Notes under the pieces: model-generated
Told to the model about the DNA's origin: nothing
The model's input: only the letters and a program-made list of their open reading frames with translations
Databases searched by the model: none
Shown here: piece by piece, positions 1 to 60,133 of the stretch
How the letters are laid out: each line of letters opens with the position of its first letter
How positions within the stretch are numbered: the stretch's first letter is position 1
DNA from: Candidatus Woesearchaeota archaeon
GTDB taxonomy: Archaea > Nanobdellota > Nanobdellia > SCGC-AAA011-G17 > GW2011-AR18
Assembly (NCBI GenBank): GCA_018302105.1
Contig: JAGWAD010000009.1
Coordinates: 1 to 60,133 of the forward strand
Direction: 5' to 3'
DNA length: 60,133 nucleotides
Translations under genes and position numbers: made by a program

Positions 1-98
1 TTCCTGTTAATATAGTATTTAATCTTTTCGTTTAATTTATAGGCCTATAACCAAATAATTTAGTAAGCTTTTTAATTAGACATCAATCGCTTAATAAT

Positions 99-509
99 AT
101 GAAGATTTTTATATGTTGCAGCAAATATTTTTACAATAGGATTTCTGAAATAAAAGAAAGGCTAGAAAATTCAGGACATGAAATAACTTTACCAAACAGT
201 TATGAACATCCATTTAAAGAAGAAGAGATTAAAAAATTAAGCAAAGAAGAACATATACAATGGAAATCTGCAATGCTTAGATCTCAAGAAAGTAAAGTTA
301 AGTCAAATGACGCTATTTTAGTTTTAAACTTTGATAAAAATGAAAGTAAGAATTATATTGGGGGAGCTACATTTTTAGAAATATTTAAAGCATTTGAATT
401 AAATAAGAAAATATTTTTATTAAATCCTCTTCCTGATAATATTTTCAAAGATGAATTAACTGCAATTAATCCAATAATAATCAATGGAGATTTATCTAAA
501 ATTTACTGA
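99..509 (+). CDS. Nucleoside 2-deoxyribosyltransferase-like small alpha/beta protein
   Basis: MKIFICCS strand start, then DAILVLN, YIGGATFLE and KKIFLLNP; this pattern resembles the NDT-like superfamily. Confidence 0.5.
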   Translation: MKIFICCSKYFYNRISEIKERLENSGHEITLPNSYEHPFKEEEIKKLSKEEHIQWKSAMLRSQESKVKSNDAILVLNFDKNESKNYIGGATFLEIFKAFELNKKIFLLNPLPDNIFKDELTAINPIIINGDLSKIY

Positions 510-2503
510 TTTGGTGTTCCGGAAAATCTTGAAGAGCCTTCTCCAACCTGGCCGCCTACAGATTTTGGCAATGTTGTGAAACTTGAGCCATATAAACTAA
601 AATGCTGTTGAGGGAATTCTATAAAAGATTCAAAATACGGAGATGATGTATTTGATATACTTCTTGATGTTGGACCCCATGCATAAGGTGCACCAGTTGC
701 CTGACTTAATGGACTGTTGAAATATTCTAAAATTGCTAATGTTGGATTTTGTCCAATTTCACCTACAAATCCTCCTGCTTCTACTATTCCCCTTGGATGT
801 TGTGGTAATTTTCCCTGATCTGCTAATTCTCCCCATTTCTTTTCTAATTGTTCCATTATTTCTCTTATAGGAACATTTCCCATCCCTGGAGGAAGATGAG
901 AATCATGAAAACCAAAATTATCTGTTATGTGAACGTGTTTTGTTACTTCTGCTATTTCTTTTGTTTCTTCTAAAACTTTCTTTTTTAGTTCTTCGCCTTC
1001 AAATCCTGCTTTTCTTAAATTATTAATATGACCAACGTCCCATGTAGCTCCAACTAATTTTTCAGCAACTTTTTCAGCTTCTTTCCTTGATAAACCTGCT
1101 TCTTTATTATCTACTAATTCTTTTGCAAGTTTTTCTCTTGTTTGATTTACAGCTGCTTTCAAATCTTTAGCTGTTGACATTGAAGAACCTACGAAGAAAT
1201 TTTCCATAGCTACAAATGGTATTTTATTTTCTTCTCCTTTTCCTTCTTTTTTTGTATTAACATACATTCTTGCCATTGCATTTGCAACTGTGTCTGCTGT
1301 TTTTTCTATTGCAAATTCTCCAACATAACGCCATAATTTTGGTGCTGGAAGATTCAGGGCAGTATGTAATACTCCTGTGCTTTGTTCTAATTGTTTTTGT
1401 AGAATTTCTTTTTGTTTTTCTTCGTAAATTTTATTTAATTTCATAACTGTTTCCTGATCTTCAGCCTGACTTAATCCGTGTCTAACTTGATTTAAATCCC
1501 TGTATATTACCTTTATTTCTTCATCTTTCTTTTGATATTCTTCATTTGTTTTCTTTATCTGTTCTTGATAATGTTCTTTTACTTTATCACTTGAGAATCT
1601 TATAAATTTATCATATAAATTCTGATATTCACTTGCTAATCTAGAGTGCACTATTTCTATATCATCCTGCATTATTTTCATATCTCTATTATTTGTATTC
1701 CATAACTGTTGATAGTTTGGATCATTTGTCAAACCGGATTTTTCAATTGCTTCGTTTTGTTTTGATTTTAATTCAAATTTTTCTTTTACTTTTTCAAGTT
1801 CTTTAAATCTTGTTGTTATTTTTTCTCTTTCCTGATCCCAATATGTACTGTTTGTACTATGAAGTCTTTTCATTGGATCCCATATTTCTGGTTTATCTTT
1901 TCCAAAATAATATTTTTCTTCATAATCTAGTTTAGTTACATCTCCTGTATCCTGGTTTACTGCAACTATACTTCTAAATCCTAAAGGTTGTTTTTTAACT
2001 ACTGGATTTCCTTTTTCATCCCTAATTATATCTCCATTTTCATCTAATTGTGTTACATACATATCTTTTTGATATTCCTGAGCCTGCATGTGTCCTGCAT
2101 GAAAAACAACTGGAACACTTTCTTTATTTGTTAATTGGAATGATCTTTGTAAAATTGAATATAATCTTTCTTCTGTTTCTTTTCTCTGATCTTCAGACCA
2201 TCTTCCTTGGCCCTGTTCTGGGAATCCAGCCAGATCAACTAATGGTGCATGAACTGAAATATTAGAATCTGTAATTTTTGCTAATCTTCTTATTTCTTCA
2301 AAATGTTGTTTTGGAATAAATTCAAATTTATCAGCTGATATTGTACCTATTTCGACATTTTTTATTCCCTGATTTAATAATTTGCCAAATTCTTCCAACT
2401 GTTTTGCAACCATTGGATTAGTCGGGGCTCCTAAATTTTTCATAGGAATACTAAATGTCTTATTATCATTTGATTTTATATAGGATTTGTAAAAGTTTGC
2501 CAT
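503..2503 (-). CDS. Xylose isomerase/endonuclease IV-like TIM-barrel metalloprotein with long helical insertion
   Basis: Metal-ligand motifs SVHAP, VFHAG, MEN, WDVGH and HVHITDN..HDSHLPPGMGNVP; Q/E/K-rich helical insert between barrel strands. Confidence 0.75.
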   Translation of the reverse strand: MANFYKSYIKSNDNKTFSIPMKNLGAPTNPMVAKQLEEFGKLLNQGIKNVEIGTISADKFEFIPKQHFEEIRRLAKITDSNISVHAPLVDLAGFPEQGQGRWSEDQRKETEERLYSILQRSFQLTNKESVPVVFHAGHMQAQEYQKDMYVTQLDENGDIIRDEKGNPVVKKQPLGFRSIVAVNQDTGDVTKLDYEEKYYFGKDKPEIWDPMKRLHSTNSTYWDQEREKITTRFKELEKVKEKFELKSKQNEAIEKSGLTNDPNYQQLWNTNNRDMKIMQDDIEIVHSRLASEYQNLYDKFIRFSSDKVKEHYQEQIKKTNEEYQKKDEEIKVIYRDLNQVRHGLSQAEDQETVMKLNKIYEEKQKEILQKQLEQSTGVLHTALNLPAPKLWRYVGEFAIEKTADTVANAMARMYVNTKKEGKGEENKIPFVAMENFFVGSSMSTAKDLKAAVNQTREKLAKELVDNKEAGLSRKEAEKVAEKLVGATWDVGHINNLRKAGFEGEELKKKVLEETKEIAEVTKHVHITDNFGFHDSHLPPGMGNVPIREIMEQLEKKWGELADQGKLPQHPRGIVEAGGFVGEIGQNPTLAILEYFNSPLSQATGAPYAWGPTSRSISNTSSPYFESFIEFPQQHFSLYGSSFTTLPKSVGGQVGEGSSRFSGTPNQ

Positions 2504-2538
2504 GAATATAAATTAGTTATAATGTTTTTATAGTTTTC

Positions 2539-2633
2539 TATAACAAACCACATAAATTCTCAAGTTAAAAGTGATTTGATATCAGTCAACAACAAACATA
2601 AAAAATACCTGATTACTTTGTTTGTTGATTATA
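2539..2633 (+). repeat. Dispersed double-hairpin repeat, family A copy 1
   Basis: Near-identical to 17682-17774 (CAAACCACATAAAT..GTGATTTG..AGTCAACAACAAA..GTTGA-TATA). Confidence 0.85.
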
Positions 2634-2642
2634 TTAGAATTT

Positions 2643-4142
2643 TTAAACATTCATCATTCCATGTGTTTTTTTATAAACATTATAGATAGTAAAAGTCATT
2701 TTACCTGCTGAATCTTCTGCTGCTTTTCTTACATCGTTATAAACTACTGAAGAAATTTTTTTCTTTCCTGTTGTAAAACTGATTGCTGGTTTGAAAATAC
2801 CTGTAAATCCTGAGAAAATTCCATCAAATGCGCCTGGAACAGGTTTTTTCTTTATTTCTTTTTTTGTGTCTTCTTCATTTTTAGGAGGATCTAAATATGC
2901 ACTTATTTCATCTTGTAATAATTTTAGACTATTACCAATATAATCTTCTATTAAATCAATATCTTCATATAATTCATAATTATCCAAAGCCTGCATTTCT
3001 ATGTCATCGAATACAAACCCTTTGAATGCAATATCTGTCCTTCCACCATGTACATAATGCCTTCCTCCCTGTCCTGATAATGCAGAAGGAACACTTCTAA
3101 AATCTGTTATAATTTCAATAACTGCAAAATATTTTCTATCTAACTTAACATCTTTTAATGATTCATGCACTGCATCTGGTTTAACTTCTCTTTTCCCATA
3201 TAATCTTATTTCCATTTCCATATTGCTGAAACTATTTACTATGTTTGGATTTTTGAAGTCTTTTGGTTCTGATCCTTTTGTTTTTAATTTTTGAGAAGCT
3301 ATCAAATAAGGTTTCACCCAATTTGCATATAATTTTAGAGAACCTACCTGTGATTTTAAATAAATTCTTTCCAAATTATATCTTTTTCTAATTTCTTCTT
3401 CACTTTTTTTAACCCAAGTTTCATATTCTTCTAATTTTCTTTCTAAAATATTTATTACTCTTTCATTTAAGTCTGCATCTTTTAATTCTTTTATTGTATT
3501 AAAATGGAAAAATGCATCTCTTAAAGTTATGAACTGTAAATCTTGGGCTAATAAATTAATGCTTCCTCTTCCTTTTCTTGCATCTACCTGATCCATCCAG
3601 ATTCCTTTTAATGATTTTACGCCTCCACTTTTGATTTTCGGATCTTCGCTTTTTGCATGATCATAGGCTTCTATCCGAATTTCAAATTCTTTTAAATCAT
3701 AAATAAGATTAATTATACTTTTAATTATCTGGTTAATTGCACCTATATATTCTATTGATTTTTGCTGCATCAATGAAGATCTTTGTCCCATTTCTCCAAA
3801 ATAACCTGAAGTAACTGATGCTTCGAATGATTCTGGTCCTTTTTTAACATCCAAGCCAAGTCCTCCTGGTGGAGAATCACGCATGAAATCCAAAATCCAG
3901 AAATAAATTGGTTCAAGGCTTTCATTAATTGAATCATATGTTAATCTATAATCGCCGTTTGGTTTTTGTTTTGTAAGCAAAGGAACTATTAATTTTGTAA
4001 AACTTCTATTCATGTCTTTGTATTTTTCATCTTTTAGAAATTCTTTTAGATATTCAATCTTTTCTTTATCTTCCTTCTTTTTATCTAATTCTTTTTCTAT
4101 CTCTTTTAAAGAAAGCTTCTCTTTTTCTTCAGCCATAATCAA
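2643..4142 (-). CDS. Hypothetical protein, 499 aa
   Basis: Long ORF with typical composition; no recognised catalytic motif. Confidence 0.8.
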   Translation of the reverse strand: MIMAEEKEKLSLKEIEKELDKKKEDKEKIEYLKEFLKDEKYKDMNRSFTKLIVPLLTKQKPNGDYRLTYDSINESLEPIYFWILDFMRDSPPGGLGLDVKKGPESFEASVTSGYFGEMGQRSSLMQQKSIEYIGAINQIIKSIINLIYDLKEFEIRIEAYDHAKSEDPKIKSGGVKSLKGIWMDQVDARKGRGSINLLAQDLQFITLRDAFFHFNTIKELKDADLNERVINILERKLEEYETWVKKSEEEIRKRYNLERIYLKSQVGSLKLYANWVKPYLIASQKLKTKGSEPKDFKNPNIVNSFSNMEMEIRLYGKREVKPDAVHESLKDVKLDRKYFAVIEIITDFRSVPSALSGQGGRHYVHGGRTDIAFKGFVFDDIEMQALDNYELYEDIDLIEDYIGNSLKLLQDEISAYLDPPKNEEDTKKEIKKKPVPGAFDGIFSGFTGIFKPAISFTTGKKKISSVVYNDVRKAAEDSAGKMTFTIYNVYKKTHGMMNV

Positions 4143-4178
4143 AAAGTATTTATACTCAGCAATATTTAAATATTTTGT

Positions 4179-4514
4179 ATGGGTTTATTTAGCTTTTTCA
4201 GAAAAAACAAGGGTGAAGATGTGATAAACGAGGATAATTCGTTTAATGATAATCCAGATATTAACGATCCACAACCTGATTTTGGAGCTGATTTTGATAA
4301 ACCTAATAATAATCTAGGACTTAACAGACCAAGCTTTCATGAAACACAGCCTAGCCAACCAATCTATTCCCAGCCAACTTTTAATGCTCCAGCCGGACTT
4401 AATTCAACAGATACACAATTATTTTTAGCTAAACTTGATTTAATTAACCAAAGACTTGAAGTAATTGATAGAAGATTACAAGTTATAGAAGACATTGCAA
4501 AACAGAGCAGATGA
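4179..4514 (+). CDS. Hypothetical protein: N-terminal amphipathic motif, disordered linker, C-terminal coiled coil
   Basis: MGLFSFFRK start; N/P/D-rich linker; heptad LAKLDLINQRLEVIDRRLQVIE. Confidence 0.75.
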   Translation: MGLFSFFRKNKGEDVINEDNSFNDNPDINDPQPDFGADFDKPNNNLGLNRPSFHETQPSQPIYSQPTFNAPAGLNSTDTQLFLAKLDLINQRLEVIDRRLQVIEDIAKQSR

Positions 4515-4535
4515 GAATGGGTCAATGGAAGCGTA

Positions 4536-4958
4536 ATGAAAAACTTAATTACTAAATATTATAAACATATTATTCTTATAGTCTTCTTATTTTTACTTGA
4601 TATTTTAACTAAAATTTTTTTTAAAGGAAAAAACATAGAAATTTTTAAATATTTTTCATTTAATTATGTTGAAAATACAGGGATAACTTTTGGATTATTA
4701 AAAAATAATAATCTAATATTTATTCTAATTACGTTTGTTATAGTCTATTTAATTATTTATTATTATAAAAAGGAGAAGAAACTTCAATATGGCTTTGATT
4801 TTGTTTTAGCAGGTGCTTTTGGAAATTTAATTAACAGAATATTTTATGGATATGTTATTGATTTTATTGATTTTAAAATCTGGCCCGTATTCAATTTAGC
4901 AGATATGTTTGTGATTATTGGTGTTTTAATAATTTTGTATAAATCTTGGAAAAGTTAA
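4536..4958 (+). CDS. lspA: Lipoprotein signal peptidase II
   Basis: [28 protein letters not shown] and FNLAD motifs; both catalytic Asp present; four hydrophobic segments. Confidence 0.93.
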
Positions 4959-4992
4959 ACTATTAAATATGAAGTTATTCTTATTTTTATAC

Positions 4993-5116
4993 GAGCCTGT
5001 AGTCTAACCAGGATATAATAATTGGCTTCGGATAAACTTCAATGACTAAAAGCTATTTATGCTTTGGATGACTTAGAAGTAACCAATAGATGAGGGTTCA
5101 AATCCCTCCAGGCTCA
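4993..5116 (+). tRNA. tRNA-Arg(UCG) with 50-nt intron at 37/38 (5032-5081)
   Basis: Acceptor stem GAGCCTG/CAGGCTC; anticodon stem ATTGG/CCAAT; TCG at 5028-5030; T arm GAGGG-TTCAAAT-CCCTC; BHB with CTTC/GAAG central helix. Confidence 0.93.
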
Positions 5117-5156
5117 TTTCCAAATTATTATATACTTCCTTATTTAATGAATTAAA

Positions 5157-5984
5157 ATGAAAAAATTTGTTTTAACTTTGTTAGTATTAATTATTTTATT
5201 AGTTGCTTGCTCTCAAAAAGATGATTCTAAAGATAAGTTAGATATAATTGATAATACTAAAAATTTTTATCAGGTAAACTCTAAAATTCTAAATATTGAG
5301 GTTATTGAAAATCTTACTATCGGAACTTGTATGCAAAATTATTGTAGAAGTTTTGAATTAACAGAACAGTCTTTTGTAGAATTGTTAAGAAATGCAGAAA
5401 AAGTAAATAATGATAATCCATTATTAAAAAAATGGCCATATGAACAAACATATTCAGGATATTTTACTTCTAAAAATAAGAATTATGATTTTGCATTATT
5501 TTCTGGCGGATTGGGAAGAATCATACCATCGGATAAAAATACAGATTGTTTAACATCAGACGGTTATAAGGTAAACATAAATGAAGATTGCACATTCTTT
5601 ACGTATAATGAAAGATATAATAATGAAGACTATTTATCTGTATCAGTATCATTTTATTCAGGACGTGAAAATCCAGCATTCACTTTAAGAAATGATGAGG
5701 AAATAAATATTATAAAAGAAAAAATAAAAAAACTGCCTAAAATTGATGAATCAAACGATTTTGAAAAATATATGGGAAATATTATAGTGTTTAACAGAGG
5801 AATAAAAGAATTCCCTAACATGGTTATTATAGGCTCTGATACTGTAGCTGTTGGTTTTGGAAAAGAAAGACAATATTTTAAAGATACAAATCACGAATTA
5901 AACAAATATATGATTGAATTAATAAAGAAATATCTAAAACAAGAAGAACTACCAAAATATTTTTATAAATCTGAGGTTAATTAA
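5157..5984 (+). CDS. Putative lipoprotein
   Basis: MKK, hydrophobic core, then LVAC lipobox-like motif. Confidence 0.75.
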   Translation: MKKFVLTLLVLIILLVACSQKDDSKDKLDIIDNTKNFYQVNSKILNIEVIENLTIGTCMQNYCRSFELTEQSFVELLRNAEKVNNDNPLLKKWPYEQTYSGYFTSKNKNYDFALFSGGLGRIIPSDKNTDCLTSDGYKVNINEDCTFFTYNERYNNEDYLSVSVSFYSGRENPAFTLRNDEEINIIKEKIKKLPKIDESNDFEKYMGNIIVFNRGIKEFPNMVIIGSDTVAVGFGKERQYFKDTNHELNKYMIELIKKYLKQEELPKYFYKSEVN

Positions 5985-5987
5985 ATA

Positions 5988-6455
5988 ATGGTAGAATTAT
6001 TATTTAAGCTTGGAATTTTAATAATAAGTTTTTTTATTGTGTATTTATTTTTTAGAAAACATAAAAATATATTCGAGAACTGGAAATTCTGGTTAACTTG
6101 GGCTTTAACAAGTATAATAATTTTTATAATAATATATAGTTTAATACTTACATTTATTTTTATAAAATTTTCACCTAATTTTGATTCAAGAGATTTTAAT
6201 GTAGAAGAATGGAACAATAATACAGATAAAAGAAACGAATTAGTTGGAGACTTAATGGATAGTAAAATACTTGATGATAAAACAAGGAAAGAAGTTATTG
6301 AATTTTTAGGGAATAAAAAAGCCAATATTAATGGGACAGAATATATTGAATATTATATTAGTCCTGGAATGGGATTCCTTAGTCTGGATTCAGATACATT
6401 AATAATTTATTTCAAAAATGACGGGGTTTCAGAATATAAAATAATTTCTGATTAG
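5988..6455 (+). CDS. Membrane protein with a BamE/SmpA-like C-terminal domain
   Basis: Two TM segments; TRKEVIEFLG..YY..LIIYFKNDGV pattern. Confidence 0.55.
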   Translation: MVELLFKLGILIISFFIVYLFFRKHKNIFENWKFWLTWALTSIIIFIIIYSLILTFIFIKFSPNFDSRDFNVEEWNNNTDKRNELVGDLMDSKILDDKTRKEVIEFLGNKKANINGTEYIEYYISPGMGFLSLDSDTLIIYFKNDGVSEYKIISD

Positions 6456-6459
6456 TATT

Positions 6460-8397
6460 TTACAATAAATGCAGAAAAGCTAATAATTTGACATACCAAG
6501 GAACATTAAGTATTTTTATAGGATATTCATTTATTGACTCTTGTTGTTTTCCTTGTTTGTCTTTAAATTTAATGCTTAATTTTATTTTATCTGAACTTAC
6601 AAATTCTGATGCTTCTGCCATTATTAATATTTTTTTGGATTTTGAAAGTTCCGGGATTTCAGAAACTTTTATATCATTTACAAATACTTCTAATTCTTTT
6701 ACAGGTACTTTAACAAGTAAATCCATTTCTATTTTTGTTTTTTCATTATAGTCTACTTCAGAATCATAAACGAAATTTTTTATTTCCAAACCAGAAGAAT
6801 CAATTACTTCAAATTTTATTATATCTGAAACTTCTATATTATTGGTTTTTGCAACAATTTCAATATTTTTTTCTCCTTTATTATTATTTTTTAATATAAA
6901 TTCAATATAAACAGAGTCTGATATTTGCAATTCACTTATTTCTTTACAATCTTCTTCTAAACATACATTGATTCCAAATAATTGTATGTTTCCTTTATTT
7001 CTTATATTACATTTAATATTTAAATTTTCATCAATTAAACCAAATTCATCTGAAGAACAGTCAATGGCTAATTTTTGTGAAGTCTTTTTTATTGTAGATA
7101 ATGAATTCTCTTTAATCATTTCATTTGCTTCTTCTAAAGTTATAATTTTTTCATTATTGCTAAAAGTAATTTCAGAATAAGCCTGATTGTGGAAATTATC
7201 TTCTGCTTCTAATTTTGAAGTGTAAATAAAATTTTCTTCTGTTTTTTTAGGTATTGTTGCAATCCAAAATATTTTTTTATTTTCTCCAGGTTTTAGAACT
7301 AAAGCTTTGTAATTTTTTTCAGTTAATTCCGGAGCTTTAAGAAAAGTTAATGTAACTGGGAAATAGAAATTGTTATCGTTTATTATTTCTACTTCTATTG
7401 GAACGTAACTTCCAGGACCAACGTTTTTAATTAATGGTTTTATTTTTATTTCTAATTGCTTGCCTATTTTTTCACCTGTCCTTATTAAAGAAGTTTTTAC
7501 TTCTAATTTTGAAGGTTTAAATTCTGCATCTACAGATTTCCAATTGTATCTTACTGCAGGTTCTCCTGAATCAACACTTGTTTTTACTTTAATATGAGAA
7601 GAATCTATCCAACCATATTGTACATAAGTTATATCAAATGGAACCCATCCTTTGTCTGGAAAATAAACTTCTGCCCATGCATGCGGACCCCAATCATTTT
7701 TTAAGTTTGTATAAGCCATGCCTGAAACATATCTTGCTGGAATTCCTAATGATCGCATCATGGAAATATACAAGTTTGTCAATTCATCACAAACACCTTC
7801 CTTATTTTTTAAAACCCAGCTTGATTTTTGTACAGATTCAGCAGTTAATGTGCTTAAATCATATTTTATATTTTTTTGAATCCAATCTGCAACTTTAATA
7901 GAAACCTCATATAAATCATCTTCTCCTGATGCCAGTTCCTGTGCCTGTTTTTTAATGTCTTCATTAATGTCAATATATTCTGTTGGTTGAGTGTAATAAG
8001 TTTCTACATTTTCTAAAGGGAAATCAATTTTTTTATCTACTATTACAAGAACGTTGTTAACCCTTACATTTGAATCTAAGGAAAATTTGTATTCTCCAGG
8101 TTTTGGATTTTGCCAGAAATAACCAATAGTACTATTCTTCTTTGTTATTACTGAAGATGGAACAGAACTTGGTGTTGTACTTAATATTTTTTGATTTATT
8201 TCATCTTTTGGAAAAAATGTTAAATTGGTTGTTGCTTCAGATGTTCTTGCACTATTACTTGTTTCAATTAATTGAAAAGAACCAGAAACTGTAAATTTCA
8301 TTTCTAAATAAGTTACATCATTATAATCGTTTATTGGAGTCTGAGCTAGAACTGAAGATACTAAAATTAATAGTGTAAAAAAATAAATTATTTTCAT
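6460..8397 (-). CDS. Secreted transglutaminase-like Cys protein with beta-rich C-terminal domains
   Basis: Signal peptide; GVCDE, HAWAEVY and FDIT give a Cys-His-Asp triad. Confidence 0.88.
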   Translation of the reverse strand: MKIIYFFTLLILVSSVLAQTPINDYNDVTYLEMKFTVSGSFQLIETSNSARTSEATTNLTFFPKDEINQKILSTTPSSVPSSVITKKNSTIGYFWQNPKPGEYKFSLDSNVRVNNVLVIVDKKIDFPLENVETYYTQPTEYIDINEDIKKQAQELASGEDDLYEVSIKVADWIQKNIKYDLSTLTAESVQKSSWVLKNKEGVCDELTNLYISMMRSLGIPARYVSGMAYTNLKNDWGPHAWAEVYFPDKGWVPFDITYVQYGWIDSSHIKVKTSVDSGEPAVRYNWKSVDAEFKPSKLEVKTSLIRTGEKIGKQLEIKIKPLIKNVGPGSYVPIEVEIINDNNFYFPVTLTFLKAPELTEKNYKALVLKPGENKKIFWIATIPKKTEENFIYTSKLEAEDNFHNQAYSEITFSNNEKIITLEEANEMIKENSLSTIKKTSQKLAIDCSSDEFGLIDENLNIKCNIRNKGNIQLFGINVCLEEDCKEISELQISDSVYIEFILKNNNKGEKNIEIVAKTNNIEVSDIIKFEVIDSSGLEIKNFVYDSEVDYNEKTKIEMDLLVKVPVKELEVFVNDIKVSEIPELSKSKKILIMAEASEFVSSDKIKLSIKFKDKQGKQQESINEYPIKILNVPWYVKLLAFLHLL

Positions 8398-9425
8398 TAT
8401 CTTTTTTTAATTTCCTGTTTAATGTTCTCTATAAATCTTTCGAAATCTTCTTTTTTTACTGAAGCACCACATGCAAACTTGTGGCCACCACCATAACCTT
8501 CTATTCCAATTAATGCTTTTCCTAATATTCTTTCAATATTTATTTTTGCTGTCCTTAAGCTCATTGTAATATAATTTTCTTTTTCTCTTCCAACTATTAC
8601 TATTTTATCAGGATATAAATATTTTAATTCGCCAGCCAAATCTGCTGTAAAACTTGTTTCTTGTTCTGGATAAATAAATAATAATATTTTTTCTTTTGTT
8701 AATTTTTCCTTTGCCTGGTTTAATAATGTATTATATTCTTTTGAAAGATATTGGCTTCTATCAAATAAGAATTTTCCTTCTTTTGTTAATGAATTTAATA
8801 TTTCATAAGGCGATTCTATTTTTTCTAAACATTCTAAAGATTTTTTAACAAGTTCCTTTTTTCCTTTTAAATTAAAAGAGATTATTTTTACTAATTTTCC
8901 AAATTCTGAATTGTATATTATTTTATCTATATTTTTTTCTGTAATTAAACCTGGAAATTCTTTTATAAATTTATCAGTAAAATTTGGAAGATAATAATCT
9001 GAAATGCAACCAAGCATTGCCAACCATAAATTAGATTTAGCTACTGAATATACAAGATAAGTTGTTGGTCTGTTATCTTTTTTATTGTGCTTTAATGGAT
9101 TATAATAATGCACTTTTGACCTTTGTTTTAATGGATGGTGATCTAACCATAGAACTGTACAGGGAGATTTATCAAAAAAATTTTGTTCTACTTCTGCTTT
9201 ATCTAAAATTATTAATAAATCCGGATAATGTCTTTCTATATATTCAATTGAAGCTGCATTTAAAGAAGGGTAAGACTTAATTGGCAGTCCTGCTCCTTTT
9301 TTATAATATTTTTTTAATACTAAATAAGCACATACTCCATCAGGATCATTATCATAGAGATAGACTGGATTTGAGGAATTTGTTATAAACTCATTTATTT
9401 CTCTTATTTCTTTTTTAGTTAACAT
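8397..9425 (-). CDS. DHH/DHHA1 phosphoesterase (RecJ/NrnA-like)
   Basis: DNDPDG, ILD, LDHH, ISD, SLR and GGGHKFACG motifs. Confidence 0.92.
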   Translation of the reverse strand: MLTKKEIREINEFITNSSNPVYLYDNDPDGVCAYLVLKKYYKKGAGLPIKSYPSLNAASIEYIERHYPDLLIILDKAEVEQNFFDKSPCTVLWLDHHPLKQRSKVHYYNPLKHNKKDNRPTTYLVYSVAKSNLWLAMLGCISDYYLPNFTDKFIKEFPGLITEKNIDKIIYNSEFGKLVKIISFNLKGKKELVKKSLECLEKIESPYEILNSLTKEGKFLFDRSQYLSKEYNTLLNQAKEKLTKEKILLFIYPEQETSFTADLAGELKYLYPDKIVIVGREKENYITMSLRTAKINIERILGKALIGIEGYGGGHKFACGASVKKEDFERFIENIKQEIKKR

Positions 9426-9456
9426 AGAAAAATTAATAATCTAATGTTTATAAGGA

Positions 9457-9552
9457 TATAGTAAATCACATAAAATTTTAGATGTATTTGTGGTCTATTG
9501 TTAGTCAACAACAAACATTCAAAAAATTTAAAAACTTTGTTGGTTGACTATA
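9457..9552 (+). repeat. Dispersed double-hairpin repeat, family A copy 2
   Basis: TATAGTAAATCACATAAA..AGTCAACAACAAA..CTTTGTTGGTTGACTATA. Confidence 0.8.
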
Positions 9553-9556
9553 TTCT

Positions 9557-9793
9557 ATGACATTTACTGAAATATTGTTTTATCTTGCTTTAGCATTGGG
9601 TATTATAATTTTTCTTAGATTGAGCTCCAGAATTTCATTATTAAACAGAATTTTTATTGCTGCAATTACAACTATTGTTTTATTCTTAATCTTTCTATTT
9701 CTTTCTACTTTAATTGCCTTAATTTTAGTTATATTTATAATTGTTTTTATAGTATCTATACTTAGAAATAGTAAGTTAAAAAATAACCGATAG
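9557..9793 (+). CDS. Small membrane protein
   Basis: 78 aa, almost entirely hydrophobic, basic C-terminus. Confidence 0.65.
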   Translation: MTFTEILFYLALALGIIIFLRLSSRISLLNRIFIAAITTIVLFLIFLFLSTLIALILVIFIIVFIVSILRNSKLKNNR

Positions 9794-9827
9794 ATTTATT
9801 AAATTAGAATGTCATTTTATTAATACA

Positions 9828-10037
9828 ATGGGTGAAGATAAAATATTGCCTTTGGCTGCAATGGAGAAACTTCTGAAAAAATGCGGTGCTCCAAGAGTTA
9901 GTGAAGATGCTAAAGAAGAAATGAAAGAAGTTTTAGAGCAATATGGCGAACTTATAGGCCAAAAAGCTGTTAAGATTGCATTGCATTCTGGAAGAAAAAC
10001 TGTTAAAGCTGGAGATATAAAGCTTGCTGAAAAATGA
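9828..10037 (+). CDS. Archaeal histone (HMf-type)
   Basis: LPLAAMEKLLK, RVSEDA and HSGRKTVKAGDIKLA histone-fold motifs. Confidence 0.96.
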   Translation: MGEDKILPLAAMEKLLKKCGAPRVSEDAKEEMKEVLEQYGELIGQKAVKIALHSGRKTVKAGDIKLAEK

Positions 10038-10137
10038 TTTTTGAAATTTTTATGACATTATTGATAATTTTGATATTAATTTCCCCAATAGTAATGATTG
10101 TTATTGAAGAATTACAAAGAACTAAAAAAATTGAATT

Positions 10138-10893
10138 TTAAATAACTAAATCCCTAATTTCTTTTTGCAAGTTTATTCCTTTATCATAAATTTCTATTGA
10201 TCTAAGGTGGGGAGAATGGTATCCTTTAATCTTAAAGTCTTCTGTAAAAAATTTATCAACATTTTCTGTTCCTATTATTAATCTGAATTCTTTATGGATT
10301 GTATATTCTGATTTATATTCTGAAATTGCTCCAAAGTGTAACCAATTTGCATCGTCATTTTCAGTTTTATAATCTACAAATAATAGATAAGGAAGTGCTA
10401 TTCCATGCTTTAGTATTTTGTAATCTCCTTCAAGCATTAATCCTTGCATTATATGGCTAATTTCTACATTTAGAGATATTGTTGGTTCTGTAGTAATATC
10501 AAATCCAATTTGAGTAAACCATATTTGATCTGGAAATGAATAAAAATCTGCAAGAAATCTTCCTTTTTCTGTAAATGGATTATATAAGCTTAGAAATGGA
10601 GGTTTTATTTTGCCAAAAGCCAAAGCTAAATGATCATCATCCTGATCCATTCTTTGATTATATCTTATTTCTGCTAAAACTAATTCCCCATTTTTTGATT
10701 CTAATTCTTGTTTTAATTTTCTAAATTTGTTTTCATATTCTAAATTTCCATCTAACCACAATAATACATTGTCTGTTATTTCATCTCCGCTAGTTTCTCC
10801 ATTTAGAATTCTTTGTCTTAGTTCTTTATGCAATTTTTTATCTTTTGAATTTCTATAATCTTCAATTTTTTGAATTAATCCAGAATTTTGCAT
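10138..10893 (-). CDS. Hypothetical protein
   Basis: 251-aa ORF; no motif recognised. Confidence 0.7.
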   Translation of the reverse strand: MQNSGLIQKIEDYRNSKDKKLHKELRQRILNGETSGDEITDNVLLWLDGNLEYENKFRKLKQELESKNGELVLAEIRYNQRMDQDDDHLALAFGKIKPPFLSLYNPFTEKGRFLADFYSFPDQIWFTQIGFDITTEPTISLNVEISHIMQGLMLEGDYKILKHGIALPYLLFVDYKTENDDANWLHFGAISEYKSEYTIHKEFRLIIGTENVDKFFTEDFKIKGYHSPHLRSIEIYDKGINLQKEIRDLVI

Positions 10894-10955
10894 GTTTGTT
10901 TTGACTCTTTAACCTTTTTAATGATTGTTAAATTCTAAAATATATTAAAAAGAAA

Positions 10956-11531
10956 TCATTTACCTGTTCTTAGGTGAGCACCTAAACTTGGTCTTAGTTT
11001 TTCTGCTCCCTTTCCTTTATTTAGTAAACCACGAGATTTACGTCCAGCAGATGTTAATCCCCTATAAACTCTTCCTGTATGTTTTTTAGAACTTATCCAT
11101 TTCATATGCGGGTCAGCTTTTATTACAGGATGAGCAGGATCAACTAAAATAACTTCAAACCAATAATGTAATCCGTCTTTTCCAACTTTATATGAATTTA
11201 AAACTTCTAAATTTGGGAACATATTTGCAACTCTTTGTTCAGCAACTGCCTGATAACTTTTCTTTAATACTAATCTCTGGCCGAAATTTCTTGATCTTCT
11301 TCCTTTATTTACTGTAGGTCTTTGTTTTCCACCTCTTGGAAATCTTATTCTTGCTAAAATAAAACCTGGCTTTACTTTATATCCAAGTCTTCTTGCTGAT
11401 ATTAAATTTGTAGGATGTTCAATTCTAATTATATTTGTTTCTGATCTCCATTGGATCATTCTTTCTCTTTGCAATTGCACTAAACTTTCCTTATTTCTAT
11501 TAAGGTTTTTTAGTTGTTTATATAATCCCAT
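10956..11531 (-). CDS. rpl15e: 50S ribosomal protein L15e
   Basis: ARRLGYK, FPNLEVLNSY, WFEVILVDPAH and RGLTSAGRKSRGL. Confidence 0.98.
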   Translation of the reverse strand: MGLYKQLKNLNRNKESLVQLQRERMIQWRSETNIIRIEHPTNLISARRLGYKVKPGFILARIRFPRGGKQRPTVNKGRRSRNFGQRLVLKKSYQAVAEQRVANMFPNLEVLNSYKVGKDGLHYWFEVILVDPAHPVIKADPHMKWISSKKHTGRVYRGLTSAGRKSRGLLNKGKGAEKLRPSLGAHLRTGK

Positions 11532-11686
11532 AAATTTATGGCAAAGCTCCAGGTTTTTAAATGTTTTCTTTATTATTTAACTGAAGTATTGAAATTTTTT
11601 AACTATAGAAAAATCGAACTTAATGTTAAATATAGTTATTTTTGAACTCCCAAATCTTTATAAAGTAATAATTTTCTCTTTTTCTT

Positions 11687-11866
11687 ATGAAACTAGGTGG
11701 ATTATTTAAGATTGTTTTTGGCTTGTTATTAGTTATTGTTAGTATAGCAAGCTTATTTGTGTGGCCTAAATGGTGGGGATCTTTCTTGACATTATTGAAA
11801 GGCGGATTACCTGTAATAGTATTTTTAGTTGGTTTAGTATTTTTATTACTAGGCTTTGAAGACTAA
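11687..11866 (+). CDS. Small two-TM protein, 59 aa (not in ORF track)
   Basis: MKLGGLFKIVFGLLLVIVSIASLFVWPKWWGSFLTLLKGGLPVIVFLVGLVFLLLGFED; TTTATAAA upstream; TAATG overlap with the next gene. Confidence 0.8.
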   Translation: MKLGGLFKIVFGLLLVIVSIASLFVWPKWWGSFLTLLKGGLPVIVFLVGLVFLLLGFED

Positions 11867-12411
11867 TGGTATTTAGCATAATTGAAATATTAAATATAAT
11901 TTTAGCCACTTTAATAGTTGGATATATATTTACAGGTATTGTAAAAATTAAAAAAGACAATATTCTTTCTTTGAAAAGATTTGATTGGGATGAATTTAGA
12001 TTTAGTCTTTTAGTTTCTGCTCCTGGAGTTATATTACATGAATTGGCACATAAATTTATTGCTATTGGCTTTGGATTGCATTCTTTTTTTCAAGTATGGC
12101 CTTTAGGATTAGCAATTGGTGTAATTTTAAAATTATTAGGCAGTGGATTTATTTTATTAGCTCCTGGATATGTAACTACAATCGGTGCTACACCATTAGA
12201 ATCGTCTCTTGTTGCTTTATCAGGCCCAATATTAAATCTATTATTATTTTTAATTGCCAAACTTTTTGTGGATTATAAAAAAAATATGGGAAGAAAACAG
12301 GCTTTATTCTGGTTATATACTAAAGAAGTAAATAAATGGTTGTTTATATTTAATATATTACCAATACCTCCTTTAGATGGATATAAAGCATATGGATATT
12401 TATTATTTTAG
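11866..12411 (+). CDS. M50 (site-2 protease-like) intramembrane metalloprotease
   Basis: HELAH, SGP..N and FNILPIPPLDG. Confidence 0.93.
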   Translation: MVFSIIEILNIILATLIVGYIFTGIVKIKKDNILSLKRFDWDEFRFSLLVSAPGVILHELAHKFIAIGFGLHSFFQVWPLGLAIGVILKLLGSGFILLAPGYVTTIGATPLESSLVALSGPILNLLLFLIAKLFVDYKKNMGRKQALFWLYTKEVNKWLFIFNILPIPPLDGYKAYGYLLF

Positions 12412-12446
12412 ATAGATTTTAATATTTCTGGTTCTATAATTCTTTT

Positions 12447-12833
12447 ATGGATAAGCTGATGATTAAAGCAGTAGGTAATGATGATACGTATAATCATATA
12501 GAATTGTCCAAATCTCAAATATTTTTAGATAATTTACAGGATTTTGTTTTGAATATTGGTTTGGTTGGTGAAAAACAATTATCTTTTGTATATAATGATA
12601 AGAAATATGATATTAACACTTTTTTCTTATTATTTGAAGTTGATGAATATGAAGAAGTAGAAAGTAAAAATAAAATTGAAGATATTAATGGTCGTATATA
12701 TAGATATGATAATGAAGAAATTGAATTATTAGTGATATTTTTTAGCAACAGTATAGAATTAATATTTTATTGTGATAAAAAAAATAGAGAAATGATAATT
12801 GAAGCTTTGAAAAAATTTTGTGACTGGAAATAA
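12447..12833 (+). CDS. Hypothetical acidic protein
   Basis: 128-aa ORF with an upstream TATA-like element. Confidence 0.65.
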   Translation: MDKLMIKAVGNDDTYNHIELSKSQIFLDNLQDFVLNIGLVGEKQLSFVYNDKKYDINTFFLLFEVDEYEEVESKNKIEDINGRIYRYDNEEIELLVIFFSNSIELIFYCDKKNREMIIEALKKFCDWK

Positions 12834-12845
12834 TTATTGAAGGGA

Positions 12846-13484
12846 TTATTTTTTCTTTTTCTTTGGTTTAGGTTTACTATATTTAATTTGTTTTTTTCCA
12901 ATTTTCTTTTTAACTTTAATATGTTCTTCTTTTGGTCGTTTCTTTTCAGAAGCTGCTTTTTCTAATTCTGTTAATCTAGCCCTAATCTGTGTTATAAAAT
13001 CCTTTATTTTTTGTGTATTTTTTTCTTTATCTTCAGGATTTAATAATTTGCCACATTCAAAACATATAAAGTTATGTTCCATTGCATTTTCTAAAGTTAG
13101 CCTTACGCATTTATTTGGGCAAGAATAGAATTCATGTGCTTCTTCCCTTTCAAGCTGTTTTTCAAGTATTCTTATTCTTTCTTTTTTTAAGTGTAAAACT
13201 ACTTCTTCTGCTTGTTTTGAATTAAATGTATAAAAGTAGATATACCATCCTTTTTTCCTATCTTTTTTTCTTGTAGAACTAATCAGATTATATCTTTCGA
13301 ATTTATACATAATGTTTCTTATTTGATTTATAGTTAATTTTAGTTTTTCAGCTATTATGAACTCGTTTAAATTTTCCTTATCTTTTAGCAGCCTGTAGAT
13401 ACCTGCTGCATCAGAACCACCAACTTCACCAATCATATCTTCAATGTCTTTTTCCGTTATCATCTTCATTGTAATTTTGGGCAA
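12846..13484 (-). CDS. tfe: Transcription factor E (TFIIE-alpha)
   Basis: wHTH (NEFIIAEKL..INQIRNIMYK..GWYIYFY), Zn ribbon CPNKC..CFECG, basic tail; start uncertain (TTG or a downstream ATG). Confidence 0.9.
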   Translation of the reverse strand: MPKITMKMITEKDIEDMIGEVGGSDAAGIYRLLKDKENLNEFIIAEKLKLTINQIRNIMYKFERYNLISSTRKKDRKKGWYIYFYTFNSKQAEEVVLHLKKERIRILEKQLEREEAHEFYSCPNKCVRLTLENAMEHNFICFECGKLLNPEDKEKNTQKIKDFITQIRARLTELEKAASEKKRPKEEHIKVKKKIGKKQIKYSKPKPKKKKK

Positions 13485-13573
13485 AAAGCTTTATAAACCT
13501 TGCTTTTAGGTGAAAAATTCACTACACCACAATAATAAGAAAAGTTTTTAATTAGTTTTTCTTAAAAAGAGTT

Positions 13574-14059
13574 ATGGGAATATTTAAGAAAAAGCGCCAA
13601 ATTCAGCCAATGGAACAGCCTGTTATGCCTGTATTTCCAGATATTCCTGAGAATGATATGAATTCAGATGACAATGAATTTTCTACTTATGAACCAACTA
13701 TAGCAGATATTAAGAATCAGGTTTCTGGTGATGAAAACTTTGCAATCCCTGAAAGGAAAAGACCTATTTTAAGACCTTCAATAAATAAAAATGACTTTAA
13801 ATTTGAAGAAAATAGTCCTAGTGAGCAATCATTCTCATTTGATGAAGAAAAACCTATTTTTGTAAGAATGGACAATTATAAAGAAGCTTTGAAACATTTA
13901 AAAAATTTAAAAGAAAAAATAGAAGATGCTCAAAATGTGCTTGCTGAACTTGATAGTATAAGAGAAGAAGAAGAGATAAAAATAGAAGAATGGAGAAAAG
14001 AACTCCAAAATATAAAAGAAAAAATGTTGTCTATAGATAAGCACCTGTTTGAGGTTTAA
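13574..14059 (+). CDS. Hypothetical protein: MGIFKKK start, acidic/Pro linker, C-terminal coiled coil
   Basis: KPIFVRMDNY followed by a long heptad helix. Confidence 0.8.
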   Translation: MGIFKKKRQIQPMEQPVMPVFPDIPENDMNSDDNEFSTYEPTIADIKNQVSGDENFAIPERKRPILRPSINKNDFKFEENSPSEQSFSFDEEKPIFVRMDNYKEALKHLKNLKEKIEDAQNVLAELDSIREEEEIKIEEWRKELQNIKEKMLSIDKHLFEV

Positions 14060-14450
14060 AGTGAAATCTAAATCTAAGAAAATTAATGAAACTAAGGAAG
14101 TAATGCATATTAAAATTGATAGGCCTATTTCTATGAGAAAAGAGATATTAAAAAATGCAATTACAGCTACTAAGTTATTACAAGATTATGATGAAATAAA
14201 AATCTTAAGGGAAACAAAGAAATCTTTATTTGATGAATTAAGGTCTTTAGGCAGTGAAATAATTGTATTGCAAAGAAACCTTCATAATTCTATTCCATCT
14301 TTGCCTGAAGAACCTACTATTAATAAAGCCAGAGACGTCAACCAGACTATACCTAAATTTGATTTTGAAAGTGTAAAAGAGAAAACTGATGTAGATAAAT
14401 TAAAGGGCGAACTTGCAGAGATAGAAGCTAAATTGAAGCAGCTTGGTTAG
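14049..14450 (+). CDS. Hypothetical coiled-coil protein
   Basis: Operon-like packing; helical C-terminus LAEIEAKLKQL; start uncertain. Confidence 0.75.
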   Translation: MRFKVKSKSKKINETKEVMHIKIDRPISMRKEILKNAITATKLLQDYDEIKILRETKKSLFDELRSLGSEIIVLQRNLHNSIPSLPEEPTINKARDVNQTIPKFDFESVKEKTDVDKLKGELAEIEAKLKQLG

Positions 14451-14454
14451 GTTT

Positions 14455-15078
14455 ATGCAAATATTTACAGAACATAAAGCAGAAGAATTTCTTGAGAGAG
14501 AGGGTTTTCCAGTTGTTCAAAGGAGATTATTTAATGATTATGTAAGTGCTTTTAATTATGCAAAAAGAATTGGTTTTCCAGTTGTTCTAAAATTAGCTTC
14601 AGATAAATTATTGCATAAAACAGAAGTCAATGCTGTTAGATTAAATGTTAATTCTGAGAATTTCTTAAGGGAATTTATGAATCTAATTACTATGAAAATT
14701 GAGAAACAAGGAGTTATGGTCCAAAAATTTATTAATGGGAAATTTGTTATTTTAGGTATTAAAAAAGATCCAACTTTCGGACATGTTATTGTTGCAGGGA
14801 TTGGCGGAATATTTGCTGAAGTAATAAAAGACGTCAGTTTTAGAATTCTTCCAATAAATAAAAAAGAAGCTTTGGAAATGTTAAAAGAGCTTAAAGGTCA
14901 TGAGATACTAACAAGTTATAGGGAAGAGAAAATTGGTGTAAAACAGATTATTGAAGTGATGCTGAAGATTTCTAAGATTGCGAAAAAATATCCTGAAATT
15001 TCTGAATTAGATATAAACCCACTAATTGTGAATGCAAATAATGCCAATATTGTTGATGCGAGAATTGTTTTTGAATGA
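14455..15078 (+). CDS. acdB: ADP-forming acetate/acyl-CoA ligase beta subunit (ATP-grasp)
   Basis: IGFPVVLK, HKTE, DPTFGHV..GIGG and ELDINP..VDARI; ATG 14455 preferred over TTG 14443. Confidence 0.9.
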   Translation: MQIFTEHKAEEFLEREGFPVVQRRLFNDYVSAFNYAKRIGFPVVLKLASDKLLHKTEVNAVRLNVNSENFLREFMNLITMKIEKQGVMVQKFINGKFVILGIKKDPTFGHVIVAGIGGIFAEVIKDVSFRILPINKKEALEMLKELKGHEILTSYREEKIGVKQIIEVMLKISKIAKKYPEISELDINPLIVNANNANIVDARIVFE

Positions 15079-15082
15079 ATTT

Positions 15083-15328
15083 TCAAACTTTTTTATAATC
15101 AGAGAACCAATAATAAGAATATAGTGAATCATTAATATAAAAAAACCTCGTTTTTCTGTTTCCTATTCTTCCTTCTTTTATCTTACTAATAACATATTCT
15201 CTGCCAGGGATAATAGAATTTTTTATTATTTTTGATAGATTTCTTATTTCCCAGGAATTTCTTGTTTTTATTTTATCACCTTTACTTATTTTCAATGCTT
15301 CTTCTAAAGTCAATGGCAATTCTTCCAT
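15083..15328 (-). CDS. Small hypothetical protein
   Basis: 81-aa ORF with ATG start and an upstream AT box. Confidence 0.55.
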   Translation of the reverse strand: MEELPLTLEEALKISKGDKIKTRNSWEIRNLSKIIKNSIIPGREYVISKIKEGRIGNRKTRFFYINDSLYSYYWFSDYKKV

Positions 15329-15384
15329 AAACTATATTATCAATTAATATTAAAAAAGATTTAGTAAAGAATTTTGTAATAATT

Positions 15385-16680
15385 TTATATTTTGTGTAAA
15401 TTATTTATTAATTTTGCAGCTCTTTCAATTTCTGAAAAACAAATGATATTATTCTCTTCTAATAGTTCAATAGAATGCTTAAAACTTTCTTCGCCTAATA
15501 AACAGCAGATGAAATTTACATTAGATTCTTTTTTAAAATTTATTATCTCTTCTGCGATATTCATATCGTCTGTCATGTCCTGGGGCGTGATTATTATAAC
15601 TAAATTATTATAGAAATTTTCTTTTTTTATTTTTGATAGAACTTCTTTAAATCTTGAAGAATCTGCATCTCCTAAAACATCAATTGGATTATCTGGATAG
15701 GACAAAAATAACTTAGAATTTTTATGACAAGAAAGATCTATGCCTGGCAATAAATCTGCAAATAAAACTCCCGGACCACCAGCATTTGTCAATATTAATG
15801 TTCTTTTTCCATTATTCTTATTATTTTTAGAAAGAAATTTTGCTAAATCAAGACTTTCATTTAGACTTTTTATAAAGTAAGCTCCTGCTTGCCTGCATGC
15901 TGCTTTATATATTTCATATGAACCTGCTAATGACCCTGTATGAGAATGTGCTGCTTTTTTTCCTTCTTCTGTTTTTCCAGCTTTTATAACTATTACTGGT
16001 TTTTTTGTTTTTTTAATTAGATCCATAAATATCTTTCCATTTTTTAATGTTTCAATATAAAGAAGTATAACTTTTGTTTCTTTGTCATTAATTAAATATT
16101 CTAAAGCTTCGTTAAAATCTATATCTAGCATATCACCAAAACTTATGAATTTAGAAAAACCAAGATTGTTTTTTTTACTGTAATCTGCTATAAAACTCCA
16201 TAAAGCCCCTGATTGGGATGCAAATGCTACATTTCCTTTTCTTGGAGATAATCTTGCAAATGTGCAATCCAAATTAAAATGTGTATTTACTACTCCAAAA
16301 TTATTTGGACCTAAAATTCTTATTTTGTTTTTTTTAATAATTTCCAGGATTTCATTTTCCCTGTCTTTTCTTCCTATATCTGAAAAACCTGATGAAATTA
16401 TTATACAATTTTTAAAATTTTTATATGCACAATCTTGTAAAACCTGTTTTACAACTATTGCAGGTACTGCTATAATTACCAAATCTACTTTTTCATTTAT
16501 CTCTTTTAAATTTTTATATGCTTTTTTGCCAAAAATTTCATAACCTTCTGCATTTACATAGAATATTTTTCCTTTAAAGTTAAATAACTTTTTTACTAAA
16601 GTATGGCCTACTTTTCCTGGTTTTTTAGATGCACCAACTATTGCTATTGATTTTGGATAGAAAAATTGGCTTAATGACAT
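15385..16680 (-). CDS. acdA: ADP-forming acetate/acyl-CoA ligase alpha subunit
   Basis: PKSIAIVGAS, LGPNNFG, SQSGA, phospho-His loop AHSHTGSLAG, TNAGGPG and NPIDVLGDA. Confidence 0.93.
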   Translation of the reverse strand: MSLSQFFYPKSIAIVGASKKPGKVGHTLVKKLFNFKGKIFYVNAEGYEIFGKKAYKNLKEINEKVDLVIIAVPAIVVKQVLQDCAYKNFKNCIIISSGFSDIGRKDRENEILEIIKKNKIRILGPNNFGVVNTHFNLDCTFARLSPRKGNVAFASQSGALWSFIADYSKKNNLGFSKFISFGDMLDIDFNEALEYLINDKETKVILLYIETLKNGKIFMDLIKKTKKPVIVIKAGKTEEGKKAAHSHTGSLAGSYEIYKAACRQAGAYFIKSLNESLDLAKFLSKNNKNNGKRTLILTNAGGPGVLFADLLPGIDLSCHKNSKLFLSYPDNPIDVLGDADSSRFKEVLSKIKKENFYNNLVIIITPQDMTDDMNIAEEIINFKKESNVNFICCLLGEESFKHSIELLEENNIICFSEIERAAKLINNLHKI

Positions 16681-16724
16681 AATAAATTTTTAATTTAGAG
16701 ATATATAAATATTCTTTTTTAGCA

Positions 16725-17063
16725 TTAATAATTAAAACCTTGGCCCCAATCAAAAACTTTTTCTTTAGTTTCTGTGTTTAATCTACTTGTTATTTCTTTT
16801 TTGCTCCATAATGGTCTATAATCTGGAGCTACAATAAAACTTCTTATTGATATATCTTCATAAATTAATTCTAATGCAGAACAAAATTCGTTTAATTTAT
16901 TTTCTCTTTTTGCATTTGTGAATTCATTATTACATATTTCATAAAATTCATAAGTTGATTCTGCTCTTTTAAGACTGTCAAATAAAATTTCATATAAATG
17001 ATTATCATCCAAAGTAATTTCTTCCTTTTCTAAAATTATTTTATCTCTTTCGTATTTTTGCAT
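16725..17063 (-). CDS. Hypothetical protein
   Basis: ORF; ATG 17063 preferred because the longer start runs through the divergent promoter. Confidence 0.55.
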   Translation of the reverse strand: MQKYERDKIILEKEEITLDDNHLYEILFDSLKRAESTYEFYEICNNEFTNAKRENKLNEFCSALELIYEDISIRSFIVAPDYRPLWSKKEITSRLNTETKEKVFDWGQGFNY

Positions 17064-17117
17064 ATAAAAAAATATTTTAAAAAGATTTATAATTTTAATG
17101 TTTTTTAGAATCATTGC

Positions 17118-17678
17118 ATGGTTGACTGGTTAAGTCCGAAAAAAGGGATGATTAAGAGAATAGAAAATGATTTCTTTAAAAAGAATGCAGGGTGGAAAAT
17201 TCATTTAGCAGTAGATGAAGTAAATCAAACAAGAGTTTATCATTGGCTATTAGATCATTCTCCATATAGCTGTAAATACAAATCAGCTGATGAAGATGCA
17301 GGAAAGGATTTTACTATTTATATTGGGGGCTATGATGAAACTGAAAAATTTGTAATTAGATTAGAAAGAGAAATAGGTAATCTGTTAAAACCTTCAGAGA
17401 AAGATGCTAAAATTACAGATTTAGGTTTAACAGAAAATGTTTGTGCCCGTTTTCAACCTCCAAAAAATGGATTATTTGGCTCTAATGGATATCATGGAAT
17501 ACCATTATTGTTTTCTGATGCATCAAAAGCTATTTGGGATAAAGAAAATTTAAACATAGAAAATGCACTAAAATTATCTTATCAACAACTTTCTCAAATT
17601 TATGGTAAATATTTTACTGGAAGTAAAAATCAAGTATTAATGAAATTAGCTAAATATGTAAGTTTAAAAGGTTTGTAA
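17118..17678 (+). CDS. Stand-alone phosphothreonine-lyase-like protein (OspF/SpvC; LanKC/LanL lyase domain)
   Basis: GWKIHLAV, SCKY, GKDFTIY and D..AR motifs in the expected order. Confidence 0.65.
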   Translation: MVDWLSPKKGMIKRIENDFFKKNAGWKIHLAVDEVNQTRVYHWLLDHSPYSCKYKSADEDAGKDFTIYIGGYDETEKFVIRLEREIGNLLKPSEKDAKITDLGLTENVCARFQPPKNGLFGSNGYHGIPLLFSDASKAIWDKENLNIENALKLSYQQLSQIYGKYFTGSKNQVLMKLAKYVSLKGL

Positions 17679-17681
17679 ATA

Positions 17682-17774
17682 TATAGCAAACCACATAAAT
17701 TTTTAGTTAAAAGTGATTTGCTATCAGTCAACAACAAAAATAAAAAATACTAATTACTTTGTTGGTTGACTATA
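17682..17774 (+). repeat. Dispersed double-hairpin repeat, family A copy 3 (best preserved)
   Basis: TATAG..CTATA ends; stems ATAGCAAACCAC/GTGATTTGCTAT and AGTCAACAACAAA/TTTGTTGGTTGACT. Confidence 0.88.
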
Positions 17775-17860
17775 ATATTAAAATTACTTTTTTTAAATAT
17801 TAATTTCAAGAATAATGGTAATAAGAAGCTTTAAAAACTTTATTTGAATCAAATTTCTTA

Positions 17861-20821
17861 ATGGTTAAAAAATCAAAGAATGAATCTGGAGAAAATACTA
17901 AACAACCTGAAATTAATATTGGAATTGTTGGTCATGTCGATCACGGTAAATGCATTGCTATAGATGAAAACATTTTAATAAATAATAAACTAATAAAAGG
18001 CAAGGATTTAGCTAATAGGGCAAAGGAAAAAGGAACACTAATTTATTCTGGGTTGGGAGAAGAGGCTTATTCTTTAGATGATTTATATACATATTCATTA
18101 GACTCAAATCTAAAATTTAAAAGGGTTAAGGCTAATGTATTCTTACAAAAATATGATGGATCTTTAAAATATATTAAAACTAAGACAGGCAGAACAATAA
18201 AACTTACTTATTCTCATCCATTGCTAAAGAACCAAAATGGCAATTTAATCTGGAGTAGTAGCTCTAAATTAAAAAAAGGAGATTATATTGCAGTTGCCAG
18301 AAAATTAAATTTGGAATATAAAAATAAAAATTTATTTAATCCCAATTACTTAAATGATTTATCTAAAAATTATTCAATTTTGAATTATAATGATTTTATT
18401 AAACTAAAGAATAAAACAAACAATTTTCAAAATTTCGATGTTTGCGATTATTCTGATTTAAATTTGATAAGAATATTTCTATTTAAAACTAAGAGTGAAT
18501 TTGAAAAATTATGTGGTTTAAAACAATGCCAATTTATTAATTTTAACAAATTTAATGATGCTTTTAAATCTACTATAAAAAATAAGATTATAACTAAGTT
18601 GAAGACTTTAAATATCTCCTTTAATGAAGATTATATTATATTTGATAGAAAAGCTAATAGAGGCAGGCTGCTTGCAAAATTTAAAGATATAAAAATAGAT
18701 GAGAATTTTGTTAAATTTTTATCAATGCTCACTTCTGAAGGTAGTACAAGTGATCCTAGTAAAATTATGTTATCACAAAGTGTTTATTGCCAGCTTAGAG
18801 ATGAAATATTAAATTATTTAACTTCTATTGGTTTAAAATGGAAAACTTATCCAGGTAAGGATTATGAAAAGGATTTTGTTATTGAAAATAAAGCTTTTGT
18901 TGATTATTTGGTTGCAAAATTTGATATAAAGACAGGTACTTCTAAAAATGGTTCTGGAATTCCTTCTTGGGTTCTAGGTCTAAATTTAGAAATGAAAAAA
19001 CTATTTTTAAGTTATTATTTTACTTTTGAAGCAGAAGTTAATCCTAGATCTGGACAGATTAATCTTGTTCAAGTAAATCAAAATAACATTGATATAATTT
19101 CTTATATGCTTAATGAACTTGGTATTTATACAACATTAACTAAAATTAAAAAGTATGCTACAAATACTAAGAATAGGACTATTGGGATATATACCAATCT
19201 TAGCATTTCTGGCAGGTATAATCTTTCTAAATTTATTGAAGAAATTGGAATATTAGATTTGAATAAGAAAGAAAAAATTCTTAATTATATTGATAATCTG
19301 AAAAATAGAAGTTATGATAAAAGAATTGACTTACCTATAAATTTAAAACATTTTGATAATTTAATTAATCTAATAAGAAATCATAAATCTTTAAAAAAAC
19401 TTCAATGGTATACTAATATTAAAGAAATTAGAAAAAAAGAAAAGATTACTTACAGTGCTTTAGATTATTTATTAAATGAAATTAAGGACCTTAATGAGAC
19501 AAATAATGAATCATTTATTTATTTTGATATTTTAGCTAAAGCACCAATATATTTTGATCAAATAACTGAAATAAGCGATGTTCCTTATAATGATTATTTG
19601 ATTGACTTAAATGTTCCTGATTACCATAACTTTTTTGCAGGCTTTGGCGGTGGGATATTATGTCACAATACGACTTTATTAAAATCTTTAAGTGGAAAAT
19701 GGGCAGATACTCATAGTGAAGAAGTAAAAAGAGGCATTACAATTAGATTAGGATATGCAGATGTTATAATTTATGAATGTGAAGAACATGGATTTACCAA
19801 ATTAAATAAATGCTGTGATAAAGCTAAATTTAAAAGGGTTGTAAGCTTTGTAGATGCACCTGGACATGAAACTTTAATGGCAACAATGTTAAGTGGTGCT
19901 GCTATAATGGATGGGGCATTATTATTAGTGTCAGTAAATGAAGAATGTCCGCAACCACAAACAAAAGAACATTTAGTTGCTTTAGAAATAATTGGGATAA
20001 AAAATATAATTATAATACAAAACAAAATTGATTTAGTAACCAAGGAAGAAGCTTTGCAAAATTACAATAAAATAAAAGAATTTGTTAAAGGGACAATAGC
20101 TGAAAAGGCTCCAATAATTCCTGTTTCTGCAATACATAATGTTAATATAAATTATATTATTCAAGCTATAGAAGAGTTTATTCCTACTCCTATCCATGAT
20201 GTAGAAAAAATACCTTTATTACTTATAGCAAGGAGTTTTGATGTTAATAAACCTGGAACTAAAATTTCTAATCTTATTGGCGGCATTCTTGGAGGCTCTT
20301 TAAAACAAGGTCAAATCAAAGTTGGAGATAAAATCGAAATTTCTCCTGGAAGATCATTAACAGAGGGTGGAATTGAAAAGTGGGTGCCTATAGTTACTGA
20401 GGTTGTTGCTTTGAGAACTGGTGGAGAAAATGTTGAAAGTATTGTTCCTGGAGGTTCAATAGCAGTGCAGACTTCTTTAGATCCTGCAATAGTAAAATCA
20501 GATCAATTAGCTGGAAATTTAGCAGGAATTCCTGGAAAATTGCCTAAGATATGGTATGAACTAAAATTAGAACCTAAATTATTAAAAAGAGTAGTAGGCA
20601 CTAAGGAAGATTTAGATGTAAAACCTATTAAAAAAGGAGAACCATTAATGCTTAATGTTAATTCTTCAACTACTGCAGGAATAGTTATTAATCTTGAAAA
20701 AAATAGTTTCAGAATAAAATTAAAAAGGCCGGTATGTGCTGAGGAAAATAGTAAAATTTCTATATCCAGAAGAATTGGAACAAGATGGAGATTGGTTGGC
20801 TGGGCTAATTTGAAAGTTTAA
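17861..20821 (+). CDS. eif2g: Translation initiation factor aIF2 gamma subunit, intein-containing (413 aa after splicing)
   Basis: QPEINIGIVGHVDHGK|TTL, DTHSEEVKRGITIRLGYA, DAPGHE, QNKID and RWRLVGW. Confidence 0.96.
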   Translation: MVKKSKNESGENTKQPEINIGIVGHVDHGKCIAIDENILINNKLIKGKDLANRAKEKGTLIYSGLGEEAYSLDDLYTYSLDSNLKFKRVKANVFLQKYDGSLKYIKTKTGRTIKLTYSHPLLKNQNGNLIWSSSSKLKKGDYIAVARKLNLEYKNKNLFNPNYLNDLSKNYSILNYNDFIKLKNKTNNFQNFDVCDYSDLNLIRIFLFKTKSEFEKLCGLKQCQFINFNKFNDAFKSTIKNKIITKLKTLNISFNEDYIIFDRKANRGRLLAKFKDIKIDENFVKFLSMLTSEGSTSDPSKIMLSQSVYCQLRDEILNYLTSIGLKWKTYPGKDYEKDFVIENKAFVDYLVAKFDIKTGTSKNGSGIPSWVLGLNLEMKKLFLSYYFTFEAEVNPRSGQINLVQVNQNNIDIISYMLNELGIYTTLTKIKKYATNTKNRTIGIYTNLSISGRYNLSKFIEEIGILDLNKKEKILNYIDNLKNRSYDKRIDLPINLKHFDNLINLIRNHKSLKKLQWYTNIKEIRKKEKITYSALDYLLNEIKDLNETNNESFIYFDILAKAPIYFDQITEISDVPYNDYLIDLNVPDYHNFFAGFGGGILCHNTTLLKSLSGKWADTHSEEVKRGITIRLGYADVIIYECEEHGFTKLNKCCDKAKFKRVVSFVDAPGHETLMATMLSGAAIMDGALLLVSVNEECPQPQTKEHLVALEIIGIKNIIIIQNKIDLVTKEEALQNYNKIKEFVKGTIAEKAPIIPVSAIHNVNINYIIQAIEEFIPTPIHDVEKIPLLLIARSFDVNKPGTKISNLIGGILGGSLKQGQIKVGDKIEISPGRSLTEGGIEKWVPIVTEVVALRTGGENVESIVPGGSIAVQTSLDPAIVKSDQLAGNLAGIPGKLPKIWYELKLEPKLLKRVVGTKEDLDVKPIKKGEPLMLNVNSSTTAGIVINLEKNSFRIKLKRPVCAEENSKISISRRIGTRWRLVGWANLKV
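17951..19669 (+). mobile_element. Intein (573 aa) with LAGLIDADG homing endonuclease domain
   Basis: Starts with Cys (CIAIDE); block B TYSHP; ends DLNVPDYHNF..LCHN followed by Thr+1; motifs FLSMLTSEG and FLSYYFTFEA. Confidence 0.95.
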
Positions 20822-20824
20822 TAA

Positions 20825-21532
20825 TTATAATTTTGACAATAATTTAAAATATCCTAGTTCGGATTTGTATAAATTTTTATTTTCTATTCTTATTGCTGAA
20901 TAAGGTTCATCCCATATTATAAATATTGTTATATTATTGTATAATATTATTGTGATGTCTGATATTATTCCTTTCTTTATTTTTTTATGTATGCTATTTT
21001 TTAATTTTTTAACTATTACTCCTTCTTCTATTATTGCTTCTTCTTTAACTTTTGACTGATTTAATTTTATTGTCCCTTGTTCATTAAAATATCCTAATAT
21101 TTTTTCATATTCTTCTTTTATTCCTATTATTTTATAATCTGTTTTTGCCTTGACTAAATCTTTTAATGCAGTTTTTAGGCCTTCTAATCCTTGGAAGATT
21201 TCACATTTCAATTTTTCTTTAGTATTGGGTTTACTTATCTCTTCTAATGAAGGCATTATATTTTCTAATGATTTATATTTATCTTCAAAATAATTTAGTA
21301 ATTCTTTTGGTTTTAATACATTAAAATTTTTAGTATTATTTTTAATAATAAATGAAACTATGCCTTTGGTAATTAACCTTTCTAGAATATCATAAATTGT
21401 TGTTCTATCTATTCCTATGTTTTTTGATATTTGAAGAACTGTTGAGTTTGGATTTTTTATTAGATACAAATAGATTTTTATTTCTTTATCTTCAAATCCT
21501 AAATTCTTTAAAACATAGATTATTTTATCCAT
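20825..21532 (-). CDS. TrmB-family transcriptional regulator
   Basis: LGFEDKEIKIYLYL..IDRTTIYDILERLITKG wHTH, then the FQGLEG effector domain. Confidence 0.9.
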   Translation of the reverse strand: MDKIIYVLKNLGFEDKEIKIYLYLIKNPNSTVLQISKNIGIDRTTIYDILERLITKGIVSFIIKNNTKNFNVLKPKELLNYFEDKYKSLENIMPSLEEISKPNTKEKLKCEIFQGLEGLKTALKDLVKAKTDYKIIGIKEEYEKILGYFNEQGTIKLNQSKVKEEAIIEEGVIVKKLKNSIHKKIKKGIISDITIILYNNITIFIIWDEPYSAIRIENKNLYKSELGYFKLLSKL

Positions 21533-21560
21533 GAAACCTATGAATCTTTATTATATTTAA

Positions 21561-21583
21561 ATGTTGTGGAAAATTTACGACAT
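21561..21583. promoter_or_regulatory. Imperfect palindrome between divergent TATA boxes (candidate TrmB operator)
   Basis: ATGTTGT-N9-ACGACAT. Confidence 0.4.
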
Positions 21584-21624
21584 ATATTTATATTTTTGTA
21601 CCTTTTATTAATTTAGGAGTAAAA

Positions 21625-22143
21625 ATGCATTTAGTAAAAAATTATTTATTTGGAATAGCTTATCCACAAAATTTTTTTGATAAGCAAGTTAGTAAAATAG
21701 AAAGAATTTGTAATATGAGGGATAAAGTTTTAATGTTAGAATTATCTGCGAGTTATGAAGAGAATGTCATAAAGGGAATATTCAAACCAAATTTTGCCTG
21801 CCGATTAGCTGAACGTTACAGGCCAATATGTTCTAAAGTAATTTTGGGAGATCAGGAAATAACAATACCTGAAAATCCTGATTGGATATTAAGTCTTGTG
21901 ATGGGAGAAGATTATTTTTACCCAGATAACAGGCGTGATGAAATAATGAGGCAAACAATAGAAAGAGAAAGGCCAGATATAGTTATTGTAGGTAATGGAC
22001 ATTCAAATAGAATCAAAGAACACTTTTCTGATTTTTATTATACGGTTTTTGAAGAAGATGGTGGATATAGCAGTAGTTTTACAGGACATGCTGGTCCCCA
22101 ATATGAATGGAATAACCCAAATAAAATAATAACATTAAGGTAA
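21625..22143 (+). CDS. Hypothetical protein, possibly a minimal TraB/ChaN/EreA-like fold
   Basis: LMLEL, RDEIM and VIVGNGH resemble TraB-type E, RDxxM and VGxxH motifs. Confidence 0.45.
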   Translation: MHLVKNYLFGIAYPQNFFDKQVSKIERICNMRDKVLMLELSASYEENVIKGIFKPNFACRLAERYRPICSKVILGDQEITIPENPDWILSLVMGEDYFYPDNRRDEIMRQTIERERPDIVIVGNGHSNRIKEHFSDFYYTVFEEDGGYSSSFTGHAGPQYEWNNPNKIITLR

Positions 22144-22213
22144 AAATGAGCCTATTTTTTTATTTGTTTGAAATATACAAATTATGTTCTTATAGAAATA
22201 AACCTCTTAGGAA

Positions 22214-25057
22214 TTATAATTTTTCATTATCTTCATTATGGTAATCTGCAATAAATTCTTTATGTAAATTCTTTTGTTCTTTATTCATTATATGCACTTT
22301 TTTATGTGCAACAAATAAACCTGCAAATAAAGCAACAATTGATAGTATTATTACTGAGATTAAGCTATTATTTTTTATAAAATTTATGCTTTCTTTTATA
22401 TCTTTTATAGGCATTCCCATGAAACTTAAATCAGAAAAGCTTCTTATTGTATTACCTAATAAACTTGTTAATCCTGAGTTTGAATTTTCTTTTTCATCAT
22501 TGCCTGAAGAAGAGACTGATAAACCTGAATCTTCAACTGGGGAATTTGCAGGTGAGTTTATAGGTGTATTTTGGTTTTCTTCAGCTTTATTTTCTTCTTT
22601 TATTTCTGTTGCATCTTCATTTTTTGATGAACCTCCACCAGAAGGACTACTACCAGATGGATCTGGAGGATTTCCAGTATTATCATTTGTAGTTATTATT
22701 GTTGTAAAGTTATATTGTTTTGAAGTATTACAATTATCTGACTGGTCGCAGGTTGTTATGTTAAAAAAATATGTTGAATTTGCAATTAAACTTTCTAATT
22801 TTTTATTGTGTAAAATTGAATATGTTAAATTACTTATTTTTGAAGTTGTTGAAGATGTTAATCCATAATGTACTGTTTCATTTGTTAATTCATTTGTATT
22901 CCATGTTAAAGTTGCTTCTGTACTATTTATTGAACTTACTGTTATTGAACTAATTATTGGGATTGTTGTGTCTGTATCAGAAGTTCTGAAGCTTTGTTGT
23001 GGTGAACTTGCACAATTTCCAAGAATATCACAACTTACTGCATTATAATAATATGTTGTCTGTGCAGTTAATCCGGTTAATATAATCTGATGTGAATTAC
23101 TCCGAGTTGTATTATCAATATTGATTTTCTGGCCATTTTGGCTTATACTATATTGTAATGTTGAATTTGATAATTCATTTGTATTCCAATTTATTGTTGC
23201 ACTATTTGAATTTACTGTTAAATTTGCAAGAGAACTTATTATAGGAGAACTTGTGTCTATAGTTATAGTGTAGTTTTCTGTAGCAAATGAACTAAATCCA
23301 TTTGAATTATATAAACAATTCCACTCATATATCCCATCAGGTAAGTTCATTATATTAAATGTTGTCTGATTATTATATCCTGAAATTTGTTTTGTTTCAT
23401 TTACTATAAATTTATTGTTGAAATTAAAATATATTGCTGAATTTACTAAGTTGCTTAGTTCTGAAGTCTTGGCCTGACATGAAAATGATAATGCTTTTGA
23501 ATTATGTGTTGAATTATTTTCAGGAGATAATAGAGTTACTTCTAATAAATCTGCTTCAAAATTTACTGTTTTAAAATTTAAATTATTATTGGTATCATTT
23601 GCGTAAATTATTATTGAATTATTTATTTTGGACAATTCTATTGTTACATTATTGCAATTCTGCATTGATACATTAATTTCTTCATTGAGATTATAGAAAC
23701 AAGAATCTAAATTATTATCTGAAACTGAATATTCTATTTGCAGTGTCTTATTGTATAAACTGTTTTCTACAGGAGAGATAACTGTAAGATTTGGAATTGT
23801 TTTATCCAGACCATTTAATGCTTTTAATGAGTCTGGTTTTATATAATTGACTCCACTTTCGTTAATTACATTTCCTGTAATCTTTATTAAATTTAATAAT
23901 TCAACAGGATTCATTTCTGAGTTTGTGTTTAACTTGTTATAATCCTGAAGAAGAGAAATTATTCCTGATATATGTGGTGTTGCTGCACTTGTCCCGCTTC
24001 TTGTTGCTGAGCCAGAACCAACATTTGTAGAGGTAATAACTGCACCCGGGGCTACTAAATCTATTAAATTATTCCTATTACTAAAGCAAGCAATTTTATC
24101 TGGATTTGCATTTTCATCATTACATGAACCAGTATATGTTCCTGTGAAATCATAACTTGCTGTAACTGCTGTTACATTTTCAATGCATGCAGGTTCTGAT
24201 ATTCCTGTTGTACTTCCATCATTTCCAGCTGCTGCAACAACAGTTATGTTATTTCTTATTGCTTCATTTACTAAAGTTGTAAATGGGGATTGTGAATCGC
24301 AATAGTTTGAAAATAACTCTGAACTTCCAATGCTTATACTTATTGCTGTTATATTAAACTTAGTTTTATTTTGTATACAATAATCCAATGCAGATGCAAT
24401 TGCTGCACCACTGCATACTCCATCGTCGTTACATACTTTCATGCTTACTAATCTTGTATCCTGGGCTATGCCTTTTATTGTGCCATTTGCAGCAATTATT
24501 CCAGAAACATGTGTTCCATGGCCATTTTGGTCTAGAGGGTTAACATCATTATTATAAAAATCATAACTGCCAATTATTTTTGTACATGCTCCTCCTGATA
24601 ATATTCCTGTATCACAGTATCCAAAATCTTCATGTGCATAATCAATGCCTGTATCTAAAACACAAACTGCATTTGTTGAGCCCGTTATGTTCTTGTTATT
24701 AATTATTATTTTGTTTACTTCCAAAGAATTTATTATTGGTTTTGATTCTTCTAATTCTATATAATATTTTTTATCTAAGAAAATGCCCTTTACGTTCTTA
24801 TTTGTTTCCAAAACATCAATATCTTCTCTTGATAAATTTGCTATGAAACCATTTGAAAATTTTCTTTCAATCTCATCTATTCTTGGTATATCTTGTTTTA
24901 TTCCTACTATATTTTTTTGTGGTGTTTCTTCTAAAATTACAATTGCTTTTACATTGTCTTCTGTGTTTAATGTTGTTTCTAATTCAGGATCTATTGTTAA
25001 TGAAAATACAGAATATGGTAATAATATAAATATTAATAAAAAAATTAGTTTTTTCAT
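22214..25057 (-). CDS. Membrane-anchored subtilisin-like S8 protease with Ig/FN3-like domains
   Basis: Signal peptide; LDTG, HGTHVSG, AAGND and GTSAATP; two WNTNE FN3-like repeats; S/P/G linker; C-terminal TM; ATG 25057 overlaps the upstream stop. Confidence 0.93.
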   Translation of the reverse strand: MKKLIFLLIFILLPYSVFSLTIDPELETTLNTEDNVKAIVILEETPQKNIVGIKQDIPRIDEIERKFSNGFIANLSREDIDVLETNKNVKGIFLDKKYYIELEESKPIINSLEVNKIIINNKNITGSTNAVCVLDTGIDYAHEDFGYCDTGILSGGACTKIIGSYDFYNNDVNPLDQNGHGTHVSGIIAANGTIKGIAQDTRLVSMKVCNDDGVCSGAAIASALDYCIQNKTKFNITAISISIGSSELFSNYCDSQSPFTTLVNEAIRNNITVVAAAGNDGSTTGISEPACIENVTAVTASYDFTGTYTGSCNDENANPDKIACFSNRNNLIDLVAPGAVITSTNVGSGSATRSGTSAATPHISGIISLLQDYNKLNTNSEMNPVELLNLIKITGNVINESGVNYIKPDSLKALNGLDKTIPNLTVISPVENSLYNKTLQIEYSVSDNNLDSCFYNLNEEINVSMQNCNNVTIELSKINNSIIIYANDTNNNLNFKTVNFEADLLEVTLLSPENNSTHNSKALSFSCQAKTSELSNLVNSAIYFNFNNKFIVNETKQISGYNNQTTFNIMNLPDGIYEWNCLYNSNGFSSFATENYTITIDTSSPIISSLANLTVNSNSATINWNTNELSNSTLQYSISQNGQKINIDNTTRSNSHQIILTGLTAQTTYYYNAVSCDILGNCASSPQQSFRTSDTDTTIPIISSITVSSINSTEATLTWNTNELTNETVHYGLTSSTTSKISNLTYSILHNKKLESLIANSTYFFNITTCDQSDNCNTSKQYNFTTIITTNDNTGNPPDPSGSSPSGGGSSKNEDATEIKEENKAEENQNTPINSPANSPVEDSGLSVSSSGNDEKENSNSGLTSLLGNTIRSFSDLSFMGMPIKDIKESINFIKNNSLISVIILSIVALFAGLFVAHKKVHIMNKEQKNLHKEFIADYHNEDNEKL

Positions 25058-25365
25058 TTTGAAGCTCCGCATTTATTGTTAATACATTCACATGATGCAA
25101 TTTCTTCAAAACCACATATTGAAAACTGATCTGAGGATTTACATAATTCTTTTACTAATTCTTTATCTGGATTAAAATTTTTATTTGTACATTGTGGATA
25201 ATAACCACAGCAATTTCCAACATCTTTTTTTTCACAATCTGAATTCTGATTACAAGAATAGTCTATAGTCTTTTGATATTCTTCAATTGTCTTTGGCTGA
25301 TTTAATGAACACGAAGCTAAAGTTAAAACTAATATTATCCCTAATATCCCTCTTTTCATGTACAA
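25054..25365 (-). CDS. Cys-rich putative lipoprotein
   Basis: LASC lipobox-like motif followed by 10 further Cys. Confidence 0.8.
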   Translation of the reverse strand: MYMKRGILGIILVLTLASCSLNQPKTIEEYQKTIDYSCNQNSDCEKKDVGNCCGYYPQCTNKNFNPDKELVKELCKSSDQFSICGFEEIASCECINNKCGASK

Positions 25366-25525
25366 ATTTAACTATATAGTATTATTAAAGTTTTTGGTGG
25401 CTTGTTTATTTTAATTTTTGTAAAATTTTTTGTTTGATATTTTTAAATCATTTAAATTACAGTATAATGTAAATGTCTAAATTGTTTTTATTTAACTTTA
25501 AATAATTTATTTTAAGAAATATTAA

Positions 25526-25698
25526 TGCCCCGAGCGAGATTTTCGTAGCATTTTATGTTGTGAGGATGACAGGATTCTTTGCCGGAATGCCATCCTCTGC
25601 TAATTTGAACTCGCGTCGAAGCCTTACTTTGGATACAAGTCTTCGAAACATGCATCTTCGAAAGGGCTTCATCCTTGACCGGGCTAGACGATCGGGGC
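25526..25698 (-). tRNA. tRNA-Glu(UUC) with two introns (37/38: 25625-25658; 59/60: 25540-25603)
   Basis: Acceptor GCCCCGA/TCGGGGC; anticodon stem AAGCC/GGCTT with TTC; T stem GCGAG/CTCGC; both inserts fold as relaxed BHB. Confidence 0.9.
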
Positions 25699-25746
25699 AT
25701 CTAATGCTTGAAAAAAGGCTTTTGTTTATAAAAGTAACTCTTGTAC

Positions 25747-25843
25747 GATTCTCTTCAAACAACGGCTGATGATGTAGAAAATATTTTTTTAACAAAAATA
25801 TATCGAAGAGCCAGACCATGAAAATAACATCGTAAAAATCTAT
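25747..25843. repeat. 97-bp repeat, family B copy 1
   Basis: Identical by eye to 43293-43389. Confidence 0.9.
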
Positions 25844-25852
25844 CGAAGAATA

Positions 25853-26008
25853 TGGGCCTGACGGGACAATCAACCGCTAATACGAATTTCGTTTAAACGA
25901 TTTTTGAACCCACGACCTTCGGCTAACTTAGCAATCTAACTTTTTTATAATTTTGGAAGCTAGATGGTCATATAAGACCGATGCTCTACCAGGCTAAGCT
26001 ACAGGCCC
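25853..26008 (-). tRNA. tRNA-Ile(UAU) with two introns (37/38: 25925-25970; 59/60: 25867-25902)
   Basis: Acceptor GGGCCTG/CAGGCCC with A73; anticodon stem TCGGT/GCCGA; loop CT-TAT-A; BHB helix CTTA/TAAG; T stem GTGGG/CCCGT. Confidence 0.88.
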
Positions 26009-26119
26009 ATGTGATTTGTGAGAACTGATATATTTTTAAAATTGTTGTTTTGGGTTTCATAAGAAAAGATTAAATATAGTGTGTAAATATCTTATTTTAT
26101 TAAAGGAGAGCTATAAAAA

Positions 26120-27304
26120 ATGTTAATAGGTGTCGTCGGAAAACCATCAACTGGAAAATCAACTTTTTTTAAATCATGTACTTTAGCAGATGTAGAGATA
26201 GCTAACTATCCATTTACAACAATCCACCCTAATCATGCAATTGGATTTGTAAAAATTGACTGTGTTGATAAGGATTTTAATAAGCAATGTAATCCGAGAA
26301 TTGGTTATTGTGTTAATAATAAAAGGTTTGTTGCTGTTGACTTATTGGATGTTGCTGGATTAGTTCCTGGAAGCCATGCTGGTGTTGGTATGGGTAATAA
26401 GTTTTTAGATGATCTAAGGCAGGCAGATGCTTTAATCCATGTGATTGATATCTCTGGAAGCACAAATGAAAAAGGAGAAAGTGTTCCTGCTTTAAGCTAT
26501 GATCCAATAAAAGATGTTGAATTTTTGGAATATGAATTAGATATGTGGTATTTGGGGCTAATAAAAAAAGGATGGGATAAATTTGTAAAACAGCAGGGAG
26601 TTGAGAAAAAAGAATTGAATAAAGCTGTTGCAAAACAATTATCTGGATTGGGTGTTAGTGAGGGTCTAGCGGAAAGTGTATTAAGGAATTATAATGAAAA
26701 TTTAAATTCATGGAATGAGAGAGACTTAATAAAATTTGCAAAACACCTTAGAAGGGAAACTAAGCCAATTATAATTGCTGCAAATAAGATTGATGTAAAG
26801 GGAAGCGAGAAGAATATTGAGAGACTGAAGGAACGATTTGGTGATTATATAATAATTCCCTGCAGTGCTTTTGCTGAACTTGCATTGAGAGAATTTGCCA
26901 AAAATAATTTAATAAAATATATTCCAGGAGAAAATAAGTTTGAAATTACTGGAAATCTGAATGATAAAGAGAAAAAAATTTTGGATTATATAAAAATTGA
27001 AATTCTTGATAAATATGGGGGTACAGGAATTCAAGATGTTTTAAATAAGGCTGTGTTTGATTTATTAAAATATATTGCAATATTTCCTGGAGGACTAAAT
27101 AACTTAGTTGATTCTCAAGGGAGAATACTTCCTGACTGTTTTTTGATGAAAGATGGAAGCACTGCTTTAGATTTTGCATATAAGCTGCATACTGATTTAG
27201 GAGATAGTTTTATTAGGGCAATTGATGTTAAGAAAAAATTAACTGTTGGAAAAGAACATAAGTTAAAACACAGGGATGTAATTGAAATTGTAAGTGGAAA
27301 ATGA
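26120..27304 (+). CDS. ychF: Obg-family YchF-like ATPase/GTPase with TGS domain
   Basis: GKPSTGKST, NYPFTT, DVAGLV, NKID and a C-terminal TGS domain. Confidence 0.92.
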   Translation: MLIGVVGKPSTGKSTFFKSCTLADVEIANYPFTTIHPNHAIGFVKIDCVDKDFNKQCNPRIGYCVNNKRFVAVDLLDVAGLVPGSHAGVGMGNKFLDDLRQADALIHVIDISGSTNEKGESVPALSYDPIKDVEFLEYELDMWYLGLIKKGWDKFVKQQGVEKKELNKAVAKQLSGLGVSEGLAESVLRNYNENLNSWNERDLIKFAKHLRRETKPIIIAANKIDVKGSEKNIERLKERFGDYIIIPCSAFAELALREFAKNNLIKYIPGENKFEITGNLNDKEKKILDYIKIEILDKYGGTGIQDVLNKAVFDLLKYIAIFPGGLNNLVDSQGRILPDCFLMKDGSTALDFAYKLHTDLGDSFIRAIDVKKKLTVGKEHKLKHRDVIEIVSGK

Positions 27305-27504
27305 TTGGAACTAAATCGTAATGCGTAAAGTGACAGGCGAGGACTTGATATATATTTTAAGCAATGATATTTCTTTATATTAAAATTAATAATGTTAGAT
27401 TATGTGAAATTTAAATGATATTATACCTAAAATTGGTTCTGAAGAATATAAAGTACTGTTGAAAAATTTAGAAAGCGATGTCAAAGAATTAAGCAATTAA
27501 TTTT

Positions 27505-27840
27505 CTATTTCTCTTTATATAAAATCCTATTAATCTGTTCTATTCTCAAAAATGCGTTTCCTTCGCCAAGTTCTATATTGCCCATAATTTCTACTTCTTC
27601 TTTAGTTGAAATACTTTCTAAAATTGATCCTATATTTTTGGAAGATTGTAAGAAGCCATTAACATTGATCCCCTCTTTATATAATCTTATACTGTAATTA
27701 TCTGCATTAATTTTATCTGGATCTCTAATATATTCTATTCTTGCCCTAAAAATTAAATTTTCTATATTGAATCCTGATTTAGCATTAATCATTAAAGCAA
27801 TTTCATTTAGTGGCACTCTTGTATAATTTTTGTTATTCAT
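27505..27840 (-). CDS. Hypothetical protein, possibly OB-fold
   Basis: Beta-strand pattern ending EVEIMGNI..LRIEQI. Confidence 0.5.
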   Translation of the reverse strand: MNNKNYTRVPLNEIALMINAKSGFNIENLIFRARIEYIRDPDKINADNYSIRLYKEGINVNGFLQSSKNIGSILESISTKEEVEIMGNIELGEGNAFLRIEQINRILYKEK

Positions 27841-27872
27841 ATTAAAAAAGTTAAACTAAAAAATTTAAAAGC

Positions 27873-28394
27873 TTAGCTATTTAACATAATTGGGATTTCT
27901 TTTAACAATCTTACAAAATCTTGTGTCCTATATTCTGGAATAAGAATTCTGCTTAAACCGTATACAGCTATTAAATCCCCTGATTCATCTAAAATATCCA
28001 GTGATTTTTTGACTTCTCTTACATTGTAATTTTGTTCTTTAAATGAATGTGGATCATTCTTTAGTCTGCTGTCAAAGCTAATTACAAATTGCGGTGATTT
28101 TGTATAGTAACTTATATTACTTATTGGAAAAGGGAGTATTCTTGCCCTGAATCCCAAGTTTGGGTATGTTGGATTTCTCAATATTTGATTTGGTCTAGCT
28201 TGTTTCGATTCGTATATAAAATCAGCACCATATTTTTGTACAATAGGGCTATCTGGATTAATACATTGTTCTCTAAAAATATCCAATCTGTATATTAGTT
28301 TTACTTGATTTACATGTTCTGATATTGTTAAAAAAACTTCTAAAGAATCTTCAATTCCTTTTAATTCATCGAAATTAATTTTTAACTTAGACAT
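27873..28394 (-). CDS. Hypothetical protein
   Basis: 173-aa ORF with upstream TATA. Confidence 0.7.
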   Translation of the reverse strand: MSKLKINFDELKGIEDSLEVFLTISEHVNQVKLIYRLDIFREQCINPDSPIVQKYGADFIYESKQARPNQILRNPTYPNLGFRARILPFPISNISYYTKSPQFVISFDSRLKNDPHSFKEQNYNVREVKKSLDILDESGDLIAVYGLSRILIPEYRTQDFVRLLKEIPIMLNS

Positions 28395-28455
28395 AAAAGT
28401 TTGATAAACATAAAATATATAAGTTTGATTAAAGAAAATAATTTATTGATTTATA

Positions 28456-29058
28456 ATGAAAAAACTAATATTGACTTCTACAGGGCTGCAAAATCCGAAT
28501 ATTTGTAAGGCATTTTTAGACATTATTGGAAAACCTCCTTCTAAAATTAAGATTTTATTTGTTCCAACTGCTTCGAGGACTAAAGAGGAACTAAAATATG
28601 CTAAAAAATCGAAAAAAGAACTTGAAAAAATTGGAATAAAATTAATTAAGACAATTAATCTAGATTGTAAATTAAATTATGATGAAATTAAATCTTATGA
28701 TGTAATTTATGTTTGCGGTGGCAATACTTTTTATCTTTTATATAAAATTAAAGAAAGTGGATTTGATAAAATAATAAAGAACTTTGTAAGTGCGGGGAAA
28801 TTATATTTTGGTGTTAGTGCAGGAACAATTATTTGTTGTCCTAATATAAAAATTGCTGCCCCATTTGATAATAATGATGTTGGATTAAAGAATTTTAGGG
28901 GATTGAATTTAATAAATGTTATATTATCACCTCATTATTGCGAAGCTGATAAGAAATTTATTAAGAATTATAGTAGGAAATCTAAAATAGAAGTGATTCC
29001 ATTAAGAGATAACCAAGCTTTTGTGGTTAGTGGAAAAAGTGGAGAAATAATTCAATGA
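28456..29058 (+). CDS. Peptidase E (S51 family)
   Basis: FVPTAS, GGNT, GVSAG nucleophile and PH. Confidence 0.9.
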   Translation: MKKLILTSTGLQNPNICKAFLDIIGKPPSKIKILFVPTASRTKEELKYAKKSKKELEKIGIKLIKTINLDCKLNYDEIKSYDVIYVCGGNTFYLLYKIKESGFDKIIKNFVSAGKLYFGVSAGTIICCPNIKIAAPFDNNDVGLKNFRGLNLINVILSPHYCEADKKFIKNYSRKSKIEVIPLRDNQAFVVSGKSGEIIQ

Positions 29059-29393
29059 AACAAGTTATATTGATTAGAAAAGATTTAAAACTGCCTACTG
29101 GAAAAGCTATTTCTCAAGGTGCTCATGCTTCAGTTGAATGTGTTTTAAGAAGTGACAAAGATAAAGTAAAAGCATGGAGAGAAGAAGGAATGGCTAAGAT
29201 CGTATTAAAGGTAAGTGACTTGAAGGAATTGCAAAAGTATAATCAATTAGCTAAAGACAATGGTTTAGTAACTGCTTTGATAACTGATGCTGGAAGAACT
29301 GCTGTAGAACCTGGAACTGTAACATGTTTAGGAATAGGTCCTGATAAAGAAGAAAAGATAGATAAGATAATTAGAGATTTGAAATTGTATTAA
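29055..29393 (+). CDS. pth2: Peptidyl-tRNA hydrolase 2
   Basis: KQVILIRKDL, QGAHA, KIVLK, DAGRT and LGIGP. Confidence 0.96.
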   Translation: MKQVILIRKDLKLPTGKAISQGAHASVECVLRSDKDKVKAWREEGMAKIVLKVSDLKELQKYNQLAKDNGLVTALITDAGRTAVEPGTVTCLGIGPDKEEKIDKIIRDLKLY

Positions 29394-29399
29394 TCAAAT

Positions 29400-29672
29400 T
29401 TACCAAGATTCTTGTAATAATCCTGGTTCAAAATCGTCATTAATCTGATCAGAAACAACATAAGTTTTCATTGAATTTACTCCATCAGTTTCTCTTATTT
29501 CCTTTAATACTTTTGCAGAATTTTCTGGATTATATGCCTTTAATTCAGCAATAATATCATATTCTCCATATACAAGATGAACTTTATTTACTTTTGTTCC
29601 TAAATTTTGTATTTTTTTTATTACGTCTGTTAACTTATTCTGGTTTACATTTAATAAAGCGAATATTAGCAT
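29400..29672 (-). CDS. Stand-alone Lrp/AsnC ligand-binding (RAM) domain protein
   Basis: VHLVYGEYDIIA..GV..TYVV; no HTH. Confidence 0.85.
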   Translation of the reverse strand: MLIFALLNVNQNKLTDVIKKIQNLGTKVNKVHLVYGEYDIIAELKAYNPENSAKVLKEIRETDGVNSMKTYVVSDQINDDFEPGLLQESW

Positions 29673-29765
29673 TTCTTTCTACCCCTTATTTCAAAAAAAG
29701 TTAGGTTTATATATAAGAGTAACCCATAGTTTTGATATAGAACATATATTTCATATAGGAGACAT

Positions 29766-30716
29766 ATGGGCTTTAGAAAAATAATTAGCTTTGGAGACAG
29801 TTCTTTTGTAGTCAGTTTACCTAAAGACTGGGTCACTAAAAATGGTTTGAAAAAAGGTGATCCTGTTAATGTTGAAGAAAAAGATGATGGAATAAAAATT
29901 ACTCCAGTAAATAGAAAACAAAGTCCAAGTACAAAAGAAATAAATATTAGTTTTGACGGAAATGTAAGAAAATTAAATGCTGAGCTTGTTTATGCTTATG
30001 TTGATAATTATAACCTGATAAATATTTTAGGGAAAGATCTTTTTAGTTATATGAAACAAATAGAACAGACGGTTGATAATTTTGTAGCTTTGGAAGTCAT
30101 GCAAAAATCTCCTACAAAAATTGTTATAAAAGACTGTTTAAATCTGAATGAAATTTCTGTATATGACACTTTGAGAAGAATTGACAGAATTGTTTTGTCT
30201 ATGGCTGAAGATGTTAAAAATTATTTTACAGGCAAAGTTAAGAATGTAAATGAAAGTCTTGAATATAAGGAAAAGGATGTAACAAGGCTTAGTAATTTAT
30301 TATTTAAAATATTAAAAAGAAGTTTTGATCCAAATGACAAAGCATTGCTTAATTTAAGCTTGGATGATATATTCTTTTATTGGGAAGTTATTTTATTTGT
30401 AGAAAAAGTTGGAGACCAGCTTAAAAGAATGCCAAGAAATATTAATGCTCCGCTGCCAAATGATTTTATATTAATCTTTGATAAAGTTATGGAACAATAT
30501 AGCGAAGCTATGAATGCTAACTTTAATGTGAATTATGAGGCTGCTATTAATGTTATAGTAAATAAGAGAAAAATTTATGATGAAATAGATAATCTTGCAG
30601 ATAAACTTCCAGCAAGATCTTTAGGTACTACCACTGAGAGAGCTAAGAATATAAATAGCCATGCAGGAAATATTGCAAAAGCTTTTCTTAAATTGAAATT
30701 GGAGCATAAGAAGTAA
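29766..30716 (+). CDS. AbrB-PhoU phosphate uptake regulator
   Basis: RKIISFGDSSFVVSLPKDW..LKKGD (AbrB) plus PhoU helices (EKVGD). Confidence 0.88.
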   Translation: MGFRKIISFGDSSFVVSLPKDWVTKNGLKKGDPVNVEEKDDGIKITPVNRKQSPSTKEINISFDGNVRKLNAELVYAYVDNYNLINILGKDLFSYMKQIEQTVDNFVALEVMQKSPTKIVIKDCLNLNEISVYDTLRRIDRIVLSMAEDVKNYFTGKVKNVNESLEYKEKDVTRLSNLLFKILKRSFDPNDKALLNLSLDDIFFYWEVILFVEKVGDQLKRMPRNINAPLPNDFILIFDKVMEQYSEAMNANFNVNYEAAINVIVNKRKIYDEIDNLADKLPARSLGTTTERAKNINSHAGNIAKAFLKLKLEHKK

Positions 30717-30739
30717 TTTAATAATTCATTTATTCTGGA

Positions 30740-30871
30740 TTACTTTGTATTTTTTTCCTTAAAGCAAGGTTTGCAGAGATAGGTATATATACCATCCTCT
30801 TTTATTTTTACTTCTGCATATTCATCGCAGTAATCACACTTTTTTGATTTCGTTATCTCTATTTTTCCCAT
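30740..30871 (-). CDS. 43-aa C4 zinc-finger micro-protein (not in ORF track)
   Basis: MGKIEITKSKKCDYCDEYAEVKIKEDGIYTYLCKPCFKEKNTK; two CxxC motifs; TATA-like element about 20-28 nt upstream. Confidence 0.7.
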   Translation of the reverse strand: MGKIEITKSKKCDYCDEYAEVKIKEDGIYTYLCKPCFKEKNTK

Positions 30872-30908
30872 ATTATTTAGGAATAATCTTTAAATATAAA
30901 CTTTTCTT

Positions 30909-31583
30909 TTATTTTTTTTGGCAAACAAAAAAACAATGGGCTTTCTGCAATGGATCTAATTCTTTTTTGTCTATAATTTTTAATTTATCTTTTAATTTAT
31001 CTTCAACTTCCTGATAAATTCTCTGAGGATGTCTTGTTACATCTATGCTTCTTGATTTTATTGCAATCATTGCATAACCTTTTGGTTTTAAAAACTGTAA
31101 ATTTTTCAATAAAATTTCTACTTGATTTTTTTGTGCAATATCCTGATAGATTACATCGACTTCTGTGATTCTTGTTTTGTAAGTTTCTGGCTTTTTTGCA
31201 TCTGCAAGCATAGGAATCATGTTTTCCCTTTCTTCACATATTCCTAATAAATCCCTTACAACCCTTGGTGCAAAATCCAAACAAAATACTACTCCATTTT
31301 TTCCTACAATATCTGAAACGAAAGAGGGAGTATAACCATGAGATGCTCCAAGATATAATATTTTATCGCTTTGTTTTATTGGTATTAATGATATTCTTTT
31401 AATTATTGCTGCACCTAATTTAGAATGTGTTGGATTAAATTCCCTAAATTCTTCATTATTTATTTTATAAAGTTTTTCATCAAAAAATGATTTTCCAGGT
31501 GTTAAATTTTTTGTTACTAAATTTCTTCTCCCTTTCTGGTTGATAATGAATATTCCTTCATATTTTGATTTTTCTAATTCCAT
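30909..31583 (-). CDS. flpA: Fibrillarin (rRNA/tRNA 2'-O-methyltransferase)
   Basis: SKLGAA, LYLGASHG..SFVSD, YQDIAQ and IKSRSID. Confidence 0.96.
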   Translation of the reverse strand: MELEKSKYEGIFIINQKGRRNLVTKNLTPGKSFFDEKLYKINNEEFREFNPTHSKLGAAIIKRISLIPIKQSDKILYLGASHGYTPSFVSDIVGKNGVVFCLDFAPRVVRDLLGICEERENMIPMLADAKKPETYKTRITEVDVIYQDIAQKNQVEILLKNLQFLKPKGYAMIAIKSRSIDVTRHPQRIYQEVEDKLKDKLKIIDKKELDPLQKAHCFFVCQKK

Positions 31584-31614
31584 TTTTTATGACTGTTTAA
31601 ATATAATTATAAAA

Positions 31615-32550
31615 CTATCTTTTTATTCTTATAAATTCTATCCTTGGTATAATTATATTTTTATATATTGCACTGGCAATTTCTCTCTCCCTTTTTTCAA
31701 GTTCTCTTGTTATATCTTCTGTTGATGTGTTTATGTAATCTAAATTTGTAGCTGTATTTATAAAATATATTTCTCCTGGATATGCCTGTAGCTTTTTTGT
31801 AGATTTGGTTATGAAAGGTATTGTATTATCAAAAAGAGTTTCATTATATCCGCTTAATTTCTTATAGGCATCAATTTCTTCATCTATTTTTTGTGAAAAA
31901 TATTCATCAATGGATTGCGTTACTTCTCCCCTCATTTCCTTTTTGTGTCTTAATATTAACCTATTTCTTGCTTCAGCACCATTACAGAAGAATACAAGAA
32001 CAATATTCGGCTTGATGTATCCGCTTTGTGGTTCTTCCTTAAGTGTTTTAATTCCTCTTAAATATTGAGCCACTGCCTGAATTGGTGCGCCTAATAATGT
32101 TTGTTTTACTAATGTATCGGGAAGACAATATCTAGTAAGTATAGCTATTTTATGTTCATCTTCCTTAAGAGAAGGTATTACCTTTCGTTCTAATGCAGAT
32201 GCACTTTCAGCTCTTATTGCATTTACAACATCGTACCATTTAATTTCTTTGTATTGTTCTTGCTGGTTGACTAAATTTTCTCTGCAGCCCTTATATACTT
32301 CTAAAGAATCTTTTGATGCCCTGCTAGTAATTGCTGCATAACCTGCTTCAATTAGTAATTGATTGAGTTTATCTGCTGCAGTTGTTTTGCCTGAACATTT
32401 TGGTCCAGTTACAGAGATTATTATATTACGCCTTAATCTTTGTTCATCAGATCTTCCATCCAAAAAATCTTTTTTATTCAATGTATTTTTTGTTGCGAGA
32501 ATAATTCCTAGTGGAATATCCATTCTTCTAGCTTTTGTCTTAATATGCAT
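31615..32550 (-). CDS. Divergent thymidylate-kinase-like P-loop protein
   Basis: IISVTGPKCSGKTT, ILTRY and KPNIVLVF follow the dTMP kinase layout with substitutions. Confidence 0.65.
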   Translation of the reverse strand: MHIKTKARRMDIPLGIILATKNTLNKKDFLDGRSDEQRLRRNIIISVTGPKCSGKTTAADKLNQLLIEAGYAAITSRASKDSLEVYKGCRENLVNQQEQYKEIKWYDVVNAIRAESASALERKVIPSLKEDEHKIAILTRYCLPDTLVKQTLLGAPIQAVAQYLRGIKTLKEEPQSGYIKPNIVLVFFCNGAEARNRLILRHKKEMRGEVTQSIDEYFSQKIDEEIDAYKKLSGYNETLFDNTIPFITKSTKKLQAYPGEIYFINTATNLDYINTSTEDITRELEKREREIASAIYKNIIIPRIEFIRIKR

Positions 32551-32622
32551 ATCTTTTAGTATTTACAATAATTAAAAAGCCTTTCTATTTGTTGTTACTA
32601 AATAGTCATGTCTCAAAAAACC

Positions 32623-33288
32623 TTATTTTTCCTTAAAAAAATCTATTTTTGCTGCTTTTGAGATTTCACTTGCTAATTTTCTTGCTACTTTTCCTTTATC
32701 CTTTAATTGAGCTTTAGAAATCGTCGGATGGCTAAATATTACCCCGAATTTTGGCGGTTTGGCTTTTGTCTTTAAATGCCTGAATAATGCTTTTTCTGCT
32801 CCCAAAACCTGAATTGTTGAGGAAGGCAATTCTGCAAGATGTTTTAATGAACCTGCTTTATCTATTAAACGAGAAGCTATTAATGGTGTGGCAGCTTCTG
32901 CTAAAGTCGGGCATATTTCTTTAGTTAATGATTCAAGATAACTTTCCTGTGATTCAAATAATTTTGATAAACTTTCTATTTCTTTTGCTATTTCAATCAT
33001 TGAATTCAAATCTTTTTCTGTTAAATCAATTGCAATATCTTCTTTTATTTTTTTGTATACATTATCAATTAAAATTTTTATATTTTCTTCTTTGGCAGCT
33101 CTTGGAGCATAATAACCATATCTTTCTCTTAAATTTGCAACTAATCTGTTTATTATTTTTATAATTTCATCGATAGTATGAATTGTCTGTATTAAAAGGA
33201 TATCTCTTGTAGTTTCTTCTTTAATGCTTTCCTTAGTCAGTCTGATATTAAGCTCTCTTAGTTTTTTTATATCTGACTCAGTTACCAT
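32623..33288 (-). CDS. nop5: Nop5/Nop56 box C/D protein (short form)
   Basis: LPSSTIQVLGAEKALFRHL, PPKFG and GKVARKLA. Confidence 0.93.
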   Translation of the reverse strand: MVTESDIKKLRELNIRLTKESIKEETTRDILLIQTIHTIDEIIKIINRLVANLRERYGYYAPRAAKEENIKILIDNVYKKIKEDIAIDLTEKDLNSMIEIAKEIESLSKLFESQESYLESLTKEICPTLAEAATPLIASRLIDKAGSLKHLAELPSSTIQVLGAEKALFRHLKTKAKPPKFGVIFSHPTISKAQLKDKGKVARKLASEISKAAKIDFFKEK

Positions 33289-33370
33289 CTTTTTTTGATT
33301 ATTAGCAGAATTTTTAAGCTTTGGTATTTAAGCGAAAGTGTTATTAAGCAATTTTATAATGTATAAATAA

Positions 33371-33844
33371 ATGGTTGATGTTAAGAAAATATTTGAGAGA
33401 AAATTAAATATTGCTGATGGTGTTTTTAAGATAGATGCTGTATATAAAGGGATAAAACAAAAATCTGATTCTTTAGGATATACACTTGTTGAAAAGGAAC
33501 ATTCTAACAAGTCAGGCAAGTATGGAGGAGAAATAAAATTTGATTTTATACTGGATAAAGAGATAGATTATTTTGCAAAAGGAGAGATAAGTGTAGAAAT
33601 AATATTCCTTAATATAAAAAAAGCAAAAGGTTATGATGTTGGCAATATAGAACTTAAAATGAGTGCGATGCAAAAGCTTGATTATAAACACAGGTGGGGA
33701 ATAAATAAATTCAATAAATTTTTATTTTCAATTTACCAAAACTTAATGAAAGAGAATTTTAAGAAAAAATATTTAATCCCTATAATTATAGACGCAACAA
33801 CAATATATAATTTTATTAAGGAAAGTATAGAAGAATATGGTTAG
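33371..33844 (+). CDS. Uncharacterised protein, paralog 1 of 3
   Basis: Shares GVF, GY..E, DY..W and IY motifs with 33881 and 34964. Confidence 0.8.
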   Translation: MVDVKKIFERKLNIADGVFKIDAVYKGIKQKSDSLGYTLVEKEHSNKSGKYGGEIKFDFILDKEIDYFAKGEISVEIIFLNIKKAKGYDVGNIELKMSAMQKLDYKHRWGINKFNKFLFSIYQNLMKENFKKKYLIPIIIDATTIYNFIKESIEEYG

Positions 33845-33880
33845 GAAAGATTTATTAATTTATAAATTGATTTTTACATA

Positions 33881-34381
33881 ATGCCAAAAGAGGAAGTTAT
33901 AATTAAGGATGCAAAGATCAAGTATAGAGGAACATTTGATCTTGCTTTATTGTATAAAAGTCTTACAATGTGGTATGGCAATTCTAGTTATGGTGCTTCT
34001 TTAAAGGAAATAAAGTATGTTGAGAAAGTAAGGCCTGATGGTAAGCAAATTGAAATTGTCTGGGAATTAAATAAAGAAGAGGAAAGTGGATATTTTAAGA
34101 TTGAACAAGGAATTAAATTCTATATTACCAAACTTAATGAAGCTGAAGTTGAAAAAGACGGACAGAGAATTAAACTTGATAAATGTGATTTAGAATTGAC
34201 TTTTGGATCTAAAGTTATTATAAATGCTAATAAATCATGGAATGAAAATAGTTTTATATTCAAAATTTATGAAAGATATTTTATTGGCTACAGAGTTGAA
34301 GAAATTAAAATTGCAGCTTATAAAGATACAAACAAAATAATGGATGAAGTCAAGAATTTTTTAAATTTATATAGGTTTTAG
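33881..34381 (+). CDS. Uncharacterised protein, paralog 2 of 3
   Basis: GTFDL..Y..E..W..IYERY. Confidence 0.8.
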   Translation: MPKEEVIIKDAKIKYRGTFDLALLYKSLTMWYGNSSYGASLKEIKYVEKVRPDGKQIEIVWELNKEEESGYFKIEQGIKFYITKLNEAEVEKDGQRIKLDKCDLELTFGSKVIINANKSWNENSFIFKIYERYFIGYRVEEIKIAAYKDTNKIMDEVKNFLNLYRF

Positions 34382-34421
34382 TAATAAAAAATAATATAAA
34401 CTAGATGTCATGTAAATTTAT

Positions 34422-34919
34422 ATGTTGAAAAATATAATATTTTATTTTAGTTTAATTCTAATTTTTGGATTACTGGTTTTTTTACTTATGAAAAACGATA
34501 AATCTATTGAGGATAGAATAATAAATAAAATTCTCCTACTAAAAAAAGATTATCCGGATTATTTTTCTAAAATTGAACCTGTTGAAGAAAAAATAAAAAG
34601 GGATGTTGATGGATCAATTCAGGATTTTTTATATTCTTATAATATGAAAGATGAACCAAATCCTGGTTATGGAAAAGTTGGTGGTTGGAGTAGTGCAATG
34701 CCTTATTTTAAAATTCCTGGAAAAAATGGAATATATATTGAATTAAGATTTAGAAGCAAGGATTGGAATACGTGGTCTCAGTTGGAACAACAAAAAGATG
34801 GTTGGGGGTTTACTGATGGTAAAAATGTTGTTTTTAGAGAGATTATAACTGATAATTTAGGGTTGCAAGCCAAGATAGAACAAATAATTAATGATGAAGG
34901 GTTCAATGAAACTATTTAA
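34422..34919 (+). CDS. N-terminally membrane-anchored hypothetical protein
   Basis: Single N-terminal hydrophobic helix; Trp/Gly-rich soluble domain. Confidence 0.7.
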   Translation: MLKNIIFYFSLILIFGLLVFLLMKNDKSIEDRIINKILLLKKDYPDYFSKIEPVEEKIKRDVDGSIQDFLYSYNMKDEPNPGYGKVGGWSSAMPYFKIPGKNGIYIELRFRSKDWNTWSQLEQQKDGWGFTDGKNVVFREIITDNLGLQAKIEQIINDEGFNETI

Positions 34920-34963
34920 ATAATTTAATAAAATTATTAAAGGGGAACAAATAAGAATAAACA

Positions 34964-35443
34964 ATGGTTCATACAGATAAAATTGTTAAGGATCTTGAAT
35001 TATTGCATGAAGGTGTTTTTGACCTTAAAGAACTCCTTAATATTATAAAAGAATTTTTTAAAAGGCATGATTATGATTTAACTGAAAAATCTTATAATTC
35101 CACTACTAAAGATGGATTGAAAACTACAGTTTTGAAATGGGATTTTGATAGAAAAGTTGATGATTACAATCAATGTTTTGCGAAACTTAGTATTGAATTA
35201 AATAATTATAAAGAAGGCTTTGTTGATGCGAAAAAAGTTATTGATGGAAGATTAAAATTTGTAATAAATGCTGAGATACAAAGGGATTATGATCAAAAGT
35301 GGAAAACTAATCCATTAAGGAAGATAGCAAGGGCAGTTTATGATAGATATGTTATTGAAGAAAAACAAGATAGGGTTTCTAAAGAACTTAAAAGTATAAT
35401 TGATAATCTTAAAAAGGAAATAAAACAATATCTTGGAATATAA
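34964..35443 (+). CDS. Uncharacterised protein, paralog 3 of 3
   Basis: GVFDL..Y..E..W..DYDQKW..VYDRY. Confidence 0.8.
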   Translation: MVHTDKIVKDLELLHEGVFDLKELLNIIKEFFKRHDYDLTEKSYNSTTKDGLKTTVLKWDFDRKVDDYNQCFAKLSIELNNYKEGFVDAKKVIDGRLKFVINAEIQRDYDQKWKTNPLRKIARAVYDRYVIEEKQDRVSKELKSIIDNLKKEIKQYLGI

Positions 35444-35449
35444 TTTTAA

Positions 35450-35495
35450 AAAACAAAACTCAAAAAACTAAATTACTGTTTGTTGGTTGACTATA
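35450..35495 (+). repeat. Partial family A repeat (right end only)
   Basis: AATTACTGTTTGTTGGTTGACTATA matches the 3' end of the other copies. Confidence 0.7.
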
Positions 35496-35552
35496 TTCTA
35501 TTGGTTCAAGTGAATAATAAGCTTTAAATAGATTGATTTCTTTCAAACTGCT

Positions 35553-35843
35553 ATGGTTAAAAGAATAGGCGGATTTAGAAGGAAGACTAGACACAAGTTA
35601 GCAAAGAACTATAGAGAAAAAGGAAAGCTTAGTTTAGTAAAATATTTTCAGCAATTTAAAACAGGAGATAAAGTTTGTTTAGTTGCTGAGCCAAGTAAGC
35701 ATAATGGTATGTATCATCCAAGATTTCATGGAAGGGTTGGTACAGTTGATGGAAAAAAAGGAAATTGTTATGAAGTTCAGATTAGGGATGGCAATATGCG
35801 AAAATCATTGATAGTTCATCCAATACATCTGAAGAGGTTATAA
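35553..35843 (+). CDS. rpl21e: 50S ribosomal protein L21e
   Basis: RRKTRHKL, GMYHPRFHGRVG and VHPIHL. Confidence 0.97.
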   Translation: MVKRIGGFRRKTRHKLAKNYREKGKLSLVKYFQQFKTGDKVCLVAEPSKHNGMYHPRFHGRVGTVDGKKGNCYEVQIRDGNMRKSLIVHPIHLKRL

Positions 35844-35844
35844 A

Positions 35845-36192
35845 ATGGTAGATGTTGATGTTGAAGTAATGGAACAAAAACCAATAGCTATGTCTGGAGT
35901 AAGGCATATGTTAGATGAGACTAAAAAAAATGGAAAAGAATTAAATTTCAGAGCTGAGAAAGTTCATGTTTATTTAAGTGAATTTACAAAATTAAATAAA
36001 AAAGAAGTTGATTCATTGTATGAGAAAATCAAGAGCTTAAACATATCTAAATTAAGAGACAGGCATATAATAAAGATTATAGATTTAATGCCAACTGATC
36101 CTGAAAGTTTGAAAATAATATTTTCAGGTGAAGCATTATCATTAAAACAAGAAGAGATAAATCAAATTTTGGAAGCTATAAGCAGTAAATAA
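35845..36192 (+). CDS. rpoF: RNA polymerase subunit F (Rpo4)
   Basis: ELNFR..YL..F and KIIDLMP; conserved rpl21e-rpoF-DUF655 gene order. Confidence 0.88.
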   Translation: MVDVDVEVMEQKPIAMSGVRHMLDETKKNGKELNFRAEKVHVYLSEFTKLNKKEVDSLYEKIKSLNISKLRDRHIIKIIDLMPTDPESLKIIFSGEALSLKQEEINQILEAISSK

Positions 36193-36212
36193 AATGTGTA
36201 AATTAAGACAAA

Positions 36213-36767
36213 ATGACAATGAAAGAAGAACATGCAATAATATTAGATTTTTTGCCTCATGGATATCCATTCGACAAGAGACCGATACATCTGAAGACTT
36301 CTATAGCTCAAGCTCTAGGCAAAAATAATCTAGTTATATTAGAATTAGTTCCAAAAAAAGATATATTTCTACAAATCCATGAAGAAGTTTATATTGGGGA
36401 AGGTAAAAGAGATAAAATCCACCATATAGCTGGAAGAATACCTATAACAAAATTAACAGAAACTGCTAAATCTGAATTAAATTTTATTATAGAAGACCTT
36501 GTTAAGAAGGATGAGAAAAAATTTGTTGAATTTTATAATAATGCAGGGTCTATAAATATGAGAGTGCATCAGTTAGAATTACTGCCTGGAATTGGAAAAA
36601 GACATATGTTAAGTATACTAGAAGCAAGAAGTGAAAAACCTTTTGAAAGTTTTGAAGATGTTAAAAATAGAGTGCCATTATTGCCAGATCCTGAAAAAGC
36701 AATAATAAGAAGAATATTACTAGAATTGGAAGGAAATGAGAAACATAGTTTATTTGTAAAAGGATGA
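36213..36767 (+). CDS. DUF655 HhH-containing putative RNA-binding protein
   Basis: ILDFLPHG, HQLELLPGIGK and PFESFEDV. Confidence 0.92.
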   Translation: MTMKEEHAIILDFLPHGYPFDKRPIHLKTSIAQALGKNNLVILELVPKKDIFLQIHEEVYIGEGKRDKIHHIAGRIPITKLTETAKSELNFIIEDLVKKDEKKFVEFYNNAGSINMRVHQLELLPGIGKRHMLSILEARSEKPFESFEDVKNRVPLLPDPEKAIIRRILLELEGNEKHSLFVKG

Positions 36768-36878
36768 ACTATTAATTCTATCAATTTTTGTTTTTTAGAA
36801 TTTAGGATTTTTAAATGATATTCTTATCAAATTATTAAGTGAAGAAAAACCAAAACAACCTGATTAAGACAACTTAAT

Positions 36879-36895
36879 AAAAACCTTTATAAATA
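36879..36895 (+). promoter_or_regulatory. BRE-TATA promoter of rps13-rps4-rps11 (likely leaderless)
   Basis: AAAAACC-TTTATAAA ending 24 nt before ATG 36918. Confidence 0.65.
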
Positions 36896-36917
36896 AGGCG
36901 TTAATCTTTAACAAATA

Positions 36918-37385
36918 ATGACAGAAACAAAACAGGAAATAAAACCTTTTTTAAGGGTATTTAATACAGATTTGGATGGAAACAAATCAATAGCAAGAGC
37001 ACTTTTAAAAGTTCATGGAATAGGTTTTAATGTTGCTAATTCTGTATGTAACCTATTAAAAATTGACAAAAAGAAAAAAGCTGGATTATTAAGCGATAAA
37101 GAAGCAAGAGATATAGAAGCTGTATTAAAAGAAAATAAATTACCCTCATGGATGTTAAATAATAGATTAGACTTTATTACTGGTGAAACAGGTCATTTGC
37201 TTGGTTCTGATCTGAAATTTAATATTGAAAATACTATAAAGAGAATGAAAAAATTAAAACTTTACAAAGGTATGAGGCATGCTGCCGGACAGCCTGTAAG
37301 AGGACAGAGAACAAGATCTCACTTTAGAAGGGGCACTGCTGTTGGTGTAAAAAGTAAAACTACTAAAGTAGGAAAGGCAGGATAA
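36918..37385 (+). CDS. rps13: 30S ribosomal protein S13
   Basis: TDLDG, PSWMLN and YKGMRH..PVRGQRTRS. Confidence 0.97.
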   Translation: MTETKQEIKPFLRVFNTDLDGNKSIARALLKVHGIGFNVANSVCNLLKIDKKKKAGLLSDKEARDIEAVLKENKLPSWMLNNRLDFITGETGHLLGSDLKFNIENTIKRMKKLKLYKGMRHAAGQPVRGQRTRSHFRRGTAVGVKSKTTKVGKAG

Positions 37386-37386
37386 A

Positions 37387-38013
37387 ATGGGAGATCCAAG
37401 AAAAACAAGAAAAAAATACAAAGGCCCGGCACATCCATGGCAAAAAGCAAGGATAGATGAAGAAAGAGGCATAAAAAGAAATTATGGTTTAAAAAATAAA
37501 AAAGAAATCTGGAAATTTGTTTCTGAAATAAGAAGAATAAAATCACAAGCAAAAACTTTGATTAGGGAAAAAAGTAAAAATAATAAACAGGCATTTATTG
37601 AGGAAAAACAATTAATTGACAGGCTTGTAAAGTATGGTTTATTAACTGAAGGAAGTACCTTAGAATCGTTATTGGGATTGAAGACAAGTGACTTATTGGG
37701 AAGAAGATTACAGACTTTAGTTCATAATAAGGGCTTTGCTTTAACACCTAAACAAGCAAGACAATTTATTGTTCATGGCCATATTTTAGTTAATGGAAAA
37801 AAGATTACAGTGCCTTCGTATTTGGTTTCTTTAGAAGAAGAGCATAAAATAGAATTTAATCCAAACTCAAATTTAAATGATAAAGACCATCCTGAAAGAT
37901 CAAAAGAAAAGAAGATGAAAGGAAAAGGATCAAAGGAAAAACCAGAAGAAGCTAAAGAAGCAGAAGTTTTAGAAAAAATACAAAAAGAATTAGTTGTAGA
38001 GGTTACAGAATGA
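37387..38013 (+). CDS. rps4: 30S ribosomal protein S4
   Basis: [21 protein letters not shown] and [11 protein letters not shown]. Confidence 0.97.
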
Positions 38014-38420
38014 TGAATAATAGAGACATGGGAAAACTAAGATGGGGAGTTGCCCATATCTATTCTAGTTATAATAATACTGTAATTCATATAACTGATA
38101 TTTCTGGTGCAGAAACTTTAGGAATGGCTTCTGGTGGCATGGTTGTTAAAGCTCATAGGTTAGAAAGTTCTCCAACTGCAGCTATGAATGCTGTTAGAAT
38201 TGCTGCTGAACAAGCTAAAGAAAAAGGAGTAAATGCTTTACATATAAAAGTAAGAGCTCCTGGTGGAAGCAATGGGCCTACTAGTACTGGACCTGGTGCA
38301 AATGCTGCTGTAAGAGCATTATCAAGAGCTGGATTTAGAATTGGGATAATTGAAGATGTTACTGCTTTTCCAACTGATACTTGTAGAAGAAAGGGTGGCC
38401 GGCGTGGGCGTCGTGTATAG
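38010..38420 (+). CDS. rps11: 30S ribosomal protein S11
   Basis: [19 protein letters not shown] and KGGRRGRRV. Confidence 0.98.
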
Positions 38421-38446
38421 TATGATATATATTTTATAATATATAC

Positions 38447-38719
38447 TTATTTTTCTAAGAATTTATTTGCTTTTTCTTTATCAACTATTCCATAAATTTT
38501 TGTTTTAGCATAACCACCACGGATTAATATTTTTTCTTCTATTTTTTTGACTATTCTTAAAATTGTTAATGACTTAATTAGTTTCTGTTTTTTATTTATA
38601 TGAGTCCTTATTGTAGCATTTTTTATACAAAGCTTACAAGCTAATTCATTTATACTTTTGGGTTTTTCTAACAAGGATTTTACGATAAGTTTTTTTGTTT
38701 CACCTTTCTTTGTGACCAA
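38447..38719 (-). CDS. Winged-helix domain, probably the frameshifted C-terminus of the upstream LAGLIDADG gene
   Basis: PKSINELACKLCIKNATIRTHI..KIYGI; TTG start lies inside the upstream ORF. Confidence 0.55.
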   Translation of the reverse strand: MVTKKGETKKLIVKSLLEKPKSINELACKLCIKNATIRTHINKKQKLIKSLTILRIVKKIEEKILIRGGYAKTKIYGIVDKEKANKFLEK

Positions 38720-39654
38720 GTTCTTGTTTTTCTTTTATATAAAAGTTCAAAATTAATTTGTTTATAATCTATTGGTAATGGATTTATTGACTCATATAAC
38801 AATTGAAAACTAGTTGGATTGATCTCTATGATCCATGATTTAGTATTTACATATTTTTTATTTACTTTTTTAAATTCTATAGACCTAAATCTATGACGAA
38901 GATTATTTAGTTTATAAAAAACAGAGACTACTTCATAAATATCCTTGACAAACTCTTCATTATCTCCAAGTTCTATTCTTATTTTATCTTCTATATAACC
39001 TTCATTAATTATCATTGCTTTAATAAATTCATCTAATAATTCCTTATTTTCTTTAACTAATATTTTGAATTTGTTTGATAGAGTAACTTTCAATGATCTG
39101 AAATCATTAATTTCCAATAATTTGGAAGCAATAAACGCTATTGTATAAGAAAAATATAATTGTTCTTCTTTTTCTATAAAATTAATTGGAACTTCGCCAA
39201 AATTATTTAATCTCATTTTATGATATTCTAATAAACTTGTTTCATGCACATAAAAATAATTTCCTTTTTTATACCTATATGAACCATCAAACATTAAATG
39301 TGATGCTACATAGATTATATCTTTTAAATTAAATGGAAATCTAGGGTTTTTTATTATAGTTCCGTCTTCATGATTTCCTATATTTTCAATGTTATTTTCA
39401 ATCTCTTCTTCAGAAATATCTGCAAATTTTCTTAAAATCTCCAATTCTTTTATTGTAAATCTAATTTCTTGATTAAATAATCTTTGAGCATGATATTTTG
39501 GGCATTTTAATAATACATAATTACAGTTTTTATATTTTGAACATAATTTAGATTGAATAATTGAAAATAATTTTTTGTGTTCTTCTTCTTTTAATTCTAT
39601 AAATAAATCTTCTGGCATTTCCCAATAATGAATTTTTAGTTTATTTTCAGTCAA
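38680..39654 (-). CDS. Free-standing LAGLIDADG homing-endonuclease-like protein
   Basis: Two motifs, VASHLMFDGS and FIKAMIINEG; no intein splicing motifs. Confidence 0.7.
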   Translation of the reverse strand: MTENKLKIHYWEMPEDLFIELKEEEHKKLFSIIQSKLCSKYKNCNYVLLKCPKYHAQRLFNQEIRFTIKELEILRKFADISEEEIENNIENIGNHEDGTIIKNPRFPFNLKDIIYVASHLMFDGSYRYKKGNYFYVHETSLLEYHKMRLNNFGEVPINFIEKEEQLYFSYTIAFIASKLLEINDFRSLKVTLSNKFKILVKENKELLDEFIKAMIINEGYIEDKIRIELGDNEEFVKDIYEVVSVFYKLNNLRHRFRSIEFKKVNKKYVNTKSWIIEINPTSFQLLYESINPLPIDYKQINFELLYKRKTRTWSQRKVKQKNLS

Positions 39655-39760
39655 TTTAAATATTATATATTTTTAAACTTAAAAAGCGTTTGGAAGAATA
39701 TTTCCAAAATTATGAAAAGTTTTTACAATAGAAATATTTACATTATTAATAGAAAATTTT

Positions 39761-40705
39761 TTAAGTTTCAGATTTATTTAACATATTATAAGATTTATTC
39801 AATATTCTTAAAATTTCTTGAATATCTGAAAAATTTGATATTATTTTATAAAATTCTTTATCATAAGCTGCAAGCCATTCTCTAGCTTCATTTTTTAATA
39901 ATTGTTCTTTATCAAATGAGAAACGGAAAATATCTTCTGTTCTTATATGCAATTTATAATATGAATCACTGTAATTTCCTTTTTTATATCCAAACATTCT
40001 TGGTGAGAATTCGTGTCTTGGATTTTTTGGAGTTTCTCCCCAAGTTCCAACACTTTTTGTTTTTTCTTCAAATCCATGTGGGAATTGAATTTCCATATTT
40101 GGGGTTATTATGTGAAATCCAGGTAATGTTATTTTATAATAGGCTTCCATTTGATGTTGTTTGAAATTATTTTTTCCCCATTGATCTAGATTACTTTCTG
40201 GTTTTCTTTCTGCAATTTCTTCTAGCTTTTTTAAAATATTTCTTTCTTTTTCTCTTATTTTTTCTAAATATTTTTCAATATTCATTTTATATGCATTTTC
40301 TAAATATGCTGTTGTTCCATTGAAGGTGTATCCAAATCTTCTTTTATCTTCATGTGCATAGAAAAATAATCTTATGTCTTCATCATTTATTTGTTCTCTT
40401 ATTTTTGCTGTATTTTCTGGAATTTCATATGGCTGTAAAAATATTAATTCTCTTAGTTTCCTTCTATCTTCATTATTTATTATAAATTCTCCATCATGAG
40501 AACTAATCAAATTTACAATTCTAGAATCGTCATTTTTTAATTCATTTTCAATGCCTTTTTGTTTTAACCCATGATATAATCTTCCGATTGCTTGTTCTGA
40601 TGCAATATATAAATCATTATCTCTTTGGAAATATACTGGACTTTCTTTACTAATGTCTTTAATAAATTTAGATACAAAATCCACTATCATAGAATTTAAA
40701 TTCAT
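39761..40705 (-). CDS. Hypothetical protein
   Basis: 314-aa ORF; no motif recognised. Confidence 0.7.
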   Translation of the reverse strand: MNLNSMIVDFVSKFIKDISKESPVYFQRDNDLYIASEQAIGRLYHGLKQKGIENELKNDDSRIVNLISSHDGEFIINNEDRRKLRELIFLQPYEIPENTAKIREQINDEDIRLFFYAHEDKRRFGYTFNGTTAYLENAYKMNIEKYLEKIREKERNILKKLEEIAERKPESNLDQWGKNNFKQHQMEAYYKITLPGFHIITPNMEIQFPHGFEEKTKSVGTWGETPKNPRHEFSPRMFGYKKGNYSDSYYKLHIRTEDIFRFSFDKEQLLKNEAREWLAAYDKEFYKIISNFSDIQEILRILNKSYNMLNKSET

Positions 40706-40750
40706 GCTTATTATATTTAAGAATTATTCTTTAAAAAAATGTATTTTTGA

Positions 40751-40826
40751 TATAGTCAATCAACAAAGTGATGAGATATTTTTTATGTTTATTGATTGAC
40801 TGACAGCAATTCATTTGGTTGCTATA
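40751..40826 (-). repeat. Family A repeat, inverted and shortened copy
   Basis: Reverse complement reads TATAGCAA..TTGCTGTCAGTCAATCAATAAACATAAAAAA..CTTTGTTGATTGACTATA. Confidence 0.82.
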
Positions 40827-40872
40827 TTTTAAAATCCAGTAGTTTTATATATTAATTCTTTATTAAAAATTT

Positions 40873-41034
40873 ATGGCAGATAATAAAATAAATTTACCAA
40901 GTTCTGGTGGCGGCATTTTAAGATATTTTGAAGATGTTAAAAGTACGAAATTAGAAATGAAACCTATGATTGTTTTAATAATAATTATTGCTGTAGTTGT
41001 TATAGAATTATATTTGTATAAATTTGGCTTATAA
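40873..41034 (+). CDS. secG: Preprotein translocase Sec61-beta (53 aa, not in ORF track)
   Basis: MADNKINLPSSGGGILRYFED..KP followed by a C-terminal TM. Confidence 0.92.
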   Translation: MADNKINLPSSGGGILRYFEDVKSTKLEMKPMIVLIIIIAVVVIELYLYKFGL

Positions 41035-41436
41035 TTATAAGGTATTATTTTTTTGATATAATATTTCTTGCATTGTACTTACTTGCGAAAATAATTTCAT
41101 ATATTCATTTGCAGTTTTTGTTTTATTCAAAATATTTAATCTATTATCTAACATAATAAATCTTTTTGGTAATTTTTCCTTTAATTCTTCTTCGTTTTTT
41201 AAATTAACTATTGTTATTCCGCCTAAAATGCCATCTTGGTCATCATCTTTTGGAACTTTTGAAGTTTTTACTGTTTTTATTATTTTATTTATTATTGATT
41301 CAAACTCTTCATCTATTTTTGCATTCATAATTAAAGGAGAATCATTTGTGAACTTAATTGTTAATTCCATCTCTCCTGATTTTGAATTTACTTTTGTAAG
41401 AATTATTTCAGATACCTCTAAATTTTTAACTATCAT
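41035..41436 (-). CDS. Hypothetical protein
   Basis: 133-aa ORF with upstream TATA. Confidence 0.7.
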   Translation of the reverse strand: MIVKNLEVSEIILTKVNSKSGEMELTIKFTNDSPLIMNAKIDEEFESIINKIIKTVKTSKVPKDDDQDGILGGITIVNLKNEEELKEKLPKRFIMLDNRLNILNKTKTANEYMKLFSQVSTMQEILYQKNNTL

Positions 41437-41528
41437 GGTAATTTGTGATTGTAATTTATTTAAATAAATTTCTATGCTGTAGAATTATTTTTCGATATGT
41501 TTATATTCTAAGATTTTATTTAAATTCT

Positions 41529-42086
41529 ATGGGTGATTTGTCAATTGTCTGCTTAAGAGAGAAAGATATTCCTAAATTGCTTCCCTTAATACGAAGGATT
41601 TATCCTAAGGAAAATTCAATTTTTAAAAATGATAATTTACTTTTAAATTGGGTTATTAAAAGCGGAAATTATCCATCTGCGCAATGGTATGCTGCTAAAA
41701 TTAAAGATGAAATTGTGGGTTTTACTAGATGGTATCTTTATGATACTTCCGAGGATAAAATTTTACTAATGCTTTCATGGACTGCAGTTAAAAAGGAATA
41801 TGAAAGCAAATATATTAGTACTAAACTTCTTAATGATTCTTATTTGAAAGTAAGGTCTTACTGGAAAAAGAAAGGATTAAATGTTGCTGGTGTTTGGGTG
41901 GAAACTGATACTTGGAATATAAAGGCTAGACATTTTTATAAACATTTTTTATCTTCTATTGGATTTAATGTTAAGAAAAAAATAGTTTCTAATTTATGGG
42001 GAAAAGAAGGAGTAGTTTTTATTTTTGGTGTGACTAAATCTTTCTTGAAAAGACAAAAGAGTCTTCATTATCCCAGTTCTTTTTAA
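41529..42086 (+). CDS. GNAT-family acetyltransferase
   Basis: EKDIPKL, EIVGF, AVKKEYESKYISTKLL and N..ARHFY; ATG 41529 preferred. Confidence 0.8.
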   Translation: MGDLSIVCLREKDIPKLLPLIRRIYPKENSIFKNDNLLLNWVIKSGNYPSAQWYAAKIKDEIVGFTRWYLYDTSEDKILLMLSWTAVKKEYESKYISTKLLNDSYLKVRSYWKKKGLNVAGVWVETDTWNIKARHFYKHFLSSIGFNVKKKIVSNLWGKEGVVFIFGVTKSFLKRQKSLHYPSSF

Positions 42087-42480
42087 TATAACCACATTTT
42101 TTAAATTTATTTTTTATGTGAAATAATATAGACACCTTATTTTTTATATCGCAATCACTAATAATTCCTTTTAATCCTTCCTTTTTACCAATTTTAATCA
42201 TTTTTTCAAGTAATCTTTTACCTATCATCTTTCTTTGATACCTTTTTTCAACATGAATATCTTGCAAGTGTATTTTATTCCAAAGTTGATCCCAAATTAA
42301 AAATGCATTAACTTTGTTATCTATTATTGCAACAAGCCCATGATTTTCTTTTATGCATTTTTTAATGTGCTTTTTTCCCAAAATTCTATTTTTTTCCCAC
42401 CAATTTGGCCAAGAATCTCTGCTTAATTTTATACAATCATCTAAATCTTCTTTTTTTATTATCCTTAATCTATATGATTT
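42034..42480 (-). CDS. GNAT-family acetyltransferase; start codon unclear
   Basis: VEKRYQRKMIGKRLL and N..SILFH; frame stays open upstream of TTG 42381 to 42480. Confidence 0.7.
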   Translation of the reverse strand, partial: KSYRLRIIKKEDLDDCIKLSRDSWPNWWEKNRILGKKHIKKCIKENHGLVAIIDNKVNAFLIWDQLWNKIHLQDIHVEKRYQRKMIGKRLLEKMIKIGKKEGLKGIISDCDIKNKVSILFHIKNKFKKCGYIKKNWDNEDSFVFSRKI

Positions 42481-42748
42481 TTAATTGATTGTTATTTAAA
42501 TATATTCCTAAGACTTTTTTAGCTTAGAAATTATTTTATTTGTATCTAGGCTGAAATTAATAAATAATAAAATTATAATACTTTGTAAATTCTTAGGTTA
42601 AAATGATTTATATATAGCATAAGCCATTAATTTTTTTCAAGATAAATCATTTCTCTTTGTATTTTTATAAATTTTTGGGTAAATATTAAGTCCTTAACTA
42701 TAGATATTAAGTTATCTCCCTTAAAGACAATTATTTTTATTTAATATT

Positions 42749-43177
42749 GTAGGCAAGGAATAAGCCACCTTTTGTAAAAGCCAAACGTAAACGTGTTGTC
42801 GTAAGACCTAAGTCATGTGACGTGCGTTGCCGCGATGCTTTTTCTTAACATTCTACTAAGCGCATATTTCGGTTAAGCGAATTTCGTTAATCCGACCTTC
42901 TGCTTGCACTGTTCAGGTCTTTCGTTTCATCGTATCCAATAGAGACGTCAGCAAGTTAACTCAGCAACAATTTCTTGTGCCTTCTTTGTATCATTCCAAT
43001 TCTATTGGCCGTGTCGTTTCTATAAAGTTGCCTTCCCTTTCAGGAACCCTTATGGGCAAACCCGAATATCGGTAGACGACAAGCGCCTAAGTGGGCGGAC
43101 TTTCCTCACAACCCGCAACAATTTGTCGCTTATGACTTCCTTGTTGATTGGGTGCGTTTGCTAAGTTCCTTACCTAC
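42749..43177 (-). ncRNA. rnpB: RNase P RNA
   Basis: P1 GTAGGTAAGGAA/TTCCTTGCCTAC; GAGGAAAGTCC; AGAAAC; TGAAACG; GTGCAAG; 3' ACAAAAGGTGGCTTA; GC-enriched; TTTATAAA at 43200-43207. Confidence 0.93.
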
Positions 43178-43290
43178 AAAGAAAATTAAGAGTAAAAAGT
43201 TTATAAACCTTTTGAAGATTATTTTGTATATAAAATCATTGAAAAATTTAATAAAATATAATATTATTGGGTCATAAAGGTTTTTGTTTG

Positions 43291-43431
43291 AAGATTCTCT
43301 TCAAACAACGGCTGATGATGTAGAAAATATTTTTTTAACAAAAATATATCGAAGAGCCAGACCATGAAAATAACATCGTAAAAATCTATAACATCGTAAA
43401 AATCTATCAACCGAAGATTAAAGAGAATCTT
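43291..43431. mobile_element. MITE-like element, family B copy 2
   Basis: 11-bp inverted ends AAGATTCTCTT/AAGAGAATCTT, flanked by GTTTG direct repeats; 97 bp shared with 25747-25843; internal 18-bp tandem duplication. Confidence 0.6.
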
Positions 43432-43534
43432 GTTTGAAAATTTAAATAAAACAAACCTAAAATTTATAGAAACAAAAAATTTTATTTCTAGTGTTGTTTT
43501 ACTTAAATATTAGAAAATAAATAAGTGAAAATAT

Positions 43535-43948
43535 TTACATTTCCTTTATTATATCTTTACACATTTTCTGCCAGGCTTCCCAACCTTTTTTAGGCAATAT
43601 TCCTAAATCTATTTTTGATGAATCATTTTTTGAATATATTGTAAACCTATATTCCCAGATTAGGTATGTTCCAGGCCCAGTTTCTAAAATATTGAATTTT
43701 AAATTTTCTGTATTTAATAATCTTGGATTGTTTCTTAATATTCCAAGAAGTTTATCTGGATTTTCTTCATATTGGCACATTATGTCTATGTCTCTATAAT
43801 CTTGTCTTTTTTGTAAAATACTTCCAATTAGATAAGTGATTAATCCTTCTCCCCTTAAGAATTCAAAAACTCTTCTTACTGAAGCCCTATCGTTTATCTT
43901 AAGGTAATTTTCTATTTTGGTAAAATCTGAGATTTCTAATTCATTCAT
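43535..43948 (-). CDS. Minimal nucleotidyltransferase (Pol-beta superfamily)
   Basis: YLIGS-x9-DID plus a downstream IDL. Confidence 0.75.
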   Translation of the reverse strand: MNELEISDFTKIENYLKINDRASVRRVFEFLRGEGLITYLIGSILQKRQDYRDIDIMCQYEENPDKLLGILRNNPRLLNTENLKFNILETGPGTYLIWEYRFTIYSKNDSSKIDLGILPKKGWEAWQKMCKDIIKEM

Positions 43949-44025
43949 GTATTTATTAATATGGTAACTTAATTAAATCTTTCTAAATTGAAAATATTTA
44001 TAACTCAATCTTATTTTCTTATTAT

Positions 44026-44520
44026 ATGAAACCTAGTATTTTTAGAACTTTGATTGATTATGAACATAGGAAATGGTTAGGAGAATCCTTAGGTTTATCT
44101 TCTTTTACATACAATGGTATTGACTTAATTGACAATAAATTTGGTGTTGAAATCAAAAGTAGGTACAGAGAATATTCTTTAAATTTTGCAGTCCATAGTT
44201 ATCAAATTGACTATTTTAAAAATATAAACAATGATCTAAAATTATTTTGGGCCTTTTTACTTTATGATTTAAAGATGCCTATTAAAAAAATAAATAGAAA
44301 GAGAATAAAAGATTTAATATTTAACAGAGAAGCTTGGATTTTCGATTGGGAATGGATTAATCAATTTGAAATTTCTGATGTAAAAACCGGACCATATATT
44401 TATGTTGGTAAAAGAAATTTTCCAGATAATAATTATTTTAATAAATTTGAGAAAGGAAATGGAATAATTTATTTACCAAAAAATTCTGTTTTAGAAAGTA
44501 GGTTAAATTTAAATATCTAA
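44026..44520 (+). CDS. PD-(D/E)xK nuclease-fold protein
   Basis: E..GIDL..GVEIKSR..Q. Confidence 0.6.
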   Translation: MKPSIFRTLIDYEHRKWLGESLGLSSFTYNGIDLIDNKFGVEIKSRYREYSLNFAVHSYQIDYFKNINNDLKLFWAFLLYDLKMPIKKINRKRIKDLIFNREAWIFDWEWINQFEISDVKTGPYIYVGKRNFPDNNYFNKFEKGNGIIYLPKNSVLESRLNLNI

Positions 44521-44536
44521 TTTGTTACTAATTTTC

Positions 44537-47047
44537 ATGTTAACAGACAAAGAACAGAAGAAAGAATTTAAAAAAATTGCTTCTAAAAATCCAGAAAAAT
44601 ATTATGCAGTACAATATTTGAAAAAAGAAGGTTTTGCAAGAAAACAATGCAGCAAATGTGAAAAATTTTATTGGACTGTAAATAAAGATCAGAATGTTTG
44701 TGGTGATTCTTTATGTTCTGGAGGATTTAGGTTTATTGGAAATACTCCTGCTAAAAATAAGTTAAGTTATCTTGATGTATGGAAAGAATTTTCTTCAATG
44801 TTTAAGAAATTTGGATATACACCAATTGAAAGATATCCTTTAGTTGCAAGATGGAATCCCACGATGGAATATACTATAGCAAGTATTGCTGCTTTTCAGC
44901 CATTTGTTATTTCTGGAGAAGTAAAACCTCCTGCTAAAAAATTAGTTATTCCTCAATTTTGTTTAAGATTTGTTGATATTGATAATGTTGGAATTACTGG
45001 AAGTCACAATACTGGATTTGTCATGATAGGACAACATCAATTTGTATCTAAAGATGAATGGAATCAAAATAAAGTTTTGGAAGAAATTCATACATGGTTG
45101 AAAAAAGGTTTAGGTTTACCAAATGAAGAGATTACTTTTCATGAGGATGCATGGGCTGGCGGCGGAAATTTTGGGCCTTGTATGGAATTTTTTTCCAGAG
45201 GAGTAGAAATAGGAAATCAGGTTTATATGATGTATGAACAAACTCCTGATGGAAATAAAGAATTACAAATAAAAGTTTTAGATATGGGAATGGGGCAGGA
45301 AAGGTGTGCATGGTTTTCTCAAGGAAGCCCTACAATTTATGATGCAACTTTTCCTAATGTCATGAAATATTTATATGAAAAAACTGGATTAAAAACTGAT
45401 GAAAAATTAATGGCTAAATATATTCCTTATGCTGGTTATTTGAATGTTGATGAAACTGAAGATTTAGAAAAAGCATGGGAAGATGTTGCTGAAAAAGTTG
45501 GAATGAAAGTTAATGATCTAAAAAATAAAATTTTACCTTTAAGTCAGCTTTATAGTATTGGAGAACATGCTAGAAGTTTATTAGTTGTTTTTAATGATGG
45601 AGGTTTGCCTTCTAATGTTGGTGGTGCATATAATTTAAGAATTTTAGCTAGAAGATGTTTTGAATTTATAGAAAAAAATAATTGGAATATTGATTTATTT
45701 GATGTTTGTAAAGAACACGCCAAAGAATTAAAAGAACAATTTCCTGAATTATCTGAAAACTTAGATGAAGTTAAGAAAATTCTATATGTAGAGAAGAATA
45801 AATATAATATTAATAAACAGAAGGCGAAATCTATAATAGACAAGATAGTTAAAAATGGACAAAAGATAAATACTGAAAAACTAATTGAGTTATATGACAG
45901 TAATGGAATTTCTCCCGAGTTAATAGCTTCACAATTAGGAATTAAAATACCAGATAATTTCTATGGTTTGGTAGCGAGTAGGCATGAAAATAAATTACAG
46001 GAGCATCAAACTAAGAAAGAAGAAATTTTAGATTTAGAAAATTTACCAGAAACTAAAGCATTGTATTACGATGATTATAAGTTAAGTGAATTTAAAGCTA
46101 AGATTTTAAAAGTTATTGGAAATAAAATTATATTAGATAAAACTGTTTTTTATCCGACTTCTGGTGGTCAGTTGCATGATTTAGGTTCAATAAAGCGTAT
46201 AAGCGATAGTAGAATATTCGATGTTTTAGATGTTTTTAAACAAGGAAAAATTATTGTTCATGTTTTAGAAAATAATAATTTAAAAGTTAATGAAAATGTT
46301 TTAGGAAAGATTGATTCTGAAAGAAGATTACAATTAGCACAGCACCATACTTCTACGCATATTGTTAATGCTGCAGCACGAAGAATTTTAGGACAACATA
46401 TTAATCAGGCTGGAGCAAAAAAAACAGTTGAGAAAGCGCATATTGATATAACTCATTATCAAAGTTTAACTGATGAAGAATTAAAAAAAATAGAAGAAGA
46501 AGCTAATAAATTAATTAAACAAAGTATTCTAATTCATAAAAGTTTTATGCCAAGAGAAAATGCTGAAAAGAAATATGGATTTGCAATTTATCAGGGAGGA
46601 GTTCCTATCGGACAACAATTACGAATAGTAGATATAACTGGTGTTGATGTTGAAGCTTGCGGTGGAACACATTTAGATAATACTAAAGAAGCTGAAAAAA
46701 TAAAAATTTTAAAATCTACTAAAATATCGGATAGCATAGTCAGAATAGAATTTGTTGCTGGTAAAAAAGCATTTGAAGAAGAGAATAAAGACTTACTAAT
46801 AATAAAAGAGCTTAGTGAATTGCTTCAATGCAATAAAAAACAAATACCTGCAAGGATTGAGGAATTATTTAATATCTGGAAAGATGTTGTAAAGAAAAAT
46901 AAATCTGTTAAGTTAGAGTTAAAAAGCAAAGAGACTTATGATGGAAATATAATTGAAAAATCCTGTGAAATCCTGAAAACACAGCCTGAACATCTGGTTA
47001 ACACAGTTAAAAGATTTGTTAATGAAATAAAGTCTAAATTAATTTAA
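44537..47047 (+). CDS. alaS: Alanine--tRNA ligase
   Basis: N-terminal CxxC, ASIAAFQP, DMGMGQER, GGQLHD, editing HTSTH and CGGTH. Confidence 0.97.
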   Translation: MLTDKEQKKEFKKIASKNPEKYYAVQYLKKEGFARKQCSKCEKFYWTVNKDQNVCGDSLCSGGFRFIGNTPAKNKLSYLDVWKEFSSMFKKFGYTPIERYPLVARWNPTMEYTIASIAAFQPFVISGEVKPPAKKLVIPQFCLRFVDIDNVGITGSHNTGFVMIGQHQFVSKDEWNQNKVLEEIHTWLKKGLGLPNEEITFHEDAWAGGGNFGPCMEFFSRGVEIGNQVYMMYEQTPDGNKELQIKVLDMGMGQERCAWFSQGSPTIYDATFPNVMKYLYEKTGLKTDEKLMAKYIPYAGYLNVDETEDLEKAWEDVAEKVGMKVNDLKNKILPLSQLYSIGEHARSLLVVFNDGGLPSNVGGAYNLRILARRCFEFIEKNNWNIDLFDVCKEHAKELKEQFPELSENLDEVKKILYVEKNKYNINKQKAKSIIDKIVKNGQKINTEKLIELYDSNGISPELIASQLGIKIPDNFYGLVASRHENKLQEHQTKKEEILDLENLPETKALYYDDYKLSEFKAKILKVIGNKIILDKTVFYPTSGGQLHDLGSIKRISDSRIFDVLDVFKQGKIIVHVLENNNLKVNENVLGKIDSERRLQLAQHHTSTHIVNAAARRILGQHINQAGAKKTVEKAHIDITHYQSLTDEELKKIEEEANKLIKQSILIHKSFMPRENAEKKYGFAIYQGGVPIGQQLRIVDITGVDVEACGGTHLDNTKEAEKIKILKSTKISDSIVRIEFVAGKKAFEEENKDLLIIKELSELLQCNKKQIPARIEELFNIWKDVVKKNKSVKLELKSKETYDGNIIEKSCEILKTQPEHLVNTVKRFVNEIKSKLI

Positions 47048-47337
47048 GTTTTTATTTCTATAATAGTTATTCTTAAATTTTTCTGAAAATAAGTTAAGTT
47101 TATTGTTAAATTCTCATTGTTTTTAGAAAATAAGATAGTTTCTCCGTATCTTTCTTTTATGTATTTTTTTTTAAAATAATAATCTTCCATTAATCCATAT
47201 ACCTCTTTTAAATTTGTATTTAGATTTCTAAATTCAAAATCTTCTTTTACACTTTCTTCTAAATTAGTCCTGATATTGTATGCAGATTTTTTGAACTTAT
47301 CTTGTAAATAAGTCATTAATGTTTTAAATTCAGCCAT
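47044..47337 (-). CDS. Hypothetical protein
   Basis: 97-aa ORF. Confidence 0.6.
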   Translation of the reverse strand: MAEFKTLMTYLQDKFKKSAYNIRTNLEESVKEDFEFRNLNTNLKEVYGLMEDYYFKKKYIKERYGETILFSKNNENLTINLTYFQKNLRITIIEIKT

Positions 47338-47392
47338 AAATCTTATTGATTCTCATAATTTTAATATTTTTACTATAAATATACAATAGAAA

Positions 47393-47854
47393 TTATTCAG
47401 ATTTTGGTAGTATATTATTTACTAAAACATCAACAGGTTTGCCATCCGGTCCAAGATTGTATATAATTGCTAGATTTTTTACTATAACTTTTACAACATT
47501 TCCTGCGTAATCAAAACTATAAACTACTTCTAATCTTGCACCATTTGCCTTATCTACACAAATTAATCTATCTCTTTTTATTCCATTTTCAGTATATGAC
47601 TCTTTTTTACATTCATTATTCTTTATTGCTTCTGTAAAATTAATAACTAAGGGTTGTGCCATGCTGCCATTAACAACACCCTGGATTCCAAGAGCATAAT
47701 TCTGGTTTTCTAATGCGTCTTCTAAATTTGCAACCTTTCCCTGGTTCATTTCTATACATCCGACTAGAGAACTAAGTCCTAAATAACCTGCTGCTGCATA
47801 ATTTGCTAAAGTTCTTGTTAAGTTCATTTTGTAACCACTCAAATGTGATTTCAT
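47393..47854 (-). CDS. Hypothetical exported protein, possible lipoprotein
   Basis: Hydrophobic N-terminus ending LVGC; real start may be ATG 47827. Confidence 0.6.
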   Translation of the reverse strand: MKSHLSGYKMNLTRTLANYAAAGYLGLSSLVGCIEMNQGKVANLEDALENQNYALGIQGVVNGSMAQPLVINFTEAIKNNECKKESYTENGIKRDRLICVDKANGARLEVVYSFDYAGNVVKVIVKNLAIIYNLGPDGKPVDVLVNNILPKSE

Positions 47855-47953
47855 AGAGAATTTTAACCTTTATATATTTTTCTGTTATAGAGAATATAGT
47901 CTAATTTAGAGAAAGAATTATAAGTTTTGAGTTAAGACTTCATTGGAGGAAAA

Positions 47954-49582
47954 ATGACAAATCAACAACAACCAATTTATATTTTATCAGAAGGAAGCCA
48001 AAGAACTGCTGGCAGAGACGCACAAAAAATGAATATTATGGCAGCTAAAGCTGTAGCAGAGACAGTTAGAACAACTTTGGGACCTAAGGGAATGGATAAA
48101 ATGCTTGTTGATTCTCTAGGAGATATAGTTGTTACTAATGATGGAGTTACAATACTTCAGGAAATGCAGATAGAACATCCTGCTGCTAAAATGGTTGTTG
48201 AAGTTGCTAAGACTCAAGAAAATGAGGTTGGGGATGGTACTACGACTGCAGTTATTCTTGCGGGTGAATTATTAAGCAATGCTTTAAAATTATTAGAAAA
48301 AAATATACATCCAACAATTATTATAAAAGGATACAGAATGTCTGCTGAAAAGGCACAGGATATTCTTGGAAATATTGCTGTAAAAATAAGTATTAAAGAT
48401 ACTGATCTTTTGAAAAATATTGCAATGACTGCTATGACTGGAAAAGGTGCAGAAGTTGCTAAAGATAGATTAAGTGAATTAATTGTTAAGGCAATAAAAA
48501 GTATTATGGAAGAAAAAAATGGGGAAGTGGCAATAGATGCTGATAATATTAAACTTGAAAAGAAAGTTGGTGCTGGTATAGAAGATTCTGAATTAATTGA
48601 TGGTTTAGTTTTAGATAAAGAAAAAGTACATATTGCAATGCCTAATGCAATAAACAATGCTAAAATTGCATTACTTGATGTTGCTTTGGAAGTAAAAAAT
48701 ACAGAGATAGATGCAAAAATACAAATTACAGATCCTAACCAAATGCAGGCTTTCATAGATATGGAAGATAAAATGTTAAAAGACATGGTTGAGAAAGTTG
48801 TAAAATCCGGGGCTAATGTTGTTTTCTGCCAAAAGGGAATTGATGATCTAGCACAACATTATTTAGCTAAGAAAGGAATTTATGCTGCAAGAAGAATAAA
48901 GAAGAGTGATATGGATAAACTTGTAAGAGCTACTGGTGGAAATCTTGTGAGTAATTTAAATGATTTATCAGCTAGTGATCTTGGTTTTGCTGCTTTGGTT
49001 GAGGAAAAGAAATTTGGAGGAGAAGAATTAACTTATGTAACAGGATGTAAAAAAGCTAAAGCTGTAACTATGCTTATTAGAGGCGGAACACAGCATGTTG
49101 TTGATGAGGTTGAAAGAGCAATTAAGGATGCTATTGGTGATATGGTTGCAGCACTGAAAGTTGGAAAAGTTGTTGCAGGTGCCGGATCTACTGAAGTTGA
49201 ATTAGCAAGAGGATTAAGAAAATTTGCTAATTCCTTAAGCGGAAGAGAACAATTAGCTGTGTTGGCTTTTGCAGATGCTTTGGAAGCAATACCAATAACT
49301 TTAGCTGAAAATGCAGGATTAGATCCTATAGATAGCTTAACTGAACTTAAAGCTTCACATGATAAAGGACAAGTCTGGGCTGGATTGGATGTATTTACTG
49401 GAAAAGTTGTAGATGCATGGAAAAGGGGAGTAATTGAACCATTGAAAATTAAAACACAGGCTATAAAATCTGCTTCAGAAGTTGCTGAATTAATTTTGAG
49501 AATAGATGATGTTTTAGCTTCTGGAAGTAAACCTAGTCCTGGTGGAATGCCACATATGGGACATGGCGGATTTGGAGAATAG
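47954..49582 (+). CDS. ths: Thermosome (group II chaperonin) subunit
   Basis: [22 protein letters not shown] and GGM tail; GGAGG SD upstream. Confidence 0.98.
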
Positions 49583-49670
49583 AAATGTCTTTTGTAGCAA
49601 GATACAGCAGTAGAAAGCTAAATTTAAAAATGTTTATATATACTTTGTTTTTACTATCTTTAACAAAACG

Positions 49671-50738
49671 ATGACAGAACATATTTCTTTGCCTAAAGCT
49701 GATTTAACAGATTTTATTTCTGATTACAATTATAGAAGAAATAAATTTATAAATATAATTAAAGAAGCATTAAGTAAGTATGGTATTTTTAGTGTTGTAA
49801 ATGCAAATCATGAATTTGACAAACTAAAGCCTGATATTTTTAATAATCTTAATTTGTTTAGTCTTTTAAGTCCTGCTAAGAAACAAATGTATAGTTTTTC
49901 AGATAATTTTGAGCAAAGAGGTTATATTGATGAACGGATAGTAGAAAAAATAATAATAGGACCGAGTTTTAAAGAAGATTTCAGAGATGAACTATTGCTT
50001 AATTATGTAAGATATAAATTTTATCTTCCAAATATTCCTATTAGAGAAGTCAAGAATTTAGTCCCATTATCTGAAAAGTTGCTTTTTAGTTTAAGTGATA
50101 TTGATAGATTAGTTCTTCAAGCTATTGCTTTGTCTTTAGATTTAGAAAAAGAAAATTTTAATTCAAAAATTGCATATGGTGACAGCCCTCTAGAATTACT
50201 TATACATTCTCCATTAATAAAAAGACAATCAGATCTTTATATTCCTGTAAGAACAAATCTTGAATTTGCTGCTGTTGTTTCCCCAAATTGTCCTTCACAA
50301 TTATTCTTAGATGGCAGATCTTTTGATGTAGATAAAGATGAATTAGTCTATATTGCTGGTAATTACCTTTCTTATGAAACCAAAGAAAAATTCAGAAATC
50401 CTGAAAACTGTTATTTAAAAATCTCTGAAAATTTAAAGAATTCTTCACAGTTTGCTTTAATGCATTATGTAAGACCAAGACCAAGAGCATTAGTTTATGA
50501 TTTTCATGATGATTTTTCTGGAAAAGATTATTCTGATGTTTGGTTTGAACATCTAAAAGTAAAAGGATATTTAAATGGGACACATGAAAATTGGAAAAGC
50601 TCATTTAGCAAAACTTCTTTTACTGATGAGGAATTTGTTATTGGAATACTTAATTGGGAACTTAAACATAGAACTTATAACTTATCTAAAGTTTATCCAG
50701 TTTATATGCTGCAATTTTTAAAACAAATTAGTTTATAG
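49671..50738 (+). CDS. Degenerate IPNS-like 2-oxoglutarate/Fe(II) oxygenase-fold protein
   Basis: LPKADL, YGIFSVVN..H, K..Y, RGY and AGNYL..T follow the IPNS/DIOX layout; iron ligands not conserved. Confidence 0.6.
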   Translation: MTEHISLPKADLTDFISDYNYRRNKFINIIKEALSKYGIFSVVNANHEFDKLKPDIFNNLNLFSLLSPAKKQMYSFSDNFEQRGYIDERIVEKIIIGPSFKEDFRDELLLNYVRYKFYLPNIPIREVKNLVPLSEKLLFSLSDIDRLVLQAIALSLDLEKENFNSKIAYGDSPLELLIHSPLIKRQSDLYIPVRTNLEFAAVVSPNCPSQLFLDGRSFDVDKDELVYIAGNYLSYETKEKFRNPENCYLKISENLKNSSQFALMHYVRPRPRALVYDFHDDFSGKDYSDVWFEHLKVKGYLNGTHENWKSSFSKTSFTDEEFVIGILNWELKHRTYNLSKVYPVYMLQFLKQISL

Positions 50739-52121
50739 TTTTTTTATTATTGGCATGCCTTTTGTATCATCTATATAATAGCCTTGTGACTTAATAGACT
50801 CACGCAATTCGTCTGCTAATTTAAAATTTTTATTTTTTCTTGCTTCTTCCCGTAAATCAACCAGGCGACTTATTTCGTCAGGTATTTCTGTTTCTGTTTC
50901 TAAAATTCCAAATATTTTGTCTATACTTAGCATTAATTCTTTTATTTTTTTTATATCTAGTTCTGATAATTTTTCTTCTGCTATTAATTTATTTATTTCT
51001 TTTGTAAATCCAAATATTACTGTAATTGCATTATGAGTTTCAAAATCGTCATCCATTGCATTTTCAAATTCTTTTTTTGCTTTTCCCAGTAATTCATCCA
51101 ATTCTATATTATCTTTTGATTTTGACTTGCAATTTTCTAATTTTAGCATGAATTCATTTAATTTTTGAAGTGAATTTTTTGCTTGTTCTAAAGACTCTTC
51201 TGAAAATTCCAATGGTTTCCTATAATGTGTTGACAAAAACATGAATCTTATTATCTGTTTATTGTATTTTTTTATAACATCTCTAACTATCCAGAAATTT
51301 CCTTTTGATTTTCCCATTTTCTCCTTATTAAATTGTAAGAATCCTGTATGTAACCAATATTTTACAAATGGTTTTTTTCCTGAAATTGCTTCCATTTGTG
51401 CAATCTCTGCTTCATGATGTGGAAATATTAAATCTATAGCTCCCCCATGTAAATCATATTGCTGGCCTAATTCTTTTTCTGTTATTGCTGTATCTTCTAT
51501 ATGCCATCCCGGTCTTGAATCGCCTAATTCAGTATGCCATACTGGTTCTTCTGGTTTTGAAAATTTTAATAAACAGAAATCACCTTTGTTTCTTTTTTCT
51601 GGGTTTTCATCTATTCTTGAAACTGCATCATCTTCTTCTAAAGAAGTCCTTTTTGCTAATTTACCATATTCTCTGAATTTAGACAAGTCAAAATAGTAAC
51701 CATCTGAGATTTTATATGCAATTCCTTTTTCTATTAATCGTTTTACCTGAGATACTATTTCTGGAATATAATCTGTAGCTCTTGCATACTTGCTTACAGC
51801 ATCGTTTCCTAGCAATTTCATGTCTTCTAAAAATATTTTTTCATATTTTCTTGAAATATTATCCCAACCAGTCTTTTCTTCATTTGCTTTTTTTATTATT
51901 TTGTCGTCTATGTCTGTTATATTCTGCAAGTAAAAAACCTTGTAATTTTTATATCTTAAATATTTTGCAATAAAATCAAAATTTGTAAATGTTCTTGCAT
52001 TTCCAATATGTGCATAATCGTAAACTGTCGGGCCACATACAAACATTTTTACTTCTTTATTGTTTATTGGTCTGAACTCTTCTACTTTTCTTGTTAATGT
52101 GTTATAAAACTTTAATGTCAT
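50733..52121 (-). CDS. cysS: Cysteine--tRNA ligase
   Basis: CGPTVYD, HIGN, RPGWHIE, DLIFPHHE and KMGKS. Confidence 0.97.
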   Translation of the reverse strand: MTLKFYNTLTRKVEEFRPINNKEVKMFVCGPTVYDYAHIGNARTFTNFDFIAKYLRYKNYKVFYLQNITDIDDKIIKKANEEKTGWDNISRKYEKIFLEDMKLLGNDAVSKYARATDYIPEIVSQVKRLIEKGIAYKISDGYYFDLSKFREYGKLAKRTSLEEDDAVSRIDENPEKRNKGDFCLLKFSKPEEPVWHTELGDSRPGWHIEDTAITEKELGQQYDLHGGAIDLIFPHHEAEIAQMEAISGKKPFVKYWLHTGFLQFNKEKMGKSKGNFWIVRDVIKKYNKQIIRFMFLSTHYRKPLEFSEESLEQAKNSLQKLNEFMLKLENCKSKSKDNIELDELLGKAKKEFENAMDDDFETHNAITVIFGFTKEINKLIAEEKLSELDIKKIKELMLSIDKIFGILETETEIPDEISRLVDLREEARKNKNFKLADELRESIKSQGYYIDDTKGMPIIKKL

Positions 52122-52197
52122 AATTAATTTAGTTTCTAATTTATTTATCTTCTTTTCTATTGGATAGACTTTTAAATTTTATTGTGGTTTTAATCTT

Positions 52198-53643
52198 ATG
52201 ACTGATAATGGAAAAATTACTACAAGAGAAGAGTTTGGCAGATTATTAAATAAAAAAGCAGGGCAAAAATATGGTAGCATTGATAATATATTGGTTAATC
52301 TGAGTTTTGATTACCAACGATATTATACTTATAAAAATGGCAGAAGCTTTCTTCGTTATCCACAAGATTTAGATAGAATTTGTGAAAAGTTAGGAATAAA
52401 CCAAGAAGATTTGGATTTATCATCTTTAGTTTCTAAGAAATATTATAGATCATTTGGCTTAAAAATTAATGGTACTTCACAAGATCAAGTTCCTAAACTT
52501 GATGCGTCAATTATTAATGAATCAAAGCCTCAAACTGAGTTAAAACATGAAATGGAATATAAGCCATTTGTGTATAATATAGGAGAAAATTCTGAACATG
52601 GCTTAATAGTTGGAAAATCACAAGAGATGAAATCTATTTTTATAATTTTGGGTAATATAATAAAAAATCCAGACCAAGAACAACCAGTTTTAATAACTGG
52701 AGAAACAGGAACTGGAAAAGAATTAATTGCTAAGGCAGTGCATTATAACAGTAATAGAAAAAACAGTCCATTTTTTCCAATAAATATTACAAATATAAAT
52801 GAAAATTTGCTTGAGTCTCAATTGTTTGGTTCCAGAAAAGGAGCTTACACAGATGCTAGAGAAGATAGTATTGGCTTTTTTGAAGAAACAGGAAATGGTA
52901 CTATATTTTTAGATGAAATAAGCAATATGCCCTTGGAAGCGCAAGCTAAATTACTTAGGGTATTAGAATCAAGAACTTTTTATAGGGTTGGTGATACTAA
53001 GTCAAGACAATTTAATGGCAGAATTATTGTAGCTACAAATGAGAATCTTGAAAAGTTAGTTGAATCTAGAAAATTTAGACAAGACTTGTTTTACAGACTG
53101 AATGTTGTTGATATTGATCTGTCTTCTTTGAGAGATAGAAAAGATGACATTGGTCTATTATTCAATTATTTTGTCTGTGAATACAACAATAAGTATAAAA
53201 CATCTTATTTAAAAGAGCCAACTGATAAAGGAAAGGAATTACTTCAATCTTATAATTTTCCTGGAAATGTCAGGGAACTAAAAAATTTAATTTATAAGGC
53301 AATATTTAATTTTCCAGAAAGTGAAAGTGTTTTAGTTGAAAATTATATTCAAATAAAAGATTTAAAATTTAAAAAAACGCAAAAATCTGATTTTAATACA
53401 GAAGGTATTGCTTTTGCTGATAGTGTGATTTCTTATTTTGAAATTGATAATAAGTCCAAGTTTGAAATTGCAGAACTTAGAGTAATATTGGAAGCTGCTT
53501 TTAATACAAAAGTTGTCATGATCAAAACTGCTGAACTGCTTGAAATCAGTAGAAAAACCTTATGGCTTAGATTAGAAAACTTTGGAGTAAGTGCAACAAA
53601 TTTAAAACAATATTATCTGCAATATATATCAAACAATCGATAA
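52198..53643 (+). CDS. Sigma-54-interaction-domain AAA+ ATPase (bacterial enhancer-binding protein type)
   Basis: GETGTGKE, ESQLFG, GAYTDA, FLDEI, QAKLLRVL, FRQDLFYRL, FPGNVREL and a C-terminal Fis-like HTH. Confidence 0.93.
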   Translation: MTDNGKITTREEFGRLLNKKAGQKYGSIDNILVNLSFDYQRYYTYKNGRSFLRYPQDLDRICEKLGINQEDLDLSSLVSKKYYRSFGLKINGTSQDQVPKLDASIINESKPQTELKHEMEYKPFVYNIGENSEHGLIVGKSQEMKSIFIILGNIIKNPDQEQPVLITGETGTGKELIAKAVHYNSNRKNSPFFPINITNINENLLESQLFGSRKGAYTDAREDSIGFFEETGNGTIFLDEISNMPLEAQAKLLRVLESRTFYRVGDTKSRQFNGRIIVATNENLEKLVESRKFRQDLFYRLNVVDIDLSSLRDRKDDIGLLFNYFVCEYNNKYKTSYLKEPTDKGKELLQSYNFPGNVRELKNLIYKAIFNFPESESVLVENYIQIKDLKFKKTQKSDFNTEGIAFADSVISYFEIDNKSKFEIAELRVILEAAFNTKVVMIKTAELLEISRKTLWLRLENFGVSATNLKQYYLQYISNNR

Positions 53644-53721
53644 TTCTTAATTAATTTTTACCTAGTGAATAGAGAGTAAGCTTAATAAATAGTCTCTTAT
53701 TGTGGCTATTTGCAAGCAGAG

Positions 53722-55191
53722 ATGAAAACAACACTATTTACTGAAAATTTAACTGAATTAAGAACAGAAGCCTTAATTATCGGATTATATGATGATTGTG
53801 ACAGCAGTGATGTAGAAAGTTATGAAAATATTTCTGATGGTTTAATAAGTGATATAATAAAAGACAAGGAATTTACTGGGAAGTATGGGCAGATTTCTAT
53901 AGTTAGAACTAAGAAAGCGATAAAACGAATTATATTATTAGGATTAGGAAAAAGAAATGAATTTGATCTGAATAAGGCAAGAGAACTGGCTGGAAAAGCT
54001 GCTTTATTTGTTAAAGATAAATGTGTGAAAGAATTTAGTTTTTTAATATTTGAAGATTTAATGCCTGGAGATGCAGCATATGCAATTGTTGAAGGAACAA
54101 AATTAGCATTATATCAATTTATAGATTTTAAGACACAAGACTTAGAAGATTTTAAACAAATTGAGCAATTTACATTAGTTGCAAATGGAAATAATTTTAT
54201 TGATATTGATAAAGCAATAAAAAAAGCATTAGTTGTTTCTGATGCAATTTATTATGTAAGGGGACTGCAAAATAAACCAAGCAATATTGTGACTCCAACT
54301 TATCTTGCAAATGAAGCGATTAAGTTAGCAAGAAGATTCCAGATTAAATGTACAATATTTGAAAAAAAAGATCTTGTTAAAATGGGTATGGGTGGAATAT
54401 TAGCTGTAAATAAAGGAAGCCAACACCCTCTAAAATTTATAGTTTTAGATTATAATGGTGGAAAAGAAACTATCTGCTTTGTTGGCAAAGGCATAACTTT
54501 TGATTCTGGAGGAATTTCTATTAAGCCTGCTGCTGATATGGATGAGATGAAATTTGATATGAGCGGAGCTGCTACAGTATTTGGAATAATTCAATTAGCT
54601 GCTATTTTAAAATTACCTTATAGAATAATTGGTTTAATTCCTGCAACTGAAAATTTACCTGGAGGCAATGCTTACAAACCAGGAGATATAATAAAACATT
54701 ATAATGGCAAAACAAGTGAAATAATAAATACTGATGCTGAAGGAAGATTGGTTTTAGCTGATGCATTGGCTTATACTAAAAATTATAATCCAAAAGTTGT
54801 TATTGATTTTGCAACATTAACAGGTGCCTGCGTTGTTTCTTTGGGAGATGTTTATACTGGCTTATTTACAAATAGTAATGAACTTGCAAATAAATTATCA
54901 GAAGCTGGAGAAAAATCTGGAGAATTAGTATGGAGATTGCCATTGCATGATAAATATAAAGATTATATTAAGAGCAATGTAGCAGATTTAAAGAATGCAG
55001 GACCAAGAGATGCTGGTGCAAATACTGCTGCTGTCTTTTTAAAAGAATTTGTTCAATGTAAAAATTGGGCACATTTAGATATTGCTGGAACTGCATGGAC
55101 TAAAAATGGAAAAGATCCTATAAGGCCTGTTGGTGGAACAGGTGTTGGAGTTAGGTTGGCTTTAGAATTTTTAGAGAACTGGAAGAAATAA
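53722..55191 (+). CDS. pepA: Leucyl aminopeptidase (M17)
   Basis: GKGITFDSGG, MKFDMSG, NTDAEGRL and HLDIAG; ATG 53722 preferred. Confidence 0.96.
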   Translation: MKTTLFTENLTELRTEALIIGLYDDCDSSDVESYENISDGLISDIIKDKEFTGKYGQISIVRTKKAIKRIILLGLGKRNEFDLNKARELAGKAALFVKDKCVKEFSFLIFEDLMPGDAAYAIVEGTKLALYQFIDFKTQDLEDFKQIEQFTLVANGNNFIDIDKAIKKALVVSDAIYYVRGLQNKPSNIVTPTYLANEAIKLARRFQIKCTIFEKKDLVKMGMGGILAVNKGSQHPLKFIVLDYNGGKETICFVGKGITFDSGGISIKPAADMDEMKFDMSGAATVFGIIQLAAILKLPYRIIGLIPATENLPGGNAYKPGDIIKHYNGKTSEIINTDAEGRLVLADALAYTKNYNPKVVIDFATLTGACVVSLGDVYTGLFTNSNELANKLSEAGEKSGELVWRLPLHDKYKDYIKSNVADLKNAGPRDAGANTAAVFLKEFVQCKNWAHLDIAGTAWTKNGKDPIRPVGGTGVGVRLALEFLENWKK

Positions 55192-55234
55192 ATTTAATAC
55201 TTAAGTTTTTTAATTCTTCTATTTTAATTAATTT

Positions 55235-56164
55235 ATGAATATTTTTAAATTAAAAGGCAAAGCAATTTTAAGTCCTATGGCTGGAGTTACAGATGCAGCT
55301 TTTCGTATTCTTGCAAAAAGATATGGTGCAGGTTTAGTATATACAGAATTAATAAGCAGTGCAGCTTTAGTAAGAGCTATTAATAAAACTAATTATTTAA
55401 TTCAAACAAGTGAAGAAGAAAAGCCTGTTGGAATACAATTATTTGGAAATAATGCTGAAGAAGTAGTTGAAGCAGCTAAAATTGTTCAGGATAAATTTGA
55501 TTTTATTGATATTAATTGTGGATGTCCTGCATGGAGTGTTATAAGAACAGGTTCTGGGAGTGAATTATTAAAAAATCCTGAAAAAATAAAAATATTTGTT
55601 GAAAATTTAGTTAAAAATGTTAATATTCCTATTACTGTAAAAATCAGAATCGGAATTAATGATAAAAATATTAATGCTGTTAAAGTTGCTAAATTAATTG
55701 AGGAAGCAGGAGCAAGTGCTATTGCTGTTCATGGAAGAACCAGAGAACAAGGTTATTCTGGAACTGCCAATTGGGATGTAATAAGTGAGGTAAAATCTAA
55801 TGTTGAAATTCCAGTTATTGGCAATGGTGATGTTTTTACTCCTGAGAAATTTAAAGAATGTCTGGATAAAAGCAAAGTAGATGGGATAATGATTGCAAGA
55901 GGTGCTATTGGGAATCCTTACATATTTAAACAAATTAGTGATTTTATCAGTACTGGAAAATATAGTAAACTTGATAATAAAAAAATATTTTTTGAATATC
56001 TTGACTTAGCTAAGAAATTTGATATTAATTTTAATCTTATTAAAGGACATGCTATTTCATTTACTAAGGGAATAGAAAAAAGTACTGAATTAAGAAATGA
56101 ATTAGGCAAAACAAAAGATATTGATGAAATTATAAAAATTTATGACAATATAGTCAACAGGTAA
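55235..56164 (+). CDS. dus: tRNA-dihydrouridine synthase (DusB-like)
   Basis: LSPMAGVTD, DINCGCP, VHGRT, GNGD and MIARG. Confidence 0.94.
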   Translation: MNIFKLKGKAILSPMAGVTDAAFRILAKRYGAGLVYTELISSAALVRAINKTNYLIQTSEEEKPVGIQLFGNNAEEVVEAAKIVQDKFDFIDINCGCPAWSVIRTGSGSELLKNPEKIKIFVENLVKNVNIPITVKIRIGINDKNINAVKVAKLIEEAGASAIAVHGRTREQGYSGTANWDVISEVKSNVEIPVIGNGDVFTPEKFKECLDKSKVDGIMIARGAIGNPYIFKQISDFISTGKYSKLDNKKIFFEYLDLAKKFDINFNLIKGHAISFTKGIEKSTELRNELGKTKDIDEIIKIYDNIVNR

Positions 56165-56194
56165 TTTTTTATACTTATATAAACTTTCAATTAT

Positions 56195-56518
56195 ATGTTA
56201 CCAGGCTTAAATCCAAAACAAGTTGAACAAGCAATGAAAAAACTTGGAATTAAACAAGAAAACATTGATGCTTATGAAGTTGTAATAAAAACTGACGGAA
56301 AGAATCTGGTAATAAGAAATCCAAATGTCACTTTAATTAAAATGCCTGGAAATGAGAGTATACAGATTACTGGAGATATAGAAGAGGAATCAGTTATAAG
56401 TGAAGATGATGTTAATACTGTTGCAGAGCAGGCCAAGGTATCGAAAGACGAGGCTAGAAATGCGCTAGAACGGAATAATGGTGATTTGGCTGCTGCTATA
56501 ATGGAGTTAAATAAATAA
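56195..56518 (+). CDS. nac: Nascent polypeptide-associated complex protein
   Basis: AMKKLGI, EVVI and UBA-like EARNALE..GDLAAAIM. Confidence 0.95.
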   Translation: MLPGLNPKQVEQAMKKLGIKQENIDAYEVVIKTDGKNLVIRNPNVTLIKMPGNESIQITGDIEEESVISEDDVNTVAEQAKVSKDEARNALERNNGDLAAAIMELNK

Positions 56519-56519
56519 G

Positions 56520-56942
56520 TTGAAAATCTATAATTATTTAGATAAAGCAAATGAATGTTTTAAAGTTGCAGTTAATCTCTACTCTTTTAATTACCTTAAT
56601 GATAAAAAGATTTTATTTGCTATTATAAGAAATTTGTATGATTCAGGCTTAAGTTCTATTTCATTATTTTATGAAAAAATATATAAAGAAAAAGATATAT
56701 CCATTTATGAAGGAAATTTGGATTTTATGGAATATATTGATAAAAATATAGTTATTGTAAATAAATTAAAGTCAATTTTAGAAAAGCATAGAGTTAGTAC
56801 TGTTGAATTTTTTAGGAATGATAATTTAGTAATATGCAGTGAAAATTATAGTGATTTAGAATTAATTGACAATAAGAAATTAATGCAATATTTTAAATCT
56901 GTTAAACTGTTACTGGAGGCTGCAAATGTACGAGGAATATGA
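56520..56942 (+). CDS. Hypothetical helical protein
   Basis: TTG start right after nac; VEFFRND resembles EEFRKN of the next gene. Confidence 0.6.
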   Translation: MKIYNYLDKANECFKVAVNLYSFNYLNDKKILFAIIRNLYDSGLSSISLFYEKIYKEKDISIYEGNLDFMEYIDKNIVIVNKLKSILEKHRVSTVEFFRNDNLVICSENYSDLELIDNKKLMQYFKSVKLLLEAANVRGI

Positions 56943-57369
56943 TGTTGTCCAGCCAGAAGAGGAATTGAAAAGGGCTGATCATTTAGTATATGTCTCTCTG
57001 AAATATACAAGGACATGTGATATTATGAAAAATGCAGTTAAAAGATTAATTACTGCTTTTGAATTAGCTATGACTGAATATTTGGAAGCTATGAAAAAGA
57101 AAAGGAAGATAAGTGAAGTTCCTGCTACTGTAAAAGAAAGGGCAATAATTGTAAAGGATTTAATTGGCAATCCAATAAATAAATATATGGCATTGTATAA
57201 TCTTTTGAAAAAAATTGATAAATCAGATTATTCAGCTTATGAAGAATTCAGGAAAAATGTCACTCTAGTTACAAAGGGAGACAAACCTATATCAATTAAA
57301 GTTGAAGATTTGTATAATTATTTAGAAACTACAAAAATGTTTGTTAAATTCATAAGAGAAAGAATGTGA
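56926..57369 (+). CDS. Hypothetical helical-bundle protein (HEPN-like topology possible)
   Basis: EEELKRADHLVYVSLKYTRT; overlaps the upstream gene. Confidence 0.7.
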   Translation: MYEEYDVVQPEEELKRADHLVYVSLKYTRTCDIMKNAVKRLITAFELAMTEYLEAMKKKRKISEVPATVKERAIIVKDLIGNPINKYMALYNLLKKIDKSDYSAYEEFRKNVTLVTKGDKPISIKVEDLYNYLETTKMFVKFIRERM

Positions 57370-57467
57370 AAGATTTTTGCATGAAACAATAGTTCCAATA
57401 CCAAAATTGTAAAAAAGATATTTTCAGCCACAGATAAACTTATAAATTTTAATAAAATGTTTTATTT

Positions 57468-57935
57468 ATGTATACTAATAGTGAAATTCAAGCAGCATTT
57501 GATATATATTGTAAAAGGACTGATGCTGTTAGAGATATTCTTAAACTTGCCCCATTAAATGCTAATGATATAAATAAAATAGTTCACTCTGGAGAAAGAT
57601 TCATGGTTATAGAACATATTTGCCAAATGGGAATGGCAGGTATTTATGAAGATGAGATCAGGATATGTACTGAATTATTATTGCAGCAAAATCCAGAAAA
57701 ACCAATAAATTCAGATTTTACAGAAGAATTTGCAAGTATGCCATTGGAAGTAGAAAGAAAACCTTTTTTCATGGTTGCTTATTCAGAAAGAATTTTTGAT
57801 TATGTTATTGGTCATACAAAATTAGAAAGGCAGTTACCAAAAGCAAGGATGTTATCAACTGATAAAGGAACTTTGTTTTATTTAGCGCGAGAGGAAGACA
57901 TTAACAGAGCTTTTCATTCAATTGATATTTTTTAG
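57468..57935 (+). CDS. Hypothetical protein
   Basis: 155-aa ORF with upstream TTATAAA. Confidence 0.65.
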   Translation: MYTNSEIQAAFDIYCKRTDAVRDILKLAPLNANDINKIVHSGERFMVIEHICQMGMAGIYEDEIRICTELLLQQNPEKPINSDFTEEFASMPLEVERKPFFMVAYSERIFDYVIGHTKLERQLPKARMLSTDKGTLFYLAREEDINRAFHSIDIF

Positions 57936-58187
57936 ATTGATATCTTCTCACTGTCTAAAGGATTGAGTGTATTCTTGCAAACTATCAAAAATTTAAAACT
58001 GATTTAAAGTAATTATAATTCTTAAGAATAAAGATTTTAGAAACATTGCCTATATTAAATCCAGATAAGTCTGGCAATTGTATAAGATTAAGGTAATAAA
58101 ATTATTAAAAGCTTGTCTAAATACTATTGTTAGTGTTAAGTGCACGAGTTAGAAAGTTTTATTAATAAATTAATGATTGGTAAAGAT

Positions 58188-58976
58188 ATGTCTAAGACAA
58201 GATTTATTGGTTGTGTTGCTGCAAAAGGCGGTGTAGGAAAAACAACAAGTGCTATAAATCTTGCAGCTGCATTAAGTTATTTAGGAAAAAGTGCAATTTT
58301 AGTTGATGCAAATTTAACAACACCTAATATTGGTTTGTATTTAGGATTGCCTATTCCTCCTGTTACTTTACATGATGTTTTAAGCAATAAGAATGATGTT
58401 AGTGAAGCAGTTTATACTTATAGGGATGGAATGAAAATTTTACCTGCCAGTATTGCTTTGAAAGATGCAAAAAAAGTTGATGCAAATAAAATTAAAAGTG
58501 TTGTTTCTGAATTATATGGAAATTCTGATTTTGTAATTGTTGATTCTCCTGCTGGACTTACTAGAGAAACATTATGTGCTATAAAATCTGTTGAAGAAGT
58601 TTTAATAATTACAAATCCTGAAATGCCTGCTGTTACTGATGCTTTAAAAACTGTGAAAGTCTGCAAAGAACTTGGTAAAAAAGTTTTAGGCGTTGTTGTA
58701 AATAAAACTAATTCTAAAAATGCTGATATGCCTATGAAAGACATTGAAGCTATATTAGAAATACCTATTATTGGAATAGTTCCTGAAGACAGAGCTGTTA
58801 AATTTTCTCAGGTCAGAAAAGAAACTGTTGTTCATACTTATCCTAAAAGTGCATCTGCTGTGCAATACAAAAGATTAGCTGCTGATTTATCTGGTGTACA
58901 TTATAGTGAAAGAGCAGAATTAGAAGAGAAAGGTTTTGTTTATTCTGTTTTGAGATTTTTAGGTTTTAAAGATTAA
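58188..58976 (+). CDS. minD: MinD-family ATPase
   Basis: KGGVGKTT, VDANL, DSPAG, TNPE..AVTDA and a C-terminal amphipathic helix; ATG 58188 preferred. Confidence 0.9.
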   Translation: MSKTRFIGCVAAKGGVGKTTSAINLAAALSYLGKSAILVDANLTTPNIGLYLGLPIPPVTLHDVLSNKNDVSEAVYTYRDGMKILPASIALKDAKKVDANKIKSVVSELYGNSDFVIVDSPAGLTRETLCAIKSVEEVLIITNPEMPAVTDALKTVKVCKELGKKVLGVVVNKTNSKNADMPMKDIEAILEIPIIGIVPEDRAVKFSQVRKETVVHTYPKSASAVQYKRLAADLSGVHYSERAELEEKGFVYSVLRFLGFKD

Positions 58977-59059
58977 GATTATTGTAATAAACAATTATTT
59001 TTTGAACTTTATAATTTAGAAAGTTCTGAATTAATAACCTAAGTTTTTTAATAATCTCC

Positions 59060-59473
59060 TTAAAGTTTTATATGTTTTTTTAATTTTTTTATTATATCAG
59101 GTATTTCCTTTATTGCCTTTTCTGCTGTTTCTTTTGCTATCCCTCTTCCATAATAATTTATTCCATTTCTGAGTTGTCTATATCTATCAAATTTCATTGA
59201 TATTTCTTTTTCATCCAACATATCATTTAAGAAGTAGGTTATTACTTCGTGTGATTCAAATTTATATCCCTTTAGATAACCTATTGCTTCGCAATATTGC
59301 CTTAATGATTCGTATAGTTCTCTTAAGATGCTGTTGTAGTTTCTTTCTATCATTTGTAATTCTTTTGCCGATAATAATGCATTGTCTGCTGTTTTTATTA
59401 AACTTTTTGCCCTTATATTATCTATTAGTACTTTTTTTGCATATCCTTCCTGTATACTTTTGTTAAATTGCAT
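59060..59473 (-). CDS. HEPN-domain putative toxin
   Basis: LYESLR, SHE and RQLRNGINY; TAATG-coupled to the MNT gene. Confidence 0.8.
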   Translation of the reverse strand: MQFNKSIQEGYAKKVLIDNIRAKSLIKTADNALLSAKELQMIERNYNSILRELYESLRQYCEAIGYLKGYKFESHEVITYFLNDMLDEKEISMKFDRYRQLRNGINYYGRGIAKETAEKAIKEIPDIIKKLKKHIKL

Positions 59474-60006
59474 TATATTACCTCAAGTTTTCCTGATAGT
59501 GTTATTCCATTGCAGATGTTATTTACTAATTCTGGATTTTTTATTTTCATGTTCTGGAATTCTTTTTCTGTTACCTTATGTATACTTATTTTTCTTTTTG
59601 TTATTTTTTCATATTTTTCTGTATTAAATTCTTTTTCTATGTTTGTTATTATAAATATGTCAATATCACTATTCTTTGTGTTTGTTGCTGTTGAATAACT
59701 TCCGAATAAAATTACTGTAGGATAATCATATGCTGTTTCTAAGTCTTCTATTAACTTTGATTCTCTTATTTTTTCTAAATTGTGGAAGAGTTTTAGATTT
59801 GTAAATCTTTTGTTTGTTGTGTTTCCTGAATATGCACTGTATAGTTTTGTTTCTCTTTTTTTTAATAAATTTTCTTTTAATAACTTATTTAGATATTTTC
59901 TTGCTGTCATGTGATTTAATTTTATTCTTCTTGCTATTTCTCTTATGTGGTATTCTCTTACAGGATCTTCAAAAAAATTTTCTAAAATGGCTAATTCTTT
60001 ATCCAT
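59473..60006 (-). CDS. wHTH-MNT nucleotidyltransferase (putative antitoxin)
   Basis: HIREIARR wHTH; LFGS-x10-DID. Confidence 0.88.
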   Translation of the reverse strand: MDKELAILENFFEDPVREYHIREIARRIKLNHMTARKYLNKLLKENLLKKRETKLYSAYSGNTTNKRFTNLKLFHNLEKIRESKLIEDLETAYDYPTVILFGSYSTATNTKNSDIDIFIITNIEKEFNTEKYEKITKRKISIHKVTEKEFQNMKIKNPELVNNICNGITLSGKLEVI

Positions 60007-60008
60007 AT

Positions 60009-60024
60009 GTATAATTTATTATAC
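60009..60024. promoter_or_regulatory. Palindromic operator candidate for the MNT-HEPN operon
   Basis: GTATAAT-TT-ATTATAC between the TATA box and the start codon. Confidence 0.5.
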
Positions 60025-60133
60025 GGTTGTATATAAATTTTTCCATTTAGATTAGTATACAAAAATTGAAAGAAGCAATAAATAATAAACTTATATATTT
60101 CCTATGGAACTGCTATAAAATGTCATTATAAGC

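Follow-up and report, generated by a model that had tools for sequence, protein, structure and literature searches.

A bEBP-type AAA+ protein with an XRE-type N-terminal helix-turn-helix in Woesearchaeota-type archaea: a candidate sigma-54-independent regulator

To our knowledge, the enhancer-binding proteins of bacteria (bEBPs) are considered to be strictly linked to sigma-54. TyrR, the NtrC of Rhodobacter and NtrX lack the GAFTGA-type residues that contact sigma-54; PspF and HrpS are controlled in trans by PspA and HrpV. In bacterial activators, the F and the T of the GAFTGA loop are critical and the variants GAYTGA and GSFTGA are functional (PMC3105312, PMC6615313). For its negative control, a survey of 2025 took 380 archaeal proteomes, in which it found no sigma-54-specific EBP (PMC12316311).

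The gene described here belongs to a tiny groundwater archaeon, a DPANN member of the Woesearchaeota type, and lies in a 60,133-nt stretch of DNA that was analysed as a whole (the window). It encodes a 481-aa protein, the features of which are listed in Table 1. Homologues align with the N-terminus of this protein from residue 1–7, and a genome search mapped the Sigma54_activat domain to the same coordinates (52606–53115). Motif names were assigned by alignment to Aquifex NtrC1. A first-pass annotation, made from the sequence, had described the Walker A, Walker B, arginine-finger and sensor II motifs as intact, and all were located in the sequence and are invariant in the 19 aligned sequences of the clade described below. 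The invariant positions include G168, E169, G171, G173, K174 and E175 in Walker A, D239, E240 and I241 in Walker B, and R294, D296 and R300 in the arginine-finger stretch. Sensor II (GNVRELKN, residues 356–363) falls within the AAA+ lid, where P355, G356, N357, R359 and E360 show no or almost no variation, and sensor I reads VATNENL (residues 278–284). The L1 loop is GAYTDA, as first read, and retains both the aromatic residue and the threonine of the GAFTGA type. Pfam gave no match to REC, GAF or PAS in the N-terminus, in keeping with the annotation. The Fis-like C-terminal helix-turn-helix (HTH) that it had also proposed is helical in the structure model (helices 441–448 and 452–461) but borderline: HTH_8 reaches 19.8 bits against the entire protein, short of its cut-off of 22, and 22.5 bits in a search of the C-terminal 102 aa on their own.

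Table 1. Features of the bEBP-type gene, its protein product and two genes of the same contig.
Feature	Residues	Position	Strand	Basis or remark
Thermosome		47954-49582		On same contig
TATA-like box TTTTAAA		52170..52176	+	21 nt before ATG
CDS, 481-aa bEBP-type AAA+ protein		52198..53643 incl. stop	+	ORF + Pfam
N-terminal XRE/Cro-C1-type HTH, five helices (predicted)	4-88	52207..52461	+	AlphaFold, pLDDT about 95
Disordered linker (predicted)	91-121	52468..52560	+	pLDDT <50
Sigma54_activat AAA+ core	137-306	52606..53115	+	Pfam E 3.5e-62, 209.5 bits (cut-off 20.2)
Walker A GETGTGKE	168-175	52699..52722	+	Motif location in sequence
L1 loop GAYTDA	215-220	52840..52857	+	Counterpart of sigma-54-contacting GAFTGA
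Walker B GTIFLDEI	234-241	52897..52920	+	Motif location in sequence
Arginine-finger stretch FRQDLFYRL	293-301	53074..53100	+	Motif location in sequence
AAA+ lid (AAA_lid_14)	312-374	53131..53319	+	Pfam E 1.3e-15
C-terminal Fis-type HTH, borderline	424-460	53467..53577	+	HTH_8
NAC		56195-56518		PF01849, E 1.5e-13

In place of a sensory domain, the N-terminus was suggested to carry an HTH of the XRE/Cro type. The evidence for this is found at the level of the family. Among 17 N-domains of the clade, Pfam matched HTH_26 in 8, HTH_31 in 4 and HTH_3 in 3, and the best match of the N-domain profile in the PDB was C.BclI, a restriction-modification controller protein (E 6.8e-4). Structure prediction gave a five-helix fold (pLDDT 94–95), for which the top Foldseek matches were all XRE-type (HipB, lambda cI, C.BclI, ClgR and C.AhdI), with weak E values of 0.24–0.8 and probabilities of 0.84–0.99. 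These family-level profile matches and the predicted fold support an XRE/Cro-type HTH; the protein's own N-domain sequence, taken alone, matches only Pfam HTH_19 at E 0.016. Residue 52 of this domain is L in the 481-aa protein and P in the clade consensus and in other assemblies. When 386 candidates were searched for stand-alone copies of the domain, four short proteins matched at E ≤ 0.001; two of these lie on contigs <1 kb and are probably fragments. The HTH occurs twice in 3 of the 19 clade members, and it can be the sole DNA-binding domain, since the C-terminal HTH is missing from 5 of the 19. The linker that follows it (residues 91–121) differs in sequence and length from member to member. 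We propose that the family acquired a lineage-specific XRE-type HTH at the N-terminus of a bEBP-type protein.

The protein belongs to a clade that comprises some 20 clusters (50% identity) and has an SH-like support of 97 in two trees. Four of its members sit in genomes of a single DPANN family (G000, which is the present genome, G006, G013 and G015). The clade is deep: the 19 aligned sequences are only 35–48% identical to the 481-aa protein, and those orthologues that come with DNA are only 44–49% identical, so that synonymous sites are saturated. Nevertheless, the L1 loop follows the consensus G-[AS]-[FY]-T-[GD]-A. The first G and the T are present in all 19 sequences, F in 18 (with Y only in the protein described here) and the final A in 18; the second position is A in 11 and S in 8, and the fifth is G in 10 and D in 9. 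A D at this fifth position occurs also in an NtrC-type protein of Caldisericum (P0006). Retention of the loop is not automatic, for it is gone from other bEBP forms of this phylum (L010, L011 and L125). The sister of the clade, in genome G010, has an intact GAFTGA. From this alignment, the loop appears to be under evident constraint in the clade.

In the trees, for which at least 80 bacterial loci from the related-locus search of contigs were used as outgroups only, the clade is nested among bacterial bEBPs. There is no near-identity to a bacterial gene, the closest bacterial relatives being 44% identical over the AAA+ part only. Within the order, bEBPs are patchily distributed (11 of 240 genomes). 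On a single or multiple origin in the phylum, the best tree needs seven changes, of which well-supported branches force only one.

Several lines of evidence place the gene firmly in the archaeal chromosome, where the first-pass annotation had put it. It is AT-rich like its neighbours, with a GC content of 0.281 vs 0.274 for the window and a GC3 of 0.166 vs 0.142 for pepA and 0.157 for the thermosome gene. It is surrounded by housekeeping genes (cysS, pepA, dus, thermosome and NAC; the last two had been recognized at the outset), no defence or rtc genes lie beside it, and the contig carries an archaeal RNase P RNA. The arrangement pepA / gene / cysS recurs in another genus (G006), where the protein is 49% identical; beyond this synteny, an all-against-all comparison of ORFs from 28 bEBP loci found no shared neighbours among the loci of the clade. 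The identical protein is encoded by 16 contigs of several origins. In four runs, contigs span both junctions of the gene with 0–1 differences, and these contigs vary within the gene at a single position, T52352C (L52P). The genome itself is 98.3% complete in 42 contigs, with a contamination of 0.45%. An assembly chimera is ruled out by the bridging contigs from several runs, and the artefact reading as a whole is largely refuted. The gene is thus most likely resident and vertically inherited in one family of Woesearchaeota-type DPANN archaea.

The gene also has an archaeal type of promoter. The TTTTAAA box noted about 21–27 nt upstream is confirmed (Table 1), and it precedes the ATG at exactly the same 21-nt spacing in 4 of 4 genomic genes of the clade. 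Across the genome, TTTAAA starts peak at −31 to −27 relative to start codons, with 92 among 861 crude gene calls vs ~3 per position elsewhere, so that the box lies where the genome itself prefers it. From its spacing, the box predicts a leaderless or near-leaderless mRNA. The sequence TTATTGTGG was considered as an operator. It is found upstream of both the 481-aa gene (52179) and pepA (53697), with 4 copies in the window vs 0.77 expected; genome-wide, there are 20 copies vs a rough estimate of about 14. This candidate was dropped, as the sequence is not conserved upstream in G006 and its genome-wide locations are mixed. No convincing palindrome was found within the 76-nt upstream spacer.

Sigma-54 itself is probably absent from this genome. 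No rpoN was found: searches of the 98.3%-complete genome with Sigma54_DBD (PF04552), Sigma54_CBD (PF04963) and Sigma54_AID (PF00309) gave nothing significant, and a profile built from short sigma-54-like proteins of relatives reached a best E of 0.2 against all six-frame ORFs with filters off. The sigma-54 DNA-binding domain is missing also from the three other genomes of the family that carry the clade (G006, G013 and G015). Sigma70_r2 gave no match in this genome, whereas TBP and TFB are present. The −24/−12 consensus TGGCAC-N5-TTGCW has one exact match and 27 matches at ≤1 mismatch, compared with 0.3 and 19.1 ± 3.9, respectively, in first-order Markov simulations. Of these 27, the locations of which were examined, 25 fall within ORFs of ≥90 aa, and a clear sigma-54 promoter set did not emerge among them. 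At ≤2 mismatches, matches are more frequent than in the simulations (459 vs 309 ± 20), an excess that runs counter to a sigma-54-independent reading.

The protein presumably works without sigma-54, because the genome contains TBP and TFB and lacks detectable sigma-54, sigma-70 and, among the matches examined, a clear −24/−12 promoter set. The first-pass annotation had inferred that the ATPase was repurposed, whether as an ATP-gated regulator of TBP/TFB/TFE transcription, as a sigma-54-independent repressor or as a factor directed at a bacterial partner. Repurposing away from the bacterial sigma-54 holoenzyme stands as the simplest reading for a resident archaeal gene in a genome with no detectable sigma-54, Sigma70_r2 or clear promoter set; for the option of a bacterial partner, no result of the analysis speaks. 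We favour a sigma-54-independent, ATP-driven and DNA-tethered regulator of the archaeal transcription machinery, a proposal to which we give an even chance of being correct. The N-terminal HTH, together with the C-terminal HTH where present, would tether the oligomer near its target promoters. ATP binding and hydrolysis would then move the L1 loop, which would engage a partner (a basal factor, RNA polymerase or promoter DNA), and the outcome at these promoters could be either activation or repression. A more specific form of this proposal, possible but doubtful, is that the loop has been kept because the motors grip TFB, TFE, RNA polymerase or the promoter bubble, giving ATP-dependent, enhancer-style control of a TBP/TFB promoter. 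Such control would be a mode not known in Archaea.

The conservation of the loop can also be turned the other way. It argues for a sigma-54-like partner, because the known sigma-54-independent bacterial relatives have lost their GAFTGA residues, and the protein might act as a classical bEBP through an unrecognized sigma-54-like adaptor, either a diverged descendant of a short sigma-54 DNA-binding-domain protein or a mimic of region I. Such short proteins, annotated as hypothetical, do occur in nine related genomes; at lengths of 265–329 aa, they were found in 6 of the 240 genomes from this order and in 6 of the 401 from the phylum. Two of these genomes (G002 and G010) are from the same taxonomic family as this archaeon: G010 has such a protein (E 8.9e-27) together with the sister of the clade that has the intact GAFTGA, and in G002 the sigma-54-DBD gene and a bEBP gene lie about 7.5 kb apart on a single contig. 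We nevertheless consider an adaptor unlikely. The short-protein profile and the Pfam sigma-54 domains found nothing significant in the present genome, and no sigma-54-DBD protein was found in the other three. Among the 401 genomes of the phylum, 24 of the 26 that bear a bEBP lack the sigma-54 DNA-binding domain, so that the two sets overlap in only 2 of 26 and 2 of 6 genomes. Finally, the short proteins match sigma-54 in its DNA-binding part only, with no detectable core-binding domain.

Region I was not detected in these short proteins by Pfam, PDB profile or NCBIfam searches; by eye only, their N-termini resemble it. Castelle et al. (2021, PMC8204110) report sigma-70-type genes in Woesearchaeota. 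The premise of the first-pass annotation that archaea have no sigma factors was consequently too strong, given the sigma-54-DBD proteins of relatives and these reported genes. Next to the sigma-70 genes of that study (PMC8204110), the short proteins are another component of the bacterial transcription apparatus in DPANN, and one that had not been reported. Some members of the family retain a stripped-down sigma-54-DBD protein, a hint that a bacterial sigma-54/bEBP module was taken in and then reconnected to the polymerase of the archaeon.

Another reading dispenses with a contact role for the L1 loop: the protein would bind DNA and sense ATP as a repressor or activator, with nucleotide binding controlling oligomerization only, in the style of TyrR or NtrX. 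The two HTH domains and the lack of sigma-54 in the genome fit this reading, and there are bacterial precedents for sigma-54-independent relatives (VpsR, and NtrX, which is among the NCBIfam matches). In those precedents, however, the loop has decayed, while all 19 sequences of this clade, at 35–48% overall identity, retain F/Y and T, and loop-less forms occur elsewhere in the phylum. The invariant Walker B glutamate and arginine fingers, moreover, suggest hydrolysis beyond mere binding, and we regard simple ATP sensing as distinctly improbable.

A non-transcriptional AAA+ remodeller, for example one with a role in defence or RNA repair similar to that of the CARF-AAA-HTH proteins of the RtcR/PspF type, is suggested by the best PADLOC match (RtcR_PspF2--CARF_AAA_HTH, 274.8 bits over the AAA+ and HTH part) and by the restriction-modification controller found with the N-domain profile. 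This is very unlikely: the N-domain is an HTH and CARF is absent, the gene lies among housekeeping genes with no adjacent defence or rtc genes, and RtcR is itself a transcription activator (PMC4012209). That the gene is a functionless passenger of horizontal transfer, an effector acting on the sigma-54 of a bacterial partner, or an assembly or binning artefact is hardly credible, despite the bacterial origin of the family and its patchy distribution, since frame and motifs are intact across a deep clade, composition, promoter spacing, synteny in two genera, bridged junctions, contig markers and low contamination all point to residency, and two HTH domains would suit a cytoplasmic DNA-binding protein, nothing pointing to export.

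An archaeal lineage here maintains a whole bEBP clade in genomes with no detectable sigma-54, and the proteins combine a constrained loop with a promoter of archaeal type and a new head for DNA binding. The clade offers a test, set up by nature, of the partners other than sigma-54 that the L1 loop can engage, and may give a first way into ATP-dependent control of transcription in Archaea.

Compared with described systems, the best solved relative is NtrC1 of Aquifex aeolicus (PDB 1NY5, 1NY6, 4L4U and 3M0E; E 2e-61, residues 143–376). The archaeal protein shares with NtrC1 and the NtrC family the AAA+ core and lid, the Walker motifs, arginine fingers, sensor II, a GAFTGA-type loop and, at a borderline score, a Fis-type HTH; it differs in being archaeal, in having an XRE-type HTH in place of the receiver, and in having a host without sigma-54. 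It does not fall into any named bacterial group such as NtrC, NifA, PspF, RtcR or PrdR: 27 NCBIfam equivalog families were matched, and none of the 25 matches listed reaches its cut-off, the best being PrdR (266.7 bits vs 795), with ntrC at 251.8 vs 558.6. The RtcR_PspF2 model of PADLOC (PDLC01995; Makarova et al. 2014, PMC4012209) is matched over positions 161–480 of 481, but here the CARF sensor is replaced by the XRE HTH, and the surroundings are not of the rtc or restriction-modification kind. The match to PspF has an E of 1.3e-50, and bEBPs of the PspF/HrpS type resemble the archaeal protein in having no sensory domain. HrpS has a natural tyrosine in its loop (GAYTGA) and works with sigma-54 (PMC3105312). 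Unlike these proteins, which act on the sigma-54 holoenzyme, the archaeal one has an extra N-terminal HTH and resides in a host without sigma-54. TyrR, VpsR, NtrX and the NtrC of Rhodobacter likewise combine a bEBP-type AAA+ domain and an HTH without sigma-54, and TyrR and NtrX were among the NCBIfam matches, far below their cut-offs. VpsR lacks the sigma-54-contact residues, whereas all 19 sequences of the archaeal clade have retained them. The archaeal protein is most likely sigma-54-independent like TyrR, VpsR and NtrX, yet by this feature not of their kind, for it has kept the loop.

The bEBP-type gene is a real ORF encoding 481 amino acids; its features are listed in the table with others discussed below. 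The first-pass annotation had described intact Walker A and B, arginine-finger and sensor II motifs and an L1 loop (the counterpart of the sigma-54-contacting GAFTGA) reading GAYTDA. All of these were located in the protein, and each of its statements on the sequence of this ORF was borne out. The proposed Fis-like C-terminal HTH was matched by HTH_8, but only at a borderline score, with the whole protein falling below the cut-off and the last 102 residues alone just above it.

Positions of features in the window (nt), in the window protein (aa) and in loci of related genomes (L-handles)
Feature	Position	Remarks
bEBP gene	52198-53643 (+)	
N-domain, five helices	aa 4-88	AlphaFold, pLDDT about 95
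Disordered linker	aa 91-121	AlphaFold
Sigma54_activat AAA+ domain	aa 137-306	Pfam, E 3.5e-62, 209.5 bits
Walker A	aa 168-175	GETGTGKE
L1 loop	aa 215-220	GAYTDA
Walker B	aa 234-241	GTIFLDEI
Sensor I		present in window protein
Arginine-finger stretch	aa 293-301	
AAA_lid_14	aa 312-374	Pfam
Sensor II	aa 356-363	
HTH_8	aa 424-460	borderline: 19.8 bits (whole protein), 22.5 bits (last 102 aa alone); cut-off 22
C-terminal domain, helical		AlphaFold; AAA+ core and lid also modeled
Archaeal RNase P RNA	42749-43133	same contig as bEBP gene
tRNA, 124 nt	4993-5116	Rfam match, ARAGORN none; the usual outcome when an archaeal tRNA gene has an intron
Short Sigma54_DBD gene	L026:1000-1986 (+)	
Short Sigma54_DBD gene	L027:1456-2391 (-)	
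Short Sigma54_DBD gene	L028:1459-2397 (-)	
Short Sigma54_DBD gene	L029:913-1872 (+)	
Short Sigma54_DBD gene	L030:1516-2310 (-)	
Short Sigma54_DBD genes	L114, L135-L137	

The whole protein was modeled by AlphaFold with a mean pLDDT of 86.4, and the five-helix N-domain in isolation with a pLDDT of 94. The suspicion that this domain is an XRE/Cro-type HTH was supported at the level of the family. Its Foldseek matches were all XRE-type (HipB, lambda cI, C.BclI, ClgR, C.AhdI and SinR), with weak E-values (0.24-0.8), probabilities of 0.75-0.99 and, for the best matches, an rmsd of 2.1-2.5 Å across 62-63 residues. An N-domain profile matched C.BclI in the PDB (E 6.8e-4), and Pfam placed clade N-domains in HTH_26 (8/17), HTH_31 (4/17) and HTH_3 (3/17); the window's own N-domain by itself matched only HTH_19 (E 0.016). 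Codon 52 (position 52352) encodes Leu in the window versus Pro in the clade consensus, where it forms an F-P motif after helix 3; Pro (T52352C) occurs in another run, and two variants of this protein in the database have it as well.

The window is one entire contig of a 1.15 Mb genome in 42 contigs (98.3% complete, 0.45% contaminated) that encodes TBP and TFB. The contig carries the thermosome and NAC genes, as already noted in the first-pass annotation, along with alaS, cysS, dus and an M17 aminopeptidase gene. The bEBP gene is, as claimed, AT-rich like its neighbors (GC 0.281, GC3 0.166). An identical protein is recorded from 16 contigs of several sources. Continuity across the gene was checked against contigs of four sequencing runs: X1 spans 52014-55300 with no differences (this run is possibly the window's source), X9 covers 51874-52494 (one difference) and 53427-53764, X10 covers 52027-52306 and X12 covers 53377-54797. 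Both gene junctions are thus bridged, and a chimeric assembly is ruled out. Downstream of NAC lie three ORFs with no Pfam family (56520-56942, 56926-57369 and 57468-57935), the second of which is kept beside NAC in genome G020 too. There, in roughly the window's neighborhood, it and NAC adjoin a degenerate bEBP homologue (L015:1312-2238(-); Walker A GELGTEKE, loop lost), which may be a decayed copy.

The nearest proteins in a word-indexed database (P0003, P0004 and P0005) were 41-47% identical, followed by a drop to bacterial NtrC/PilR-type regulators, which matched over the AAA+ part only (44% identity, 251 bits). An exhaustive search of 1.84 billion representatives gave 158,598 proteins at E <= 0.001; among the best 150, the alignment included the N-terminal domain in 13, starting at residue 5-8, or at residue 34 for P0147 and P0149. 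The full-length form was found in three genomes from other genera of the window's taxonomic family (G006, G013 and G015), and G006 has the same pepA / gene / cysS order (49% identity). At NCBI, the proteins of relatives are assigned to "Candidatus Woesearchaeota archaeon" or "Nanoarchaeota archaeon". Few genomes of the group have a strong bEBP domain: it is present in 11/240 genomes of the order (E <= 1e-20) and in 26/401 high-quality genomes of the phylum (E <= 1e-30), a count that includes the unpublished G439.

We built two AAA+ trees, one with FastTree (281 rows; P0009-P0121 except six, and P0002, P0005, P0149 and P0271 onward, omitted as duplicates or non-family) and one with IQ-TREE in quick mode (134 rows; L015 was dropped as a long branch, L123 because it duplicates L009, and the unnamed representatives were mostly dropped too). 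In both, the 20 rows of N-HTH proteins came out as a single group with an SH-like support of 97, whose sister was a short GAFTGA-bearing protein of genome G010 (support 98 and 97 for the 21 rows together). Around this group the trees place bacterial bEBPs, none of which is a supported sister. The best tree implied seven changes for bEBP origins in the phylum, of which well-supported branches force only one. The gene is vertically inherited in an archaeal lineage. Of the clade members, only the four taken from whole genomes are shown to be archaeal; the unnamed representatives carry no taxonomy. The short-form bEBP genes of L122, L125, L126 and L129, from four genomes in a different family of the same class, are tail-to-tail neighbors of an Asp/Asn/Lys-type class II tRNA synthetase gene, and the window's gene is head-to-head with cysS; this adjacency may be coincidence or plain synteny.

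Both HTHs are present in 11 of the 19 clade sequences. Five have an N-HTH and no C-terminal HTH, two of these with two N-HTH copies, so that the N-HTH can serve as the only DNA-binding domain. P0124 is a third protein with two copies and keeps its C-terminal HTH; the N-HTH is missing in two of the 19, and one is truncated. Stand-alone N-HTH proteins are nearly missing from the database (four matches, two probably fragments). P0004, P0122, P0123, P0126 and others are proteins of 600-1000 aa with two tandem bEBP-type AAA+ domains, in P0004 each with a GAFTGA-type loop.

The TTTTAAA box claimed upstream of the gene has the same spacing, exactly 21 nt ahead of the ATG, in each of the four clade members from genomes, and was not found at this spacing in the two short-form genes examined (G010 and G031). 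Among 861 crude gene calls in the window's genome, TTTAAA peaked sharply at -31 to -27 of the start codon (92 starts, against a background of about three per position). Archaeal TATA boxes on leaderless genes are expected to show such a positional pattern, and the peak suggests leaderless transcripts for many of the organism's genes. Taken together, the spacing and the genome-wide peak indicate that the bEBP gene is wired to the host's own transcription. The 9-mer TTATTGTGG occurs just upstream of the gene (52179-52187), upstream of pepA (53697-53705) and on the minus strand at 10756-10764 and 13527-13535, giving four copies in the window versus 0.77 expected, and 20 genome-wide; it is not conserved in G006.

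Identity to the window protein is only 35-48% across the 19 clade sequences, yet their ATPase motif residues are all invariant. In the L1 loop, G and T are present in 19/19, the second position is A or S (11/8), the third is F in 18/19 and Y in the window protein alone, the fifth is G or D (10/9) and the last A is kept in 18/19. In bacteria, F and T are the critical residues, and GAYTGA (HrpS) and GSFTGA variants are functional (PMC3105312, PMC6615313). Other bEBP forms of the phylum (e.g., L010, L011 and L125) have lost the loop, and its retention in the N-HTH clade therefore looks like selection.

The search for rpoN found no Sigma54_DBD or Sigma54_CBD match in the 98.3% complete genome, and the best Sigma54_AID match had E 0.105. 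Sigma70_r2 had no match, and a 21-bit Sigma70_r4 match fell within the TFB gene. Sigma-54 was detected in none of the four N-HTH genomes. The sigma-54 promoter consensus (compared with simulations that ignore coding structure) had one exact match versus 0.3 simulated and 27 versus 19.1 +/- 3.9 with up to one mismatch, 25 of the 27 inside ORFs; with up to two mismatches, however, the excess (459 versus 309 +/- 20) speaks against a sigma-54-free reading.

The clade combines a complete bEBP motor, whose L1 loop is constrained, with an archaeal promoter and either one HTH or two. The best explanation, to which we give even chances, is that the HTH domains would tether an oligomer to DNA and ATP hydrolysis would drive the L1 loop, which would act on a partner from the archaeal initiation system.

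The retained loop favors a hidden sigma-54-like adaptor, the main rival, which we consider unlikely and against which all searches speak. Relatives do encode short Sigma54_DBD proteins (6/240 genomes of the order, 6/401 of the phylum, nine genomes in all) of 265-329 aa, annotated by NCBI as "hypothetical protein", with a C-terminal RpoN-box-like ARRTVTKYR motif and archaeal neighbors such as dnaG primase and Elp3. They match the DNA-binding part only (Klebsiella/E. coli residues 336-475; Aquifex structure 5UI5), with no detectable core-binding domain; their N-termini resemble region I only by eye. Their profile matched G002 and G010, gave a best E of 0.2 against six-frame ORFs of the window's genome with filters off, and had no match in G006, G013 or G015. 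Only 2/26 bEBP genomes have such a protein, and 4/6 sigma-54-DBD genomes lack a bEBP, so neither protein strictly requires the other. Both overlap genomes are from the window's taxonomic family, and one, G010, also holds the sister of the N-HTH clade.

A distinctly improbable reading is a DNA-binding protein that only senses ATP and whose loop is idle; it would fit bacterial precedents, but these have lost the loop that the N-HTH clade kept. Even taken together, a non-transcriptional role, a relic gene, an artefact and action on a bacterial target are slightly less probable still.

Our literature search, with supplementary family tables outside its scope, found no description of archaeal bEBPs or of archaeal proteins resembling sigma-54. 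A 2025 survey, which used 380 archaeal proteomes as a negative control, reports a sigma-54-specific EBP in none (PMC12316311); Castelle et al. (2021) describe sigma-70 genes in DPANN in a main text without the word "enhancer" (PMC8204110). The window protein belongs to the bEBP superfamily and is genuine, intact and resident in its archaeal host, where no sigma-54 was detected; its domain architecture is new. Its best solved relative is Aquifex NtrC1 (E 2e-61), whose Walker A and B motifs, L1 loop, sensors and arginine fingers can all be aligned with its own.
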